A stretch of DNA of 64,000 bases from Alphaproteobacteria bacterium (GTDB taxonomy: Bacteria; Pseudomonadota; Alphaproteobacteria; JAAXGF01), in the NCBI GenBank assembly GCA_963555825.3, contig CAUVXB020000002.1, forward strand, positions 2,208,001 through 2,272,000. Direction: 5' to 3'. The notes below the pieces were generated by a model. It did not search any database. It was given only the letters and a program-made list of their open reading frames with translations, and had not been told where the DNA came from. The first letter of the stretch is position 1. Each line of letters starts with the position of its first letter. Positions 1-64,000 of the stretch are shown here, one piece after another. The position numbers and the translations under genes are program-made.

Positions 1-296
1 CGAATGGGCGATCGCGCGGCAACGGCGCAGATGTCCGAGCCCGAAGGTGTCGTGACTGTAGATCAGTACGCGGTGGCCTTCCGGATTGCGACTCATGCGC
101 CCGGCCCCCCGATGCCATAGAAACCGACCGCGGACTATGGCACAAGCCAGGAATTGACGGAAGATTCCATTTTTCGGGCTTCCGCGGCCGCCCGGCGCGA
201 ATAAGTTTACGGCCAGGCGAAGCTGGGCTAGGGTTGCCGGGTCGTTCCGCAGGTAAACCGCGACGTTGGGGGCCGGTTCCGGAACGGGTGCAGGTC

Positions 297-2960
297 ATGG
301 ATCGCAGCTTATACAGTTTCATCTTTCGCTTCAGCAAGACGCAGCAAATTTACGTGCTGGCGATCACGCTGTGTTCGCTGCCGTTCTACTACGTCTCGCT
401 CGACATCCCGAAGAGGATCGTCAACGGCGCGCTCGATACGGAGCAAGACGCGTTCCCCCTGCCGTTGGAGTTCTTCGGCTGGGAGATCACCGAGCTCGGC
501 CGGTTTCCGCTGCTGTTCACGCTGTGCGGCCTGTTCCTCGCGCTCGTCTTTATCAACGGCGGCTTCAAGTATTTCATCAACGTATACAAGGGCCTGATGG
601 GCGAGCGCATGCTGCGCCGCCTGCGCTACCTGCTCTATGGGCGCATCCTGCGCTTCCCGCTGCCGCATTTCCGCAAGGTCTCCCAAGGCGAGCTGATCCC
701 GATGATCACGGCCGAGGTCGAGCCGTTGGGCGGTTTCATCGGCGACGCCTTCGCCCTGCCCGTGCACCAGGGCGGGCTGCTGATCACGGCGCTCATCTTC
801 ATCATGGCGCAGGACTGGAAGATGGGCGTCGCGGCGATCGCGTTCTACCCGGTCCAGGGCTGGATCATCCCCAAGCTGCAGCGCACCGTGAACATGCTCG
901 GCAAGCAGCGCGTTCAGGCGGTGCGCAAGCTGTCGGACCGGATCGGCGAGGCGGTCACGGGCGCCGGCGAGATCCACGCCCACGACACCTCGGCGTACGA
1001 ACTGGCGGACTTCTCGTCGCGGCTGGGGCGGATCTTCGAGATCCGCTACCAGATCTACCGCAAGAAGTTCTTCATGAAGTTCCTCAACAACTTCCTGAAC
1101 CAGTTGACGCCCTTCTTCTTCTTCTCGATCGGCGGCTATCTGGTGATCCAGGGCGAGCTCTCGCTCGGCTCGCTGGTCGCGATCCTGGCCGCCTACAAGG
1201 ACCTCGCGCCGCCCTGGAAGGAATTGCTCAACTACTACCAGCGCCAGGCCGATAGCCGCATCAAATACGACCAGGTGGTCTCGCAGTTCGAGCCGCCCGG
1301 CATGTGGGACGAAGACCGGGTCACGGCGGATGTCGAGCGTGCCGAACCGCTCGCCGGCGCCATCGAGGCGGGCAACCTGACGCTCGCCGACGCCGATGTC
1401 CGCATCGTCGACGCGGCGTCGTTCACGATCGGCCTCAACGAGCGCATCGCCATCGTCGGCGCCGGCGGCAGCGGCAAGGAGGAGCTCGCCCAGATGCTGC
1501 CCGGCCTCTTGGCGCCGACCGGCGGCAGCCTCAAGATCGGCCCGCACGACGTGCAGTCGCTGCCCGAGGCGCTGCTCGGCCGCCGCATCGCCTATGTCGG
1601 TGCGCAGACCCAGCTGTTCTCGGCGAGCATCGGCGACAACCTGCTCTATGGCCTCAAGCACCGGCCACTGATCGATGTTGAATACGACGACGCCGCCGCC
1701 GTCGAGCGCAAGCGCGAAATGTCCGAATCGCTGGCCTCGGGCAACACCACCGCCGACCCCGGCGCCGACTGGATCGATTATGCCGCCGCCGGCGTCGAGA
1801 ACCGTGAAGAGCTCGGCCGCGCGGCGATCCGCGCGCTCGGCGTTGCCGAGATGGTCGACGACATTTACCAGCTCGGCCTGCGCGGCGCGATCGACCCGGC
1901 GAAGAACGCCGAGGCCGCCGAGAGCATCCTCAAAGCGCGCCGTTCACTGCGCGACCACCTGGCCGAGGCGAACATCGAGCAGCTCGTCGAGCCGTTCGAC
2001 AAGACGACGTACAACACCAACGCGACGGTCGCCGAGAACCTGCTGTTCGGCACGCCGGTCGGCGGCACCTTCGACATGAATCGCCTTGCCGAGAACGCCT
2101 ATGTCGTCGCGGTGCTCGAGAAGTGCGGCCTGATCGAGGATATTCTGGTCATGGGCTTCGACGTCGCGACGACCATGGTCGAGCTGTTCTCGGACCTGCC
2201 GCCGGATCACGAATTCTTCGAGCAGTTCGGCTTCATCAAGGCCGACGACCTGCCCGACTACAAGGAGCTGATCGGCCGCGCCGACCGGGGCGACCTCGCC
2301 GCGCTGAAGGACGAGGAGCGCGGCATGCTGATGTCGCTGCCGTTCCTTCTGATCCCAGCGCGCCATGCGCTCGGCATGATCGACGAGCCGATGCAGGCGC
2401 GTTTGCTCGAAGCGCGCGCCGCCTTCGCCGAGGGCCTCCCGGAAGAACACGCCGACGCCATCGAGTTTTTCGACCGCGACAGCTACAACGCGGCGGCCAG
2501 CCTGCAGGACAACATCCTGTTCGGCAAGCTGGCCTACGGTCAGGCGAAGGCGTCGAGCCGCATCGGCGCGCTGATCTCCGAGATCATCGACGAACTGGCG
2601 CTGCGCGACACCGTCGTCAAGGCGGGCTTCGATTTCCAGGTCGGCATCGGCGGCACGCGGCTGTCGGCGGCGCAGCGCCAGAAACTGGCGATCGCGCGCT
2701 GCGTGCTCAAGCGGCCCGACGTCCTGATCTTGTCCGAGGCGACGGCGCCGCTCGACGGCGCGACGCAGACCAAGATCACCACCAATCTGCTTACCGAATT
2801 TGAGAGCCGGGCGCTCATCTGGGTGCTGCACCGGCCCAGCCTGGCCAGCCAGTTCGACCGCGTGCTCGTCATGCGCGGCGGCCGCGTTGTCGAGCAAGGC
2901 AACTTCGCCGAGCTCGACCAACCCGACACGCATTTCAAGGAGCTGATCGCGGCGGAATAG
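297..2960 (+). CDS. Fused ABC exporter (TMD + interrupted ATPase domain)
   Basis: N-terminal multi-TM domain, Walker A GAGGSGKE, signature LSAAQRQK, Walker B-like VLILSEA, H-loop VLHR; ATG at 297 preferred to TTG at 234. Confidence 0.85.
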   Translation: MDRSLYSFIFRFSKTQQIYVLAITLCSLPFYYVSLDIPKRIVNGALDTEQDAFPLPLEFFGWEITELGRFPLLFTLCGLFLALVFINGGFKYFINVYKGLMGERMLRRLRYLLYGRILRFPLPHFRKVSQGELIPMITAEVEPLGGFIGDAFALPVHQGGLLITALIFIMAQDWKMGVAAIAFYPVQGWIIPKLQRTVNMLGKQRVQAVRKLSDRIGEAVTGAGEIHAHDTSAYELADFSSRLGRIFEIRYQIYRKKFFMKFLNNFLNQLTPFFFFSIGGYLVIQGELSLGSLVAILAAYKDLAPPWKELLNYYQRQADSRIKYDQVVSQFEPPGMWDEDRVTADVERAEPLAGAIEAGNLTLADADVRIVDAASFTIGLNERIAIVGAGGSGKEELAQMLPGLLAPTGGSLKIGPHDVQSLPEALLGRRIAYVGAQTQLFSASIGDNLLYGLKHRPLIDVEYDDAAAVERKREMSESLASGNTTADPGADWIDYAAAGVENREELGRAAIRALGVAEMVDDIYQLGLRGAIDPAKNAEAAESILKARRSLRDHLAEANIEQLVEPFDKTTYNTNATVAENLLFGTPVGGTFDMNRLAENAYVVAVLEKCGLIEDILVMGFDVATTMVELFSDLPPDHEFFEQFGFIKADDLPDYKELIGRADRGDLAALKDEERGMLMSLPFLLIPARHALGMIDEPMQARLLEARAAFAEGLPEEHADAIEFFDRDSYNAAASLQDNILFGKLAYGQAKASSRIGALISEIIDELALRDTVVKAGFDFQVGIGGTRLSAAQRQKLAIARCVLKRPDVLILSEATAPLDGATQTKITTNLLTEFESRALIWVLHRPSLASQFDRVLVMRGGRVVEQGNFAELDQPDTHFKELIAAE

Positions 2961-2973
2961 TCCGCCGCGTCAA

Positions 2974-3000
2974 ATACCAAGGATCATTGATCCTTGGTAT
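2974..3000. repeat. Perfect 13-bp-arm palindrome ATACCAAGGATCA-T-TGATCCTTGGTAT
   Basis: Read directly; the half-site TACCAAGGATCA recurs at 52048-52059. Confidence 0.7.
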
Positions 3001-3012
3001 GAGGACAGAGCC

Positions 3013-3480
3013 ATGTCGTTGAACGAAGACGTCGAACGGTTACGCAACATCCCGTTGTTCGCCAAGATAGAGCCGAGCAAGCTCAAGCTGCTCGCTTTCA
3101 CCGCGCAACGGCTCACCTTCAACGCCGACGAAAGCCTGTTCCATCAAGGCGACATCGGCGACGCCGCCTACATCATCATCGACGGCAACGCCGACGTCGT
3201 GGTCGACACGCCGAACGGGCCGATCACCGTGGCGACGCTGGGCAAGAACGCCTTCGTCGGCGAGATCGCCATTCTGTGCGACGTGCCGCGCACGGCCACC
3301 GTGACGGCGACCAGCGAACTGACCACGATCTGCATCTCGAAGGAGCTGTTCTTCCAGCTGGTCGGCCAGTTCCCGCAGATGGCGATTGAGATCATGCGCG
3401 AGCTCGCCCACCGGCTCGAACTGACGACGCGGGATCTGCAGGAGGCGGTCACCAAGCTCAAGGCGGCCGAGTCGCGGTAA
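3013..3480 (+). CDS. Cyclic nucleotide-binding domain protein
   Basis: LFHQGDIGDAAYII and GEIAILCDVPRTATV cNMP motifs; RBS GAGGA. Confidence 0.9.
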   Translation: MSLNEDVERLRNIPLFAKIEPSKLKLLAFTAQRLTFNADESLFHQGDIGDAAYIIIDGNADVVVDTPNGPITVATLGKNAFVGEIAILCDVPRTATVTATSELTTICISKELFFQLVGQFPQMAIEIMRELAHRLELTTRDLQEAVTKLKAAESR

Positions 3481-3509
3481 CCGCGCCGCGCCCACCTGAC
3501 CCGACTGAC

Positions 3510-4004
3510 GTGAGCCGTCTCGACAGCTTCATCCGCCGCCTGTCGGCGCAACGCGATTGCCTCGCCGAGGCGGCGCGGCTGATCGCCGGTCTGCCCGGCC
3601 CGGTGCTCGAGCTCGGGCTCGGCAACGGCCGCACCTACGATCACCTGCGCGAGACCCTGCCCGGCCGCGAAATCTTCGTCTTCGACCGCCAAATCGCCGC
3701 CCATCCCGACTGCATCCCCGACGCCGATCACATGATGCTCGGCGATTTCGCCGACACGCTGCCCGGCGTGGCGGCGCGGCTGCCCGCGCCGGTCGCGCTG
3801 GCGCATATGGACGTCGGCCTGCACGACCCGGCCGCCAACGCCGCGCAATGCGCCCTGGTCGCCGGCGCCGTCGCGCCCCTGATGGCGGCGGGCGGCGTCA
3901 TCGTCGCCGATCAGGCGATGACGCAACCGGGCTGGACGCCGCTCGCGCTGCCTAACGGCGTGCCCGAGGACCGCTACTTCATGTACCGGGTGGTGGGGGA
4001 CTAG
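3510..4004 (+). CDS. Class I SAM-dependent methyltransferase-like protein
   Basis: VLELGLGNGRTYDHLRE motif; GTG start. Confidence 0.75.
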   Translation: MSRLDSFIRRLSAQRDCLAEAARLIAGLPGPVLELGLGNGRTYDHLRETLPGREIFVFDRQIAAHPDCIPDADHMMLGDFADTLPGVAARLPAPVALAHMDVGLHDPAANAAQCALVAGAVAPLMAAGGVIVADQAMTQPGWTPLALPNGVPEDRYFMYRVVGD

Positions 4005-4276
4005 CCCGGATTTCTCACCAAGGACAGGCGCGTCATCGCGTCGGGCGGAGCCGATCCGCCAGGAGAAGGCCGCCGAGCGTGGCCTGGGCCACGGTCAAGG
4101 TCTTCGACGCCGCGGACGGCCCGCCCGGCGCGACTCTTAAGGGCGACGGATCTCGGACGACAGGCCGCGTCAAAGCGCTTGCCCGATGCGTTAGCATCGT
4201 GGCCTGCACGCTTTTCCTAGCCTGTTGTCCGATATCCGCCGTGCCTCACCTGTCCATGGTGAGAAGGCCGGGCTAG
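4001..4276. mobile_element. MITE family A, copy 1 (CTAG-ended inverted repeats)
   Basis: TIR CTAGCCCGGATTTCTCACCAAGGACAGG ... CCTGTCCATGGTGAGAAGGCCGGGCTAG; second copy at 53027-53569. Confidence 0.8.
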
Positions 4277-4332
4277 CGCGCAGCCTGACCGAATCCGATC
4301 ATCGGACTATGCGCTGGGACCAACGCGGCCGG

Positions 4333-5211
4333 TCATTGGGCGGCGGCCGACGGCGATCGTTGGCCATCGATGAACGCCGCGGCGTCGCTCAGCACGGGCG
4401 CAATGCCCCTGAAAGGCCTGGCGAGCGCGAATACGATCTCGAGATGCCCGACGTCCGGGTAGATGATGTGGCGCGCGTTCCCGCCGGCGTCTCGAACCGC
4501 CTTCGAAAGCTTGACCGTGTTGGAGACGAACACCGTATCGTCATCTTCGCCATGAAGCAGCAGCATCGGCGCTTCATCGCCGTCGACGAACACGATAGGC
4601 CGCGCCGTATTCTGGTCGGCGAGATGGGCGAAGATCGGCGCGACGCTCGCGGTTCGCGACGGATAAAACGCGTACGGGCCGGCCAGAGCGATGGTGCCGC
4701 GGATACTGTTCCGAGGCACGCCTTCGGCCGCCAGATAGCTTTCATCCAGGGTGAGCATCGCGGCGATATGGGCGCCCGCCGAGTGTCCCATCAGATACAG
4801 CCGGTCGGGGTCGCCGGCGAAGTCGGCAACGTGCTCCAACACCCAACGCACCGCCTTCGCGCCATCCTCGACGAAGGCCGGGAAGCGGACGTCCGGGAAC
4901 AGGCGATAGTCGGGCACGACCGCGACGTAGCCGCGACTCGCCAGCGCATCGGCGGCGAAACGATAGTCGGCGCGTTCGCCGCCGCGCCAGCTTCCGCCGT
5001 AGAAGAAGACGACGACGGGCAACGGACCATCCCGTAGCTTCGGAACATAGATGTCCAAAGCATGGCGGGCCTTCGGGCCGAATCGAATCGCCGAATGCAC
5101 GGTAAAGCCGTCTTCGTCTATCGTCGCATTGAGAATCGTGAACGGTGAGCACGCCGAAAGCGCGAACAGCGCGGCAAGGAACATCGACAAGCGACGCAGC
5201 GCCATGAGCAT
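4333..5211 (-). CDS. Alpha/beta hydrolase (carboxylesterase), probable lipoprotein
   Basis: FYGGSW oxyanion region, GHSAG nucleophile motif, lipobox LSAC; start approximate (5205 or 5211). Confidence 0.85.
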   Translation of the reverse strand: MLMALRRLSMFLAALFALSACSPFTILNATIDEDGFTVHSAIRFGPKARHALDIYVPKLRDGPLPVVVFFYGGSWRGGERADYRFAADALASRGYVAVVPDYRLFPDVRFPAFVEDGAKAVRWVLEHVADFAGDPDRLYLMGHSAGAHIAAMLTLDESYLAAEGVPRNSIRGTIALAGPYAFYPSRTASVAPIFAHLADQNTARPIVFVDGDEAPMLLLHGEDDDTVFVSNTVKLSKAVRDAGGNARHIIYPDVGHLEIVFALARPFRGIAPVLSDAAAFIDGQRSPSAAAQ

Positions 5212-5320
5212 CGTCGTTCGGTGCGTTGGCGATACATTGCGGACGCCGCCAACCCGACCCGCCATCGGCGACGAACACGCGGTACCTCTGGATTCCTGGC
5301 ACCTAATCATGACTCGGGCG

Positions 5321-6079
5321 CTAGCGCCCGGTGAACTTGGGCTTGCGGCGTTCGGCGAAGGCGGCGAGGCCTTCCTTCATGTCCGCGGAGGCGAAGCAGG
5401 CGAGGATTTCCTGTGCCGCCCGGCCCTCGTCGAGCGCGCCGCGCTGGATCTCGATCAGGGCGCGCTTCATGCCCTGGACGGCGCCGGGCGCGACGCCGGC
5501 GAGCGCCTCGACCAGGGCGTCGACGCGCGCTTGGAACGCTTCGCGCGGCTCGAGCCAGTCGAGATAACCGATCCGCAACAGCTCCTCGGCGTCCATCGTT
5601 TCGTCGGCGAGCAGCAGGCGGCGCGCCGGGCCGGGACCCAAACGCGCGGCAAACCGGCGGATGCCGCCGACGTTGTAGAAAACGCCGAGCCGCGCCGCCG
5701 GCATGGCTAGTTTCATGCCGGCGACGCCGACACGGAAATCGCAGGCCAGCGCCAGATCGGCGGCGCCGCCGTAGACCGCGCCGTTGAGCGCGCAGACCGT
5801 CGGCACGCGGACGTCCTCGAGCCCGTTCGTGAGTCTCTCGATCGGGTTGTCGCGCCAGTCGGTGGTCGCCACGTCGCCGTGGGCGAAGCCGGCGCTGAAC
5901 GCCTTCTCGCCGGCGCCGGTGATGACCAACACGCGGACGGCGGCGGCGGCGTCGACATCGTCCAAGAGCGCGCCGAACCGGTCGAGATCGGCGAGCGCGA
6001 GCATGTTGCGCTTGTCGGGCCGCTCGATCGTGATCGTCGCGCGGTGGCCGGCGAATTCGAGGCGCAGGTGCTTGCCCAT
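5321..6079 (-). CDS. Enoyl-CoA hydratase/isomerase family protein
   Basis: AFSAG, ALNGAVYGGAADLALACDFR, EGLAAFAERRKPKF. Confidence 0.9.
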   Translation of the reverse strand: MGKHLRLEFAGHRATITIERPDKRNMLALADLDRFGALLDDVDAAAAVRVLVITGAGEKAFSAGFAHGDVATTDWRDNPIERLTNGLEDVRVPTVCALNGAVYGGAADLALACDFRVGVAGMKLAMPAARLGVFYNVGGIRRFAARLGPGPARRLLLADETMDAEELLRIGYLDWLEPREAFQARVDALVEALAGVAPGAVQGMKRALIEIQRGALDEGRAAQEILACFASADMKEGLAAFAERRKPKFTGR

Positions 6080-6086
6080 GATCGGC

Positions 6087-6884
6087 TCAGACCTCGAGCG
6101 TGGCGATGACCGGGACGTGGTCGGACGGCGCCGCCCAGCCGCGCGCGTCGCGCTGAACCTCGGCCCCGCTCAGCGCGTCGGCGAGCGCCGGCGTCACCCA
6201 GACGTGGTCGAGCCGGCGGCCGCGGTCGGCTTCATCCCAGTCGCGTGCGCGGTAGCTCCACCAGCTATAGACGTGTTGATCGGGCGGAATGAAGGCGCGT
6301 ACCGCGTCGACCCAGTCGTGCGCCGCGCGCAGGCGCTCGAGCGCCTCGACCTCGACCGGCGTGTGGCTGACCACCTTCAAGAGCGCCTTGTGCGACCAGA
6401 CGTCGGTCTCGAGCGGCGCGATGTTGAGGTCGCCGACCAGCACCAGCCGGTTGCCCGGCGCCTTGCGCGCGGCGAACCAGTTGGTCATCTCGGCGAGGAA
6501 CTGGAGCTTGTGGGCGAACTTGTCGTTGACCGCCGGGTCGGGCACGTCGCCGCCCGCCGGGACATACAAATTGTTGATCTCGATGCCGTTCTCGAGGACC
6601 GCCACCGCATGGCGGCCGTCGGCCTTGCCGCACCAGCCGGGCGTCTCGCTATGCGCGAGGGGCAGGCGCGAGAGGATCGCGACGCCGTTGTAGCCCTTGA
6701 TGCCGGTCACCACGCTGTGGCGGTAGCCGAGCGTGGCGAAGTCCTCGATCGGGAACAGCGCGTCGACCACCTTGGTCTCCTGCAGGCAGATGACGTGCGG
6801 TTCGTGTTGCTCGACGAGCGCGGCGATGCCGTTGAGGCGGATACGCACCGAGTTGACGTTCCAGGTCGCGATACGAAGCTGCAC
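6087..6884 (-). CDS. xth: Exodeoxyribonuclease III
   Basis: IATWNVNS, CLQETK, GDLNIAP, RLDHVW, SDHVP. Confidence 0.95.
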   Translation of the reverse strand: MQLRIATWNVNSVRIRLNGIAALVEQHEPHVICLQETKVVDALFPIEDFATLGYRHSVVTGIKGYNGVAILSRLPLAHSETPGWCGKADGRHAVAVLENGIEINNLYVPAGGDVPDPAVNDKFAHKLQFLAEMTNWFAARKAPGNRLVLVGDLNIAPLETDVWSHKALLKVVSHTPVEVEALERLRAAHDWVDAVRAFIPPDQHVYSWWSYRARDWDEADRGRRLDHVWVTPALADALSGAEVQRDARGWAAPSDHVPVIATLEV

Positions 6885-6968
6885 GATGTCGGCGGGTCCG
6901 TCGGTGGCGGGGCGGCGGACTCTAGCGCGTTATTCGATCGATGGGAATCTATCGCGTGCGGCCCGGCG

Positions 6969-7017
6969 ATGCCGCCGCGCCGGCCGGCCGGGAAGGCCTC
7001 GGGCGGCGCGGCGGCAT
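6969..7017 (-). terminator. GC-rich hairpin downstream of DUF1127 gene
   Basis: ATGCCGCCGCGCCG ... CGGCGCGGCGGCAT arms; no clear U-tract. Confidence 0.45.
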
Positions 7018-7029
7018 GCCGTGCGCGGA

Positions 7030-7197
7030 TTAGTCGTTGCGCGCGACCCTCGGGTGTTGCCCGGCGGCTACCGAGTCGATGTCGGCGCGCGTGATGCCGA
7101 TATCGCGAAGCTGGGCGTCCGAGAGGCCGGCCAGCTGATTGCGGATCGCATCCCGGCTGCGCCAACGCCGGACCGAATCGAAGAAGTTCGTCAGCAT
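7030..7197 (-). CDS. DUF1127 (YjiS-like) small protein, 55 aa, absent from ORF track
   Basis: MLTNFFDSVRRWRSRDAIRNQLAGLSDAQLRDIGITRADIDSVAAGQHPRVARND; RBS AAGGAG; LSDxxLxDIG motif. Confidence 0.85.
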   Translation of the reverse strand: MLTNFFDSVRRWRSRDAIRNQLAGLSDAQLRDIGITRADIDSVAAGQHPRVARND

Positions 7198-7369
7198 CGT
7201 TGGTCTCCTTGTCTGGCGAGCCCGGGCACGGCGGTGCTCGGGAGGCGATAGATGGGTTCGACCCGCGCCGCCGACCAGCCGCGCTGGCGCCCATCAGCCA
7301 TGCGGCGACTGCATGGCTTCGGCGCGGCCCAGCACGGCGCGCGCGCTAAAATTCGGCTATCATTCCACC

Positions 7370-8089
7370 ATGGACGTGCTGATCATCGAACATATGGATA
7401 CGGCGGGGCCCGCCGCGCTTGGCGACGCGCTCGAGGCCGCCGGCGCGCGGCTCGACCTGCGCGACGCCGGCGCCGGCGCCGCGCTGCCGGCCGACGCCGC
7501 CGGCCACGGCGGGCTGGTCGTGCTGGGCGGCGTGATGAACGCCAACGACGACGCCGCCTTTCCGCATCTCGCCGCCTGCGTCGACCTGATCCGCGCTTTC
7601 CACGCGCGCGGCAAGCCGGTGCTCGGCATCTGCCTGGGCGGCCAGTTGATCGCCCGCGCCTTCGACGCGACGGTCTGGCGGGGCCGCGCGCGCGAACGCG
7701 GCTTCGTGCCGATCGCGCACACAGCGGCCGCGGCGCGGGACGCCTTGCTCGGCGGTCTCGCGCCGCCGCACTGGCTGATGCAGTGGCACGACGACAGCTT
7801 CGAGGTACCCGCCGGCGCCGCGCGGCTGATGACCGGCCAGGCCTGCCGCAATCAGGCGTTCCGGATCGGCGACGTGACGTACGCCTTCCAGTGCCATTTC
7901 GAGGTGACGCGGGCCTTGGTCGAGCGCTGGGTCGCGAGTTTCAAGGCGCCGCCGACCGACCCGATCGACATCGATTTCGTCGGCCGCATAGACGACGAGC
8001 TGACGCGCCACATCGCCGCCTCGATGGCGTTCTGCGATGCGGTCGGCCGCCGCTGGGCCGCCCTCGTCGCCGCCCGCCGCGCCGCCTGA
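7370..8089 (+). CDS. Type 1 glutamine amidotransferase
   Basis: PVLGICLGGQL, QWHDDSF, FQCHFE. Confidence 0.9.
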   Translation: MDVLIIEHMDTAGPAALGDALEAAGARLDLRDAGAGAALPADAAGHGGLVVLGGVMNANDDAAFPHLAACVDLIRAFHARGKPVLGICLGGQLIARAFDATVWRGRARERGFVPIAHTAAAARDALLGGLAPPHWLMQWHDDSFEVPAGAARLMTGQACRNQAFRIGDVTYAFQCHFEVTRALVERWVASFKAPPTDPIDIDFVGRIDDELTRHIAASMAFCDAVGRRWAALVAARRAA

Positions 8090-8324
8090 TCCCGTCACCG
8101 CGCCCAGGCCATGCCGATGCAAAACGCAGCGCGCCATTTTGTAACGGGGTCAGACACCATTTTTCGACGATAACACATTGTTTATCAATACTATAAAGGG
8201 GGTCAGACACCGTTATTCGCAAAACCAATCCGGCCGAGGTCGGCGCTCCAAAATGCTTGTCGAGCAGCCGTCCAACCCACTAATGTTCGACCAGAGACGT
8301 CCTTACTTGGGGAATGTCGGTCAA

Positions 8325-8756
8325 ATGAAAGCGAATGACCTCGACAGCGCGATCGAACAGAGCCACGCGGCTCTAGGCGCGATCCTGAAAGGCGACCCCA
8401 GTGGTTACCAAGCATTGTACTCCGATGCGGAAGACGTGACTCTGGGCAACCCGTTCGGCCCGTACGCATGCGGCCGGCAGAAGGTTGAAGCAACCCTGGC
8501 CGGCGCCGCCTCGCACTACCGCGATGGAGAGGTCACTGGTGTAGAACTCATAGCGAATTATGTATCCGACGACCTCGCGTGCATAGTCGAGGTGGAGCGC
8601 GGGCAAGCTAAGGTCGGCGGCGGCAAGGAACTCGTCCAGGTAGCTATACGCGTGACCAGCGTGTTTCGATTGGAGCAAGGTGCTTGGAAGCTCGTACATC
8701 GGCACGCGGATCCGATTACGACGCCACGGCCGGCAGCGTCCGTTGTCAGCAAATAG
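8325..8756 (+). CDS. SnoaL/NTF2-like (DUF4440-type) protein
   Basis: DVTLGNPFG and RVTSVFRLEQGAWKLVHRHADP. Confidence 0.8.
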   Translation: MKANDLDSAIEQSHAALGAILKGDPSGYQALYSDAEDVTLGNPFGPYACGRQKVEATLAGAASHYRDGEVTGVELIANYVSDDLACIVEVERGQAKVGGGKELVQVAIRVTSVFRLEQGAWKLVHRHADPITTPRPAASVVSK

Positions 8757-8800
8757 CGCGCTGCCGGTAGGCCGGCCGGGTGCCGCCATACACAAGCGCG

Positions 8801-8900
8801 GCCTAACAAGGCACTGCAGCTGACGTGGCACGGCTCGCTCCAATCGAAGTCTGGTAGCATTCTGGCATCAACCTTGGGTGCCTCGGCAACGGTCATCGCC
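8801..8900 (+). other. Truncated attC-like site (left half only)
   Basis: GCCTAAC (RYYYAAC) followed by AAGGCACTGCAGCTGACG just downstream of the stop; complementary GTTAGGC end missing. Confidence 0.45.
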
Positions 8901-9027
8901 GGCGCCGCGAACTAACGTGTCTGATTCCGCTTAAGCTGTTGTTATTTAATAAAAATAAAGGAGTCTGACCCCGTTTAATAGTCGGTCAGCAGGGTATCTG
9001 GCGCCGGGGCTGACGCGGCGCGGCCCG

Positions 9028-10392
9028 CTAAAGCCCCAGTTGGTCGGCGGTGGCGTCGAGCGCGTCGCGCGCCACGCCGACCAGCGCATCGATCTCGGCG
9101 CGGCTGATGATCAGCGGCGGCGACAGCACCATGATGTCGCGGATCGCGCGCATGATCAGCCCCTTCTCCAGCGCGATGTCGCGGCAGATTCCGCCGACGC
9201 GGCGCTTCTCGTCGAACGAGCGGCGCGCGCCCTTGTCGGCGACCAGCTCGATGCCGGCAACCATGCCGCCGCCGCGCACCTCGCCGACCAGCGGGTGATC
9301 GGCCAGCTCGCGCAGCCGCGCCTGCAGATAGGGTCCGGTATCTGAACCGACGCGCGCGACGATGCCCTCGTCGCGCAGGATGCGGATGTTCTCGGCGGCC
9401 ACCGCGCAGGCCACCGGGTGGCCCGAATAGGTGAAGCCGTGCGAGAACTCGCCGCCCTTCTCGATCAATGTCTCGGCGACCCGGTCATGGACCATGACGC
9501 CCGAGATCGGCAGGTAGCCCGACGACAGGCCCTTGGCCATGGTCATGAAATCGGGCTCGATGCCGAAGCTGTCCGAGCCGAACCATTCGCCGGTGCGGCC
9601 GAAGCCGCAGATCACCTCGTCGGCGATCAGCAGCACGTCGTGTTCGCGGCAGATGCGCTGGATCTCGGGCCAATAGGTCCGGGGCGGCACGATGACGCCG
9701 CCCGCGCCCATGATCGGCTCGCCGATGAAGGCGCCGATGGTGTCGGCGCCCCGATCCAGGATCAGGCGCTCCAGCGAGCGCGCCGCGTGGACGCCGAATT
9801 CGTCCGGGCTCGCCTCGCCGCCCTCTTGGTACCAGTACGGCGCATCGATGTGGGCGAAGCCGTCGAGCGGCAGGTCGAACGGGTTCTGCATCGCCGACAT
9901 TCCCGACAGGCTCGCCGCCGCCATGGTGACGCCGTGGTAGGCGTGCTGGCGGCTGACGATGGTCTTCTTCTTCGGCTTGCCGCACAGGTTCCAATAGAAG
10001 CGCACCATCTTGGCGATGGTGTCGTTCGCCTCCGAGCCCGAGTTGGCGAAGAAGACGTGGTTGAAGCCGTCGGGGGTGACCTCGCCGAGCAACGCGCCGA
10101 GCTCGATCGCCGGCGGCGTCGAGGTGTTGAAGAAGGTGTTGTAGTAGGGCAGTTCGTCGAGCTGCGCCGCGGCGACGTCGCGCAGTTCCGTCCGGCCATA
10201 GCCGATGTTGACGCACCACAGCCCGGCCATGCCGTCGATCAGGCGGTTGTCCTCGGAATCCCAGAGATAGATGCCGTCGGCGCGGGTGATGACCCGAACG
10301 CCCGCGGCGTTGAGTTCCTTGGTGTCTGTGAACGGATGCAGATGGTGGCGGCGGTCGAGTTCCTGCCAGACGGCGGTGGAGTTCTTGGGCAT
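9028..10392 (-). CDS. spuC: Class III aminotransferase, putrescine-pyruvate aminotransferase (SpuC-like)
   Basis: DGMAGLWCVNIGYG, IADEVICGFGRTG, MAKGLSSGYLP, HGFTYSGHP; near PuuA/PuuD homologues. Confidence 0.8.
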   Translation of the reverse strand: MPKNSTAVWQELDRRHHLHPFTDTKELNAAGVRVITRADGIYLWDSEDNRLIDGMAGLWCVNIGYGRTELRDVAAAQLDELPYYNTFFNTSTPPAIELGALLGEVTPDGFNHVFFANSGSEANDTIAKMVRFYWNLCGKPKKKTIVSRQHAYHGVTMAAASLSGMSAMQNPFDLPLDGFAHIDAPYWYQEGGEASPDEFGVHAARSLERLILDRGADTIGAFIGEPIMGAGGVIVPPRTYWPEIQRICREHDVLLIADEVICGFGRTGEWFGSDSFGIEPDFMTMAKGLSSGYLPISGVMVHDRVAETLIEKGGEFSHGFTYSGHPVACAVAAENIRILRDEGIVARVGSDTGPYLQARLRELADHPLVGEVRGGGMVAGIELVADKGARRSFDEKRRVGGICRDIALEKGLIMRAIRDIMVLSPPLIISRAEIDALVGVARDALDATADQLGL

Positions 10393-10470
10393 GATGGTTC
10401 CTCGATTTCAAGACGACGCTTCACGAGTGGTTGGCGCGGGCCCCGTTGGGTCGCGCTGGAAGCGGTCGTG

Positions 10471-11191
10471 TCTAAGGCGTGAAATCGACGCGCGCGCAGA
10501 GGATCAGGACATCGTGGCGGCGCGACAGCGCCGTGCAGCGAAGGTGCGTCACGCGGGACATGCCGCTGTTTAGCACGGCGCCGGCCGCGTTGTCATGCCG
10601 CGCGCCACGCGGCGGTCGAGTCTCGGATTGAGACGGCGCGCCGCCGCTGCTCGCGGGCTTCAAGGTCCTGCCCCGGCGTTGGGTGGTGGAGCGCACCTTT
10701 GCCTGGCTGAGATGGGCCTTCCCCTGGCTGCGCCACGTCTTCGCCGATGGCGCCTACGCCGGACCGAAACTCGGCAAGGCGCTGGAAAAGATCGGCCAGT
10801 GGACGCTGGAGATCGTCAAGCGAAGCGACGACGTGACGGGCTTCAAGGTCCTGCCCCGGCGTTGGGTGGTGGAGCGCACCTTTGCCTGGCTCGGTCGACC
10901 GCCGTCTCGCCAAAGACTTCGAGGCCACCATCGCCAGCGCCGAGGCCTGGCTCATGATCGCAAGCATCCAACTCCTCACACGAAGGATCGCAAGGCTTTG
11001 AAATCAAACAATTCATTCCCGGCCGGGCTCTAAGGCGTGAAATCGACGCGCGCGCAGAGGATCAGGACATCGTGGCGGCGCGACAGCGCCGTGCAGCGAA
11101 GGTGCGTCGCGCGGGACATGCCGCTGTTTAGCACGGCGCCGGCCGCGTTGTCATGCCGCGCGCCACGCGGCGGTCGAGTCTCGGATTGAGA
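10471..11191. repeat. 163-bp direct repeat (10471-10633 and 11029-11191, one mismatch) flanking the IS5 fragment
   Basis: Both copies run TCTAAGGCGTGAAATC...GTCTCGGATTGAGA. Confidence 0.9.
10655..11030 (+). pseudogene. IS5-family (IS1031-like) transposase C-terminal remnant
   Basis: FKVLPRRWVVERTFAWL (duplicated, 10655-10708 and 10838-10891), frameshifted RRLAKDFE tail, end ...GGGCTC followed by TAA. Confidence 0.8.
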
Positions 11192-11287
11192 TGAGATGTG
11201 GTTCGATAGCTCGACGCCGACTCATATGTCGGTTCTCCGACCCAAAGCGGCCATCACTCTGGTGCGGCCGTTATGTCCGAGATTAGC

Positions 11288-12515
11288 TGCCGCCTCAACC
11301 GGTCGATGCAACACAAGCGTTGAATCTCTCTGCCGGTGTTTCAAACCCCAAGGTTTTGCGTGGCCGTTCGTTGAGCTGACGCGCCACTTTGTTCAGATGA
11401 GCCTGCGAGTATACCGACACGTCGGTGCCTTTGGGGAAGTACTGTCTGAGCAGGCCATTAGTGTTCTCATTGGAACCCCGTTGCCACGGGCTTTGCGGAT
11501 CACAGAAGTAGACATCGATGTCGGTCGCCAAGCTGAACCGGCGATGGTCCGCGAGTTCCTTGCCCCGGTCCCAGGTCAGGGACTTGTAGAGCTCGGTCGG
11601 CAGCTTCCTCGCCTGCCTGATGAGCGCGGATACCACTGTCAGGGTTTCCTTGTTGGCAACCTTTACCAACATCACGTAACGCGTTTGACGTTCGACCAGG
11701 GTCGCGATGTAGCTGTTCTTCGATCCCGACAACAGATCACCTTCCCAGTGACCCGGCACCGCCCGATCTTCGACCGAGGCCGGGCGCTCACGGATCGACA
11801 CCATGTCCGTGATTTGACCCCGGCCAACGCCTTTCCGGCGCGCCTCTTTCGAGCGTCGGATCGTGCGCTTCGATCGAAGATGCTGAAGCAGCTCCTTCTT
11901 AAGCACACCGCGGGCTTGAACAAACAAACTGCGATAGATCGTCTCGTGAGACACCTGATAAGACCCAGCTCCTGGATGCGCTCGCTTGAGCCATCCGGCG
12001 ATCTGCTCCGGTGACCAGTTCAACCCGAGCTTCATCGCCACCACCCGCCGCATCCCCGAACTCAGTGCCAGCTTACATCGCTTCGGGCGTCGCGCTCGAG
12101 CCCAGGCCATGTCATCGGCAAGCGCGGCACGATACTGATCATAACCGCCATTGCGGCGAACTTCCCGGCTCACCGTCGAGGGCGACCGGCTCAGCAACAA
12201 CGCCATCGATCGGATCGAGTGCCGGGCCACGATCCCCCGTGAGATCTCCTCGCGTTCCCATAGGCTCAACGCCAGCCGCGAGCGCCGTCGTGGCGAAGGC
12301 CGGATCCCGCCGTGCGGCGATAGTTGGAAATAAATCGACGACGACGGCTTACCAAACACCCGACCAATCGCCTTCAACGACTCCCCGCGTTGCCAGCGGT
12401 CCCAAAGCTCCGTCTTCTCTGCCGAACTGAACCCTCGACCATTTCTTCGCGTCATCTGCATACACTCCATCTCTTCGTTCAAGATAAAGTGTTGCGTCGA
12501 CCCATTGAGACCGCC
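11288..12515 (-). mobile_element. IS30-family insertion sequence
   Basis: Imperfect TIRs CTCAACCGGTCGATGCAACAC / GTGTTGCGTCGACCCATTGAG around the transposase. Confidence 0.9.
11295..12455 (-). CDS. IS30-family transposase
   Basis: WSPEQI, SHETIY, GHWEGD, LTWDRGKE, QRGSNENTNGLLRQYFPKG; start approximate. Confidence 0.92.
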   Translation of the reverse strand: MTRRNGRGFSSAEKTELWDRWQRGESLKAIGRVFGKPSSSIYFQLSPHGGIRPSPRRRSRLALSLWEREEISRGIVARHSIRSMALLLSRSPSTVSREVRRNGGYDQYRAALADDMAWARARRPKRCKLALSSGMRRVVAMKLGLNWSPEQIAGWLKRAHPGAGSYQVSHETIYRSLFVQARGVLKKELLQHLRSKRTIRRSKEARRKGVGRGQITDMVSIRERPASVEDRAVPGHWEGDLLSGSKNSYIATLVERQTRYVMLVKVANKETLTVVSALIRQARKLPTELYKSLTWDRGKELADHRRFSLATDIDVYFCDPQSPWQRGSNENTNGLLRQYFPKGTDVSVYSQAHLNKVARQLNERPRKTLGFETPAERFNACVASTG

Positions 12516-12600
12516 CCCATTTTCGGACATTCCTGTCGTCTGGCATTTGTTTTTCAAACGAGTAATATTTCCTACGAATGAGAAAAATTGGAGAGTGGTT

Positions 12601-13503
12601 ATGACAGTCGAATTTGTTCGTACTCCAGATGAACGATTTTTCGATCTACCTGGGTTTAATTATCAGCCGAATTATTTGGAAGACTTACCTGGGTACGATG
12701 GCTTACGGACGCATTATATCGACGAAGGACCAAAAGATGCGAGGCACGTATTTCTCTGCCTACATGGCGAACCCGCTTGGGCCTATCTTTTTCGCAAAAT
12801 GATCCCTGTGTTTCTAAACGCTGGCCATAGGGTGATTGCACCAGACTTTTTTGGTTTCGGAAGATCGGATAAGCCGGTCGATGATGATGTTTATACTTTC
12901 CATTTTCATCGCAACTATCTAATCGCTTTGATCGAACGGCTTGAAATTTCGAATATTACTCTCGTCTGCCAGGATTGGGGTGGGTTGTTGGGATTAACCT
13001 TGCCCATGGACATGCCGGATCGGTTCAAACGCATGATCATCATGAACACGGCTCTTGCAGTTGGTGAGAGCCCAAGCGACGGCTTTATGCAATGGAGAGC
13101 TTTTGCCGCTGCTAATCCGGATATGGATGTGGCCACTTTAATGCAACGCGGCAGCTCGATTCTAAGCGACGCGGAGGCAGCCGCCTATGGGGCTCCGTTC
13201 CCTGATATTAAGTACAAGGCCGGGGTTCGTCGATTTCCGGACATGGTGATGATCTCGCCAGAGATGGAAGGAGTAGACACCTCGAAACGGGCGGTCGAAT
13301 TCTTGCGCAACGATTGGTCTGGGCAATGCTTCATGGCCTGCGGGGCTAGAGATCCGGTTCTCGGACCGCCCGTCATGCAGGTTATGAAGGAGATTGTTCG
13401 CGATTCCTCGGAAATCATGATGATCGAGGACGCAGGACATTTTGTTCAGGAGTGGGGAGAATCTGTTGCGGAGGCCGCGCTTAGGTACTTTGGCGATGTT
13501 TAG
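12601..13503 (+). CDS. Haloalkane dehalogenase (DhlA/DhmA-like)
   Basis: VRTPDERF, CLHGEPAW, APDFFGFGRSDKP, CQDWGG nucleophile, AGHFVQE; markedly lower GC than the backbone. Confidence 0.88.
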   Translation: MTVEFVRTPDERFFDLPGFNYQPNYLEDLPGYDGLRTHYIDEGPKDARHVFLCLHGEPAWAYLFRKMIPVFLNAGHRVIAPDFFGFGRSDKPVDDDVYTFHFHRNYLIALIERLEISNITLVCQDWGGLLGLTLPMDMPDRFKRMIIMNTALAVGESPSDGFMQWRAFAAANPDMDVATLMQRGSSILSDAEAAAYGAPFPDIKYKAGVRRFPDMVMISPEMEGVDTSKRAVEFLRNDWSGQCFMACGARDPVLGPPVMQVMKEIVRDSSEIMMIEDAGHFVQEWGESVAEAALRYFGDV

Positions 13504-13661
13504 AACCGCGCCAATGTCCGTTGTGGGTCAGATGCGGCTGTACCGATGACCGGGCGTCAAGGTCCGCCGTCTGGGGAAATGCAGACATGATCCGCTGAAA
13601 AACCGACGTTCCGCGCGTTGCTTCGGCAGACCGTAAAACCGGGACACGGCCCTCGCGCCCC

Positions 13662-14999
13662 TCAAACGTTCAAGAGCAGGTGTTCGCGCTCCCAGGACGA
13701 GACGACGCGGCGGTAGGCGTCGTGTTCGGCCCGCTTGACCGCGAGCAACACCGCGGCGAAATCCTGGCCGAGCGTCTCGCGCAGCGGCTTCGAGGCGCGG
13801 AACTTGTCGAGCGCCTCGGGCAGGTCGCGCGGCAGTGACGCGGCGCGCTGGTAGCCCGAGCCCTCGATCGGCTTGGTTGGCGTTAGCTTGCCGGTCATGC
13901 CGAGATAGCCGCAGGCGAGCGACGCGGCGATCGCCAGATAGGGGTTGGTGTCGGCGCTGGCGACGCGGTTTTCGATGCGCCGCCCCTCGGGCCCCGAGGT
14001 CGGCACGCGCAAGCCGACGGTGCGGTTCTCGCGCGCCCAATGGACGTTGATCGGCGCGTCCGAGAAGCGGCGTAGCCGGCGGTAGGAGTTGACGTTGGGC
14101 GCAAAGAGCGGCATCGCGGCCGGCAGGAACTTCTGCAGACCGGCGATATGGGCGAGGAACAGCGCCGTGTCGTCGCCGTTCTTCTTGGCGAACAGGTTGC
14201 GCCCGGTTTTGGCGTCGACGACGCTTTGGTGCTGGTGCATCGACGAGCCCGGCTCGTCGTCCATCGGCTTGGCCATGAAAGTGGCGTACAGCTTGTGGCG
14301 CAGCGCCGCCTGGCGCACCGTGCGCTTGAACAGCATGGTGTCGTCGGCAGCGCGCAGCGCATCGCCATGCGCGAAGTTGATCTCCATCTGCGCTAGGCCG
14401 CCCTCGTGGATCAGCGTGTCGATGCCGATCTCGGAGGCCTCGCAATAGTCGTAGATGTCCTCGAACAGCGGATCGAACTCGTTGACCGCGTCGATGCCGT
14501 AGGCCTGGCGGCCGGTCTCGGGCCGCCCCGAGGCGCCGATCGGCGGCTCCAGCGGATAGTCCGGATCGGTGTTGACGGCGACCAGGTAGAATTCCATCTC
14601 GGGCGCCACGACGGGCCGCCAGCCGCGCTCGGCATAGAGCGCGAGGACGCGCCGCAGCACCTGGCGCGGCGCCATGCCGACCGGGCGGCCGTCGGCGTAG
14701 GCGCAGTCATTGATGACCTGCGCCGTCGGCTCGTCGTACCACGGCACCATGCGCAGGCTGGTCGGGTCGGGCGTCAGGTAAATGTCGGGCGCCGTCGGGT
14801 CGGTCGGATCGTCGTCGTCGGGCAGCCACGCGCCGTTGACGGTCTGGCTGAAGACGTTCTCGGGCAGGCGCAGCGAGCGGTCGCGCTGGCTCTTGATGAA
14901 GCGCTCGGTGGGCAGGATCTTGCCGCGCGGGATGCCGGTCAGGTCGGCGACCAGGCATTCGACCTCGGTGACGCCGCGCTCTTTAAGCCACGCGTCCAC
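13662..14999 (-). CDS. Glutamine synthetase-like gamma-glutamylputrescine synthetase (PuuA/SpuB-like)
   Basis: APEMEFYL, HEGGLAQMEIN, ATFMAKP, NRTVGLRVP, RIENR. Confidence 0.88.
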   Translation of the reverse strand: MDAWLKERGVTEVECLVADLTGIPRGKILPTERFIKSQRDRSLRLPENVFSQTVNGAWLPDDDDPTDPTAPDIYLTPDPTSLRMVPWYDEPTAQVINDCAYADGRPVGMAPRQVLRRVLALYAERGWRPVVAPEMEFYLVAVNTDPDYPLEPPIGASGRPETGRQAYGIDAVNEFDPLFEDIYDYCEASEIGIDTLIHEGGLAQMEINFAHGDALRAADDTMLFKRTVRQAALRHKLYATFMAKPMDDEPGSSMHQHQSVVDAKTGRNLFAKKNGDDTALFLAHIAGLQKFLPAAMPLFAPNVNSYRRLRRFSDAPINVHWARENRTVGLRVPTSGPEGRRIENRVASADTNPYLAIAASLACGYLGMTGKLTPTKPIEGSGYQRAASLPRDLPEALDKFRASKPLRETLGQDFAAVLLAVKRAEHDAYRRVVSSWEREHLLLNV

Positions 15000-15801
15000 G
15001 GGCCACCTCGGCGTGGCGCGCGGCGGCGCGGGCGCGGGCGGCGTCGCCGAAGGCGCCGAACAGGGCGCGCGACAGGGCGTCGTCCATGACGCGCCATTCC
15101 GGGTGCCACTGGACGCCGAGCGCGAAGCCCGGCGCGCCGTCGACCCGGACCGCCTCGATCAGGCCGTCGGGCGCGGTCGCCTCGACCGCCAGTCGATCGC
15201 CCGGACGGTCGATCGCCTGGTTGTGCAGCGAGTTGACCATGGCCTCGGTGGCGCCGGCGAGCCGCGCGATGACACCGCCCGGCGCGAGGCGAACCATATG
15301 CACCGGCGCATACTGCTGCGCGCGCGGTAGGGTCGTGTCCTCGCAATGGTTCATCAGGCCGGGCACCTCGTGAACGCGCTGATGCAGCGTTCCGCCGAAG
15401 GCGACGTTGAGCTCCTGAATGCCGCGGCAGACCGCGAACAGCGGCAGGCCGGCGTCGACCGCGGCGCGGATCAGTGGCAGCGTGGTGACGTCGCGCCGAG
15501 GGTCGTGCAGGGTGCCGGGCACGCTGGCCTCGCCGTCGTAGCGGTGCGGCTCGACGTTCGACGGGCTGCCCGGCAGGAACAGGCCGTCAAGCCGCGCGAT
15601 CAGGTCGTCGAGGTCGACGTGTCCGGTCAGATCGGCGAGGTCGCCACCGCCGCCCAGCGTGGGCAGCACAATGGGCAGCGCGCCCGAAGCATGGGCGACC
15701 GCGTTGATGTATTTCTCGCCGACCGCGTGAAACGGGTGGATGCCGATCTCACGCACGTCGCTGGCGATGCCGATCAGGGGCAGGGATGGCGGGCTCGTCA
15801 T
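14983..15801 (-). CDS. puuD: Gamma-glutamyl-gamma-aminobutyrate hydrolase (peptidase C26, PuuD/SpuA-like)
   Basis: LDGLFLPGSPSNVEP, AVCRGIQE, VNSLHNQ, GVQWHPE. Confidence 0.85.
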   Translation of the reverse strand: MTSPPSLPLIGIASDVREIGIHPFHAVGEKYINAVAHASGALPIVLPTLGGGGDLADLTGHVDLDDLIARLDGLFLPGSPSNVEPHRYDGEASVPGTLHDPRRDVTTLPLIRAAVDAGLPLFAVCRGIQELNVAFGGTLHQRVHEVPGLMNHCEDTTLPRAQQYAPVHMVRLAPGGVIARLAGATEAMVNSLHNQAIDRPGDRLAVEATAPDGLIEAVRVDGAPGFALGVQWHPEWRVMDDALSRALFGAFGDAARARAAARHAEVARGRVA

Positions 15802-15929
15802 GGCCCCTGGCTACCACGGCGCCCGAACCAGAGCAACATTGCATCGCTTACGGGAATGGCGGAAACTCACGGCACGCGCGGCGGTTCGGCCGCGCGCGAC
15901 AAACGAGAACGGCATTGACGGTTTCACCC

Positions 15930-16769
15930 ATGACCGACGCGCTGCTGGCCAACGAACCGACGATCCGACTGAGCGTCTTCCTTGGCATCTTCGCCGTCAT
16001 GGCGCTATGGGAGGTCGCAGCACCCCGGCGGGCGCGCGGCTTCACGCGCCTGCGGCGCTGGCCAAACAACATCGGCATCGTCGTCGTCAACACGGTTGTA
16101 CTGCGTCTTGTCTTCCCGGTCGCGGCGGTCGGCATGGCGGTCTTCGCCGAGGCCGGTGGCTGGGGGTTGTTGAACAGCCATGCGCCGCCCGCCTGGCTCG
16201 CCGTCGTGATCGCCGTCGTCCTCTTGGATCTGGCGATCTATCTGCAACATGTCATGGTCCACGCGGTGCCGGCGTTCTGGCGGCTGCACCGGATGCATCA
16301 CGCCGATCTCGACTTCGACGTCACCACGGGGGCGCGCTTCCACCCGATCGAGATCCTGCTGTCGATGATGATCAAGCTGTTGGTCGTCGCCGCGCTCGGC
16401 GCGCCGCCGGTCGCCGTGCTGATCTTCGAGGTCATGCTCAACGCCTCGTCGATGTTCAACCACGGCAACGTGCGCATGCCCGAAGGCGTCGACCGCGTGC
16501 TCCGCTGGTTCGTCGTCACGCCCGACATGCACCGCGTCCATCATTCAGTGGTGCGCCGCGAGACCAACTCGAACTTCGGCTTCAGCCTGCCCTGGTGGGA
16601 CCGCCTGTTCGGCACCTACCGGGCCCAGCCGGCGGCCGGCCACGAGGCCATGACGATCGGCATCGAACAGTTCCGCGAGCCCGGCGACATGAGGCTCGAC
16701 CGGATGCTCATCCAGCCCTTCAAGGGCGACGCCGGCGCCTACCCGATCAACCGCGCGGACGGTGAGTGA
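15930..16769 (+). CDS. Sterol desaturase / fatty acid hydroxylase family protein
   Basis: His boxes QHVMVH, HRMHH, NHGN, HRVHH; TM segments. Confidence 0.9.
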   Translation: MTDALLANEPTIRLSVFLGIFAVMALWEVAAPRRARGFTRLRRWPNNIGIVVVNTVVLRLVFPVAAVGMAVFAEAGGWGLLNSHAPPAWLAVVIAVVLLDLAIYLQHVMVHAVPAFWRLHRMHHADLDFDVTTGARFHPIEILLSMMIKLLVVAALGAPPVAVLIFEVMLNASSMFNHGNVRMPEGVDRVLRWFVVTPDMHRVHHSVVRRETNSNFGFSLPWWDRLFGTYRAQPAAGHEAMTIGIEQFREPGDMRLDRMLIQPFKGDAGAYPINRADGE

Positions 16770-16938
16770 CGGAGCCTGATCGTCCCGGGGTGCAGGCTCA
16801 CGAAAGTCCGGTTTCGGCCGCCGCAGCCAATGCCCGTTTCCGGCATCCTCGCCTTGCGTATGCGGTCGTTGGCGGCGGCGCGACGCGTGACCTTGAACGT
16901 CAAATGAACCCGGACGGCAAATTTGCTACGGTGCAGGC

Positions 16939-17298
16939 ATGACCATCGAGTGCATCAGCGCCATTACACTGGCGACCCATGACATGTCGCGCGCGGTACG
17001 GTTCTACCGGACACTCGGATTCGAGATGATCCACGGCGGTGAGGACGCGTCGTTCACCAGCTTCCGGGCCGGCACGGGCTACCTCAACCTCATTGCCCAG
17101 CCGGCGGGCCGCCAATGGTCATGGTGGGGACGGGTGATCTTTTACGTCTCCGACGTCGACGCGCTGTACCGGCACGCCGTGGCCTGCGCGCTCGACCCGG
17201 ACACCACGCCCGCCGACGCCGAATGGGGCGAGCGTTACTTCCACCTGACCGATCCAGACGGCCATGAGATTAGCTTCGCCAGGCCCTTGAGCACCTGA
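16939..17298 (+). CDS. VOC/glyoxalase family protein, copy 1
   Basis: AVRFYRTLGF, WGERYFHLTDPDGHEISF. Confidence 0.9.
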   Translation: MTIECISAITLATHDMSRAVRFYRTLGFEMIHGGEDASFTSFRAGTGYLNLIAQPAGRQWSWWGRVIFYVSDVDALYRHAVACALDPDTTPADAEWGERYFHLTDPDGHEISFARPLST

Positions 17299-17352
17299 AT
17301 CAAAATACCGGGAACGGTCCAAGCCTGGGGTCCGGTCTCAATCGAGCCACCA

Positions 17353-17802
17353 TTACGGCGATTCCGCATACGTCATCGTCAGGGTGCCGATGAAGGGGCC
17401 CGAAAAACCACTGGTGAAGGTCTCACCCACATCGTGAAATTGACCGTCCCGTATCGGGCCTTCGAACCGAATATCGCGATCGTCCCAAATAATACATCGA
17501 ACGAGCATCGTGATTTTCGCGTAATCGCCGATGATTTTGCCGCTGATACGAGCTCGAAACGAGGGTCCCATCTGCACCCATTGGCTTTTGATTTTCCCGT
17601 CGATCACCTCGGTCGCAAATGTTTCCTCTCTGATTCTGACGAGCGCCTCGCCTTGCCCGGTACCGGTGAATCGGAACACGGTTTGGTAGATACCGTTTTC
17701 GAAGTCGGCGGCCTCCGCCTGGCAGCCGTAGACCGCCATAAGCCCAAGCACGGCCAACGCCAAAATCCGCGGTTTCGACGATGAAGTCCGGTTCGTCATC
17801 AT
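17353..17802 (-). CDS. Hypothetical exported protein
   Basis: Hydrophobic signal peptide ILALAVLGLMAVYGCQAEA; lower GC; start approximate. Confidence 0.55.
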   Translation of the reverse strand: MMTNRTSSSKPRILALAVLGLMAVYGCQAEAADFENGIYQTVFRFTGTGQGEALVRIREETFATEVIDGKIKSQWVQMGPSFRARISGKIIGDYAKITMLVRCIIWDDRDIRFEGPIRDGQFHDVGETFTSGFSGPFIGTLTMTYAESP

Positions 17803-17877
17803 GTTGCGCGCCCATCCCTCGCTCGGCGGCACTCGACCAGCGCTGCCTCGTTTTTTTACTTATCCCATTCGTATTGG

Positions 17878-17893
17878 CCGAGATTCCCCAGAT
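17878..17893 (-). mobile_element. Orphan IS1380-type right end
   Basis: Minus-strand ATCTGGGGAATCTCGG matches the IS1380 end at 63836-63851 at 15/16. Confidence 0.5.
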
Positions 17894-17999
17894 AGCACCT
17901 CAGCGTAGCCGTAGACGGTAACACATCCGCCGGCGGCCTCACCACCGGTGGCGTGGTATCCAAATCCTCAACGATTTGCGTCGCCGTGCCCTGGTTGTC

Positions 18000-18150
18000 G
18001 GCCACGACGCCATGACGATCGGCATCGAGCAGTTCCGAGCGCCCGGCGACATGAGGCTCGACCGCATGCTCATCCAGCCCTTCAAGGGCGACGCCGGCAC
18101 TTACCCGATCGACCGCGCCGACGGTGAGAGACGGCGCCTAATCGCCGCGG
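18000..18150 (+). repeat. Diverged duplicate of the sterol desaturase 3' end (cf. 16638-16790)
   Basis: GHDAMTIGIEQFRAPGDMRLDRMLIQPFKGDAGTYPIDRADGE versus the intact C-terminus. Confidence 0.9.
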
Positions 18151-18347
18151 GACGCGGGCCCGCGAGAATTCTGTTTCGATCGGTGCCACCAATGACCAAT
18201 ACCCGCCGGAAAGCGGCCGCGTGCGCCGAATGCCCGGGAATGGCCCATAGCGGATTTCTACGAACCCGCAGCTAGGAACCGTGTTGTCGTTGGCGTGCGA
18301 GCAATGTAACCCTAGACTCCGGATTTTAGCCGGGAGGGCGTCGTCAC

Positions 18348-18981
18348 ATGCTGGTTCTCTACTACGCTCCGGACACCTGCGCCCTTGCATCTCATATCGC
18401 GCTCGAAGATGCGGGCGCGGAGTACCGTCTCCGTCGCATCGATTTCGAAAATGAAGAACAACGCGGCCCAGACTATCTGGCGATCAATCCGAAAGGGCGT
18501 GTCCCGGCTCTTGTGGCCACGCGCGGCGTCCTAACGGAGACGCCTGTAATGCTTGCGTATGTGGCCCAGTTTGTATCCCGCCGCACGACTCGCGCCGCTC
18601 GGTGATCCCTTCGCCTTCGGTCAGCTTCAAGCGTTCAACAGCTATGTCTGTTCGACGTTGCATGTGGCGCACGCGCATCGGATGCGCGGCGACCGGTGGG
18701 TCGACGAACCGAAGGCCATCGCCGCGATGCGGCGCAAGGTCCCGGATTCAGTCAGCGCTTGTTACGCATACATCGAAGAGCAGGCGTTCGTCGGTCCGTT
18801 TGTCATGGGCGAGAGCTATACGATCGCCGATCCTTACCTGTTCACCGTCGCACAATGGATCGAGGCCGATGGCGTCGATCCGGCGCAATTTCCGAAAGTT
18901 GCGGCGCATCGTGAAATGATGCGGCAGCGAAAGTCGGTTCAAACCGCGCTTCGCGCAGAGTTCGAGGGGGCTGGAGCATAA
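18348..18981 (+). pseudogene. Glutathione S-transferase, frameshifted
   Basis: N-half (YLAINPKGRVPAL) and C-half (YTIADPYLFT) in different frames; extra T in CAGTTTGTATCCC at ~18570. Confidence 0.8.
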
Positions 18982-19194
18982 TTCTGTCGTGCATGAACGC
19001 CTACTTTGCTTCGGGAGCTTTGCAATTCCTCTTCGTCCGGTCCCGGCCAGGACCGGTCATTCAGAGGGCGGCTCGCGCGGGTCCGCTTGCCGCCTGGACA
19101 CGGGCATCGGCGAGCCGGTTTCTCGTGTTCCCGACGATGCGGCCTATCGGCCGCCGTCCTGGCGCGCATTCGTCGCCTCGCGAAGGCGCCCGCG

Positions 19195-19581
19195 TCAATC
19201 GCTGTCGGCGTCGGCGAAGGCGTGGCGCGCGGCGTCCAGGGCGGTATAGGCCGCCGGCCAGCCGACATAGTAGGCCAGATGGATGATCGCCTCGGTGATC
19301 TGCTCGCGCGTCAATCCGGCGTTCAGCCCGCCGCGGATATGAAGCCGCAACGGCGCTTCCTTGCCCAGCGTCATGAGCGCCGCGATGGTCACCAGACTGC
19401 GCAGCGGCAGTTCCAATCCCGGCCGCGTCCAGACCTGACCGAACAAGAACTCATCGGACATGGCGTTGAGATCCGGTGCGATCGCCGCCGATGCATTGTT
19501 GGCGAACGCCTTGTCGAACGCTTCGCCGAACAGCCGGTCGCGTAGGGCGCGGCCAGCGTCGGAATGTTTGTTAGCAGCCAT
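19195..19581 (-). CDS. Carboxymuconolactone decarboxylase family protein
   Basis: FGQVWTRPGL, RSLVTIAAL, IIHLAYYVGWP. Confidence 0.9.
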   Translation of the reverse strand: MAANKHSDAGRALRDRLFGEAFDKAFANNASAAIAPDLNAMSDEFLFGQVWTRPGLELPLRSLVTIAALMTLGKEAPLRLHIRGGLNAGLTREQITEAIIHLAYYVGWPAAYTALDAARHAFADADSD

Positions 19582-19676
19582 GCAGTTCCCTCCATCGGTG
19601 GTCGGGTGAATCGTCGTCGCGAGGACACCCGTTCAGCCCCGACACCCGACGTGCGCGCAGAAGGTCGAGTGATGAC

Positions 19677-19840
19677 CCAGGCTAAGTGAAAACGTCATCC
19701 AATTCAGAATTTCGAGTCAGTCTGCTCGATTTCTGAAAGTTTTAGCCTGCCAAGTGACGGATTCGAATGGCACTGAGAATTCAGCGAAGGGGCATAAATC
19801 ACATCACGGGCAAATTTCCGACGTTTTCACTCCGGCCTGG
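19677..19840. mobile_element. MITE family C (164 bp)
   Basis: TIR CCAGGCTAAGTGAAAACGTC ... GACGTTTTCACTCCGGCCTGG; AT-rich non-coding interior. Confidence 0.7.
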
Positions 19841-19927
19841 ACCCCGTGCAGACTCCCTTCTGAAATAGGTTTGCAGTAGCTTACTTGCGAGCCGTGCGTA
19901 TCCGGCAGGCCGCTTGGAGGTGCAAGG

Positions 19928-20938
19928 ATGGACCCGATTACGGACGTGCGGGAGATTTCGCGGCTCGCCTATGGTTTCAAGGCGAGCAAGGCCCCGCTCG
20001 TCGGCATCGATCTCGACCTTTTCAGCAGGCTATCCGAAACCGCGAAGCAACTGTCGTCGCTTGCCGAGGAAACCGGCATCGCGGAGAACCGCCTCGAAAC
20101 GCTGCTTACGGCGTTGACCAGCCTGGGTCTTCTGGTCAAGACCGAGGGAACCTATGCCAACGCCCCGGCATGCGATGACTACCTGGTGAAGGGCAAGCCC
20201 GCCTATTTCGGCGACTATTTCGGCCTGCAGACCGACCAGTTCATCTTCCCCGCCTTCAACGATCTAGGGGCCGTGATCCGGGGCGACAGCGGTTCCAGCA
20301 TTTGGCGTGACTACGAGACTCTGATGCGGGATGCGGAAACCGCCGAGCGTTTCAGCAGGGGACAGCACGCGGGCTCTCTCGGCCCGGCGATCGCCTTATC
20401 GAAGCAGGTCGATTTCTCCGACAAAACCGCCCTGTTGGACGTGGCCGGCGGTAGCGGCGCCTTCACGATCATGCTGTGCAAGCGAAACCCGGGCCTTGCG
20501 GCCACCATCTTCGATTTTCCGACGGCGCTGCCGGTCGCCAGGCAGTTCGTCGCCGAGGCGGGCCTGGACGGACGGGTCGAATTCGTCGGTGGTAACGCGA
20601 TCACCGGGGAATGGCCGCAAGGCCACGACGCGGTCCTGATGTCATTTCTGTTCAGCGCCGTCGGTGAAGACGCCCTTCCCGTGTTGCTGGAAAAGGCCCA
20701 TGGCGCGCTTCCCGCCGGCGGCGCACTGATCGTCCACGACTTCATGGTCGAGGACGACAAAACCGGCCCCCGCGACGCCGCGCTGTGGTTCCTGACGTGC
20801 ATGTTCAATTGTCCGGAAGCCGTCGTCCTGACGCCAGATCTCGTCCAGGGACTGGTCGAGGGCGCCGGCTTCGAGAATGCCGAGGCGCGGGATTTGATCC
20901 CCGGCCTTACCAAGGTGATCGTGGCGCGCAAGCCCTGA
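19928..20938 (+). CDS. Dimerisation-domain SAM methyltransferase, DsyB-like
   Basis: FGDYFGLQ, QHAGSLGPA, LLDVAGGSGAF, LIVHDF. Confidence 0.8.
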   Translation: MDPITDVREISRLAYGFKASKAPLVGIDLDLFSRLSETAKQLSSLAEETGIAENRLETLLTALTSLGLLVKTEGTYANAPACDDYLVKGKPAYFGDYFGLQTDQFIFPAFNDLGAVIRGDSGSSIWRDYETLMRDAETAERFSRGQHAGSLGPAIALSKQVDFSDKTALLDVAGGSGAFTIMLCKRNPGLAATIFDFPTALPVARQFVAEAGLDGRVEFVGGNAITGEWPQGHDAVLMSFLFSAVGEDALPVLLEKAHGALPAGGALIVHDFMVEDDKTGPRDAALWFLTCMFNCPEAVVLTPDLVQGLVEGAGFENAEARDLIPGLTKVIVARKP

Positions 20939-21076
20939 GCAACACCCCCCGAATAGCGCGGGGTCGTGAATACCGACGGCGGCCGATCACGGCATGCGCA
21001 ACATCGTAGCTTCATCGCGGACTGACGTCGCCGATGACCCGACGCGCGATCACGACACCGGTCCCGGCGTCACGCC

Positions 21077-22444
21077 CTAGCGTGCGAGCGTGCCGGGCGG
21101 GGCGTCGCAGGCGAGCGGGATGCGCGGGTAGTAGTAGGCGAGCGTGAGCGCGCGGACCGCCATGAAGATCAGGAAGGCGAGCCACAGGCCGTGGTTGCCC
21201 CAAATCGGCATCAGCGTCCAGGTCGCCGCCAGATAGACCGCGAGCGAGACGATCATCGAGTTGCGCATCTCGGCCGAGCGCGTCGCGCCGATGAAGATGC
21301 CGTCGAACTGAAAGCTCCAGACCGAGATCAGCGGCGCGGCGATCATCCAGGGCAGCACCTCGCGCGCCGCCGCGCGCACCGCGTCGACGTCGGTCAGCAC
21401 GTCGATCACCAGCGTGCCGGCGACCAGATAGGCGGCGGTGAAGGCGACCGCCATGATCAGCGCCCAAAGCGTCGAGGCGCGCACCGTGCCGGCGAGCGCC
21501 GCGCGGTCGCGCGCGCCGACCGCGCGGCCGACCAGCGCCTCGGCCGCGTGGGCGAAGCCGTTGAGCGGGTAGGCCATGAACAAAAAGAGGTTCATCATCA
21601 CCGCGTTGGCGGCGAGCACGACGTCGCCCATCTTGGCGCCCTGCGCGGTGAGGTAGGCGAAGGCCGCGATCAGGCACAGCGTGCGCAGGAAGATGTCGCG
21701 GTTGGTGGCGAACAGGTGGCGCAGCGAGCGCCGCTCGACGATGCGCTCGAGCCGCCAACGGCCGCCCATGCGGCGCAGCGTGCCCGCGACCAGGACCAGG
21801 CCGAGCGCGAGGCCGGCGTATTCGGCGATGATGGTGGCCAGCGCGACGCCCTCGACGGCCATCCCGAGGCCGACGACGAACCACAGATCGAGCACGATGT
21901 TGACCGCGTTGATGACGACCTGCAGGACCAGCGCCGCGCGCGCGTCCTGCATGCCGAGAAACCAGCCCAAAAGCGTGAAGTTGGCGAGCGCCGCCGGCGC
22001 GCCCCAGACGCGGATCGCGAAATAGGCGCGGGCGTGCGTCTCGACCTCGGCGCTCGCCTCGAAGAAGCCCATGGCGAGACCGATGGTCGGCGTCTGCAGG
22101 GCGAGAATGGCGAGCGCGAGTGCGCCGGCGATGATCAGCGAGCGCGCCAGGGTCGCGCGCATCTCGTCGGCGTCGTCGTCGCCGTGTGCCTGGGCGGTCA
22201 GGCCGGTCGTCGCCATGCGCAGGAAGCCGAAGCCCCAATACAGGAAGGAGAAGATCATCGCGCCGACCGCGACCGCGCCGAGATAATAGGCCTCGGGTAG
22301 ATGGCCGACGACGGCGGTGTCGACCGCGCCCAACAGCGGCACCGTGACGTTGGCCGCGATCATCGGCGCGGCGAGCCGCCAGACGCGCCGGTTCCAGTCG
22401 CTGGCGGCGACAGCGCGGGATTGTGTCTGCGTGTGGGCACTCAT
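21077..22444 (-). CDS. MATE family efflux transporter (DinF-like)
   Basis: PLLGAVDTAVVGHL, FLRMATTGLTAQ, ~12 TM segments. Confidence 0.92.
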   Translation of the reverse strand: MSAHTQTQSRAVAASDWNRRVWRLAAPMIAANVTVPLLGAVDTAVVGHLPEAYYLGAVAVGAMIFSFLYWGFGFLRMATTGLTAQAHGDDDADEMRATLARSLIIAGALALAILALQTPTIGLAMGFFEASAEVETHARAYFAIRVWGAPAALANFTLLGWFLGMQDARAALVLQVVINAVNIVLDLWFVVGLGMAVEGVALATIIAEYAGLALGLVLVAGTLRRMGGRWRLERIVERRSLRHLFATNRDIFLRTLCLIAAFAYLTAQGAKMGDVVLAANAVMMNLFLFMAYPLNGFAHAAEALVGRAVGARDRAALAGTVRASTLWALIMAVAFTAAYLVAGTLVIDVLTDVDAVRAAAREVLPWMIAAPLISVWSFQFDGIFIGATRSAEMRNSMIVSLAVYLAATWTLMPIWGNHGLWLAFLIFMAVRALTLAYYYPRIPLACDAPPGTLAR

Positions 22445-22474
22445 CGGTCGCGACGCGGGTGCGGCGCCGCGGCC

Positions 22475-23098
22475 CTACGGCGCTTCGCCCGAGGGGAAGG
22501 GGGCGGGCGCCTCGAACAGCTCGGGATCGAGCGCGACGCCGAGCTGGGTGCCGACCAGCGTGATGCGCGTGACATAGCCCTGGGCGTCGACGACGATCCA
22601 TTGGCGCAGATCGAGCGGGTTGTCGGTGAACACCAAGGTGAGCGAGCCGAGTCCCGGGTTGCCGGCCTTCTCGAGCGTGACACGCAGGATCGAAGCCTCG
22701 CGCTCGACGCCTTTGACCAGCACGTCCTCGCCGAAGCGAATGTTCTCGGCGACGAACACCGACGCCGGACTGTCGCCGAGCGGCATCTGGCTGATCTGGC
22801 CGAGGTCGCTATCGATGTAGGTCAGCCATCCGTCGGTGCCGATGATCTTGACGTTGGGCGGCGGCGTGTATTCGATGCGCAGCTGGCCGGGCCGCTGGAT
22901 GTAGAGCGTGCCCTCGCTGACCGCGCCGTCGGCGGCGATCTGCACAAAGCCGGCGCGCAGCGTGTCGATGCCGTTGAGGTAGGCCTCGACGCGGCTGATC
23001 GCCTCGGCCTCTTCGGCCGGCGTCGTCGCCGAGCGCGCGTTCGCGCCGATGACGGCGAGCGCCAGCACAACGACGAGCACGCGTAGAAATCTAGTCAC
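22475..23098 (-). CDS. lolA: Outer membrane lipoprotein carrier LolA
   Basis: Signal peptide, TLRAGFVQ, GTLYIQRPGQLRIEY, LRQWIVVDAQG; downstream of ftsK; GTG start inferred. Confidence 0.8.
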   Translation of the reverse strand: MTRFLRVLVVVLALAVIGANARSATTPAEEAEAISRVEAYLNGIDTLRAGFVQIAADGAVSEGTLYIQRPGQLRIEYTPPPNVKIIGTDGWLTYIDSDLGQISQMPLGDSPASVFVAENIRFGEDVLVKGVEREASILRVTLEKAGNPGLGSLTLVFTDNPLDLRQWIVVDAQGYVTRITLVGTQLGVALDPELFEAPAPFPSGEAP

Positions 23099-23359
23099 GG
23101 CCGATCGGCCTCCGGTCCAGCGGTCAGTATTCGCCTCGGGTCCAGGCGAATGTGGGGTGCACGCCTCGTTGTAGCAACCACCGAGCGCGCGGGAAACCAT
23201 TAGTCCGGTGCTCATGACGGTCTTCCGCCTACCTTGCACAGGCGCGTCTCGGCGCCCATGAACGATAGATAAGGTCAAAATTTATGTCGTACAACGTCCG
23301 TGATTCGCATAGTATCTAAACAATTCTGTTTAGCTTCGGAAAACCCGGGAGGGGCCGAA

Positions 23360-24277
23360 ATGGCGCTCAATTGGGACGATATGCGCATCTTTCTCGCGGT
23401 CGCGCGCGAGGGCAACCTGTCGGCCGCGGCGCGCGCCCTCAAGGTGACCCAGCCGACCGTCGGGCGGCGTCTCAAGGCGGTCGAGGAACGGCTCGCGACG
23501 CGGCTGTTCGACCGCCTGCCCGACGGTTTCGCGCCGACCGCCTCGGGCGCCGCGCTGCTGCCCTTGGCCGAGGCGATGGAACGCGCGGCGGAAGCGGTCG
23601 AGCGCCGCCAAGCGAGCTTCGCCGACGCGGTGTCGGGCACGGTGCGCGTCTCGGCGGTCGAGACCATGGTGCAGTTCATCACCGCGCATCTGACGACGTT
23701 GCAGGCGAGACTCCCCGATATCGATCTCGAGCTCGTCGTGACCCACACCGATGTCAATCTGTCGAAGCGCGAAGCCGATCTGATGATACGCGAGTGCCTG
23801 CCTGACAATCCCGGCCTGATCAGCCGCAAGCTGGGCAGCTTTGCCTATGCGGTGTACGGCGAGGCGGGCTTCGTCGCCCGTCACCCGGCGGCGCGCACGC
23901 ACCGGCGCTACCGCGACTGCCCTTGGGCCGGCTACGACGAGGAGCACGCCTATTTCCTGAACCAGACCTGGCTGTTGGAGCAGCTCGACGGTGCGCTGCC
24001 GGCGGTGCGCGTCAACAACGGCCTGGTGCTGCACGATGCGGTGCGCCAGGCCGCCGGGCTCGGCGTGCTGCCTTGTTTCGCGGGCGATGGCGACGCTGCG
24101 CTGGTCCGCCTGACGCCGCCGATCCACGGCATGCTCTCGACCCAGAACCTGATCGTCCACCGCGATCTGCGCCGGGTGCCGAGCGTGCGTGCCGTGATGG
24201 ACGAGCTGGTCGCGCTGTTCACCGCCGAGGCGCCGCGCCTGCTGGGCCGCGACGAAGGCGTCCGCGAAAGCGCCTAG
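23360..24277 (+). CDS. LysR family transcriptional regulator
   Basis: WDDMRIFLAVAREGNLSAAARALKVTQPTVGRRL HTH. Confidence 0.92.
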   Translation: MALNWDDMRIFLAVAREGNLSAAARALKVTQPTVGRRLKAVEERLATRLFDRLPDGFAPTASGAALLPLAEAMERAAEAVERRQASFADAVSGTVRVSAVETMVQFITAHLTTLQARLPDIDLELVVTHTDVNLSKREADLMIRECLPDNPGLISRKLGSFAYAVYGEAGFVARHPAARTHRRYRDCPWAGYDEEHAYFLNQTWLLEQLDGALPAVRVNNGLVLHDAVRQAAGLGVLPCFAGDGDAALVRLTPPIHGMLSTQNLIVHRDLRRVPSVRAVMDELVALFTAEAPRLLGRDEGVRESA

Positions 24278-24313
24278 GGCTTAATCTGTTCGACGGGGAT
24301 CGGTCCAAATCTG

Positions 24314-24461
24314 CTAGCCCGCGCCAGTCTTATTGGGACAAGAGGCGGGCCGCCGACCGTTCGGCCAATCCTTGATCCCATAAAATCGGCTTGATACCAC
24401 AAGATTGGCATGCGCGGCGATTGAGCGCAGGTCATCTTTGCGAAGCAAAGCTGACCGCACA
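24314..24461 (+). repeat. Structured intergenic repeat family R, copy A
   Basis: Cores CCGCCGACCGTTCGGC and TGCGCGGCGATTGAGCGC plus terminal hairpin GGTCATCTTTG...CAAAGCTGACC. Confidence 0.85.
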
Positions 24462-24467
24462 AAAACT

Positions 24468-26876
24468 CTACCCCAAGTCGTTGCCGTCGATATCGCGGGC
24501 CAGTACCTCGCGCTTGCCGACGTGGTTGGCGCGGCTGATCACGCCCTCGGCTTCCATTCGCTCGATGATGCGCGCCGCCCGGTTGTAGCCGATCTGCAGG
24601 TGGCGCTGGACGAAGCTGGTCGAGGCCCTGCGTTCGCGGCAGATCAGCGCGACCGCCTGGTCATAGAGCTGATCATCGCCACCACCGGCCGCCGCGCCGA
24701 GCCCGAGAAGCGGCCGGTCAAGATCTTCCTCGGTGACCTCCTCGATGTAGTCGGGCTTGCCCTGGCTCTTGAGGAACTCCACGACCCGTTCGACCTCGAC
24801 GTCGGAGACGAAGGGGCCGTGGACGCGGGTGATGCGCCCGCCGGTCGACATGTACAGCATGTCGCCCTGCCCCAGGAGCTGCTCGGCGCCCTGCTCGCCC
24901 AGGATCGTCCGGCTGTCGATCTTCGAGGTCACCTGGAAGCTGACGCGGGTCGGGAAGTTGGCCTTGATGGTGCCGGTGATGACGTCGACCGAGGGCCGCT
25001 GCGTCGCCATGATCAGATGGATGCCGGCGGCCCGCGCCATTTGGGCGAGACGCTGGATGGCGCCCTCGACCTCCTTGCCGGCGACCAGCATAAGATCGGC
25101 CATCTCGTCGACCACGACGACGATGAACGGCAAGGTCTCGATCGGCAGTTCCTGCTCTTCGTACACCGGCTCGCCGGTCTCGGCGTCGTAGCCGGTCTGC
25201 ACCCTACGCGTCAGCATCTCACCCTTGGCGAGCGCCTCCTCGATGCGTTTGTTGTAGCCGGCGATGTTGCGCACGCCGAGCCGCGACATGGCGGTGTAGC
25301 GGTTCTCCATCTCGCGCACGGTCCAGCTCAGCGCCACCACCGCCTTGTTCGGGTCGGTGACGACCGGCGCGAGCAGATGCGGGATGTCGTCGTAGACCGA
25401 CAGTTCCAGGACCTTGGGGTCGATCATGATGAACTTGCACTGGTCGGGCGGCAGCCGATACAGCAGCGACAGGATCATGGTGTTGATCGCCACCGATTTG
25501 CCCGAGCCGGTGGTGCCGGCGATCAGGAGATGCGGCATGCGCGAGAGGTCGGTCATCACCGGCGCGCCGCCGATGTCCTTGCCGAGCGCCAGCGTCAGCC
25601 GGGCGGCCGTGCTCTCGTATTCGGGCGCCGCCAGCAGCTCGCGCAGATAGACGCTCTCACGCCGGCTGTTGGGCAACTCGATGCCGATCACGCTGCGGCC
25701 CGGGATCAGCGCGACGCGCACCGAGATCGCGCTCATCGAGCGCGCGATGTCGTCGGCCAGGCTGATCACCCGCGCCGACTTGGTGCCCGGCGCCGGCTCC
25801 AGCTCATAGAGGCTGACGACCGGGCCGGGGCGCACCTTGACGATCTCGCCGTGTACGCCGAAGTCGTCGAGCACCGCCTCCAAGAGCCGCGCGTTCTGCG
25901 CCAGCGCTTCGTCGTTGTCGGCGGTGCTCGCGCCGTGATCGGGCGGCAGGCCCAGCAGGTTCAGCGGCGGCAGCTGATATTCGCCGGGCGAGACCAGATC
26001 GAGCGTTTCCTGGCGCGCGCCGCGCCGGCCGGTCTGCGCGCGCGGCGCGACGATACGCGGCGCGTCGGGCACAGCCTCGCGCTTGACGGGGCCCAACCGG
26101 GGCCCGGTGACCGCGTCCTCGCCGCCGTCCGTTGAAGCGGGGCCACGCAGGCGCGGCTCGATGCGTTCGGCGCGCCGCGCGGCGCCGCGTCGGGCGACCA
26201 GCTCCTCGGATTCGTCGCCGCGCTTGGCGACGATATCCTTGAGGTCACGCGCGCCGCGGCCGAGCCGGCCGGCGAGCCACAAGCCGCCGCGGCCCATGCC
26301 CCGCCATTCTCCGCCGCTGAGGCCCAGCGCGGGGATCATGAGGGCGAGGGTCATCACGCCGCACAGCACGCCGACCAGCCAGGCATCGACGCCGATCATC
26401 GCCGCATGGGGCGAAACGGCGCCGAGCAGCGTCGCGCCCGCGATGCCGCCCATTCCGGCGACCGCCGAGCCGCCTTCCGGCGCGGGCAGCGCGGCGGCGG
26501 CAATCACCCCGGCGGCCAGCGCCGGCACGAGCAACGCGACGCGCAACCAGGGCCGCGTCAGCCGGCGGTGAACCAGCAGGCTCCAGCCCCAGGCGAGCGG
26601 CGCGGCGATCGGCACCAGCGCGGCGACGCCGATGGTCTGGCGCATCAGGTCGGCGATATAGGCGCCGAGCGTCCCGGCGAGGTTGCCGGCGGCCTGTCCG
26701 GCCGCCGTGTTGAGCGAGGGATCGGCGGCGTCGAAACTGAGCAGCGCGAGCGCCAGGAAACCGGCGAACATCATCAGCGCGCCGCCCGAGAGCTCGATAA
26801 GGCGGCGGCGCAGGAAGGCGGTCAGCCCGGCGGGCAGCAGCGTCGGGGTCGTGGCAGCGGTCAAACGACTGGCCAT
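24468..26876 (-). CDS. ftsK: DNA translocase FtsK
   Basis: 4TM N-terminus, [27 protein letters not shown], gamma domain QIGYNRAAR. Confidence 0.97.
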
Positions 26877-27084
26877 GGCACACTCCTCAAGCGCCCGTCG
26901 GCGAACCGATGCCGACGGGAAACAACCAAGGCAAGCCTAGCACGTCACGGATACGAATGCAAAAAAGCTATTACGAGTGTTGTGCTTAGAAGAATTTGTT
27001 GGGTTGAAACCTTAACGAAACCCTCGATCCCGCACCGATTCGGCTACCGCATAGTCCGACAAATTGGAAATTGGTCGGATTATG

Positions 27085-27212
27085 CCAGCGCGCGCCAATC
27101 TAAATGGGACAAGAGGCGCGCCGCCGACCGTTCGGCCAGCTTTGATTCCATAAGATTGGCATGCGCGGCGATTGAGCGCGGGTCATCCTTGCGACGCAAA
27201 GATGACCGGACA
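27085..27212 (+). repeat. Repeat family R, copy B
   Basis: Same cores as copy A. Confidence 0.85.
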
Positions 27213-27217
27213 ATAGG

Positions 27218-28603
27218 CTACCGTTTCGGCGTCGGTCGTGGAACGTCGGCGAGCGCCGCCTCGCAGGCCGCGCCGACCCGGAGCAGCGCGTTCTCGGTAA
27301 ACGGCCGGCCCATCAGCATCAGCCCAACCGGCAGGCCGCCGCCGTCATCGCCGCAGGGCAGCGTCAGCGCACAGGTCGCCAGCAGGTTGCCCAGGGTCGT
27401 ATTGCCCAGCGCGCGCAGGTTGGTCGCGAGATAGAGCTCGTCGTCGGCGACCAGTGGCGCGATCGGCGGCGGCGCGATCGGCACCGTCGGCGCGAGCAGC
27501 GCGGCGGCGCCCGCCATGCGGGCGTGCAGCCGGCGCGCCGCGTCGGCCAGGCCGCGACGCAGCGCCTCGAGGTCGACGGCGCTGACCTTGGCGCCCAGCC
27601 GGAACCGGTTGAGCACGTTGTGGTAGACCTTGTCGGGCTCGGCCTCGATCGCGTCGCGCCATTGGGCGTAGCCCTCGGCGGCGACCTGGGTGCCATAGCG
27701 GCCGATCAGCGCGATCGCCTCGTCGAACTCGGGCACGTCGATCCAGTCGACCTCGGCGCCGGCCGCGGCGAGGCGCTCGATCGCCACCTTGACGGCCGTC
27801 TCGACGCCAGGCTCCGTCGCGTCCCAGACCACGTTCGCGGCGACCGCCAGGCGCTGGCCGGCGAGCGTCGCACCGGCCAGATCGGCGGTCGGCCGCGCCG
27901 CCAGCACGCCGAGCATGGCGCCCGCGTCGGCGACGTCGCGCGCCAGCGGCCCGATGGTATCCAGGCTCGGCGCCAGCGGCAGCACGCCGTCGACCGGCAC
28001 CAGTCCGATCGTCGTCTTGAGACCGACGACGCCGTTCCACGACGCCGGGATGCGCACCGAACCGCCGGTATCGCTGCCGATCGCGATCGGCGCCAGGCCG
28101 CGCGCGAGCGAGACCGCGGCGCCCGAGGACGAGCCGCCCGGCGCGCGCGCGACCTCGGCGTCGAAGGGGTTGGCCGGCGTGCCGTAATGCGGGTTGATGG
28201 CCAACCCCGAGAAGGCGAATTCGGTGAGGTTGGTTTTCCCTAAGCAGACCATGCCGGCGCGCGTCGCCCGCGCCAGCACCCGCGCGTCGGCCTCGGGCAC
28301 GCGATCGGCGAAGACCGGCGAGCCGCCGGTCGTCGCGACGCCGGCGGAATCGACCAGGTCCTTCCACGAAATCGGCACGCCGTCGAGCGGGCCGATGCGC
28401 CGGCCGGCCTTGGCGCGCTCGCGCGCCGCGCCGGCCTCGGCCAGCGCGCGCTCGGGCGTGGTGCGCAGATAGATGCTGTGATCGGTGTCGGCCGCTTCGA
28501 TGCGGCCGAGGAAGTGCTCGGCCAGCGCCACCGGGTCGATGGCGCCTTCACCGATTCCGGCGCCGAGCTCGAGCGCCGTCATTTCGTGCCATGTTTGTGT
28601 CAT
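27218..28603 (-). CDS. Amidase signature family protein
   Basis: GVPISWKD, GGSSSGAA, GSDTGGSVRIPA. Confidence 0.92.
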   Translation of the reverse strand: MTQTWHEMTALELGAGIGEGAIDPVALAEHFLGRIEAADTDHSIYLRTTPERALAEAGAARERAKAGRRIGPLDGVPISWKDLVDSAGVATTGGSPVFADRVPEADARVLARATRAGMVCLGKTNLTEFAFSGLAINPHYGTPANPFDAEVARAPGGSSSGAAVSLARGLAPIAIGSDTGGSVRIPASWNGVVGLKTTIGLVPVDGVLPLAPSLDTIGPLARDVADAGAMLGVLAARPTADLAGATLAGQRLAVAANVVWDATEPGVETAVKVAIERLAAAGAEVDWIDVPEFDEAIALIGRYGTQVAAEGYAQWRDAIEAEPDKVYHNVLNRFRLGAKVSAVDLEALRRGLADAARRLHARMAGAAALLAPTVPIAPPPIAPLVADDELYLATNLRALGNTTLGNLLATCALTLPCGDDGGGLPVGLMLMGRPFTENALLRVGAACEAALADVPRPTPKR

Positions 28604-28728
28604 GCCAAGACCCTATCGCCGGGGCGCGTTTCCTGCAATCGTGCCGAGGCGACCCTTGAATGCGCGCCGGTTCGTCCCGACGTCAGCAAGAGCAGCCACG
28701 TACATCCCCCTTGACGGAAGGATCGACG

Positions 28729-29565
28729 ATGGGCGACCGAACCAAGCTCCACGACGAGGTTTCCGAGTTCTACGCCCGCGCGGTCGTTCGCAGCGACGGC
28801 GGCTGCGGTGCCGCATCCGACGATTTCGTCGCGCTCACGGGCTACGCCGACGACGACTTGGCTAACCTGCCCGACGACGTCCTCGCCAGCGCCTTCGGCT
28901 GCGGCAACCCGGTCGCGTTCAGCCGCGTAATGCCCGGCGACACCGTTGTCGATCTCGGCTCGGGCGCCGGCATCGATCTGCTCATCGCGGGCCGCAAGGT
29001 CCGGGCGCAGGGTCGGGTCATCGGCGTCGACATGACCGATGCGATGATCGAGCGCGCGCGCGCCAACGCCGCCGCGGCGGGACTGGACAACGTCGAGGTG
29101 CGCAAGGGGTTGATCGAAGACCTGCCGGTCGACGACGGCTCGGTCGACTGGGTGATCTCCAACTGCGTGATCAATCTGTCGCCCGACAAATCCGCGGTGT
29201 TCGCCGAGATTGCTCGCGTGCTCAAGCCCGGCGGCGAGATGCTGGTGTCCGACATCGTCGTCGAGGACCTGCCCGACTGGGTGCGCGAGAACAAGGCGCT
29301 TTACTCGGCCTGTGTCGCCGGCGCGATCAGTGAGGGCGACTACGTCGCGGGCCTCCGCGCCGCGGGCCTCGCCGACGTCGAAGTGCGCGATCGGCTGGTC
29401 TACGACGCCGGCCAGCTCGAAGCGATGTACCGCGAAGAGATCCCCGACGCGGCGAAGCTTCGTGAAGCGGGCGAATCAGCCGAGGCGGCGCTGCGCCGCG
29501 CGGCCACCGAGGTCGCCGGCAAGGTATGGAGCATCAACGTTTACGCGCGCAAGCCAGGCGCGTAA
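28729..29565 (+). CDS. arsM: Arsenite methyltransferase ArsM-like
   Basis: FGCGNP, VVDLGSGAGID, VISNCVINLSPDK, ACVAGA. Confidence 0.8.
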   Translation: MGDRTKLHDEVSEFYARAVVRSDGGCGAASDDFVALTGYADDDLANLPDDVLASAFGCGNPVAFSRVMPGDTVVDLGSGAGIDLLIAGRKVRAQGRVIGVDMTDAMIERARANAAAAGLDNVEVRKGLIEDLPVDDGSVDWVISNCVINLSPDKSAVFAEIARVLKPGGEMLVSDIVVEDLPDWVRENKALYSACVAGAISEGDYVAGLRAAGLADVEVRDRLVYDAGQLEAMYREEIPDAAKLREAGESAEAALRRAATEVAGKVWSINVYARKPGA

Positions 29566-29608
29566 TTCCGGGCTAGACAGCCGGTGCGACGGCGCGCGAT
29601 GGTAGCGC

Positions 29609-30844
29609 ATGGCCCGCGCGCGAACGACATCCGAAACGATCGAAACCGAGGTGCTCGTGGTCGGCGGCGGCATGGTCGGCCTGACGCTCGGCTGCGCGCT
29701 CGCCGATGTCGGCGTCGCGGTCGCCGTGGCCGACCGCGCCGACCCGGCCACGGTGGTCGGTGCCGGCTTCGACGGCCGGGTCTCGGCGATCGCCTACGGC
29801 TCGCGCCGCGTGCTCGAGGCGATCGGCCTGTGGCCGGCGCTGGCGCCGCAAGCCGAGCCGATCCTCGAGATCCGCGTCTCGGACGGCGACTCGCCGCTGT
29901 TTCTGCACTACGACCACGCCGAGATCGGCGACCAGCCGCTCGGCCACATGGTCGAGAACCGGCACATCCGCCACGCCCTGTTCGACCTCGTCGCGCGCCA
30001 CGACCGGCTGCGTCTGCTGGCGCCCTGCGCGGTCGACGCGGTGACGCGCGGCGCCGCCGGCGTCGCGGCGCGGCTCGCCGACGGCCGCGAGGTCCGCGCC
30101 CGGCTCGTCGTCGCCGCCGACGGGCGCGGCTCGACGCTGCGCCGCGCCGCGGGCATCAACGTCACCACATGGCGCTATCCGCAGACCGGCATCGTCTGCA
30201 CCGTTGCGCATGAACGGCCGCACCGCGGCATCGCGCATGAACGCTTCCTGCCGGCCGGGCCTTTCGCCATCCTGCCGATGACCGGCGACCGCTCGTCGCT
30301 GGTGTGGACCGAGCGCGCCGATATCGCGCCGGCCATGATGGCGCTAGACGACGCCGCGTTCGGCGCCGAGATGGCGCGCCGCTTCGGCGAATTCCTGGGC
30401 GATCTAGAGGTCGTCGGGCCGCGCTGGAGCTATCCGCTCTCGCTGGTCCACGCCGAGCGCTACGTGGATATGCGCCTGGCGCTGATCGGCGACGCCGCAC
30501 ACGCCATCCATCCGATCGCCGGCCAGGGGCTGAACCTGGGCATCCGCGACGTCGCTGCGCTGGCCGAGGTGTTGGTCGACGCGCGCCGCCTGGGACTCGA
30601 CCTCGGCTCGGCGACCGTCATCGAGCGTTACCAGCGCTGGCGGCGCTTCGACAGCGTCGTGCTGGCGGCGGCGACCGACGGGCTCAACCGGCTGTTCTCG
30701 ACCGACGACCCGGCGCTGCGGCTGATGCGTGACCTGGGCCTGGCCGCGGTCAACCGGGTCGCGCCCCTGAAACGGCTGTTCATGCGCCACGCCATGGGCG
30801 TCGTCGGCACGCTGCCCAAGCTGGCGCGCGGCGAGCGGCTATAG
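29609..30844 (+). CDS. UbiH/UbiL/COQ6 family ubiquinone biosynthesis hydroxylase
   Basis: GGGMVG, VAADGRGS, GDAAHAIHPIAGQGLNLG. Confidence 0.92.
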   Translation: MARARTTSETIETEVLVVGGGMVGLTLGCALADVGVAVAVADRADPATVVGAGFDGRVSAIAYGSRRVLEAIGLWPALAPQAEPILEIRVSDGDSPLFLHYDHAEIGDQPLGHMVENRHIRHALFDLVARHDRLRLLAPCAVDAVTRGAAGVAARLADGREVRARLVVAADGRGSTLRRAAGINVTTWRYPQTGIVCTVAHERPHRGIAHERFLPAGPFAILPMTGDRSSLVWTERADIAPAMMALDDAAFGAEMARRFGEFLGDLEVVGPRWSYPLSLVHAERYVDMRLALIGDAAHAIHPIAGQGLNLGIRDVAALAEVLVDARRLGLDLGSATVIERYQRWRRFDSVVLAAATDGLNRLFSTDDPALRLMRDLGLAAVNRVAPLKRLFMRHAMGVVGTLPKLARGERL

Positions 30845-31885
30845 CGTCGCCCACAGCTGATAGGCGGCGCCGACGGCGAGCGCGCCCGTCAGGCCAAGCG
30901 CCAGATACCAGGCGAAGACGCCGCGCCGGACCAGCACGAAGACCGACATCGCGGTCGGCAGGCTGGTCACCTCGCCGGCCGTCATGAAGGCGAGCGCAGC
31001 GCCCGGCTGCATGCCCATGTCCAAGAGCGCCGAAACCGTCGGCGTCGCAGCATAGGCGTTGAGGTAGGTCGGTACGCCGACCAGGACACTCGCCGGAATG
31101 ACCCACCATTCGCCGCCGCCGAGCGAGGCCGCCACCCGCTCGGCCGGAATGAGCGCGACCAGCAGGCTCTCGATGACGAAGGCGAGGGTCAGCCACTTGA
31201 GGAGAAAGGCGGCGATTGCGAGGGCTTGCCCGACGAACGCCTGGCGCCGGCCGGGCTCGCGCCAGAAGGCCCAGGCGACCGCCGGGGTCTCGCCCGGCGT
31301 ATAGGCGTCGCACGAGCCCCATACGCTCGAGAACCCGCGCCGCGCCGCCTCGGGCCCGAGCGGATCGGTGATTGTCGGATACCGGGCCAGGGCATGGGTC
31401 GCGTAGCCCGCGGCGAGGCCCATGGCGAGCGCCGACAGCGCGCGGGTCAGTGCGAACGGCAGGTCGATGATCGCAGCGGTCAGGATGAACATCTCGGGGT
31501 CCATCAGCGGCGAGCCGATCCAGAACGCCATTACCGGCGCGAGTGGCACGCCGGCGGCGAGCAGACCGGCGACGACCGTGATGACGCTGACCGAGCAGAG
31601 CGGCGACAGCGCGCCGAACACCGCGGCGGCAAAGATCACCGTCGCCGGCCGGCCCATAAGCACCCGCGCGATCCGCCGATCGAGGCCGCTCGCCGCGATC
31701 GCCGCGGCGAGCGCCGCCGAGATCGCCAGGAACGGCGCGACGAACCACAGCGAGCCGAGCGTGAACTGCAGACTCGCGACCGCTTGTGCGGGCCACGCAA
31801 GCGCCGTGACGCCGAGGACGATCGCGGTCGCCAGCCAGACCCGGTCGATATCTCGGGCGCGCCGCGCAGCGATCAGGCGTAACAC
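30839..31885 (-). CDS. DUF318 / ArsP-like permease
   Basis: GALSPLCSVSVI, AFWIGSPLMDP, GVPTYLN, GAALAFMTAG; multi-TM. Confidence 0.8.
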   Translation of the reverse strand: MLRLIAARRARDIDRVWLATAIVLGVTALAWPAQAVASLQFTLGSLWFVAPFLAISAALAAAIAASGLDRRIARVLMGRPATVIFAAAVFGALSPLCSVSVITVVAGLLAAGVPLAPVMAFWIGSPLMDPEMFILTAAIIDLPFALTRALSALAMGLAAGYATHALARYPTITDPLGPEAARRGFSSVWGSCDAYTPGETPAVAWAFWREPGRRQAFVGQALAIAAFLLKWLTLAFVIESLLVALIPAERVAASLGGGEWWVIPASVLVGVPTYLNAYAATPTVSALLDMGMQPGAALAFMTAGEVTSLPTAMSVFVLVRRGVFAWYLALGLTGALAVGAAYQLWATL

Positions 31886-31887
31886 GG

Positions 31888-32061
31888 CTAAAGCCGGGGC
31901 GGCGTGCCGCTCGGGCGGCCCAGCATTGCGTCGCGCGTCGCGCCGTCGAGGCCGATGTCGGCCAGGCCGCCGGCGTCGAGCGCGGCCAGTTCGTTCAGGT
32001 TGGCGTTGCGCCGCCAGCGGCGCTGCAGCGCCGCGAAGAGCACTTCAGGAATTCTTAACAT
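31888..32061 (-). CDS. DUF1127-like small protein (57 aa)
   Basis: RRWRRNANLNELAALDAGGLADIGL; RBS GAGGAG; divergent from LysR. Confidence 0.7.
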   Translation of the reverse strand: MLRIPEVLFAALQRRWRRNANLNELAALDAGGLADIGLDGATRDAMLGRPSGTPPRL

Positions 32062-32064
32062 TAT

Positions 32065-32175
32065 CAAATCTCCTCTCGGCGAAGATTGGTATGACTTCTC
32101 CAACTTGATGGCTATAATGCTTGACAACAATCGAGATTTCGCACGAGTATGATTTAGATAATCTAAATCAATGGA
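32065..32175. promoter_or_regulatory. AT-rich divergent promoter region with candidate LysR box
   Basis: Palindrome TGATTTAGATAATCTAAATCA at ~32150-32170; TTGACA at ~32121. Confidence 0.6.
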
Positions 32176-33084
32176 ATGCCCATGGCCGACCGTCTGCCGT
32201 CGCTTAACGCCCTGCGCGCCTTCGACTGCGTGGCGCGCCATCTGAGCGTGACAAAGGCGGCCGACGAGCTTCATGTCACGCCGGCGGCCGTGAGCCTGCA
32301 GATCAAGGCGCTCGAGGCCGATCTCGGCGCCAAGCTGGTGCGCCGCGACGGCCGCGGCCTGGCGCTGACGACCGCCGGCAGGTCCGGCCTCGCCGATCTG
32401 GGAGAGGGTTTCGATCGGTTGGCGCGGGCGGCGCGCACGATGCGTCCCGACCGCGATCGCCAGATGCTCACGGTCAGCGTCGAGCCATCCTTCGCGGCGA
32501 CCTGGCTGGTGCGGCGTCTCGACCGCTTCAAGCGAGACCATCTCGGCATCGACGTGCGCATCGACGCCTCGATGGATCGTGCCGATTTCGCCCGCGACGG
32601 CGTCGACGTCGGCATCCGCTACGGCACGGGCGACTACCCGGGGCTGGATGTCGTCCGCCTGTTCGACGACGAGGTCTTTCCGGTGTGCGCGCCGGCACTG
32701 ATGGACGGCGTTCACCCGCTCGTCGAGCCCGGCGATCTGCGCTGGCACACGCTGTTGCACCTCGACTGGCCGCCGCATATGGGCGAGTGGCCCGACTGGT
32801 CGTCGTGGCTGCGCGCCGCCGGGGTCGACGACGTCGACGCCGGGCCCGGCCCGCACTTCACCGACGAATCGATGGCCCTGCAGGCCGCCGTCCAGGGCCA
32901 GGGCGTCGCGCTCGGCAACACCGCGCTGGTCGCCGACGACCTGGTGGCCGGCCGGCTGGTTTGGCCGTTCGCGCTGTGCCTGCCGACGATGTTCGCCTAT
33001 TACGTCGTCTGCCCCGAGGACCGCGCCGACGATCCGACGGTGACCGCCTTCCGCAATTGGCTGCTCGTCGAGGCGGCCGCCTGA
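32176..33084 (+). CDS. LysR family regulator, GcvA-like
   Basis: RLPSLNALRAF, ELHVTPAAVSLQIKALE, FRNWLL. Confidence 0.92.
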   Translation: MPMADRLPSLNALRAFDCVARHLSVTKAADELHVTPAAVSLQIKALEADLGAKLVRRDGRGLALTTAGRSGLADLGEGFDRLARAARTMRPDRDRQMLTVSVEPSFAATWLVRRLDRFKRDHLGIDVRIDASMDRADFARDGVDVGIRYGTGDYPGLDVVRLFDDEVFPVCAPALMDGVHPLVEPGDLRWHTLLHLDWPPHMGEWPDWSSWLRAAGVDDVDAGPGPHFTDESMALQAAVQGQGVALGNTALVADDLVAGRLVWPFALCLPTMFAYYVVCPEDRADDPTVTAFRNWLLVEAAA

Positions 33085-33717
33085 TCAGGCGACGTAATAG
33101 ACGAAAACCTGGTGCGCGACGTCGTGGCCCGATCCGGGCAGCGACAGGAAGGCGGGCGTTGCCTCGCTGCGCGACCAGCGCCCCTCGTGCTCGAGCGCAT
33201 CCTGGCGCGCCAGGAAGTCGTCGCCCGCGCCGCCGTCGACCCGGATCGAGAAGATCATCGGCGCGCCGGGCCGGGTCACCCGGATCAGTTCGTCGAAGGC
33301 ATCGGGCCTGGCGTGGCCGACGGTCAGCACGCCGACCGCCGTCATCGCCACGAAATGGTCGTCGGGGAAATCGAGCGTCTCGCCGAGCTTCATGCGACGA
33401 AGATCCCGGTAGACCGCCTTGGCGCGCGCGACGGCGAGCATGCCTTCGGAAAGGTCGATGCCGACCAGATCGCGATAGCCGAGCAGATGCAGCGTCTCGC
33501 CGATCATGCCGGTGCCGCAGCCGGCGTCGAGCACGGCGCCCTCGCCCGCATCGACGTGACGGCCGAACAACCCGGCGACCACCGCCGGCAGCTTGTAGCC
33601 CCAGCTGACCAGGTCGGCGTCGTAATCTGTCGCCCAACCGTCGTATCCGGCCGCCAGCTCGTCGTCGGTCTCGGCGCGATAGATCCGGTCGAGCTGCTCG
33701 TTGCGCGGCGTGCTCAT
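33085..33717 (-). CDS. Class I SAM-dependent methyltransferase
   Basis: YDGWATDYD, VLDAGCGTG, GIDLSEGML. Confidence 0.88.
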   Translation of the reverse strand: MSTPRNEQLDRIYRAETDDELAAGYDGWATDYDADLVSWGYKLPAVVAGLFGRHVDAGEGAVLDAGCGTGMIGETLHLLGYRDLVGIDLSEGMLAVARAKAVYRDLRRMKLGETLDFPDDHFVAMTAVGVLTVGHARPDAFDELIRVTRPGAPMIFSIRVDGGAGDDFLARQDALEHEGRWSRSEATPAFLSLPGSGHDVAHQVFVYYVA

Positions 33718-34088
33718 GGATCGCGGCTCAGGCCGCGGCCGGCGAGCGCGTCGAGGTAGGCCTGCCAGATGGTCTCGTAATCGGTGCCGATCTCATAGAG
33801 GTACTGCCACGAAAAGATGCCGGTGTCGTGCAGGTCGTCGAAGGTGATCTTGACCGCGTAGTTGCCGACCGCCGTGACGTCCATGATGCCGACGTGACGC
33901 CGCCCGGCGATGATCTGCTTCTGGCTCGGCCCGTGGCCCTGGACCTCGGCCGACGGGCTCTCGACGCGCAGGAACTCGGCCGGATAGCTGAACGTCGTGC
34001 CGTTGTCGAAGGTGACGTCGAGCGCCTTGTCCTCGCGCTTCAGCCGGATCTCGACCGGCCAGTGCTCGGCGCCGAACGATCCGCTCAC
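33714..34088 (-). CDS. DUF971 (GBBH-like N-terminal domain) protein
   Basis: [35 protein letters not shown]. Confidence 0.9.
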
Positions 34089-34342
34089 GGCGTCGCCTGG
34101 GCATCACCGCCGTCGTCGAGGTGGCGCGCCTTGTCGATCAGCATGATCGGGATGCCATCGCGGATCGGATAGGCGAGGCCGGCCTGCTCGCTGATCAGCT
34201 CCTGGCCCTCGCGGTCGTAGCGCAGCGGCCCCTTGGTCAGCGGGCAGACCAGGATTTCGAGAAGCTTGGGGTCGACGCTGGCGCCATCGTCGGTCGACCG
34301 CTTGTCCGCCGCGTCGTCCGGCGCGTCGTCATGTTCACTCAT
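34085..34342 (-). CDS. Trm112 family protein
   Basis: [26 protein letters not shown]. Confidence 0.9.
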
Positions 34343-35016
34343 TGCAGCATGCCCTCCATGTCGGCGTCGACATCCGACGCCGCCAGCATTTCCATCAATG
34401 TTACCAGGATTTCCGCGCAAGCGCCGATGTCGGCGGCTTCCAGCAGCGCCTGCTTCTCGCCCGGGTTGAACGGGAACAGCATGGCGAGCGACGTCACCAG
34501 GCGGTCGCTCGGCATGCGCTCGACCGCCGGCCAATCGATTTCGTTGCCCGAGCCGGCCGGCACGCATAACTGCAGCGCCCGCATCAGCCGGTCGCGGTCG
34601 ACGGTCGCCGCATCGGGTTCGGCGAGATCGTCAAGGTAGCGCCCATAGGTCGGACAGACGCGCCGGTAGCCGGTATCCGTGAGCGCGATCTCGTCGGCGA
34701 CGACGAAGCGGCAGACGCCCGACAGCGTGATCAAAAAACGCCCGTCGTCGGTTTCTTGGAACGCAGTGATGCGCCCGGCGCAGCCGGTGTCGTAGACCGC
34801 CGGTGACGGCTCGCGTTCACCGCCCGGCGCGCGCGGCTGGATCATGCCGATCAGCTGATTGCCGATCATCGCCTCGCGTGTCATCGCCAGATAGCGTGGC
34901 TCGAATATATTGAGCGGCAATTGGCCGCGCGGCAACAGGAGAACACCCGACAGCGGAAAGATCGGCAGAATGTCAGGGAGGCCCCGTACGCCATCGCGCC
35001 CGGTCTCGGAGGTCAT
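34339..35016 (-). CDS. LON peptidase substrate-binding domain protein
   Basis: [29 protein letters not shown]. Confidence 0.9.
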
Positions 35017-35933
35017 GCGAAGAGAATCGACGACAGCCTTCGACGCGCCGCGACGGTCAGGGGATCGGTCTGGCCGAAGGCCTCGAACAGGGTGAGCAGC
35101 TGAGTGCGCGCCGCCGCTTCGTTCCACTCGGCGTCGCGCCGCACGATCTCGAGCAGCTGGTCGACCGCAGCCTCGCGCTGGTTGGCGCCGTAATGTGCCA
35201 TGGCCAGGTCGAAGCGCGTCTGGTGGTCGTCGGGATCGGCGGCGAGCCTTGCTTCCAGCGCGTCGTGATCGCCTACCGAATCGGCGGCGTCGGCGGCCTG
35301 CTCGGCGAGCACCAGCGCCGAACGGGCGCCGGTGATCGCCGCGTGATCGGCCTGCGCGTCATCGATCGGGTCCAAGAGCGCGCGGGCCCCGGCCAAGTCG
35401 CCCGTCTCGATATGGCAGCGCGCCAGACCGGCGATGGCGTCCGGGTTGTCGGGCTCGTGGTTTATGACCTGGGCGAACAGCGCACTGGCGGCGCCGTGGT
35501 CGCCGTTCTCGAGCGCCGCGGTGGCGCGCTCGAGCGCTTGCTCGACCGGCGTCGGGCCGATCTCGCCGACCAGCCGCTCTATGAAGCTCTTGATCTGGCT
35601 TTCGGGCACCGCGCCGACGAAGCCGTCGACCGGACGGCCGTCGACCACGGCGTGGACCGCGGGGATCGACTGGACGCGGAAGGCCTGGGCAATCTGCGGG
35701 TTCTCGTCGATGTTGACCTTGACCAGCTTGACCCTGCCGCCGGCGGCGCGCACCGATTTCTCGAGCACCGGGGTGATCTGCTTGCACGGCTCGCACCAGG
35801 GCGCCCAGAAATCGACGATGACCGGCGTCTCCTGCGACGCGACCAATACGTCTGTCTCGAACGACTCCGTGTCGGCGTCCTTGATAAGCCCGTCCGGGGC
35901 GTCGGCCGGCGGCGCGCCAATTATCGGTTCCAT
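35013..35933 (-). CDS. Thioredoxin-TPR co-chaperone (YbbN/CnoX-like)
   Basis: VDFWAPWCEPC followed by TPR-like helices, RRRLSSILF. Confidence 0.9.
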   Translation of the reverse strand: MEPIIGAPPADAPDGLIKDADTESFETDVLVASQETPVIVDFWAPWCEPCKQITPVLEKSVRAAGGRVKLVKVNIDENPQIAQAFRVQSIPAVHAVVDGRPVDGFVGAVPESQIKSFIERLVGEIGPTPVEQALERATAALENGDHGAASALFAQVINHEPDNPDAIAGLARCHIETGDLAGARALLDPIDDAQADHAAITGARSALVLAEQAADAADSVGDHDALEARLAADPDDHQTRFDLAMAHYGANQREAAVDQLLEIVRRDAEWNEAAARTQLLTLFEAFGQTDPLTVAARRRLSSILFA

Positions 35934-36004
35934 GTCCTCGCCCTCAGCGTTTGGTGTCACTCAAAGATGGCGGCTCGCGAGCCGGCTGGCAAGGGTTAGA
36001 CCCA

Positions 36005-36135
36005 TGTGCGGCCACCTTTGACTCGCGTAAAGGTGGCCTGCGCTCAATCGCCGCGCACGCCATTCTTTATCCCACAAGGACTCGCCGAACGGTCGGCGGC
36101 CCCCCTCTTGTCCCATTAGGACTGGCGCGGGCTGG
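36005..36135 (-). repeat. Repeat family R, copy C (inverted)
   Basis: Reverse complement carries the same cores. Confidence 0.85.
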
Positions 36136-36180
36136 GGTTGTCCGACCGAGATCAATCGAACGGATATTTCTCCACTCCGC

Positions 36181-36678
36181 CTAGAGCGTCGCGAAGTCGA
36201 AGTGACGGCATGGGTGTCCGAGCGCGGCGATAAAGGCGTCGAGACCGGCCGGCGTGATCGCCGTCGTCGCGTCGTTGCCGAGCGGGTGGTAGTTCAAGAG
36301 GTCGAGGCCCATCATCTCGCGGTCGAGCACGACCTCGACGCGCCGCGCCGGGTCGTTGATCAGCGCGAGCGGCGTCACCGCGCCGGGGATGACGCCGAGC
36401 ACCTCCATCAACAGCTCGGCCCTGCCGAACGAAAAGCGCGCCGCGCCGAGCGCCTTCGACAGCGCCTTCAGGTCGACCGCGCGCTCGTCCAGCGTGACGA
36501 CCAGCCACAGCTTGGCCTTCTTGTCCTTGAGGAACAGGCTCTTGCAATGGCCGCCCGGCAGGTGGCCGCAGTGTCGCTGCGCTTCGGCGACGGTGAACAC
36601 CGGCGGGTGCTCGTGGGTCGTCGTCTCGATGCCGAGATCGGCCAGGCGTTCGAACAGCGTTTCGCGGGTTACTGCCAT
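36181..36678 (-). CDS. YbaK/ProX prolyl-tRNA editing domain protein
   Basis: HPPVFTV, KSLFLKDKK, LGVIPGAVTP, HPLGNDAT. Confidence 0.9.
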   Translation of the reverse strand: MAVTRETLFERLADLGIETTTHEHPPVFTVAEAQRHCGHLPGGHCKSLFLKDKKAKLWLVVTLDERAVDLKALSKALGAARFSFGRAELLMEVLGVIPGAVTPLALINDPARRVEVVLDREMMGLDLLNYHPLGNDATTAITPAGLDAFIAALGHPCRHFDFATL

Positions 36679-36798
36679 GGCGTGGTATAGTGCCGGCACC
36701 CTGGCGCTGGCTCAAGCGCCAACTCGGACTTGCAAAGCCGGGGGCCTTCACTTAAGTATCGGGCGATCGATCGCGCCGGTCGCAGGCGCGGAAGCTAA

Positions 36799-36873
36799 GC
36801 GGGCGTAGCTCAGTGGTAGAGCACAACCTTGCCAAGGTTGGGGTCGTGAGTTCGAATCTCATCGCCCGCTCCA
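36799..36873 (+). tRNA. tRNA-Gly (GCC)
   Basis: GCGGGCGTAGCTCAGTGGTAGAGC...CTTGCCAAG...GTTCGAATC...CGCCCGCTCCA cloverleaf with CCA. Confidence 0.97.
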
Positions 36874-37037
36874 TTTCTTTCGGTTTTCGAGCGACTTTTC
36901 TTCGGTACTAGGCCCGGCCTTCGCGCCGGGCTTTCGCCGTCTTGGGCGCCGGGCGAGGTATCCGAGTGCACTGCGTACGCGCAGATAAGCCGGCGCCGCC
37001 ATTCGATCGGCACGGCCGACGCGCTCGCACGGCCCCG

Positions 37038-37248
37038 TTAGCGGCGCCGCGCGGCGCGTTCGAGGGGCGTCGGCGGTCAGCACCCAGTTGGTCAGGGCGC
37101 GGTCCTCATGGCTCATGCGCCAGCTCAGCATCTTCTGGGCGTACTCCAGGACCAGGCCCCGGTACGCCGGATCATCGGCCAGGTTGCGGAGTTCCGCCGG
37201 GTCCTCTTCGAGGTCGAAGAACAGCGCCGGCAGGGCGGTGAAATGGGC
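37038..37248 (-). pseudogene. C-terminal fragment of sulfatase / phosphonate monoester hydrolase-like gene
   Basis: HFTALPALFFDLEEDPAELRNLADDPAY...KMLSWRM; no N-terminus. Confidence 0.65.
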
Positions 37249-37269
37249 GTTTTTATGCGGGCTGGACAC

Positions 37270-38130
37270 TCAGCGGACATTCGGCTGAGCCGCATGAGCT
37301 TCACGAATCAGCGCTCCCGGTGCGGCATTTTTGTGGCTGACCAGGGGGTTAAGTTCACGGAGCAGTTTGCGCAGGAAGGCGCGCGCGAAGTCGTCATAAT
37401 CATTTGCAATCTCGATGAAAGCACCCGGACCCTGGATAACATTTTCGCGGTAATACGTTTCCATCTCGAAGAAATCGACGTTGGTATGAGCGTGATAACG
37501 ACCCATGCTCATCGGGCCCGGCGGGGATGGTGTGCGTGCGGAATATTCAACGATACGAGTGAGGATAGGCAAACCGTTGATCACGATCCCCAGGGCATTT
37601 GCCGCTTGTCGGGGTATGGCTAGGTGTACGCCGATATTGTTGCGGCCGTCGCCCGATACATCGATCTTCAACTGGCGGCCTTCGAATGCGTTTTCGGCAA
37701 TCATACGAACGCCAAAATCAATGGCCTCGCCAATCCCGGTGAAGACACGCTTCGGATCGCGTTCAGCTTTTTCCACCTTGGCGGCGAATGCCAAGACACT
37801 CGCTGGATCCTTCAGCAGGTGCCAGGGGATCATGTATTGCTCGTTGACCTCCGAGCTCCATTGGAAGAGTGTCACGGCGACACCGTCTTGCTGCCCAATA
37901 AGGCTGACGATTTCGGGCGTTCGAAAGGCGCTGGCAATCCCTTTCATCAAAAGACCGAATTCAAAGCCGTCGATGCTCATCGAGGTATCGACAGCAAAAA
38001 CGAGTTCAATCGATATCGGGGTTTTTGCCCGCGCGCCTTCAATCGGCAGAAGCGCCACGGCCGCCCAAACAGCCATTGCGGCGTTCGAGAGAAACTGCAC
38101 TAGGAACGTAGAACCCGTTCTTTCTCGCAT
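37270..38130 (-). CDS. DUF1194 (vWA-like) exported protein
   Basis: LVFAVDTSMSID, IDVSGDGRNN, INGLPI, VIQGPGAF. Confidence 0.85.
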   Translation of the reverse strand: MRERTGSTFLVQFLSNAAMAVWAAVALLPIEGARAKTPISIELVFAVDTSMSIDGFEFGLLMKGIASAFRTPEIVSLIGQQDGVAVTLFQWSSEVNEQYMIPWHLLKDPASVLAFAAKVEKAERDPKRVFTGIGEAIDFGVRMIAENAFEGRQLKIDVSGDGRNNIGVHLAIPRQAANALGIVINGLPILTRIVEYSARTPSPPGPMSMGRYHAHTNVDFFEMETYYRENVIQGPGAFIEIANDYDDFARAFLRKLLRELNPLVSHKNAAPGALIREAHAAQPNVR

Positions 38131-38442
38131 TATCTACCGGCAGATCTGATTGGGACGAAAGCGCCTTGGTCATTGGTTGGTCAAAGGCGCGCGGCTCACC
38201 CGCCCCGACTTTCATCGTCAAATCATATCAGTGTTTCGGGGCCCATTCGAAGGAAACTACCTTCGCGGCGCATACAAACACACCCGCCGGAGTCGAACGG
38301 ATAGGGAGTGGATGCATCGAACGGCACAGCTTCCGAATACCGGTGAACCTAATGAAGGAGCTCGAAGCTGCGTCCCTCGGCTTCATAGCACCCTACTGGC
38401 GGTCAACGGCCGCGGTGCACCGAAGGACCCGTTGATGAGCTA

Positions 38443-39611
38443 ATACCATCGAGCATTGAAGGAGACTCATTTAGGGGATTCCCAAACGGCAAGAAGTCTG
38501 AATCAATGAGGCGAACTGATACGGAGGTTCGCTATGGGCAGAGCGGTTGCGTTACGGGAAGATTTTGATGGTCCGGCGCTTCGGCGGTTAGCCAAGGCGT
38601 CGAAGGATGCTGGACAGAGCCGGCGGCTTCTTGCGCTGGCTGAGATTTACGATGGTGGCCGTCGCACGGAGGCGGCGCGGATCGGTACTGTCGGGCTCCA
38701 GGTGGTCCGTGACTGGGTTCTCCGTTTCAACGCCAAGGGGCCGGATGGTCTGATTGACGGCAAGGCGACAGGCAAGCCGGCCAAGCTCAATGACAGGCAG
38801 CGACAAGCGCTCGCTCGGCTTGTTGAGAGCGGACCGATTCCGGCGATCCACGGTGTCGTGCGTTGGCGCCGAAAGGACCTGGCGCATTGGATATTCGAAG
38901 AGTTCCGCATTTCGGTTGATGAGACGACGGTGGGCCGTGAATTGAGGGCGCTGGGGTTTCGCAAGATATCGGCACGACCACGCCACAAGGGGCAGAACGA
39001 GTTTGCCGTCGAGGATTTAAAAAAAACTTCCCCGCCGGGTTGGGGGAGATCCGAGCCAGGCTCCCGGCCAACACCGCGATAGAAATTTGGTGGCAAGATG
39101 AGGCCCGGGTCGGCCAGAAAACCATGCTCACCCGGCGCTGGGCGCGACGCGGCAGCCGACCCACGGCGCTCCGGGACCAACGCACGAAGTCGGCCTATAT
39201 CTTTGGTGCCATCTGTCCCGCGCGCGGTGTCGGTGCGGGCCTTGTCCTGCCCCGCTGCAACACTCAGGCCATGCAATGGCATCTTGATGAAATCTCGGCC
39301 CTGGTGACACCAGGCGCTCACGCTGTACTCATCATCGACCGGGCCGGATGGCACACCACCGGCAGGCTCGAGATCCCATCCAACATCACATTGATGTTCT
39401 TGCCACCAAGAGCGCCCGAGCTGAACCCCGTCGAAAACATATGGCAGTTCATGCGCGATAACTGGCTTTCCAACAGGATATTCAAGACCTACGACGATAT
39501 CGTCGCGCTGTGTTGCGAAGCCTGGAACAGGCTCATCGATCAACCCTGGAAGATCATGTCGATCGGACGCCGAAAATGGGCCCATGGGTTCTGATTAATG
39601 CCCGTTGGTAT
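38443..39611 (+). mobile_element. IS630-family element; transposase 38534-39594 with -1 frameshift
   Basis: TIR ATACCATCGAGCATTGA / TTAATGCCCGTTGGTAT; slippery TTTAAAAAAAAC at 39016-39027; QDEARVG, IDRAGWH, PELNPVENIW. Confidence 0.92.
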
Positions 39612-39651
39612 AAAGCGTCATCCGAGCGCGTGGAATCGCCCGATATTCGGA

Positions 39652-40107
39652 CTAAAGCGCCAGCTCTTCGGCGAAATGGCACGAGACGAAGTGATCGTCG
39701 TCGATCTCGCGCCATTCGGGCTCCTCCGTCTTGCAACGATCCTGCGCGAAGGGGCGGCGCGTATGGAATTTTCAGCCCGGCGGCGGGTCTATCGGGCTCG
39801 GAATTTCGCCTTCGAGCTTGGTCGCCGTCTGTTCGGCGCCCGGGTCGAGGTGGGGAATAGCCGAGAGCAGCGCCTGGGTATAGGGATGACGCGGCGCCGC
39901 GAACAGGTCACGCGTCGGCGCCGTTTCGACTAGACGTCCCAGATACATCACCGCCACATGATCGCAAATATGGGCGACCACGCTGAGGTCGTGGTTGGTG
40001 AACAGGAATGTGATTTCCAAATCTCCCGTCAAAGACTTCAGGAGATTGAGGATGTCCGCCTGGATTAAGACATCAAGCACCGCCATGCTTTCGTCAGCGA
40101 CCAGGAA
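39652..40107 (-). pseudogene. Orphan 3' half of an OppF/DppF-type ATPase with in-frame stop
   Basis: FLVADES...HPYTQALLSAIP...IPSPIDPPPG*KFHTR...HFVSCHFAEELAL; paralogous to 40490-40838. Confidence 0.8.
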
Positions 40108-40170
40108 CAGCGTGTTAGGCGGTGTTAAAGCAAAAAGGGCACTGTGTTGGTTATTAGCAGAAACCCAAGT

Positions 40171-41382
40171 TTACAATGCGCAAGCGAATGGGAGCGCTAG
40201 CAGCGCTAGTATACAAGCCGTAATAGCTATACGGTTTTTTCTGCGCAATTTAGCGAGTTCGCTCGCCAGCACCTCCGCCGCCACCGGCTCCACTTCGGCC
40301 GCCGGCGCCGGCTCGAGTTTGGGCTTAGGTTCGGGCTCGGGTCGGGGTTCAGGCGCGCGAGCCGTCACGATGGCGGGGGCTTGATCCTCGAACAGTTCCT
40401 CCCACCTGTGGCAGGCCACGTCGTGTTCAAACCCGAGCTGCGACAGCATGGGTTCCTCCGTGCGGCAAATATCGATGGCATGCGGGCAACGGGTTTGGAA
40501 CTTGCAGCCGGGCGGCGGATTGGTGGGGCTGGGAATTTCGCCCTCGAGCTTCTGTGCCTGTCCGCTGTGATCCGGATCCAGGGACGGGATCGCCGAGAGC
40601 AGCGCCTTGGTATAGGGGTGACGCGGCGCCGCGAACAGCTCACGCGTCGGCGCCGTCTCGACGAGACGCCCGAGATACATCACCGCCACATGATCGCAAA
40701 TATGGGCGACCACGCTGAGGTCGTGGCTGATGAACAGGAACGTGATGCCCAATTCCTCGGTCAGGGACTTCAGAAGATTAAGAATGTCCGCCTGGATCGA
40801 GACGTCGAGCGCCGCGACGCTTTCGTCGGCAACCAGGAACTTGGGCTGGCAGACCAATGCCCGGGCAATGGATATGCGCTGGCGCTGGCCACCCGAGAAG
40901 GCATGGGGAAAGCGCCGGAGATGCTCCAGATTGAGCCGGCACATGGCGGCCATTTCACGCACCCGCGCATCCGTGTCTTTGCGCGACGCCGTCAGGCCCA
41001 TGACCTCAAGGGGTTCGGCGATAATGTCGCGCACGGTCATGCGCGGCGACAGCGCCGCGTAAGGATCCTGGAAGATCAATTGGGCGCGCTTGCGGTAGTC
41101 CTTCAGATCAGCCTTACCGAGTGAGGCGACATCGTAGTCGACCTCGCCATCATTGTAGGCGATGGTCCCATTGGTGATGGGGGCGGCCTGCAGGATGGCG
41201 CGGCCGAACGTCGTCTTGCCGGATCCGCTTTCGCCAACCAGGCCGAAGAAGGAGCCCTTCGGGATGTCGAGGGAAATGTTTTCGACGGCACGGACAACTT
41301 TCTGCTCGCCAAACAGCTTGCGGCCGAGGCCGAAATGCACCGACAGGTTTTTGGCGGAGATAAGGGGTGTTTCTTCGTTCAT
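40171..41382 (-). CDS. Oligopeptide/dipeptide ABC ATPase (OppF-like) with C-terminal Pro/Glu linker and hydrophobic tail
   Basis: GESGSGKT, FSGGQRQR, HPYTKALL, CKFQTRC. Confidence 0.9.
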   Translation of the reverse strand: MNEETPLISAKNLSVHFGLGRKLFGEQKVVRAVENISLDIPKGSFFGLVGESGSGKTTFGRAILQAAPITNGTIAYNDGEVDYDVASLGKADLKDYRKRAQLIFQDPYAALSPRMTVRDIIAEPLEVMGLTASRKDTDARVREMAAMCRLNLEHLRRFPHAFSGGQRQRISIARALVCQPKFLVADESVAALDVSIQADILNLLKSLTEELGITFLFISHDLSVVAHICDHVAVMYLGRLVETAPTRELFAAPRHPYTKALLSAIPSLDPDHSGQAQKLEGEIPSPTNPPPGCKFQTRCPHAIDICRTEEPMLSQLGFEHDVACHRWEELFEDQAPAIVTARAPEPRPEPEPKPKLEPAPAAEVEPVAAEVLASELAKLRRKNRIAITACILALLALPFACAL

Positions 41383-42398
41383 GCCGAGGCCTCCGGTACG
41401 CCGCCAGGACCGTATTGGGCGACAAAACACGATGCCACATGGCCCTCGCTCAATGTGGTCGGGGTCGGTATGTCGGCATCGCATCTGCCCTCTATCATTT
41501 GCGAACATCGCGTATGGAATACGCAGCCGGGCGGCCGGTCGAGGGGGCTCGGGATGTCGCCGGGCACCGGCGTCAGCGGCACGTCGAGCTCTTCCAGTTT
41601 CGGGATCGCATTCAGCAGTCCCTGGGTGTAGGGATGGGCCGGTTCGCGGATCACCTGGCGGACCGAGCCGGTCTCGATGAGCTTGCCCAGATACATCACG
41701 GAGACGTTGTCGGCGGTTTGCGCGATAACGCCAAGATCGTGGGTGATGAAAAGAATGCCCATGCCGTATTCGGTGACAAGACCCCTCATCAGGTCGATGA
41801 CCTGGGCTTGAATTGTGACGTCGAGCGCCGTTGTCGGCTCGTCGGCGATCAAGAGCTTGGGTTTGGTCGAAAGCGCCATGGCGATCATGGCGCGCTGGCG
41901 CATGCCGCCGGAAAACTCGAAGGCATATTGTCCGAAACGCGTGGCCGCGTCGGAAATGCCGACCCGCTCCAGCATCTCAATGGAATGGTCGCGGGCCCGC
42001 TCCTTGTTCATATCAGTGTGCAGCAGGAGTTGCTCCACCATTTGATCGCCGATCGTGATGGCCGGCGCGAAGCTCGCCATGGGTTCCTGGAAAATCATGG
42101 AAACCGCCCCGCCGCGCACGACCTTCAAGTCGCGGTCGGTTTTCAGTTTGAGCACTTCCACGCTTTCGTCGTCGGTGGTCAAGGTAATCCGGCTTTCCGG
42201 CGAATAGACCGCGTTGCCGGGATTCAATTGCATCAGCGACTTGGCTGTCACCGATTTTCCGGACCCCGATTCCCCGACCAGACCCATGATTTCACCGGGC
42301 GCCACCTCGAAGGACACGTTATCGACGGCCGTGATCAGACCTTCGTCCGTCTTGAACTGCAGGGTCAGGTTCTCAACTTTGATAAGCGGGCTACTCAT
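41379..42398 (-). CDS. Oligopeptide/dipeptide ABC ATPase (OppD-like)
   Basis: GESGSGKSVT, FSGGMRQR, ADEPTTALDVTIQAQ. Confidence 0.92.
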   Translation of the reverse strand: MSSPLIKVENLTLQFKTDEGLITAVDNVSFEVAPGEIMGLVGESGSGKSVTAKSLMQLNPGNAVYSPESRITLTTDDESVEVLKLKTDRDLKVVRGGAVSMIFQEPMASFAPAITIGDQMVEQLLLHTDMNKERARDHSIEMLERVGISDAATRFGQYAFEFSGGMRQRAMIAMALSTKPKLLIADEPTTALDVTIQAQVIDLMRGLVTEYGMGILFITHDLGVIAQTADNVSVMYLGKLIETGSVRQVIREPAHPYTQGLLNAIPKLEELDVPLTPVPGDIPSPLDRPPGCVFHTRCSQMIEGRCDADIPTPTTLSEGHVASCFVAQYGPGGVPEASA

Positions 42399-43600
42399 TA
42401 TTTGTGTCCCCCATAGGGGTCTGCCGCGTCGCGCAGCCCGTCGCCGACGAAAACAAAAGCCATGACCAGCGCCATGAAGAAAATCACCGGAATGAAGTAC
42501 CAGTGGTAGTTCAACAGGACATCCGCCCTGGTGACGTTCTGCAGCATCACGCCTAAGGAGTTGACCGGGTCCTTGAGGCCCAGGCCAATGAAGCTGAGCG
42601 CTGTTTCGCTGAGCACCATGTAGGGGAACGAAATCACCAGATCGACGATGATATAGCTGGTGAAACTGGGCAGCAAATGCTTGCGGATGACATGGCCGGG
42701 CGAGGCGCCGCAAAGCTTCGCCGCCAAGACGTAATCCTGCGAACGCTCGGTCAACAGATGCGTGCGCACGCGCCGGGCCAGGGTCGGCCAGCCGATCAAT
42801 CCCAATATGATGGAGATAAAGAGGAAGCGGAGTTCGGCGCTCCATTCATCCGGTACAAACGCCGCCAGGGCCATGAACAAAGGAATTGCCGGTATGGTTC
42901 GGACCGCATCGGTAATCATTTGCAGGACGCCATCCAACCAGCCACCGTAATAGCCCGACACGCCGCCAATCACCAGGGCCAGAATGAAGCCGATGAAAAC
43001 GCCGATGGTTCCCACCGCCAGCGATGTGTAAATGGCGTGCAGTGTCCGGGAAAAGACGTCCTTGCCGGGGCCGTCGGTGCCGAATAAATGGATTTGGCCT
43101 TGATCGACGCCAAACAGATGCGTGGTCGATTCGAGCACTTGGATATTGATGTCGAAAGCGTCACCCGGCAAATCCAGGTGTAGATCCATCAAGTGGTATT
43201 CCCAGCCCGAAACGAACAGCTCCACGTAGCGGCGTTTATCCTTGTCGACCTTGCTGACCCAGCGGAAATTGGTCGCCGCGGACCGCTCCCGACCATAGGT
43301 ATAAATAAACGGCCGCAATGAAAAACCATTGTCATCCCAAAAATAGGGTATTTGCGGGGCGCCGTTCTGGTACTCCTTATCCCGCCCCGCGATGGTCGGG
43401 TCATAGGGCGACAGGAACGGCGCGAATATGCCCATGCCGACCAAGGCTAACAGAACGACCCCTCCCACCATGGCGGATCGGTTTTTCCTGAAGCGGGCCC
43501 AGATCAATTGCAGTTGACCGGCGGTAAAATAGGCTTCCTTGCGTTTTTGTTCCGCCAGGGCGGCTTTGTCCGACAATGCGGTGCTAGCTGTATCAGTCAT
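42398..43600 (-). CDS. ABC permease (OppC-like)
   Basis: HLFGTDGPGKDVFSR, DYVLAAKLCGAS, ETALSFIGLG. Confidence 0.9.
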   Translation of the reverse strand: MTDTASTALSDKAALAEQKRKEAYFTAGQLQLIWARFRKNRSAMVGGVVLLALVGMGIFAPFLSPYDPTIAGRDKEYQNGAPQIPYFWDDNGFSLRPFIYTYGRERSAATNFRWVSKVDKDKRRYVELFVSGWEYHLMDLHLDLPGDAFDINIQVLESTTHLFGVDQGQIHLFGTDGPGKDVFSRTLHAIYTSLAVGTIGVFIGFILALVIGGVSGYYGGWLDGVLQMITDAVRTIPAIPLFMALAAFVPDEWSAELRFLFISIILGLIGWPTLARRVRTHLLTERSQDYVLAAKLCGASPGHVIRKHLLPSFTSYIIVDLVISFPYMVLSETALSFIGLGLKDPVNSLGVMLQNVTRADVLLNYHWYFIPVIFFMALVMAFVFVGDGLRDAADPYGGHK

Positions 43601-43604
43601 GATG

Positions 43605-44618
43605 TCACCCCCCACCCATGACACTTTTCCAGATTCGGGGATCGATTAGGGCCAGGAGAATATCGGTTATGAAGTTCAGGGTGACGATCGTAGCCGTGAG
43701 CATGAAAATGATGGCGCCCGCGAGCTGTTGGTCATTGGAGCGCGCCAGGGCCTCGATCAGCAGCGCACCCGATTCAGTCAGCACCAGAATCAAGGCGACG
43801 ATGGGGAGCTCGTTGAACACCCGGTTCAGATCGAACCCCAAGGAATTGATGATCGGCGCCAGGGCGTGACGCGCCGGATACCGCATCAACAATTGCCTTC
43901 CGGAAACGCCGCGGGCCGTGGCCGCGGTGACGTAGAGTTTTCCATTTTCGTCGGCCATCAAGGCCCGCACGGTTTGAAGCGCGAAGGCCGTGGCCGACCA
44001 GCCGAGAATAAAGACCGGCAACCAGGCCCGCGACAGGAAATCCCTGACCCGCGCCCAGGACCAGGCGGCGTCTCTGAATTCCTTGCTGAATAACCCCGTC
44101 AGGCTGTCGCCGAAGAGAATGGTGGAAGCCAGCATGATCATCAGCGCCAACAGGAAATTGGGCATCGCCAATCCCATATAGCTGACAAAACGAATCGAGT
44201 TATTGAGATAGGGGTTGCTCGACGACGCCGACATTATTCCGGCCGGTATGGCAATGGCGTAGGCGAGGATCAGGGCCGTCAGGCAAATAGCCAGAGAAAG
44301 CAGGAACTTTTGCCCAAGCAGCTGGTTAATGTTGACACGAAGGATGCAGCTATCACCGAAATCGCCTTTGAAAAAGACGTTCCCGACCCATCCGGCCCAA
44401 CGAATGACATAAGGTCTGTCGAGGCCCAGCCGGCGTTCTTCAGCGGCAATATCTTCTTCACTGATTTGCCCGCCCTGAAAGCTCTTATAGGAAAGGTAAC
44501 GTTCCGCGCAATTCGCGGGAACCATCTCCATCAATGTGAAAACAATAAACGATACAGTCAACAACGTGACGATGGCCAAAAAAGCTCTTGTGAGGACAAA
44601 TCGGCCAAATTGAAGCAT
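43605..44618 (-). CDS. ABC permease (OppB-like)
   Basis: LGLDRPYVIRW, YVTAATARG EAA-like loop. Confidence 0.88.
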   Translation of the reverse strand: MLQFGRFVLTRAFLAIVTLLTVSFIVFTLMEMVPANCAERYLSYKSFQGGQISEEDIAAEERRLGLDRPYVIRWAGWVGNVFFKGDFGDSCILRVNINQLLGQKFLLSLAICLTALILAYAIAIPAGIMSASSSNPYLNNSIRFVSYMGLAMPNFLLALMIMLASTILFGDSLTGLFSKEFRDAAWSWARVRDFLSRAWLPVFILGWSATAFALQTVRALMADENGKLYVTAATARGVSGRQLLMRYPARHALAPIINSLGFDLNRVFNELPIVALILVLTESGALLIEALARSNDQQLAGAIIFMLTATIVTLNFITDILLALIDPRIWKSVMGGG

Positions 44619-44687
44619 CGAACTAATTCCCCCAAACCGGCTTTCTTAGAAAGACATCGAGCCTCTGAATTCAAGAAGTGGAAATCA

Positions 44688-44712
44688 TGCCGGGCGTCGG
44701 CGACGCCCGGCA
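44688..44712 (-). terminator. Intercistronic hairpin after the SBP gene
   Basis: TGCCGGGCGTCG-G-CGACGCCCGGCA. Confidence 0.55.
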
Positions 44713-44733
44713 CAAATTTCAGATGACTAGCTT

Positions 44734-46818
44734 CTATTCGTCGAGATACCACTGAGCAGCCCTATAGGGATAAGTCCGGTAGAACTCATAGGACGCTGTC
44801 TTGAAGGTTGGGAAGTTTTTCAGCGCATTGCGGTGATAAACCGGCCCTGGAGCCAGAATAATTCCGAAATACACCAAGTTCTCAGCCATGTTCGAAACCA
44901 GTTTATTGACAGCGGCATTTGATTCAGGCGTACCGGCAACCGCTGCCTGTAATGCGTTGATGCCGTCTCTCAGGTTATCAACGAATTGTGGAGGCTTGAG
45001 GCCACTTGCGCCATCACTGTCGATGTACTGTTTCCATAATTGGCCGTTAGTCACTCCGAAATAGGTGCCAAAAGGAGCCAGGAACTTATCGTTATTACCC
45101 AGATGAATCGCAAGTGGTTGAGCAGTTGTCCACGATTGCACATCCAGTTCATTTGCCGTTTGAGCTGAACGATACTCATCCGGTGTAACTTCCTTGAAGA
45201 TGGTTTTGATGCCAACATTATTCCAGTGCTGGGCGATCAGTTCGACAACAGCCGAAGGCATACCCTGTGTCGCATATTGAATATTCACGACCAGTTTGCT
45301 GCCATCGAGAAGATCACGGAAGCCGTCACCGTCTTTGTCAACGACCCCGATTTCATCAAGCAGGTTTTTGGCTTGAGCCATATCATGCTTGATTAAGTAA
45401 TTCTGCCACTTGGGATCTACAAAATCCGGGACAGGACTAAAGCCGGTATACTGTACCGGTGTACCAAGACCGTAGTACGCAACTTCGTTAATTTCGTCAC
45501 GGTTCATCGCTACGGACATCGCCTGACGGAATTTGATGTTACTGAAAACCTTACGTTTTTCTTCATCAGCGGACGTTACGTTGATGCCGATGACTGGCGA
45601 TGAAATTGGCGGTATCAGCTCGATCGTGTAGCCACCCTTTTCCTGGTTGTCCATAAGAATAGGAGCATCAGGCAGCATTAATGACTGGTACTTATAGTCA
45701 TACTCACCATTGATCGCTTTCAGGATACGAACTTCGTTATCGTTGATGTAGACTTCGTCCTGCTCGTTCATGTACGGCAATTGATTGCCCGCCGTATCAA
45801 CCATATGGAAGTATGGATTGGCCACATAGTGCCGCCCTTCCGTGGTGTCGGCTATGGTAATGTAGGATTCCAGCGATGGCTGGATATTTGCCGGCAACTT
45901 CGACAGCTTGGAAGGAGTCCTGAGCATCGGTGACGGCACATCGGTCCAATCGGATGAGCCGTAATAGAGCAGCAGCAGCTCATAACCAGACTCGAATCCA
46001 GCGGCTTTTGCAACTTTGTCTGCATCTGGATTGATGTCCGGATGGAACTGTCCCAGGAAATGCTTAGGCTGGAAAGCCTGAGCATAATGGCCGGCAAAAT
46101 GCGACAACATTCCGGGATAGGGCACCTCTGTCGTAAAGCGTACGGTTTGCGGGTCGAGGGCTTCGACTTTCCAGGGTTTGTCACCGGCGAGCATGAAGCT
46201 TTTTGGTTTTTCAAAGATGTTCGTATCCATGTTCAGGTTGTGATACCAGAACACAACATCATCGGCTGTGAACGGCGCGCCATCAGACCATTTATGGCCT
46301 TTACGAAGTTTGAAGGTTAACTGCGTAAAATCATCGTTCCACGACCAACTCTTGGCGATGTTTGGTACGACGGTCGTCAGATCGTCGGAGAAGCGCACCA
46401 GGTTCACATGACGCGTGGACAGCAAATCGGACGTGCCGGCTTCGGTATTATTCGAAATCATATCGAAAACACCGCCGTATTTTCCGATTGCGTCATAGGG
46501 TGCGACGACCAACGGTTCATCCGGCAGGCGCTCGGCCACCGGCGGCAACGATGACGGGTTGCCGACGATGCGCCCGTTCAGCGCGCCGATGTCTGGATTT
46601 TCCGAAAATGTCAGTGTGCAGTTCGCCAGCTTCTCGAACTCCGCCAGATCGAACTGCTGCGGATATTCTCCGGCGGAAACTCCCATGTTGTCGGCCACGG
46701 TGATAGCCGGGCACGCGGCCGCGTGCGCCGCCGGCATCGGAGCGGTGAAGACGAGCAAGGCGCCAGTCATCAGCGCCGCCGTCGATAGTCCTAGGATACG
46801 TGATGTCGGTATAGTCAA
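44734..46818 (-). CDS. ABC substrate-binding protein, family 5
   Basis: Signal peptide, LPPVAERLP, LRKGHKWSDGAPFTADD, GNQLPY; TTG start after GGAG. Confidence 0.9.
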   Translation of the reverse strand: MTIPTSRILGLSTAALMTGALLVFTAPMPAAHAAACPAITVADNMGVSAGEYPQQFDLAEFEKLANCTLTFSENPDIGALNGRIVGNPSSLPPVAERLPDEPLVVAPYDAIGKYGGVFDMISNNTEAGTSDLLSTRHVNLVRFSDDLTTVVPNIAKSWSWNDDFTQLTFKLRKGHKWSDGAPFTADDVVFWYHNLNMDTNIFEKPKSFMLAGDKPWKVEALDPQTVRFTTEVPYPGMLSHFAGHYAQAFQPKHFLGQFHPDINPDADKVAKAAGFESGYELLLLYYGSSDWTDVPSPMLRTPSKLSKLPANIQPSLESYITIADTTEGRHYVANPYFHMVDTAGNQLPYMNEQDEVYINDNEVRILKAINGEYDYKYQSLMLPDAPILMDNQEKGGYTIELIPPISSPVIGINVTSADEEKRKVFSNIKFRQAMSVAMNRDEINEVAYYGLGTPVQYTGFSPVPDFVDPKWQNYLIKHDMAQAKNLLDEIGVVDKDGDGFRDLLDGSKLVVNIQYATQGMPSAVVELIAQHWNNVGIKTIFKEVTPDEYRSAQTANELDVQSWTTAQPLAIHLGNNDKFLAPFGTYFGVTNGQLWKQYIDSDGASGLKPPQFVDNLRDGINALQAAVAGTPESNAAVNKLVSNMAENLVYFGIILAPGPVYHRNALKNFPTFKTASYEFYRTYPYRAAQWYLDE

Positions 46819-47303
46819 GGCGATTCTCCCTTATCTGACAATTGTTGGGCGATGCGAACACGCTTCGCCCATAGTTTCTATGGCCTTGTCAAAGCTTAAT
46901 TGTGCGTGGCGGCCCTGATCAGTTCCCTGCGCGACGGCTTGATTTTGTTCCACCGTCTTGAATTGCTACATCAAGCAATGATCGATTTGTTTCTGTCTGT
47001 CAAGCGCCCAGGCCGGTTCATATTACCCTGTGTCTTCGACGGTGCGCCAAGGGTATCGCGCGCCCCGCGATTGGCCGGGAACCCGGCGTCGGAGGCGATC
47101 GTGCCGCCGCTGAATTCCAGCTTCGGGCGGCGCTCGATATCGGATCGCGGCCCGAGCTGTCTGGATGCACCCACCAGTGACCCGTCCGCGGCCCGTTGCG
47201 GCGACGATATTGCGTTGATTCCAAACGCACAACCACACCTGTCCATGGTTGGAATTCCGGGCTAGGGTGCCGCGTGGCTGATGTCGGTGGGAGAATCAAT
47301 GTC

Positions 47304-48272
47304 ATGAAGGTCGTTGTCGCGTTCCCGCTTCACGCCGACGCCTTGGCGCTGCTCGATCGTCGTTCCGACGTCGATTATGTCGCCTTGGGCCGCGCGGGCG
47401 CCGACGAGATCGACGCGCGCCTCGCCGACACCGACGGCATCGTCCTCGGCGTGACGCCGTTCGGCGCCGAGGTCGTTGGCCGGGCCGCGCGGTTGCGCGT
47501 CGTCTCGCGCTTCGGCGTCGGCTACGACAACGTCGACGTCGCGGCGCTCACCGCGCGCGGCATACCGCTCACCATCGTCGGCGATGCCAACTCGACCTCG
47601 GTCGCCGAGCAGACCTTCGCCTTGATGCTCGCGGCGGCGCGGCGGACCCGCGTCTGTGACGCCCATGTCCGCGGCGGCGGCTGGCGCGATGCCGTCACCG
47701 AGGGGCAGATCGAACTCGCCGGGCGGACCGTGCTCGTCGTCGGTTTCGGGCGCATCGGTCGACGGGTGGCGCGACGCTGCGCCGCCTTCGAGATGCGCGT
47801 CGTGGTCGCCGATCCCTATGTCGAGCGTGAACTGATCGAGGCCGAGGGCCACGACTATGTCGCCGATCTCCGCGCGGCGCTGGCCGACGCCGACATCGTG
47901 AGCCTGCACATGCCGGCGCACGCCGACGGGCATGCCGAGTTCGGCATCGAGGAATTCGCCGCCATGAAGCCGGGCGTCCTGTTCGTCAACACTGCCCGCG
48001 GCACGCTGGTCGACGAGGCGGCGCTCGCCCGGGCGCTGACCGATGGCCGCGTGCGCGCCGCCGGGCTCGACGTCCTGCGTGACGAGCCGCCGGCGCCCGA
48101 CAATCCCCTGCTCGGGTTCGACAACGTGGTCTTGAGTCCCCATTGCTCCGCGTTTACCGCCGAATCGTTCCGCCGCATGAGCATGGCGGCGGTGCACAAC
48201 GTGCTCGACGCATTCGACGGTTGCCTGGCGCCCGAGATGGTCGTCAACGCGGCGGTTCTCGATGCGCATTGA
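47304..48272 (+). CDS. D-2-hydroxyacid dehydrogenase (SerA-like)
   Basis: GVGYDNVD, GFGRIG, VNTARG, GLDV, LSPH. Confidence 0.9.
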   Translation: MKVVVAFPLHADALALLDRRSDVDYVALGRAGADEIDARLADTDGIVLGVTPFGAEVVGRAARLRVVSRFGVGYDNVDVAALTARGIPLTIVGDANSTSVAEQTFALMLAAARRTRVCDAHVRGGGWRDAVTEGQIELAGRTVLVVGFGRIGRRVARRCAAFEMRVVVADPYVERELIEAEGHDYVADLRAALADADIVSLHMPAHADGHAEFGIEEFAAMKPGVLFVNTARGTLVDEAALARALTDGRVRAAGLDVLRDEPPAPDNPLLGFDNVVLSPHCSAFTAESFRRMSMAAVHNVLDAFDGCLAPEMVVNAAVLDAH

Positions 48273-49347
48273 CAGCGTCGACCTCGAACGCCTGACCGGC
48301 GCCATCTTCGCCGCCGCCGGCTGCTCGGCGGCCGAGGCTGCGCGCATCGGCGAGCGTCTGGTCAAGGCGAACCTTGCGGGACACGACAGCCACGGCGTCA
48401 TCCGCGTGCCGCGTTACGTCAAGATGATGCGCGACGAGGAAGTGTTCGCCGATCGACGGATCTCGGTGGTCACCGAGAACGATGCCTTGGCGGTGGTCGA
48501 CGGCAATCTCGGATTCGGCCAGACCGTCGGGCCGCAGGCCGTCGAACTCGGCATCGCCAAGGCGGCCCGCAACGGCGTCGCGGTCATCGCGCTGCGTCGC
48601 GCCGGGCATCTCGGCTGCATCGGGGACTGGGCCGAGATGGCGGCCGACGCCGGTCTGATATCGCTCCATTTGGTGAACGTCTCGGGCAGTCTCCTGGTCG
48701 CGCCGTTCGGCGCCGTCGAGCGACGACTCGGGACCAACCCCATCGCGATCGGCGTGCCGCGTCCCGGCGAGCCCCACCTGATCCTCGACTTCGCCACCTC
48801 GGTGGTCGCCGAGGGCAAGGTGCTGGTCGCCTTGGGCGGCGGCAAGGCGTTGCCCGAGGGCAGCCTGATCGACGACGACGCGACGCTGACGACCGACCCG
48901 AGCATCTTCTATGGCTATGCCACGCCCGGCGGCGCGCCAAGCGCGCGGCTCGGTCACGGCGCGATCCGGGCGATGGCCGAGCACAAGGGCTCGGGCCTCT
49001 CGCTGATGTGCGAGCTGCTCGCCGGCGCACTCACCGGCTCGGGCTGCGCCGGGTCGGGCAAAGCCCATGTCTTCAACGGCATGCTGTCCATCTATCTCGA
49101 CGCCGCGACCTTCGACTCAGCCGACTATTTCGCCGACGAGGTGCGACGCTACCTGGACTTCTTCCAGAGCGCGAAGCCAACCGAGGCGGGCGGCGAAGTG
49201 CTGCTGCCGGGCGACGTCGAGCGGCGCAACCGCGCGGCCCGTCTGGCGCAAGGCATTCCGCTGACCGACGACGCCTGGCGCGCGCTCGTCGAGACCGCTC
49301 GCGCGGTCGGCGTCGCCGCGCAAGACATCGTCGCACCGCACTCCTGA
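48262..49347 (+). CDS. Ldh_2 family malate/lactate/ureidoglycolate dehydrogenase
   Basis: GHDSHG, VVDGNLGFGQ, GTNPIAIG, LDFATS, HKGSGL. Confidence 0.9.
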   Translation: MRIDSVDLERLTGAIFAAAGCSAAEAARIGERLVKANLAGHDSHGVIRVPRYVKMMRDEEVFADRRISVVTENDALAVVDGNLGFGQTVGPQAVELGIAKAARNGVAVIALRRAGHLGCIGDWAEMAADAGLISLHLVNVSGSLLVAPFGAVERRLGTNPIAIGVPRPGEPHLILDFATSVVAEGKVLVALGGGKALPEGSLIDDDATLTTDPSIFYGYATPGGAPSARLGHGAIRAMAEHKGSGLSLMCELLAGALTGSGCAGSGKAHVFNGMLSIYLDAATFDSADYFADEVRRYLDFFQSAKPTEAGGEVLLPGDVERRNRAARLAQGIPLTDDAWRALVETARAVGVAAQDIVAPHS

Positions 49348-49358
49348 TCTGCAATCTA

Positions 49359-49530
49359 CCAGCCCGCGCCAATGTTGATTCCAACGAGAGGGGGACCGCC
49401 GACCGTTCGGCCAATCCTTGTGGGATAAAGAATGGCCTTGTGGGATAAAGAATGGCCTTGTGGGATATAGATTGTCATGCGCGGCGATTGAGCGCAGGTC
49501 AGATTTATGCGAGTCAAAGGTGGCCGGACA
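49359..49530 (+). repeat. Repeat family R, copy D with internal 20-bp triplication
   Basis: CCTTGTGGGATAAAGAATGG at 49416, 49436 and (degenerate) 49456. Confidence 0.85.
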
Positions 49531-49535
49531 ATGAT

Positions 49536-50243
49536 CTATTCGACCGTCGCCGACTCGGCGAACGCGCGCTTGAGCGCCTCGATATCGAAGTCGGGACGCG
49601 CGCAGGCATCCAGGATCACCTTCTCGCGCCGGGTCATGAGATCGACCGCCGCGGGCAGCGCGCGCGCCACGGCCTGAGGCACGACCACCGCGCCGTGGCG
49701 GTCGGCGTGGATGAGATCGCCGTGGCGCACGCTCATGCCGTAAACGTCGACCGCGCCGCCGAAATCGACGACGTGGACATGGGCGTGACTGGGGCCGACT
49801 TCGCCGGCCAGCAGTTGGAAACCGGGCGCCAGCATATCCAGATCGCGGATCGAGCCGTTGGTGACGCAGCCCAGGCAGCCGCGCGCCTTATGCACAGTGG
49901 TGTTGACCTCGCCCCACCAGGCGCCGAAGCCGGGACGCGGATCGATGTCCTGGATCACCATCACCGTCGGCCCCGGGCCTTGCGCTACGTATTCGTAGTA
50001 GGCGCCGCGCCGGGCGCGCATTTCATCGGCTGTGAGCGCGGACGGCGCGGCGGCGCGGATCGTCGCCGTGCGGGCATAGCCGACGATCGGCGGCAGCGCC
50101 GGATCGGCGCAAACCAATGGCTCGGTGGTGAAGCCCGTGGCGCGCCGCTCGGGCGCGACCAGTTCGAGCGCGTTGCAGATCGTCGGCGTGTCGACGGCCC
50201 CGAGCGCATCCCGCTCGTCCTGTGTCAACTCATTCCGGGTCAT
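49536..50243 (-). CDS. RraA / HMG aldolase family protein
   Basis: DTPTICNA, WWGEVN, VTNGSIRD, GDLIHADRHG. Confidence 0.88.
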   Translation of the reverse strand: MTRNELTQDERDALGAVDTPTICNALELVAPERRATGFTTEPLVCADPALPPIVGYARTATIRAAAPSALTADEMRARRGAYYEYVAQGPGPTVMVIQDIDPRPGFGAWWGEVNTTVHKARGCLGCVTNGSIRDLDMLAPGFQLLAGEVGPSHAHVHVVDFGGAVDVYGMSVRHGDLIHADRHGAVVVPQAVARALPAAVDLMTRREKVILDACARPDFDIEALKRAFAESATVE

Positions 50244-50398
50244 GGTGATCGTCTCCTCGTTCGGCGCCGCCCCCGCGCGGCACGATCACGAGCAGAACAT
50301 CGCCGCCCGGCAGCGTCAACGCCGGCGCAGGGGCGCTCGGCCGATCGCCTTCGAGGCGCGTCAGCGCCTCGTCGATCATCGATGGTTGGGGTGTTCGA

Positions 50399-50563
50399 CT
50401 AGACCAGCGCCCACATGGGCCAAGAGAAGCCGTATGCGAGCGCTTGCGGTGCGAGCGAGCTGAAGCTCCAATCGCTCCAAAATTCCATTGCAAAACGCGT
50501 CGTGAAGAAGAGCGAGACGAGCGTGTAGACGGTGCAAACGCCCAACTGGACTTTCACGAACAT
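50399..50563 (-). CDS. Small hydrophobic hypothetical protein (54 aa)
   Basis: RBS AAAGGAA; MFVKVQLGVCTVYTLVSLFFTTRFAMEFWSDWSFSSLAPQALAYGFSWPMWALV. Confidence 0.45.
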   Translation of the reverse strand: MFVKVQLGVCTVYTLVSLFFTTRFAMEFWSDWSFSSLAPQALAYGFSWPMWALV

Positions 50564-50831
50564 CTTCGTTCCTTTCGGTGGCCCCGCCGCCTGGCCGAGT
50601 GACCAGGCCGGAAGCTTTGCGTCCCACCTTCGCAGGTGGTTTGCCGGTTCGAGGAAACCAGGAAGTGCCCTCTCCCGTGCTCGGGGCCTTCCTCTAGAAT
50701 CACAACAAGCATACCGCGGATAAGCCGGCTGGTCAGTGACCGGCGTCACCTCCCGGGCGTTCAGCGGTAACCGGCTCCGCGGCGTCGCGATCGGCGCGAC
50801 ATTCACCGACAGCGCCACGTCGGGCGACGGC

Positions 50832-50945
50832 AAAAAAGGAGCCCGCCAAAGAATGGCGGGCCCGATGGGTGTGGGTAATATGGCTCAGCGCCCCGTTTTG
50901 CTGCGTATGCTGTGGGTTGCGTATTACGGCTCGGGGCGTTGCGCG
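50832..50945 (-). ncRNA. Candidate small RNA (~115 nt) ending in an intrinsic terminator
   Basis: TTACGC-17-TAATGT promoter (50980-50952), 5' stem CGCCCCG/CGGGGCG, terminator GGGCCCGCCA-TTCTT-TGGCGGGCTC-C-TTTTTT. Confidence 0.55.
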
Positions 50946-51068
50946 GAAAGAACATTAGCAGCGTCTTCGGCGCCGCGTAACTAGGGTTGATTCCTAGGTT
51001 TGCGGCGCATCGGTGATGTGCCGTATTGTGCCCGCCGGGCCGAACCATCGACAAGAGGAGACCGACCG

Positions 51069-52037
51069 ATGACCGTGATCGCCATACAGGGCGCGTCGGC
51101 CGCTGGCGACGTGCCGGGTCTCGAGGCGCTGGCCGGCGAGGCCGAGCTGCGTTTCGCGCCGGACACCGAAACACTGCGCCAGGCGCTCGACGGCGCCGAG
51201 GTATTGCTCGGCTGGACGTTCAACGCCGAAAACCTGCGCGAGGCCTGGGATTGCACCGGCGCACTGCGCTGGATCCACTGGGCGGGCGCCGGCGTCGACG
51301 CCCTGATGTTCGCCGATCTCGTGAAGAGCGACGTCGTGCTGACCAACACGCGCGGCGTCTACGACCGCGCCATGGCGGAATACGTGCTCGGCCTGATCAT
51401 CGCCTTCGCCAAGCGCTTCCCCGAATCGTTGACGGCGCAGGCCGAGCGCCGCTGGCAGCACAAGTTCAGCGAACGGATCGACGGCAAGCACGCGTTGATC
51501 GTCGGCGCCGGCAGCATCGGCCGCGAGATCGCGCGGCTGTTGCGCGCCGCCGGCATGACGGTCGCCGGCGTCGGCCGCTCGGCGCGCGCCGGCGACCCCG
51601 ACTTCGGCACCGTTCACGGCTACGACGATCTGAACGACGTGCTCGGCGCCGCCGATTACGTGATCGCCATCCTGCCGCTGACCGAGGCGACGCGCGACGC
51701 CTTCGGCGCCGCCCAGTTCGCCGCCATGAAGCCGACCGCGCGCTTAATCAACATGGGCCGCGGCCCATCGGTCGACGAGGCGGCGCTCAACGCGGCGCTC
51801 GAGGCGGGCGAGATCGCCGGCGCCGGGCTCGACGTCTTCGTCACCGAGCCGCTGCCCGCCGAAAGCCCGCTGTGGACGCGGCCCGACGTCATCGTCTCGC
51901 CGCACATGTCGGGCGACTATTATGGTTGGGACAGTGACGTCGCCGCGCTGTTCATCGACAACTTCCGCCGCTATCGCGCCGGCGAGCCGCTGCGCAACAT
52001 GATCGACAAGCAACACGGCTTCGCGGCCGCGGGCTAG
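51069..52037 (+). CDS. D-2-hydroxyacid dehydrogenase
   Basis: GAGVD, GAGSIG, INMGRG, LDVFVTEPLP, SPHMSG. Confidence 0.9.
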   Translation: MTVIAIQGASAAGDVPGLEALAGEAELRFAPDTETLRQALDGAEVLLGWTFNAENLREAWDCTGALRWIHWAGAGVDALMFADLVKSDVVLTNTRGVYDRAMAEYVLGLIIAFAKRFPESLTAQAERRWQHKFSERIDGKHALIVGAGSIGREIARLLRAAGMTVAGVGRSARAGDPDFGTVHGYDDLNDVLGAADYVIAILPLTEATRDAFGAAQFAAMKPTARLINMGRGPSVDEAALNAALEAGEIAGAGLDVFVTEPLPAESPLWTRPDVIVSPHMSGDYYGWDSDVAALFIDNFRRYRAGEPLRNMIDKQHGFAAAG

Positions 52038-52078
52038 CCCAGGCTCGTACCAAGGATCAGATCACGGGCGCGCCGACG

Positions 52079-52948
52079 TCATTCGCAGTCGGCGATGGTC
52101 AGGCCCTCGGGCAGCGCCGTGGTCACGCTGCCGCAGGCGGTGTCGAGCTGTGCCTGGGTCAGTCCCTTGGCGAGCCTGAAGCTGGCGCCCGAAAGATTCG
52201 CGCCGACCAGCTGCGCGCCGGCCAGGTTGGCCCTCTGCAGGCGCGCGTCCTTTAACGTCGCGTCCTGAAGGTTGGCGCCCGCGAGGTGCGCCCGCGCCAA
52301 ATTCGCGGCCCTCAGGTCGGCGCCCTTGAGCTGAGCGTCCTGCAGGTTCGCGCGTTCCAGATTGGCGCGCTCGAGGACGGCGTCGACCAGGGTGGCGCCG
52401 GTCAGATTGGCCCGCTTCAGCTTGGCGCGGTTGAAGTTGACGTTGCTGAGCAGGGCGCCCGTGAGGTTCGCCCGGCTGAGCTCGACATATTCAATGTTGG
52501 CGCCGGCGAGCTTGGCGCCGGTCAGATTGGCGCCATCCAGGTCGGCGCCGCTCAGGTCGGAACCGGTGAGCGCGGCGTCCATCAGAAGAGCCTTTTCCAG
52601 GTCGATCCAGCGCATGTCCGCCCGCGCCACGTCGGCGCTGCTCAGATCGGCCTTCTCGGCGTTCGCGCCGCTCAGGTTCGCGCCCGCGAGCTTGGCGCCG
52701 CGCAACGACGCTTTCTCCAAGATAGCGCTCCTGAGATCGGCCGCCTGCAGGTCGGCGCCGGCGAGATCGGCGTTCGCCAGATCCGCCCGGATCAGGTCGC
52801 AGCCGGTACAGGCGTTGTCGGCCGCGAGCCTCTCGACCGCCTTCTGGTCGAAGGCGTGGGCGGCGACGCCGAAGGCGAGGACCAGCCAGAGGGAGAGTGC
52901 CGCCGCGGCCGCCGCCGACCCGGCAAGATTGGAGTGGGAGGTTCGCAT
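52079..52948 (-). CDS. Exported pentapeptide-repeat protein
   Basis: Signal peptide, CTGC, long A(D/N)Lxx repeat array. Confidence 0.92.
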   Translation of the reverse strand: MRTSHSNLAGSAAAAAALSLWLVLAFGVAAHAFDQKAVERLAADNACTGCDLIRADLANADLAGADLQAADLRSAILEKASLRGAKLAGANLSGANAEKADLSSADVARADMRWIDLEKALLMDAALTGSDLSGADLDGANLTGAKLAGANIEYVELSRANLTGALLSNVNFNRAKLKRANLTGATLVDAVLERANLERANLQDAQLKGADLRAANLARAHLAGANLQDATLKDARLQRANLAGAQLVGANLSGASFRLAKGLTQAQLDTACGSVTTALPEGLTIADCE

Positions 52949-53026
52949 CGCGCCTCTCCTTCTCATTGATTGGTCTCGGATCACCAAACTGTCGCGTTCG
53001 GCGCCGAAAGGCAACAGGACATTGGT

Positions 53027-53569
53027 CTAGCCCGGATTTCTCACCAAGGACAGGCGCGTCATCGCGTCGGGCGGTCGCCGATCCGCCAGGAGAAGGCCGC
53101 GGCGCATAGCCCGGGCTACGCGCAAGGCCTTCGACGCCGCGCCCGCCCCGCCCGGCGCGACCCTTAAGGGCGGCGGATATCGGACGACAGGACGGCGTCA
53201 AAGCGCTTGCCCGATGCGCGAGTACTCACTTGCACGATGCCACGGTACGTAGGACGGCCTTGCGTGGTCGTCCGGCAAGGCGCCCGGCGCGCCGTGATGC
53301 TGGACGCATCACAAGCGCCGGGCAACGCCGCCGGCGGCCGCGCAAGGCCGCCCTGCGGGTCGCGTTTCGCGCCCCCTCGGGGCGTCGGGAACGCTCTGCG
53401 ATGCCAAGGCATCGCCGTCGCGCCCCTTCCTGCCGAGGAAACGGGAAACGCGATCCTACGTGCCGTCGAATCGTGCAAGGGAGTACTGGCATCGTGCCGC
53501 GCGCTTTTCCTAGCCTGTCGTCCGATATCCGCCGTGCCGCACCTATCCTTGGTGAGAAAGCCGGGCTAG
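53027..53569. mobile_element. MITE family A, copy 2, carrying a nested element
   Basis: Same TIRs and interior as 4001-4276; its CTAG supplies the stop of the adjacent hydrolase. Confidence 0.82.
53221..53487. mobile_element. MITE family B nested in MITE A
   Basis: TIR AGTACTCACTTGCACGATGCCACGGTACGTAGGA ... TCCTACGTGCCGTCGAATCGTGCAAGGGAGTACT; absent from copy 1. Confidence 0.78.
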
Positions 53570-54795
53570 CCTTGGTCGCGCAGGATCGAGGCGGCGGCGT
53601 CGCACAGCACCTGGCAGCCGAGCACGATATCGTCTTCGGCAGTATCCTCGCCGAAATCATGGCTGACGCCGCCGATCGAGGGCACGAAGAGCATGGCGCT
53701 GGGCAGCACCGCCGCCAGCACCTGGGCGTCGTGGCCGGCGCCCGACGGCATCGACATCCAGCCGCCCGGCAGTGCCGCTTGCGCCGCGTCGGTGAGGTGC
53801 GCCTGCAGCCGATCGTCCATCGGCACCGGCGCCGCGGGTGCGCCGCGCGCAGCGAGCGCGACGCCGACCGGGCCGCGCGCATTGGCCTCGGCGACCAGCT
53901 CGTGGGCCCTGGCCTCGAGGGCGTCGAGGCGGGCGTCGTCGTGGTCGCGGCACTGCAGGATCATCTCGGCGCGCCCCGGGATGATGCTCATGGCGCCCGG
54001 ATCGAGGGTGATGCGGCCGACCGTCCAGACGGTGAGCGGGCCGGCGATTTCGGCGAACGCGGCGTGCAGCCGGTTGGCGAAGTCGACCAGGGCGACGCCG
54101 GCGTCGCGGCGCTTGGGCATCGGCGTCGTGCCGGCATGGTTCTGCTGGCCGGCGAAGCTGACCTCGTAACCGCGGTTGCCGACGATGCCGGTGACCACGC
54201 CGATACGCTTGCCGGTGTCCTCGAGGATGGCGCCCTGTTCGATATGCGCCTCGAGATAGGCGACGTGGCGGTCGGCTTCGAGGCGGGCGAGTGGGCGGCC
54301 GTCGATGCCCGCCTCGGCGATCGCGTCGGCGAGACGGTGGCCGTCGCTGTTCACCGCGCTCGCGATCGCCTCGGCGTCGAGCATGCCGCAGAACGAGAGG
54401 CTGCCGAGGAAGCCGCAATACGTGCCTTCCTCGTCGATCAGCGAAATGCAGTCGACCGCGAGATGACGCGTCGCCGGGTCTTCGGCCAAGGCACGGGCGA
54501 TCTCGATGGCGTAGATTACGCCCATCGCGCCGTCGAGCCAGCCACCGCGCGGCTGGGTGTCGGAATGCGAGCCGATGACGAGCGCCTTGCCGGCGTTGCG
54601 CGAGCGGCCAAAGACGCTGCCGACGCCGTCGATCGCGGCGTCGAGGCCGGCCTCGGTCATGCGCTGGACGAGCCATTCGCGCGACGCCATGTCGACCGGC
54701 GACAGCGATGGCCGCACGACACCGGGACCCGTCGCGCCGAAAGTGCGGAGCGTCTTGAGATCGCCGATCAGGCGTTCGGCGTCGATCCTCGGCAT
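53566..54795 (-). CDS. M20 Zn-dependent amidohydrolase (allantoate amidohydrolase / N-carbamoylase family)
   Basis: GSHSDT, LDGAMGV, DEEG, EAHIEQG, NHAGTTPM, SGAGHDA. Confidence 0.9.
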   Translation of the reverse strand: MPRIDAERLIGDLKTLRTFGATGPGVVRPSLSPVDMASREWLVQRMTEAGLDAAIDGVGSVFGRSRNAGKALVIGSHSDTQPRGGWLDGAMGVIYAIEIARALAEDPATRHLAVDCISLIDEEGTYCGFLGSLSFCGMLDAEAIASAVNSDGHRLADAIAEAGIDGRPLARLEADRHVAYLEAHIEQGAILEDTGKRIGVVTGIVGNRGYEVSFAGQQNHAGTTPMPKRRDAGVALVDFANRLHAAFAEIAGPLTVWTVGRITLDPGAMSIIPGRAEMILQCRDHDDARLDALEARAHELVAEANARGPVGVALAARGAPAAPVPMDDRLQAHLTDAAQAALPGGWMSMPSGAGHDAQVLAAVLPSAMLFVPSIGGVSHDFGEDTAEDDIVLGCQVLCDAAASILRDQG

Positions 54796-54808
54796 CGCGC
54801 CGCGGCGC

Positions 54809-55594
54809 CTATTCCGCCGCGTCCGACTGGGCCTTGGCCTGCTGCTCGATGAAGATGCAGTAGAACTTGCGCACCGTCTCTGAGCTCTTCCAGCCGCACA
54901 CCGCGCCCATCGGCACGAACAGCGTGTCGCCGGCGCTGAAATGGTGTTCGACGCCTTCGCCGTCGGTCAGCGTGACCGAGCCTTCGAGCAGATGCATCAG
55001 CTCGTGGCGCGGGAACGGGCCGGGCGCGCGCTCGAACGGCGTCGACTGCCACAGGCCGACCGTCATCTGGCCGGTCATGTCGGTGAAGTAGCTATGGGCG
55101 TGCTGCACCGGCACGTCGCCGACGAAGCCGACCGAGGTGTCGACCTCGATCTCGGCGAGGCTGTCGCCGGGGCGCGGCCGAAGGACCTTGAGTGCCGAGG
55201 GATCCTCGGGCGCGAGACCCGAGGCGTCGTCGAAGATGACGTAGAATTTGCGGATGTACTCGGTCTGCTTCCAGGTCGATGGCATGCCCTTGGGCATGAT
55301 GAAGGCCTCGCCGGTGCGGATCGTTTCCTCGCTGCCGCCCTCGTCGACGATGGTGACCGCGCCCTCGAGCACGACCATGAACTCGTTGACACCGTAGGCG
55401 CCCGGTTTCTCGGTCATCGGCGTGCAGTCCCAGACGCCCGACGTCAGCCCGTTCTTGGCGTCGTCGAGGTAGACGAAGCCGCGCTGGACCGGCGTGCCTG
55501 TGGTCAGCGCCTCGGGCGGTATGGCGTCCCATTCGGTCATCCCGACGTCGGCCGGACCGTTCGGTTCCATGCGCATGATGCGTGGCTCTGACAT
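54809..55594 (-). CDS. Tandem cupin (DUF861-like) protein
   Basis: Two repeats of G(V/L)W...E(F/L)M..LEG.VT...RKFY.IF. Confidence 0.85.
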   Translation of the reverse strand: MSEPRIMRMEPNGPADVGMTEWDAIPPEALTTGTPVQRGFVYLDDAKNGLTSGVWDCTPMTEKPGAYGVNEFMVVLEGAVTIVDEGGSEETIRTGEAFIMPKGMPSTWKQTEYIRKFYVIFDDASGLAPEDPSALKVLRPRPGDSLAEIEVDTSVGFVGDVPVQHAHSYFTDMTGQMTVGLWQSTPFERAPGPFPRHELMHLLEGSVTLTDGEGVEHHFSAGDTLFVPMGAVCGWKSSETVRKFYCIFIEQQAKAQSDAAE

Positions 55595-55839
55595 TCGTCC
55601 ATCCTCCCCCAAATGTTTGGAAGCGTGGTTTGGCGAAACTATGCCCGACGCCGATTGGCGGCACAAGCGGCTAGGTTCCGCGCCGTCGTGAGCCGTTGCT
55701 CGAAGAACGAGATCTCGTCATCCATACGGGTGATGACGGGGCGCCGGGTACATGAAAACATGTTCCACGGCGACACCTGGGCCGAGCCTGCGCGGGATCG
55801 GTGCACCTGCATACGGGAGATCGTGGTGTGCGAATAGGC

Positions 55840-56226
55840 ATGAAAAGCTATGTCGACTATGTCATGACCGGCGCTATTGCGTCGCTGATGCTATTGGTCT
55901 CGGGCCATCCGGGGTTCAACAACGACGCCCATGCCGGCGAAGAAGACCTGTCGGTGACGGCGGCCGGCAAGACGGTCGTCGTCACGGCGGGCTACGGCAC
56001 GACCATCGCGCCCGGCGAGCCACCGTCGGAGCCGACTGCATTCAGCCGGGCTCGGCTCGATGAGATGTTGTCGCAACTTCTGCCGCCGCCGCCGCCGTCA
56101 TCCGAGGTACCGTCCTCGCTGAGCGAGGCGTTGAAAATCGCCGAGAACGACATCGCGATGGGCGCGCAGAGGACCGGATCAGCGCGCAAGCTCCAGGACG
56201 ACCGCGTGGAGGCGAGCGACCGGTAG
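55840..56226 (+). CDS. Hypothetical exported protein with a FecR-like segment
   Basis: Signal-like N-terminus, VTAAGKTVVVTAGYGTTIAPGEPPSEP. Confidence 0.45.
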   Translation: MKSYVDYVMTGAIASLMLLVSGHPGFNNDAHAGEEDLSVTAAGKTVVVTAGYGTTIAPGEPPSEPTAFSRARLDEMLSQLLPPPPPSSEVPSSLSEALKIAENDIAMGAQRTGSARKLQDDRVEASDR

Positions 56227-56358
56227 GACGATCATGTTTCCTGGTGCGGCGAAAGTCGTCCCGATGTCGTCTTCTGGATTAAGGCAGCCGCCGCCGTTTC
56301 CACCCGGTGGTTTTGATGTATCCAGTCCCCAGCCTTGGGCCGTTCACCGCCTTGCGAT

Positions 56359-56718
56359 TCAGGCGCTCAAGGGCCTGGCGAAGCTAATCTCATGGCCGTC
56401 CGGGTCGGTCAGGTGGAAGTAACGCTCGCCCCATTCGGCGTCGGCGGGCGTGGTGTCGGGGTCGAGCGCGCAGGCCACGGCGAGCCGGTACAGCGCGTCG
56501 ACGTCGGAGACGTAAAAGATCGCCCGTCCCCACCATGACCATTGGCGGCCCGCCGTTTCGGCTATCAGGTTGAGGTAGCCCGAGCCGGCCCGGAAGCTGG
56601 TGAAGGCTGCGTCCTCACCGCCGTGGATCATCTCGAATCCGAGTGTCCGGTAAAACCGTACCGCGCACGACATGTCATGGGTCTCCAGTGTAATGGCGCT
56701 GATGCACTCGATGGTCAT
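56359..56718 (-). CDS. VOC/glyoxalase family protein, copy 2
   Basis: 110/119 residues identical to 16939-17298 (counted by hand). Confidence 0.9.
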   Translation of the reverse strand: MTIECISAITLETHDMSCAVRFYRTLGFEMIHGGEDAAFTSFRAGSGYLNLIAETAGRQWSWWGRAIFYVSDVDALYRLAVACALDPDTTPADAEWGERYFHLTDPDGHEISFARPLSA

Positions 56719-56998
56719 GCGCCCATCGTAGCAAACTTGCCGTCGAGGTTCGATTGACGCTCGAGGCCACGCACGCTTCAAGGCGCAAAACGTGATCGGC
56801 AAGGCGATGCCGGCCGACGTCGCGATCGCGCGTCCCAACGCCTCCTCGCCGAGCGCCGCGGGTACATTCCGCCAAGGCTTCGGCCTTCGCCGACCGAAAG
56901 TCGGCTTCGGCAGACTGAAGGTCGGTGGGCAGCTTCGCTCTAATCTCGCTGCCGCTGACTTACTGGCGTAAGCCAGCCGAAGCTCGAAGAGCGATGGC

Positions 56999-57211
56999 TG
57001 GCGGTGGACGCAGTCTGGAGCGAACCCGTCTCCGGTGAAATTCCCTGATAACCCCCGATTTACAGGGAAATAATGCGAATTAACAGGGAATGCGCGCCAG
57101 CATGCGTTGAATTACCGCATGATGTCAGTCAGTTACGGGCAAATTCCCTAAACCTCGGAACAGGGAATTAAATTCGCATATCAGGGAATTTATTCGACGT
57201 ATCAGGGAATT
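56999..57211. repeat. Island-border motif with phased CAGGGAA repeats
   Basis: TGGCGGTGGACGCAGTCTGGAGCGAACCCGTCTC, then CAGGGAA at 57063, 57084, 57161, 57182, 57203 and inverted copies at 57041, 57144. Confidence 0.7.
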
Positions 57212-57595
57212 GCTGCAGGTTCAAATCCCGGGCACGCAACCACCGATACCGACATTTGATCGAAGTCCCAGTCTGATCCGTATCAACCCTTTGATTTACA
57301 AGAGCAATTTGTAAGTCCGCAGCCTGCCGTCTGCCAGAATATCTTTCTTACCGCGATTGCCGGCAACGATCCTGACTCGTAACCTCTCCAGTCTGCATAC
57401 ACTCGCCGCTCTCTCCCCCCTTCGGCTCGTAGTAGAGCGAGGAGGGCCCGATCGACAGCGCGCGGCATTGCCCATCCACCTGCTTGCCATAGCGTTACAT
57501 GTCGATGTATTCTAATTTGATCGACATGTTGAGGTGACATGTCGACGGAATCGACATGTTCGGAAAACGTGTCGACAGGAGCTGGATACATCGAC

Positions 57596-58681
57596 ATGAC
57601 CTTCGATCCCGGTCGTCCCTTCAATGACCTTCCGAACCTGCCACCGGCTTCGGAAACCGAGACAAAGGCCATTCTTCGCAGCTGCATTGCCGCGCGCGCG
57701 GCACTGGCAGAGCTCCGGGTCTCCGGGAAGCTCATCCCGAACCAGGCGATGCTGATCAACTCGATCCCCCTGCTCGAGGCTCAGGCGAGTTCCGAGATCG
57801 AAAACATCGTCACGACGACGGACCGACTGTTCCGCTATGCCAACGACGCGGCAGGTCAAGCGGACCCGGCCACCAAAGAGACTCTGCGCTACCGCTCCGC
57901 CTTGTACCGTGGTTTCGAGATGCTGAAGCGACGACCGGTTTCGACCGCCATGGCGGTCGAGGTCTGTCGAACGATCAAGGGTGTGGATTTGGATATTCGC
58001 AACACGCCGGGAACGGCGTTGATAAATGATGCAACCGACGAAGTCATCTACACACCGCCGGAGGGAGAGGACGTTCTCCGGAGCAAACTGGCCAATTGGG
58101 AGCGCTACATTCACGAGGTCGAGGAGATCGACCCACTGATCCGGCTTGCGGTCATGCATTATCAGTTCGAGGCGATCCATCCGTTTGTCGACGGAAACGG
58201 CCGGACCGGACGCGTGCTGAACTTGCTCTATCTCGTCGACAAGGGCCTGCTCGACATTCCCGTCCTCTATCTCAGTCGGCACATCATCCTGAACAAGGCG
58301 CAGTACTACCGGAATCTGCTTGAAGTGACGACCCGACAGGCCTGGGAGACGTGGATACTTTTCATTCTCGAGGCTGTCCAAACAACGGCCGAATGGACCT
58401 CTGCAAAGATCCATGCCATCCGGGAGCTTCTCGACGAAACGGCCGCTGCAATTCGACAGGGGATGCCGAAAATCTACTCCCGCGAACTGGCGGAACTGAT
58501 CTTCGTGAATCCCTACTGCCGGATCAGTGACGTGGTCGAAGCGGACATCGCCAAGCGCCAGACGGCCGCTGTCTATCTGAAAGCCCTCGCAGCCGAAGGC
58601 CTCCTCGAGGAAATCAAGGCGGGACGCGAGAATCTCTACATCAACCCGCCGCTCCTAGCACTCCTATCCGAGCGCGCGTGA
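57596..58681 (+). CDS. fic: Fic family protein adenylyltransferase (SoFic-like, C-terminal HTH)
   Basis: HPFVDGNGRTGR active site; SSEIEN inhibitory motif. Confidence 0.92.
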   Translation: MTFDPGRPFNDLPNLPPASETETKAILRSCIAARAALAELRVSGKLIPNQAMLINSIPLLEAQASSEIENIVTTTDRLFRYANDAAGQADPATKETLRYRSALYRGFEMLKRRPVSTAMAVEVCRTIKGVDLDIRNTPGTALINDATDEVIYTPPEGEDVLRSKLANWERYIHEVEEIDPLIRLAVMHYQFEAIHPFVDGNGRTGRVLNLLYLVDKGLLDIPVLYLSRHIILNKAQYYRNLLEVTTRQAWETWILFILEAVQTTAEWTSAKIHAIRELLDETAAAIRQGMPKIYSRELAELIFVNPYCRISDVVEADIAKRQTAAVYLKALAAEGLLEEIKAGRENLYINPPLLALLSERA

Positions 58682-58824
58682 CAATGCGCGACGTAGCAGT
58701 CTGAGCAACCCAGTCCTTCTCACCGGAGGCCGCGAAGAGCACCAAGCTCATACACCGCCGGCCGGGACACGATCGCGAGAGTATGCATGACTATCGAAAA
58801 CAAGACACAAATCACGACAAGGCC

Positions 58825-60412
58825 ATGACACAGGAAAGCGCTTTCAAATCCTGGCTCGAGCAAGGTGGGGCTCAGACCGTCGCCGGGCGGAACACCCGTG
58901 CTTCAGCCATCCGGACGATCGAACGGAAACTGGAAGAGCTTGGAATGCCGCTCCGGGATGTGGACGGAGCTTGGGAAGCGGACCGTTTCGAGTCGCTGCG
59001 CGAACGGCTACGCCGGATGCGGGAAGATGCCCGCGATGGGGGACAGGACTACCGGATTCTGATGCCGGACTCCGAGAACCCCCACAAGCGCCTTTCCAGC
59101 TGGCGCAGCTGGCTGGGGCAATATGGCCGGTTCCTCGCCGGCTAGCCTCCGGGATCAGCCAAAGATGCCGACCGCATCCGGCAATATGTCCTCGAACACT
59201 ATATCAAGCCTGCCCGGGAGGAACGTCGCGGACAGGCAGAAGTTCTCGTGCGCGACGTGAACGAGGCGCTCGGTCTGAACGAGGCATGGCCGAACATCTG
59301 TCAGGCTCTTGCCGGGCACAAGTTCCAGGAGCTCGCACAGATTCCACCGCCCGAGCGGATCGGCGCCGATCAAAGCTCGGCCACAGTGTTTCGGTTCGAT
59401 CTGAGCAATCATCGCGTCGACAGGACGGCTCTCGACCAGTTGCGCGATCGGTTCGTCGCTGCTTGTCCTGATTTCAGGAGCTTCGTCGATCCCGGAACAG
59501 GATGGGCCAGGGACGAGAAGGCCTACAAGGTGGCGGCTTCCGAACGGGTGCGGGCCGCGCTTGAAGAAGGTGGAGACGACGAGGCCCTTGGAAAGGCCGT
59601 CTTCGAGGTACTCAAGACTGCAGCAAGGGACGGCCCCTTCGTACGATGGCAGACCGAGGACTCGATCGCCAAGCAGTCTCCCCAGCTGCTCGGTGAGTTC
59701 CATGCAGTCATCGGGCGACTGATCCGGTACGGCCAAGCCGCGGAAGAAGTCCTTTCGCAAGCGTTCGATACGCTCGACGCCCTGAAGGAGCGAGGCGCCG
59801 CATCGCTGACCTATGGCGAGCGACTCAACATCCTGTTTTCTGCGCTATCCATGGTGCGCCCCAGCGAGGCAGGTCCCCTCAAGATCACGCGGTTCAACGA
59901 GGCCTGGGACAAGCTCACGGGAGAGAAGCTCTTCGTCGAAGCCACGGCCAACATGGCATCGGATTATCGCCGCTTCGCGGCCGTCTTCTCCGAGCTCTTC
60001 GAAATCATGCGGGACGACTGGCAGTGGCAGCCACAGGACTGGCTGGACATACAGGGATTCCTCTGGATCGCCCTCGACAAGACCGCCAGCGCACCGCCTG
60101 AGACAGACGCTTCGCCCGACACCAGCGAAAGCCGAGAGAGGCCCAATGCCGATTTCCCCCATGAACCTCATCCTTTACGGACCGCCCGGCACAGGTAAGA
60201 CGTTTTCCACTGCCGCGGAGGCCGTCAGGCTTTGTGGTGAGCCTGTGCCCAAGGATGCGAGCCCCTGATGCAGGCCTATCAACAGCTCCTCGCGGCGGGA
60301 CGTATCGAGTTCGTCACCTTTCACCAGTCGTTGTCCTACGAGGATTTCGTGGAAGGCCGACAGCCGATGACCGGGTCGGACGAAGACGACGACTCCTCCT
60401 CCGCTGGCTTCC
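58825..60412 (+). pseudogene. McrB-like AAA+ GTPase (type IV restriction), degraded
   Basis: In-frame TAG at 59143, frameshifts near 60140 and 60260, [29 protein letters not shown]; truncated by IS3. Confidence 0.8.
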
Positions 60413-61429
60413 TGGACCCTGCTGACGAAAGTGGAGACGTCCTGCGATAGGATTTTGATCGCAGGAGGTGCAAATGTCGAAGCAGAATGGGAACAAGGGC
60501 CGGCGGTTTGATCGGGCCTTCAAGGAAGAAGCCGTCCGTCTTTTACAGACGAGCGGGCGCAGGCAGCGGCAGATAGCAGGAGATCTTGGGATCAGCGTCA
60601 GCGCGCTCGGCCGCTGGGTCACAGAATTGCGTGAGGAGGATTTGCTTTCCGGTCCGCATGAGGATGCAGCGAAGGAGATTACCCGCCGACGCCGAGAGCG
60701 TGATCTGGCCCGTCAGGAACGTGATCTGCTAAAAAAAGCGCTGGCCTTCTTCGCCAGGGAAAGTCGATGAGGTTCCGGTTCATCGACGCGGAGAGGGCCG
60801 GGTTGGCGATGCCGATATTCCGCCTGTGCAGACTGCTGCAGGTCAGCGTCTCAGGCTTCTACGCTTGGCGCAATCGCGGCCCAAGCCAGCGACAGCTCGA
60901 TGACATGGTTCTACTCGCCCATGTCCGGGCAGCCTTTCGGCGCAGCCGCGAGAGCTACGGTGCAGAGCGGGTCCATCACGAGCTTGCCGAGAATGGGATC
61001 GAGGTTGGACGCCATAGGGTGGCTCGGCTGATGCGGGGAAATGGGTTGTCTCCAAAACGGAAACAGAAGTTCAAAAAGACGACGGACAGCCAGCACAACA
61101 AGGCCGTCGCATCGAACCTTCTCGACCAGAACTTCTCCGCCGAGGCACCCAACGAGAAATGGGCTGCCGACATCAGCTATATCTGGACGGCACAGGGCTG
61201 GCGGTACCTGGCCGTCATGCTCGACCTCTACTCCCGGCGCGTCATCGGCTGGGCCGTGGGCGCTCGCATGACCAGCGACCTGCCGCTCAGGGCGCTTAAC
61301 CGTGCTATCGGGCTGCGCCAACCTGGCGCCGGTGTGATCCACCATAGCGATAGTGAGTATCTGCGGGCCGGTTCCCTCGGAGTGACCTGACCCGCACAGC
61401 GATAGACGCATCTAGACTGATAGGGCCGG

Positions 61430-61590
61430 CCGCCCTTGGGTGGCTTGACCCACACTCAGATCGACCGAGATGTCATTCCCCGGACATGTCGGCCACCCGG
61501 GGGCAACCGGTTGAGGTTCCGACCTCGACCGACATCGTGACCTGATGAGAGCCCGGCCTTGGGCGCCCCGTCACTGTCGTGTCCGACATC
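61430..61590 (+). ncRNA. Predicted IS110 bridge RNA (target- and donor-binding loops)
   Basis: Stem GCCCTTGGGTGGC/GCCACCCGGGGGC enclosing CACTCAGAT and TTCCCCGGA; second stem-loop with ATGAGAGC matching the right end. Confidence 0.65.
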
Positions 61591-61640
61591 GGCTGAGTTC
61601 GGAGCCAACCCCTCCACCCATCATAGACCAGGGGGCGGAC

Positions 61641-62696
61641 ATGGCGACTGCAACAGCCGACAACATCCAGATCATCGGTGGCGTCGACACCCACCAGGAC
61701 CTGCACACCGCCGCCGTCGTGAGCCACGACGGAACGGTGCTTGGTACCGAATCGTTCTCCACCACCCGAGCCGGCTACCGGGCGATGCTTCGCTGGTTCC
61801 GCTCTCATGGCGAGCTGCTTCGTGTAGGAGTGGAATCCACCGGTACCTACGGAGCCGGCATCACCCGGCACCTGGCACTCTCGGGTATCCCCGTGCTCGA
61901 GGTGACCGGGCCGGACCCAGCCAGCCGAAGAGCCAAGGGCAAGGACGACGCCCTGGATGCGATCTCCGCGGCCGAGGCGGCGCGCACAAGACGCCGGGTC
62001 CAGGTGGCCAAAGACCGTTCCGGCACCGTGGAAGCCCTGCGGGTGCTGCGAACAACGCGAAAGACGGCAATCAAGTGCCGCCGCGCGGCCCTGCAGCAAC
62101 TCCACAACACCATCGTTGCCGCACCGGAGGAAGTGCGTGACCAGGTCCGCAACCTCACCCGCATGCAGCGCCTGCGTACCTGTGCGGCCTGGAGGCCGGA
62201 CACGGTCGGCTATCGAGACCCGGTGGTCGCGACCAAGCTCTCCCTGAAGTCCCTCGCCCGCAGAATCCTCGACATCAACGACGAGATCGCTGAACTCGAC
62301 CGGTTCATCGTCCCCTTGGTCGAGGAGCTCGCCCCCAGTCTGCTTGAGCTCGAAGGCGTGGGCACCGAGAACGCAGGCGCAGTAATGGTCGCCGTTGGGG
62401 ATAACCCGGATCGGCTCCGCTCCGAGGCGAGCTTCGCCATGATGTGCGGCGTCTGCCCGATCCCCGCATCGAGTGGGAAGACGCAACGCCACCGTCTCAA
62501 CCGCGGAGGCAACCGCCAAGCCAACTCCGCCCTGCACATGGTCGTCGTGTGCCGAATGCGAACCGACGAGCGGACCCGAGCCTATGTCGCTCGCAGGACC
62601 CTGGAGGGGCTGTCCAAACGCGAGATCATGCGCTGCCTGAAGCGTTACGTGGCCCGCGAGATCTACCGCGTACTCACCGCCCCATCGAGTGCTTGA
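61641..62696 (+). CDS. IS110 family DEDD recombinase/transposase
   Basis: GGVDTH, VGVESTG, KDDALDA, PIPASSG, HRLNRGGNRQAN. Confidence 0.95.
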   Translation: MATATADNIQIIGGVDTHQDLHTAAVVSHDGTVLGTESFSTTRAGYRAMLRWFRSHGELLRVGVESTGTYGAGITRHLALSGIPVLEVTGPDPASRRAKGKDDALDAISAAEAARTRRRVQVAKDRSGTVEALRVLRTTRKTAIKCRRAALQQLHNTIVAAPEEVRDQVRNLTRMQRLRTCAAWRPDTVGYRDPVVATKLSLKSLARRILDINDEIAELDRFIVPLVEELAPSLLELEGVGTENAGAVMVAVGDNPDRLRSEASFAMMCGVCPIPASSGKTQRHRLNRGGNRQANSALHMVVVCRMRTDERTRAYVARRTLEGLSKREIMRCLKRYVAREIYRVLTAPSSA

Positions 62697-63029
62697 CAAA
62701 CATGAGAGCGTCCGGGGAAGCCAGTACTGCTCAGACGCATACCAGGCGCGCCTCGGTGAACTCGGTTTCCTCGCCTCAATGAGCGGTAAGGGAAATTGCT
62801 ATGATAACGCCGTCGTCGAGACCTTCTTCAAAACCATCAAGTCAGAACTGATCTGGAGGACTGTGTTCATGTCAAGAAGCCAAGCTGAAACTGCCATAGA
62901 CGGATACATCGATGGGTTCTATAATCCAGTCCGTCGGCACTCGACGCTGGACTTCACAAGCCCCGTCAAATTCGAGGCAGAAGCAATGCAAACGGTGTAG
63001 GGCGCCTCCACTTTTCCTGGATGGGTCCA

Positions 63030-63851
63030 GTTTATGAGTTTCTGGAAGCGGAAGGCTTCAAGTACGCCATCCGGCTTCCGGCCAACAAGGTGCTGCACGA
63101 CAGCATCGCGCACCTGCTCAAGCGCTCCGTCGGTCGGCCGCCGAAGGAAGTTCGTCGGTATTACGCGAACTTCAGCTATCGGGCCGGTAGCTGGACGGAG
63201 CCCCGCCGGGTCGTCGCCAAGGTGGAGTGGCACTCAGGGGAACTGTATCCCCGCGTCGGCTTCATCGTCACCAACCTGAGCCGTCCTGCCGAGCGGGTTG
63301 TTGCGTTCTACAATCAGCGCGGCACTGCCGAGCAATGGATCAAGGAAGGCAAGAACGCCATCAAGTGGACGCGGCTGTCATGCCGTTCGTTACGCAACAA
63401 TGCCGTCCGGCTCCAGCTGCATGCACTCGCCTATAACCTCGGCAACTTCATGCGTACCCTGGCGTTGCCCGATGCCGTGGAGCAATGGTCGCTGACGACG
63501 CTGAGGGAGAAGCTGGTCAAGATCGGTGCGAAAGTTGTCAGCCATGGCCGGTACGTCACATTTCAATTGGCCGAGGTTGCAGTCACCAGAAGCTTGTTCC
63601 AGAAAATCTTGAGCCTGATTGATGATCTACGACGAAGACCCGCTCCGGCGTAGGCCGAGGGAATCGACGGCAAGGAGATTGCGACACGAGAGGTGTGTCT
63701 GGATGGCAAGAGAAACGACCAAATGGCCTTCCACGCGCTGGCCGATTACCAAAATCATGTCATCGGATGGCTGCAATGGGAACAGAGTTCCCTTGGAGAT
63801 GGGGCCGTGGTACGATTTCCGCGAATTTGGATGTCATCTGGGGAATGTCGG
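63030..63851 (+). mobile_element. IS1380-family element, 5'-truncated (transposase remnant to 63653)
   Basis: YAIRLPAN, RRVVAKVEWH, YNQRGTAEQWIKEGK, AYNLGNFMR; right end ATCTGGGGAATGTCGG. Confidence 0.88.
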
Positions 63852-63994
63852 TCAAGATCGCCGGCACGCTGGTGCATGAATTGATCCACGCTTGCGGGAG
63901 ATTCAATCACGGCGCCGAGTTTGCCGCGGACCGCCTGCCCGCGTGGGCTCGGCGGATCATGGTCAAGCTAGGCCTGCCCTGTACCCACAAGTGA
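63852..63994 (+). pseudogene. SprT-like HExxH metalloprotease fragment
   Basis: IAGTLVHELIHACGRFNHGAEF directly after the IS1380 end. Confidence 0.5.
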
Positions 63995-64000
63995 CGCTGG

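Follow-up and report, generated by a model that had tools for sequence, protein, structure and literature searches.

Near one end of the DNA analysed here, an IS3-family transposase gene is split at a catalytic codon by a second insertion sequence, and the locus raises the question of what this intruder is and how it comes to lie exactly there. The window, meaning the whole stretch of DNA analysed, is 64,000 nucleotides long; its numbering is used throughout, and all features described below lie on its + strand. Taken together, the evidence makes it highly likely that positions 61352-62712 of the window hold an IS110-family insertion sequence whose left end encodes a bridge RNA (seekRNA) and which homes to its target under RNA guidance.

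The element (61352..62712, 1361 bp) belongs to the ISEc21/ISMch6 clade, is present in six full copies in its own genome, and has ends that are kept in relatives. Its recombinase gene (61641..62696) encodes 351 amino acids with Pfam matches to DEDD_Tnp_IS110 (PF01548, 2.6e-25) and Transposase_20 (PF02371, 3e-17) and PDB matches to IS621 (7.5e-10) and ISCro4 (5.4e-10). An N-terminal DEDD, RuvC-like domain and a C-terminal Tnp domain are both present, as in the IS110 family, and in the PDB alignment an SSGK stretch lies opposite the SG of ISCro4, a match of the stretch as a whole rather than of single residues. The ends are equally typical of the family: a left end (LE) of 289 non-coding nucleotides and a right end (RE) of 16 nucleotides, without terminal inverted repeats.

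The point of insertion is defined to the base. The element is flanked by CAT AGC GAT (61343-61351) on the left and CGG GGA AGC (62713-62721) on the right, both belonging to the IS3 orfB; the left target (LT), CATAGCGAT (61343..61351), codes for His-Ser-Asp, in which Asp is the second D of DDE. The element is thus inserted between this Asp codon and the following Arg codon and splits the gene. Contigs assembled from runs X15, X16, and X17 (three of four runs) represent the empty site, joining 61351 directly to 62713; the joint skips exactly 1361 bases, has no shared bases, and carries GAT as its Asp codon, so the insertion was precise and made no duplication. An initial annotation of this DNA had placed an IS110 element at the Asp codon of an IS3 orfB (H-S-D to its left, R-G to its right), and the coordinates and the empty-site joint agree with it.

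The interrupted element, IS3-A, can be followed on both sides. Its left part (60413..61351) comprises the left inverted repeat beginning TGGACCC, orfA (60474-60770), and the N-terminal part of orfB up to the H-S-D codons, with Pfam matches to HTH_Tnp_1, HTH_21, and rve; the left end was set by the alignment start of the genomic copies together with the inverted repeat in the sequence. The right part (62713..63029) opens with the right target (RT) CGGGGAA (62713-62719) and contains the C-terminal part of orfB (Pfam rve_2, rve_3) and the right inverted repeat ending GGGTCCA. In this genome, all six IS3-A left halves that reach the Asp codon run on into the IS110 element, and no intact IS3-A orfB remains in the assembly: every copy of one IS3 in this genome has been knocked out.

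The left end folds into a target-binding loop whose stem, helix A, joins a proximal 5′ strand (61426..61449, RNAalifold) to a 3′ strand (61488..61510) supported by pairing and covariation. The stem strands GCCCTTGGGTGGCTTGAC (61432-61449) and GTCGGCCACCCGGGGGC (61488-61504), already noted in the initial annotation, are in place, and their pairing is kept across 32 distinct left ends, where helix A is paired in 94.2% of cells, against 24–46% when the partner is slid. Between the strands lie the loop left-target guide CACTCAGAT (61453..61461), a TCN-serine version of the target, and an inner hairpin GAC/GUC (61463..61474) that is invariant in 32/32 left ends and hence offers no covariation to judge by. 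The right-target guide TTCCCCGGAC (61476..61485) follows: its bases 61476-61482 are complementary to the right target CGGGGAA, and 61483-61485 (GAC) are complementary to the last three right-end bases (GTC), a handshake or core pairing. The earlier observation that TTCCCCGGA (61476-61484) is the exact reverse complement of TCCGGGGAA (62711-62719) is correct. The guide triplet equals the RE end in 45/46 elements, seven of which have ATC/ATC, while the match to the right target is weak overall, averaging 4.07/7 against 3.73 for shuffled targets and reaching 3–5/7 at non-IS sites.

A second, donor-binding loop (61536..61585, RNAalifold) is formed by an outer stem CGUGAC/GUCCG and an inner hairpin and holds both donor guides. 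The left-donor guide ATGAGAGC (61545..61552) is identical to 62702-62709 in the right end, as had been reported; this left donor and the tail GTC make up the right terminus (62702..62712). Among relatives, the left-donor guide equals RE bases -11 to -4 in 11/14 combinations (three sequence classes), and the reverse complement of the right-donor guide, here TCACTGTC (61571..61578), equals the first five LE bases in 14/18 combinations (four classes). Thus each of the four guides varies in step with its DNA partner; this and the supported stems are what a bridge RNA should show. The polarity is that of IS621: left guides share the sense of their targets and would base-pair to the bottom strand, and those on the right are antisense; the right guides match the last three bases of the incoming partner, which would follow handshake logic. 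A core dinucleotide common to both junctions, like the CT of IS621, was sought and is absent. Across about 47 loci, left junctions read GA(T/C) before the AGT of the element, right junctions read G(T)C before C/A, and only the second base can coincide; AY from the target stays at the left junction and TC from the donor at the right. A scan of positions 60000-64000 against Rfam (E <= 1) gave only a chance lncRNA match, Rfam having no matching bridge-RNA model.

A promoter may form on excision. A -35 hexamer TTGACA (62693..62698), which overlaps the stop codon, is kept in relatives, and a -10-like hexamer GAGTAT (61355..61360) is kept in alignment A1 of relatives; only when a circle brings RE and LE together would the two come to face each other, with 17 nt between them. 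By analogy with IS621 and ISEc21, we infer that this junction is a promoter. Among the joints listed for the contigs of the four runs, none links RE to LE, and no starts or ends of molecules are listed, but assembled contigs bear on neither circles nor RNA ends, and coverage by contigs from RNA libraries is not counted here as evidence of transcription. In the mechanism that we propose, excision would yield a circle whose RE-LE junction builds the TTGACA-17-GAGTAT promoter; the RNA would load the DEDD/Ser recombinase and base-pair with CAY-(TCN or AGY)-GAY followed by CRG-GG.

How general is the choice of site? We collected 57 loci of relatives from several phyla, with 66–99% protein identity. 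These sit at the same codons, H-S-D before R/Q-G or N-T-D before Q-G, and the same element ends and flank codons recur across related loci. At least one flank is homologous to rve/IS3 OrfB in 46/57 loci and neither is in 11/57; the last codons are H-[STA]-D or N-T-D in 47/53 left flanks, and the flanks comprise 29 different tails on the left and 23 different heads on the right. Insertion at the second-D-of-DDE codons of IS3-family (rve) transposases, the habit of the ISEc21/ISMch6 clade, is therefore what the relatives display, and this catalytic-codon homing spans assemblies of Alpha- and Gammaproteobacteria, Gemmatimonadota, and Actinomycetota and at least 29 different IS3-type genes. For L034 and L049 (F-H-A/S-D before N-G-S-E-Y), a Pfam search of the short flank fragments for another rve family gave no matches. 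With relatives at the same codons and covariation of all four guides, RNA-guided homing into IS3 transposase genes, as predicted from these comparisons, is well supported. The initial annotation had proposed a bridge RNA programmed against the IS3/rve H-S-D and R-G codons that inactivates its target, and had named the alignment of flanks from homologous IS110 copies as the check; that alignment yields both the codons and the guide-target covariation.

The homing is not exclusive. The earlier claim that the element homes to IS3 codons holds in most relatives, but restriction to IS3 genes is ruled out by L004 in this genome and L010, L013, L015, and L018 in one related genome, all in non-IS DNA with flanks matching one guide at 8–9/9. 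The flanks of L004 lie within an opposite-strand gene and match the loop guide at 8/9. Elsewhere in the own genome, IS3-like orfBs with only a 6–7/9 guide match are unoccupied (5, 1, and 1 copies), and unoccupied sites matching one left guide number 1705 at 8/9 and 40 at 9/9, some of them within element copies; left-guide identity alone is therefore no predictor of insertion.

The left target itself poses the harder problem. The loop guide CACTCAGAT (61453-61461) has only 5/9 identity to the left flank here, as the initial annotation recorded, although it matches L004 at 8/9 and L015 at 9/9, whereas CACAGCGATAG (61395-61405), noted there without interpretation, matches the left junction at 10/11. 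Its first nine bases, CACAGCGAT (61395..61403), match the left flank at 8/9 and are a candidate upstream left-target guide. Just before them, the 5′ stem strand of the target loop has a second, upstream copy (61368..61391), which in the MFE fold pairs with 61488-61510, the very 3′ strand used by helix A. This alternative duplex, helix B, has energies of -19 to -40 kcal/mol in 32/32 left ends, with 95.3% of cells paired and six pairs with changes on both sides, a result reached by 0/500 shuffles. In L032 and L036, an A->G change at column 162 of the shared strand occurs together with changes at columns 32 and 106, in both of its partners. Conformer B is the lower in energy in 21/32 left ends and conformer A in 11/32; in conformer B the left and right guides are ~85 nt apart, a geometry absent from solved complexes.

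The two guide positions are also singled out by their targets. In 39 left ends, 282 windows apiece were scanned for identity to the element's own left flank; matches of at least 8/9 fell at the position of the loop guide in 11 combinations, at that of the upstream guide in nine, and nowhere else. The mean best left-guide match is 7.33, against 6.41 with targets shuffled and 6.95 with only the upstream guides shuffled (0/10000 each), and one of the element's own guides carries the codon class of the flank in 53/67 element-target combinations, where shuffling gives a mean of 29.2 (0/10000), counts that are not probabilities because the sequences are related and the hosts differ in IS content. 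Within these 67, the upstream guide is the one that matches most AGY-serine and N-T-D targets (AGY: upstream 10, loop 4, neither 1; ACN: upstream 7, loop 4, neither 1), and the loop guide matches all TCN targets (26/26). Replication in metagenomes is weaker: among six combinations of dual type whose loop match is <=6, the upstream guide reaches 7/9 in four and 8/9 in only one. In that set, 21/80 loci fell outside the target-loop pattern and were left out, and 10/38 combinations had no left flank; the left terminus of L122, L147, L081/L082, L105, L136, and L157 comes from an earlier pattern rule only.

These observations point to a target-loop 5′ half that is duplicated, a feature that may be new. 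Probably, the RNA contains two alternative target-loop 5′ halves, each a stem strand with a 9-nt left guide, that compete for one 3′ half with a single right guide; the upstream guide CACAGCGAT would read AGY-serine targets, such as the IS3 here, and the loop guide CACTCAGAT TCN-serine targets. On balance, and a shade less firmly, we favor the broader proposal that this bridge RNA is a natural two-way switch, in which a tandem duplication gave two target-loop 5′ halves that pair, one at a time, with a single common 3′ half and address two versions of one protein motif (TCN or AGY serine, H-S-D or N-T-D), widening the IS3/rve range, with guide slots that lineages reprogram independently.

The initial annotation read the mismatched loop guide as tolerance, and this rival deserves weighing: only the loop guide would read the left target, with four mismatches here, and 61368-61403, with no part in guidance, would be either a stem-loop at the 5′ end or a means of switching the RNA off by tying up the 3′ strand. 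ISEc21 does function with a 58–74-nt RNA that has a single bottom-strand match (PMC11187229) and no helix B, some insertions match neither guide well (neither exceeds 6/9 at the flanks of L022, L024/L025, L039, and L056, or at L129 and L156), and the alternative pairing could serve regulation instead of guidance. Against it, an upstream match of at least 8 is found in 9/17 combinations whose loop match is <=6, compared with 0/22 whose loop match is at least 7; in one genome, the upstream guide matches three independent non-IS sites at 9/9, 9/9, and 8/9, where the loop guide matches at only 6/9; and elements of the Palauibacter type, whose upstream segment reads N-T-D codons, sit in N-T-D targets. 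Other left-end windows never reach 8/9, and passages of PMC11208160 describe IS621 as tolerating mismatches poorly. We regard a single tolerant guide as unlikely, and tolerance of left-guide mismatches is probably the wrong account, given that CACAGCGAT offers 8/9 on a duplicated strand pairing with the same 3′ strand. Far less plausible still, to the point of being scarcely credible, is a recombinase protein that picks the site by a DNA motif, with the RNA-like complementarities incidental; nothing speaks for it beyond the invariant junction context of GAY before C/A, whereas guide and target covary across lineages in a constant protein family, and RNA dependence is experimentally shown for ISEc21 (PMC11187229) and, in the passages of PMC11208160 on it, for IS621.

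A separate doubt concerns the six IS3-A::IS110 copies, which might descend from one insertion amplified later, either as a composite moved by an IS3 transposase acting in trans or by duplication and recombination. The near-identity of the IS110 copies (99.7–100%) and of their IS3 halves (99.4–100%) fits such a history, and several copies are rearranged or lack the IS3 right half, indicating recombination around them. The assembly holds no intact IS3-A orfB to supply the transposase, however, and the element has also moved by itself, as seen at the non-IS site L004 and at L009, where a right-end fragment adjoins a different IS3 orfB. Amplification is a possible, though not the favored, origin of these copies, and would leave the family-wide pattern untouched.

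Two selectable left guides, if true, would make this the first natural bridge RNA of such a design and show one way in which an RNA-guided element handles synonymous codons in a protein-defined target. One recombinase-RNA system would then have a broader range of IS3/rve transposase genes to invade, and the arrangement would suggest a compact route to two target specificities from one RNA in an engineered bridge recombinase.

Landing in another transposable element has precedents. IS4321 and IS5075 insert in Tn21-type inverted repeats. IS1383, of the IS110/IS1111 family, inserts in the inverted repeats of IS1384, as cited in a passage of Durrant 2024 (PMC11208160). In all three, as here, a DEDD-recombinase IS lands in another mobile element, but their targets are terminal inverted repeats, whereas here it is a catalytic-site coding motif. 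IS621 and ISCro4 have the same domain pair as the present recombinase and are distant homologues (E about 1e-10); passages of PMC11208160, PMC11208158, and PMC13626964 describe for them target and donor loops, left guides for the bottom strand, right guides for the top strand, and handshake bases, all as here. The natural target of IS621 given in passages of PMC11208160 is the REP element, in contrast to the IS3/rve transposase codons used here, and IS621 has a single target-loop 5′ half and a common CT core, in contrast to the duplicated 5′ half and the differing donor TC and target AY found here.

The closest known systems are ISEc21 and ISMch6. We take the present element to be a relative within their clade rather than the same IS, by ISfinder identity thresholds. 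RNA-guided homing to IS3 catalytic codons is already published, and the element is a distant member of the ISEc21 kind: Siddiquee et al. (2024, Nat Commun, PMC11187229) showed experimentally that ISEc21 targets the IS3 codons that surround the second D of DDE, a description of which the initial annotation was unaware. ISEc21 is the only clade member studied experimentally. It shares with the present element a guide RNA encoded by an upstream non-coding region, where the match to the bottom strand lies on the 5′ side of that to the top strand, and insertion without duplication at the same IS3 target (PMC11187229); GCGTC closes its RE and AGT opens its LE, as here, and annotations of E. coli genomes place its gene within an ‘IS3 family transposase’. 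A circle with a junction promoter is known for ISEc21 (PMC11187229), while both are only putative here. The recombinases are just 56% identical, and the donor guide classes differ (AGAAGGGC in ISEc21, ATGAGAGC here). The 74-nt ISEc21 seekRNA has a single left match, CACAGCGAT, in the loop, whereas the present element has two left-guide-like segments, of which the upstream one is this 9-mer and the one in the loop is of the TCN type; nor does ISEc21 have helix B, its upstream duplex being -17 kcal/mol or weaker. In the open-access literature, Supplementary Figs 11-12 of PMC11187229 aside, no description of a second left guide or of an alternative fold was found, and the main text of PMC11187229 says of ISMch6 only that its bottom-strand guide departs from that of ISEc21 at three bases. 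ISMch6 (Methylorubrum extorquens CM4 plasmid pCMU01, NC_011758.1), whose recombinase is 57% identical to that of the present element, has a right flank of CAG GGA TCG CAA TAC from an IS3-type orfB, as here, and a left flank that, unlike here, is not an IS3 orfB. It carries the same duplication: its upstream CACAGCGAT sits on a strand with perfect pairing over 17 bp to the 3′ strand of the loop, in which the guide is CACTCTGAT.

The host IS3 element (IS3-A) is broken in orfB after CAT AGC GAT (61343-61351), at the catalytic Asp codon, and its reading frame continues from CGG GGA AGC (62713). The initial annotation had described this interruption, and every feature it named was found in place when the sequence was re-read: the two strands of the target-loop stem (61432-61449 and 61488-61504), the loop guide CACTCAGAT (61453-61461), TTCCCCGGA (61476-61484), which is the reverse complement of 62711-62719, ATGAGAGC (61545-61552), identical to 62702-62709, and CACAGCGATAG (61395-61405). 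The upstream orfB piece carries the Pfam domains HTH_21 and rve, and the downstream piece rve_2 and rve_3. [quoted passage not shown] Contigs from four public runs were aligned to 60900-63000; in three of them (X15, X16, and X17, all RNA-type libraries), position 61351 is joined to 62713, skipping exactly 1361 bases with 0 shared letters, and in one contig the shorter of the two arms across this joint measures 255 bases. Before the insertion, the sequence thus read CATAGCGAT followed directly by CGGGGAAGC. The element inserted without target duplication, and the contigs of X15, X16, and X17 show that IS3-A exists elsewhere without interruption.

The element encodes a 351-aa recombinase (61641-62696; DEDD_Tnp_IS110, 2.6e-25; Transposase_20, 3e-17), which among proteins of known structure comes closest to the bridge recombinases IS621 (E 7.5e-10) and ISCro4 (E 5.4e-10). 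Conservation and the AGGGGG at 61630-61635 place its start at 61641; the longest ORF (61545-62696, 383 aa), with an ATG inside the left-donor guide, does not mark the real start of the gene. No Rfam model matched the RNA of the element.

Within its own genome (two contigs, 6.04 Mb), the element is present in six full copies, 99.7-100% identical, and three fragments. Six IS3-A left halves extend as far as the Asp codon, and the element directly follows each of them; the assembly holds no uninterrupted IS3-A. The IS3-A right half lies directly behind RE only in the window copy (L001) and L003; L005 retains it, but with an IS30-like element inserted 12 bp beyond RE. L002, L006, and L008 have undergone rearrangement, L004 is inserted in non-IS DNA between CCATTCAGAT and CGCGGATCACG, and L009 is a right-end fragment adjoining R-D-S-Q-Y of another IS3 orfB. 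The remaining IS3-like orfBs of this genome are unoccupied, with guide matches of only 6-7/9: AACTCGGAC before CAGGGGG (five copies), CATTCCGAC before CGCGGCA, and CATTCGGAT before CGCGGCT.

The IS30-like element (L005:18-1488; contig C1 ~228652-230122) has a 472-aa ORF (HTH_38, 1.9e-18; rve, 2.4e-06), lies within IS3-A with CCAG on either side, and shows the same junction in L011; being 12 bp 3' of RE, it makes two nested insertions in one IS3 gene. The right junction of L005 starts with A (AGGGGAAGCC), and those of L001, L003, and L011, in the same IS3-A target, with C (CGGGGAAGCC); this A is the first base of LE, and the change from CGG to AGG is synonymous. To the right, window positions 63021-63653 correspond to the 3' portion of a DDE_Tnp_1_4 transposase (profile 231-434 of 435, E 4.2e-61), a remnant that begins right at the IS3-A right end (63029), so that IS3-A appears to have landed inside a further IS. 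On the other side, two-frame ORF pieces (59813-60450) contain a P-loop, GPPGTGKT, as well as FHQSLSYEDFVEG, and extend into the left end of IS3-A (60413); their only Pfam match is a sub-threshold AAA_25 (E 0.0017), and they may resemble McrB-type GTPases.

A homology search of genome contigs returned 68 loci with recombinases 41-100% identical to the query (mostly 66-99% for loci used for flanks), from assemblies labelled Alpha- and Gammaproteobacteria, Palauibacter/Longimicrobiales (Gemmatimonadota), Actinomycetota, and others. The termini are kept: LE begins AGTGAG, and RE finishes with CATGAGAGCGTC. The usual length of 1294-1384 bp is exceeded by L036 (1553 bp) and L029 (2734 bp between ends), the latter with its LE broken after ~80-90 nt by ~1.37 kb of other DNA. 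Flank sequence was read on one or both sides of 57 loci, those of this genome among them, and in 46 the expectation that homologous copies would also lie in IS3 transposase genes was borne out by a flank with homology to the OrfB halves of IS3-A (phmmer E <= 1e-3). The left tails comprise 29 distinct sequences and the right heads 23; the translated left flank ends in H-[STA]-D or N-T-D in 47/53, and the right flank starts [RQN]-G-x-[QE]-[YF] in 27/46. The other 11 loci (L004, L010, L013, L015, L018, L024, L030, L034, L049, L062, and L071) have no rve-homologous flank.

RNAalifold, run on an alignment of 32 distinct left ends, yielded a target loop, a linker hairpin, and a donor loop. The target loop has an inner GAC/GUC hairpin and an outer stem (helix A, 61426-61449 with 61488-61510); the stem of the donor loop is at 61536-61541 and 61581-61585. 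The target-loop stem proposed initially is paired in 94.2% of alignment cells, versus 24-46% when the partner is slid. An RE-LE circle would set TTGACA (62693-62698) 17 nt from GAGTAT (61355-61360), an arrangement of the type reported for IS621 and ISEc21, and we infer that this pair acts as a promoter. As in IS621, the left guides here read the bottom strand and the right guides the top strand. The predicted covariation of guide and target is present, the left flank being tracked by the 9-mer preceding [CT]GACC, including quite different flanks (L034 and L040, 9/9; L062, 8/9; L071, 7/9). Reverse-complemented, the right guide gives GTC, the three final bases of RE, followed by CGGGGAA, the right target flank. 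The guide triplet agrees with the right terminus in 45/46 elements, both being changed to ATC in seven; this agreement is the handshake logic already published, in which right guides match the incoming strand and insertion is thereby favoured. The match to the right target flank is modest (4.07/7 versus 3.73 shuffled; 0/10000 shuffles reach it). The donor guides covary with their partners too: the left-donor guide is identical to RE bases -11 to -4 in 11/14 combinations (three sequence classes), and the first five LE bases are the reverse complement of the right-donor guide in 14/18 (four classes).

The left flank in the window matches the loop guide at 5/9 positions and an upstream 9-mer, CACAGCGAT (61395-61403), at 8/9. 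This upstream guide sits within a duplicate of the 5' half of the target loop (GTGACCTGACCCG-CACAGCGAT-AGACG versus GTGGCTTGACCCA-CACTCAGAT-CGACC), and the duplicate strand (61368-61391) is able to pair with the loop's own 3' strand, forming helix B, which is present in the minimum free energy fold of the whole RNA. Its duplex energy is -19 to -40 kcal/mol in 32/32 left ends, reached by shuffled strands in 0-3/200; across the alignment, 95.3% of cells are paired, versus 19-52% in slid controls, with six pairs changed on both sides. For all five measures of helix B, the observed value was reached by 0/500 shuffles. In L032 and L036, a shared 3' column changes from A to G, and both 5' partners from T to C. 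In constrained folds, the conformer with helix B is lower in 21/32 left ends and that with helix A in 11/32, often with no more than a few kcal/mol between them.

The upstream guide also matches flanks that the loop guide matches poorly. Across 39 distinct flank/guide combinations, the loop position matches the flank of its own element at 8/9 or better in 11 and the upstream position in nine; no other window of the 282 in each left end does so. Where the loop guide matches at no more than 6 positions (17 combinations), the upstream match is at least 8 in nine; where it matches at 7 or more (22 combinations), this is never the case. When the upstream guides alone are shuffled, the mean best match falls from 7.33 to 6.95, and the observed value is reached in 0/10000 shuffles. 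A MAG that holds just one type of the element carries insertions in non-IS DNA at CACAGCGAT (twice) and CACAGTGAT, matched by the upstream guide at 9, 9, and 8 of 9 positions, and a further insertion at CACTCAGAT, matched by the loop guide at 9/9. Palauibacter-type elements, with AACACTGAT or AATACTGAC in the upstream slot, are located in N-T-D targets.

A metagenome scan added 80 loci, 59 of them handled by pattern-based parsing, with 28 distinct combinations that include a left flank. Elements at AGY-serine flanks (L083, L085, L116, L144, and L122) carry upstream CA[CT]AGCGAT and a TCN-type loop slot; those at N-T-D flanks (L129, L137, and L139) carry upstream AACAC[TC]GAT. The flanks of L129 and L156 fit neither guide. 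Under strict thresholds the signal is weaker: of six dual-type combinations whose loop match does not exceed 6, four reach 7/9 with the upstream guide and one reaches 8/9. When both sets are pooled (67 combinations), a guide carries the middle-codon class of the flank in 53, versus a shuffled mean of 29.2 (0/10000). AGY targets are matched by the upstream guide in 10, the loop guide in four, and neither in one; ACN targets in seven, four, and one, respectively; and TCN targets by the loop guide in 26/26, counts that are not probabilities because the sequences are related. Computational evidence consistent in the two data sets points to a duplicated half-loop with its own putative guide and a predicted alternative pairing.

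At the junctions, the last two bases differ between donor (TC) and target (AT or AC), and in all junctions seen the left side retains the pair of the target and the right side that of the donor. With cleavage 3' of the core, as in IS621, this is the pattern that top-strand products would give, and it would fit inheritance of only the top-strand product, an idea put forward for IS621 in a 2026 preprint. Several loci that lack the right half of IS3 (L006, L012, L020, L026, L027, and L041) have a right flank starting AGT, like the element's own LE; likewise, right flanks of the enterobacterial-type L111, L113, and L138 start AGTAAG. The left flank of L024/L025, TTCATGAGAGCGAAT, resembles their own RE (CATGAGAGCGTC) and not a transposase codon string, and both left guides fail to match it (1-2 of 9). 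Both kinds of flank may have arisen by recombination with half-matching pseudo-sites, the AGT flanks possibly being deletions or inversions via a pseudo left junction.

The mechanism put forward in the initial annotation is right, but it is not new, having been published for ISEc21, a relative whose RefSeq-labelled 'ISEc21 family' type is 56% identical to the recombinase here; the present copy joins that kind as a new, distant member. ISEc21 targets the stretch of codons surrounding the second D of DDE in IS3-family transposases; in this element, circle formation and transposition need the upstream non-coding region, insertion occurs without duplication, and a 74-nt RNA has its bottom-strand match 5' of the top-strand match (Siddiquee et al. 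2024, PMC11187229). In E. coli genomes, the 'ISEc21 family' gene lies inside an 'IS3 family transposase' (RefSeq). ISEc21-type left ends have CACAGCGAT in the loop, without a strongly pairing upstream strand. ISMch6, 72% identical to ISEc21 and described with three altered bases in its bottom-strand match (PMC11187229), has a family gene on NC_011758.1 that is 57% identical to the recombinase here; in ISMch6, the upstream sequence is CACAGCGAT, helix B is perfect over 17 bp, and the loop holds CACTCTGAT. The three altered bases are thus the AGC-to-TCT serine switch of the loop slot. The main text of PMC11187229 makes no mention that we found of a second guide or alternative fold (the word 'alternative' occurs 0 times), nor did the open-access literature searched yield a description of either. 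What the present element adds to the published ISEc21 mechanism is computational evidence for a duplicated half-loop with a predicted alternative pairing and a putative guide of its own.
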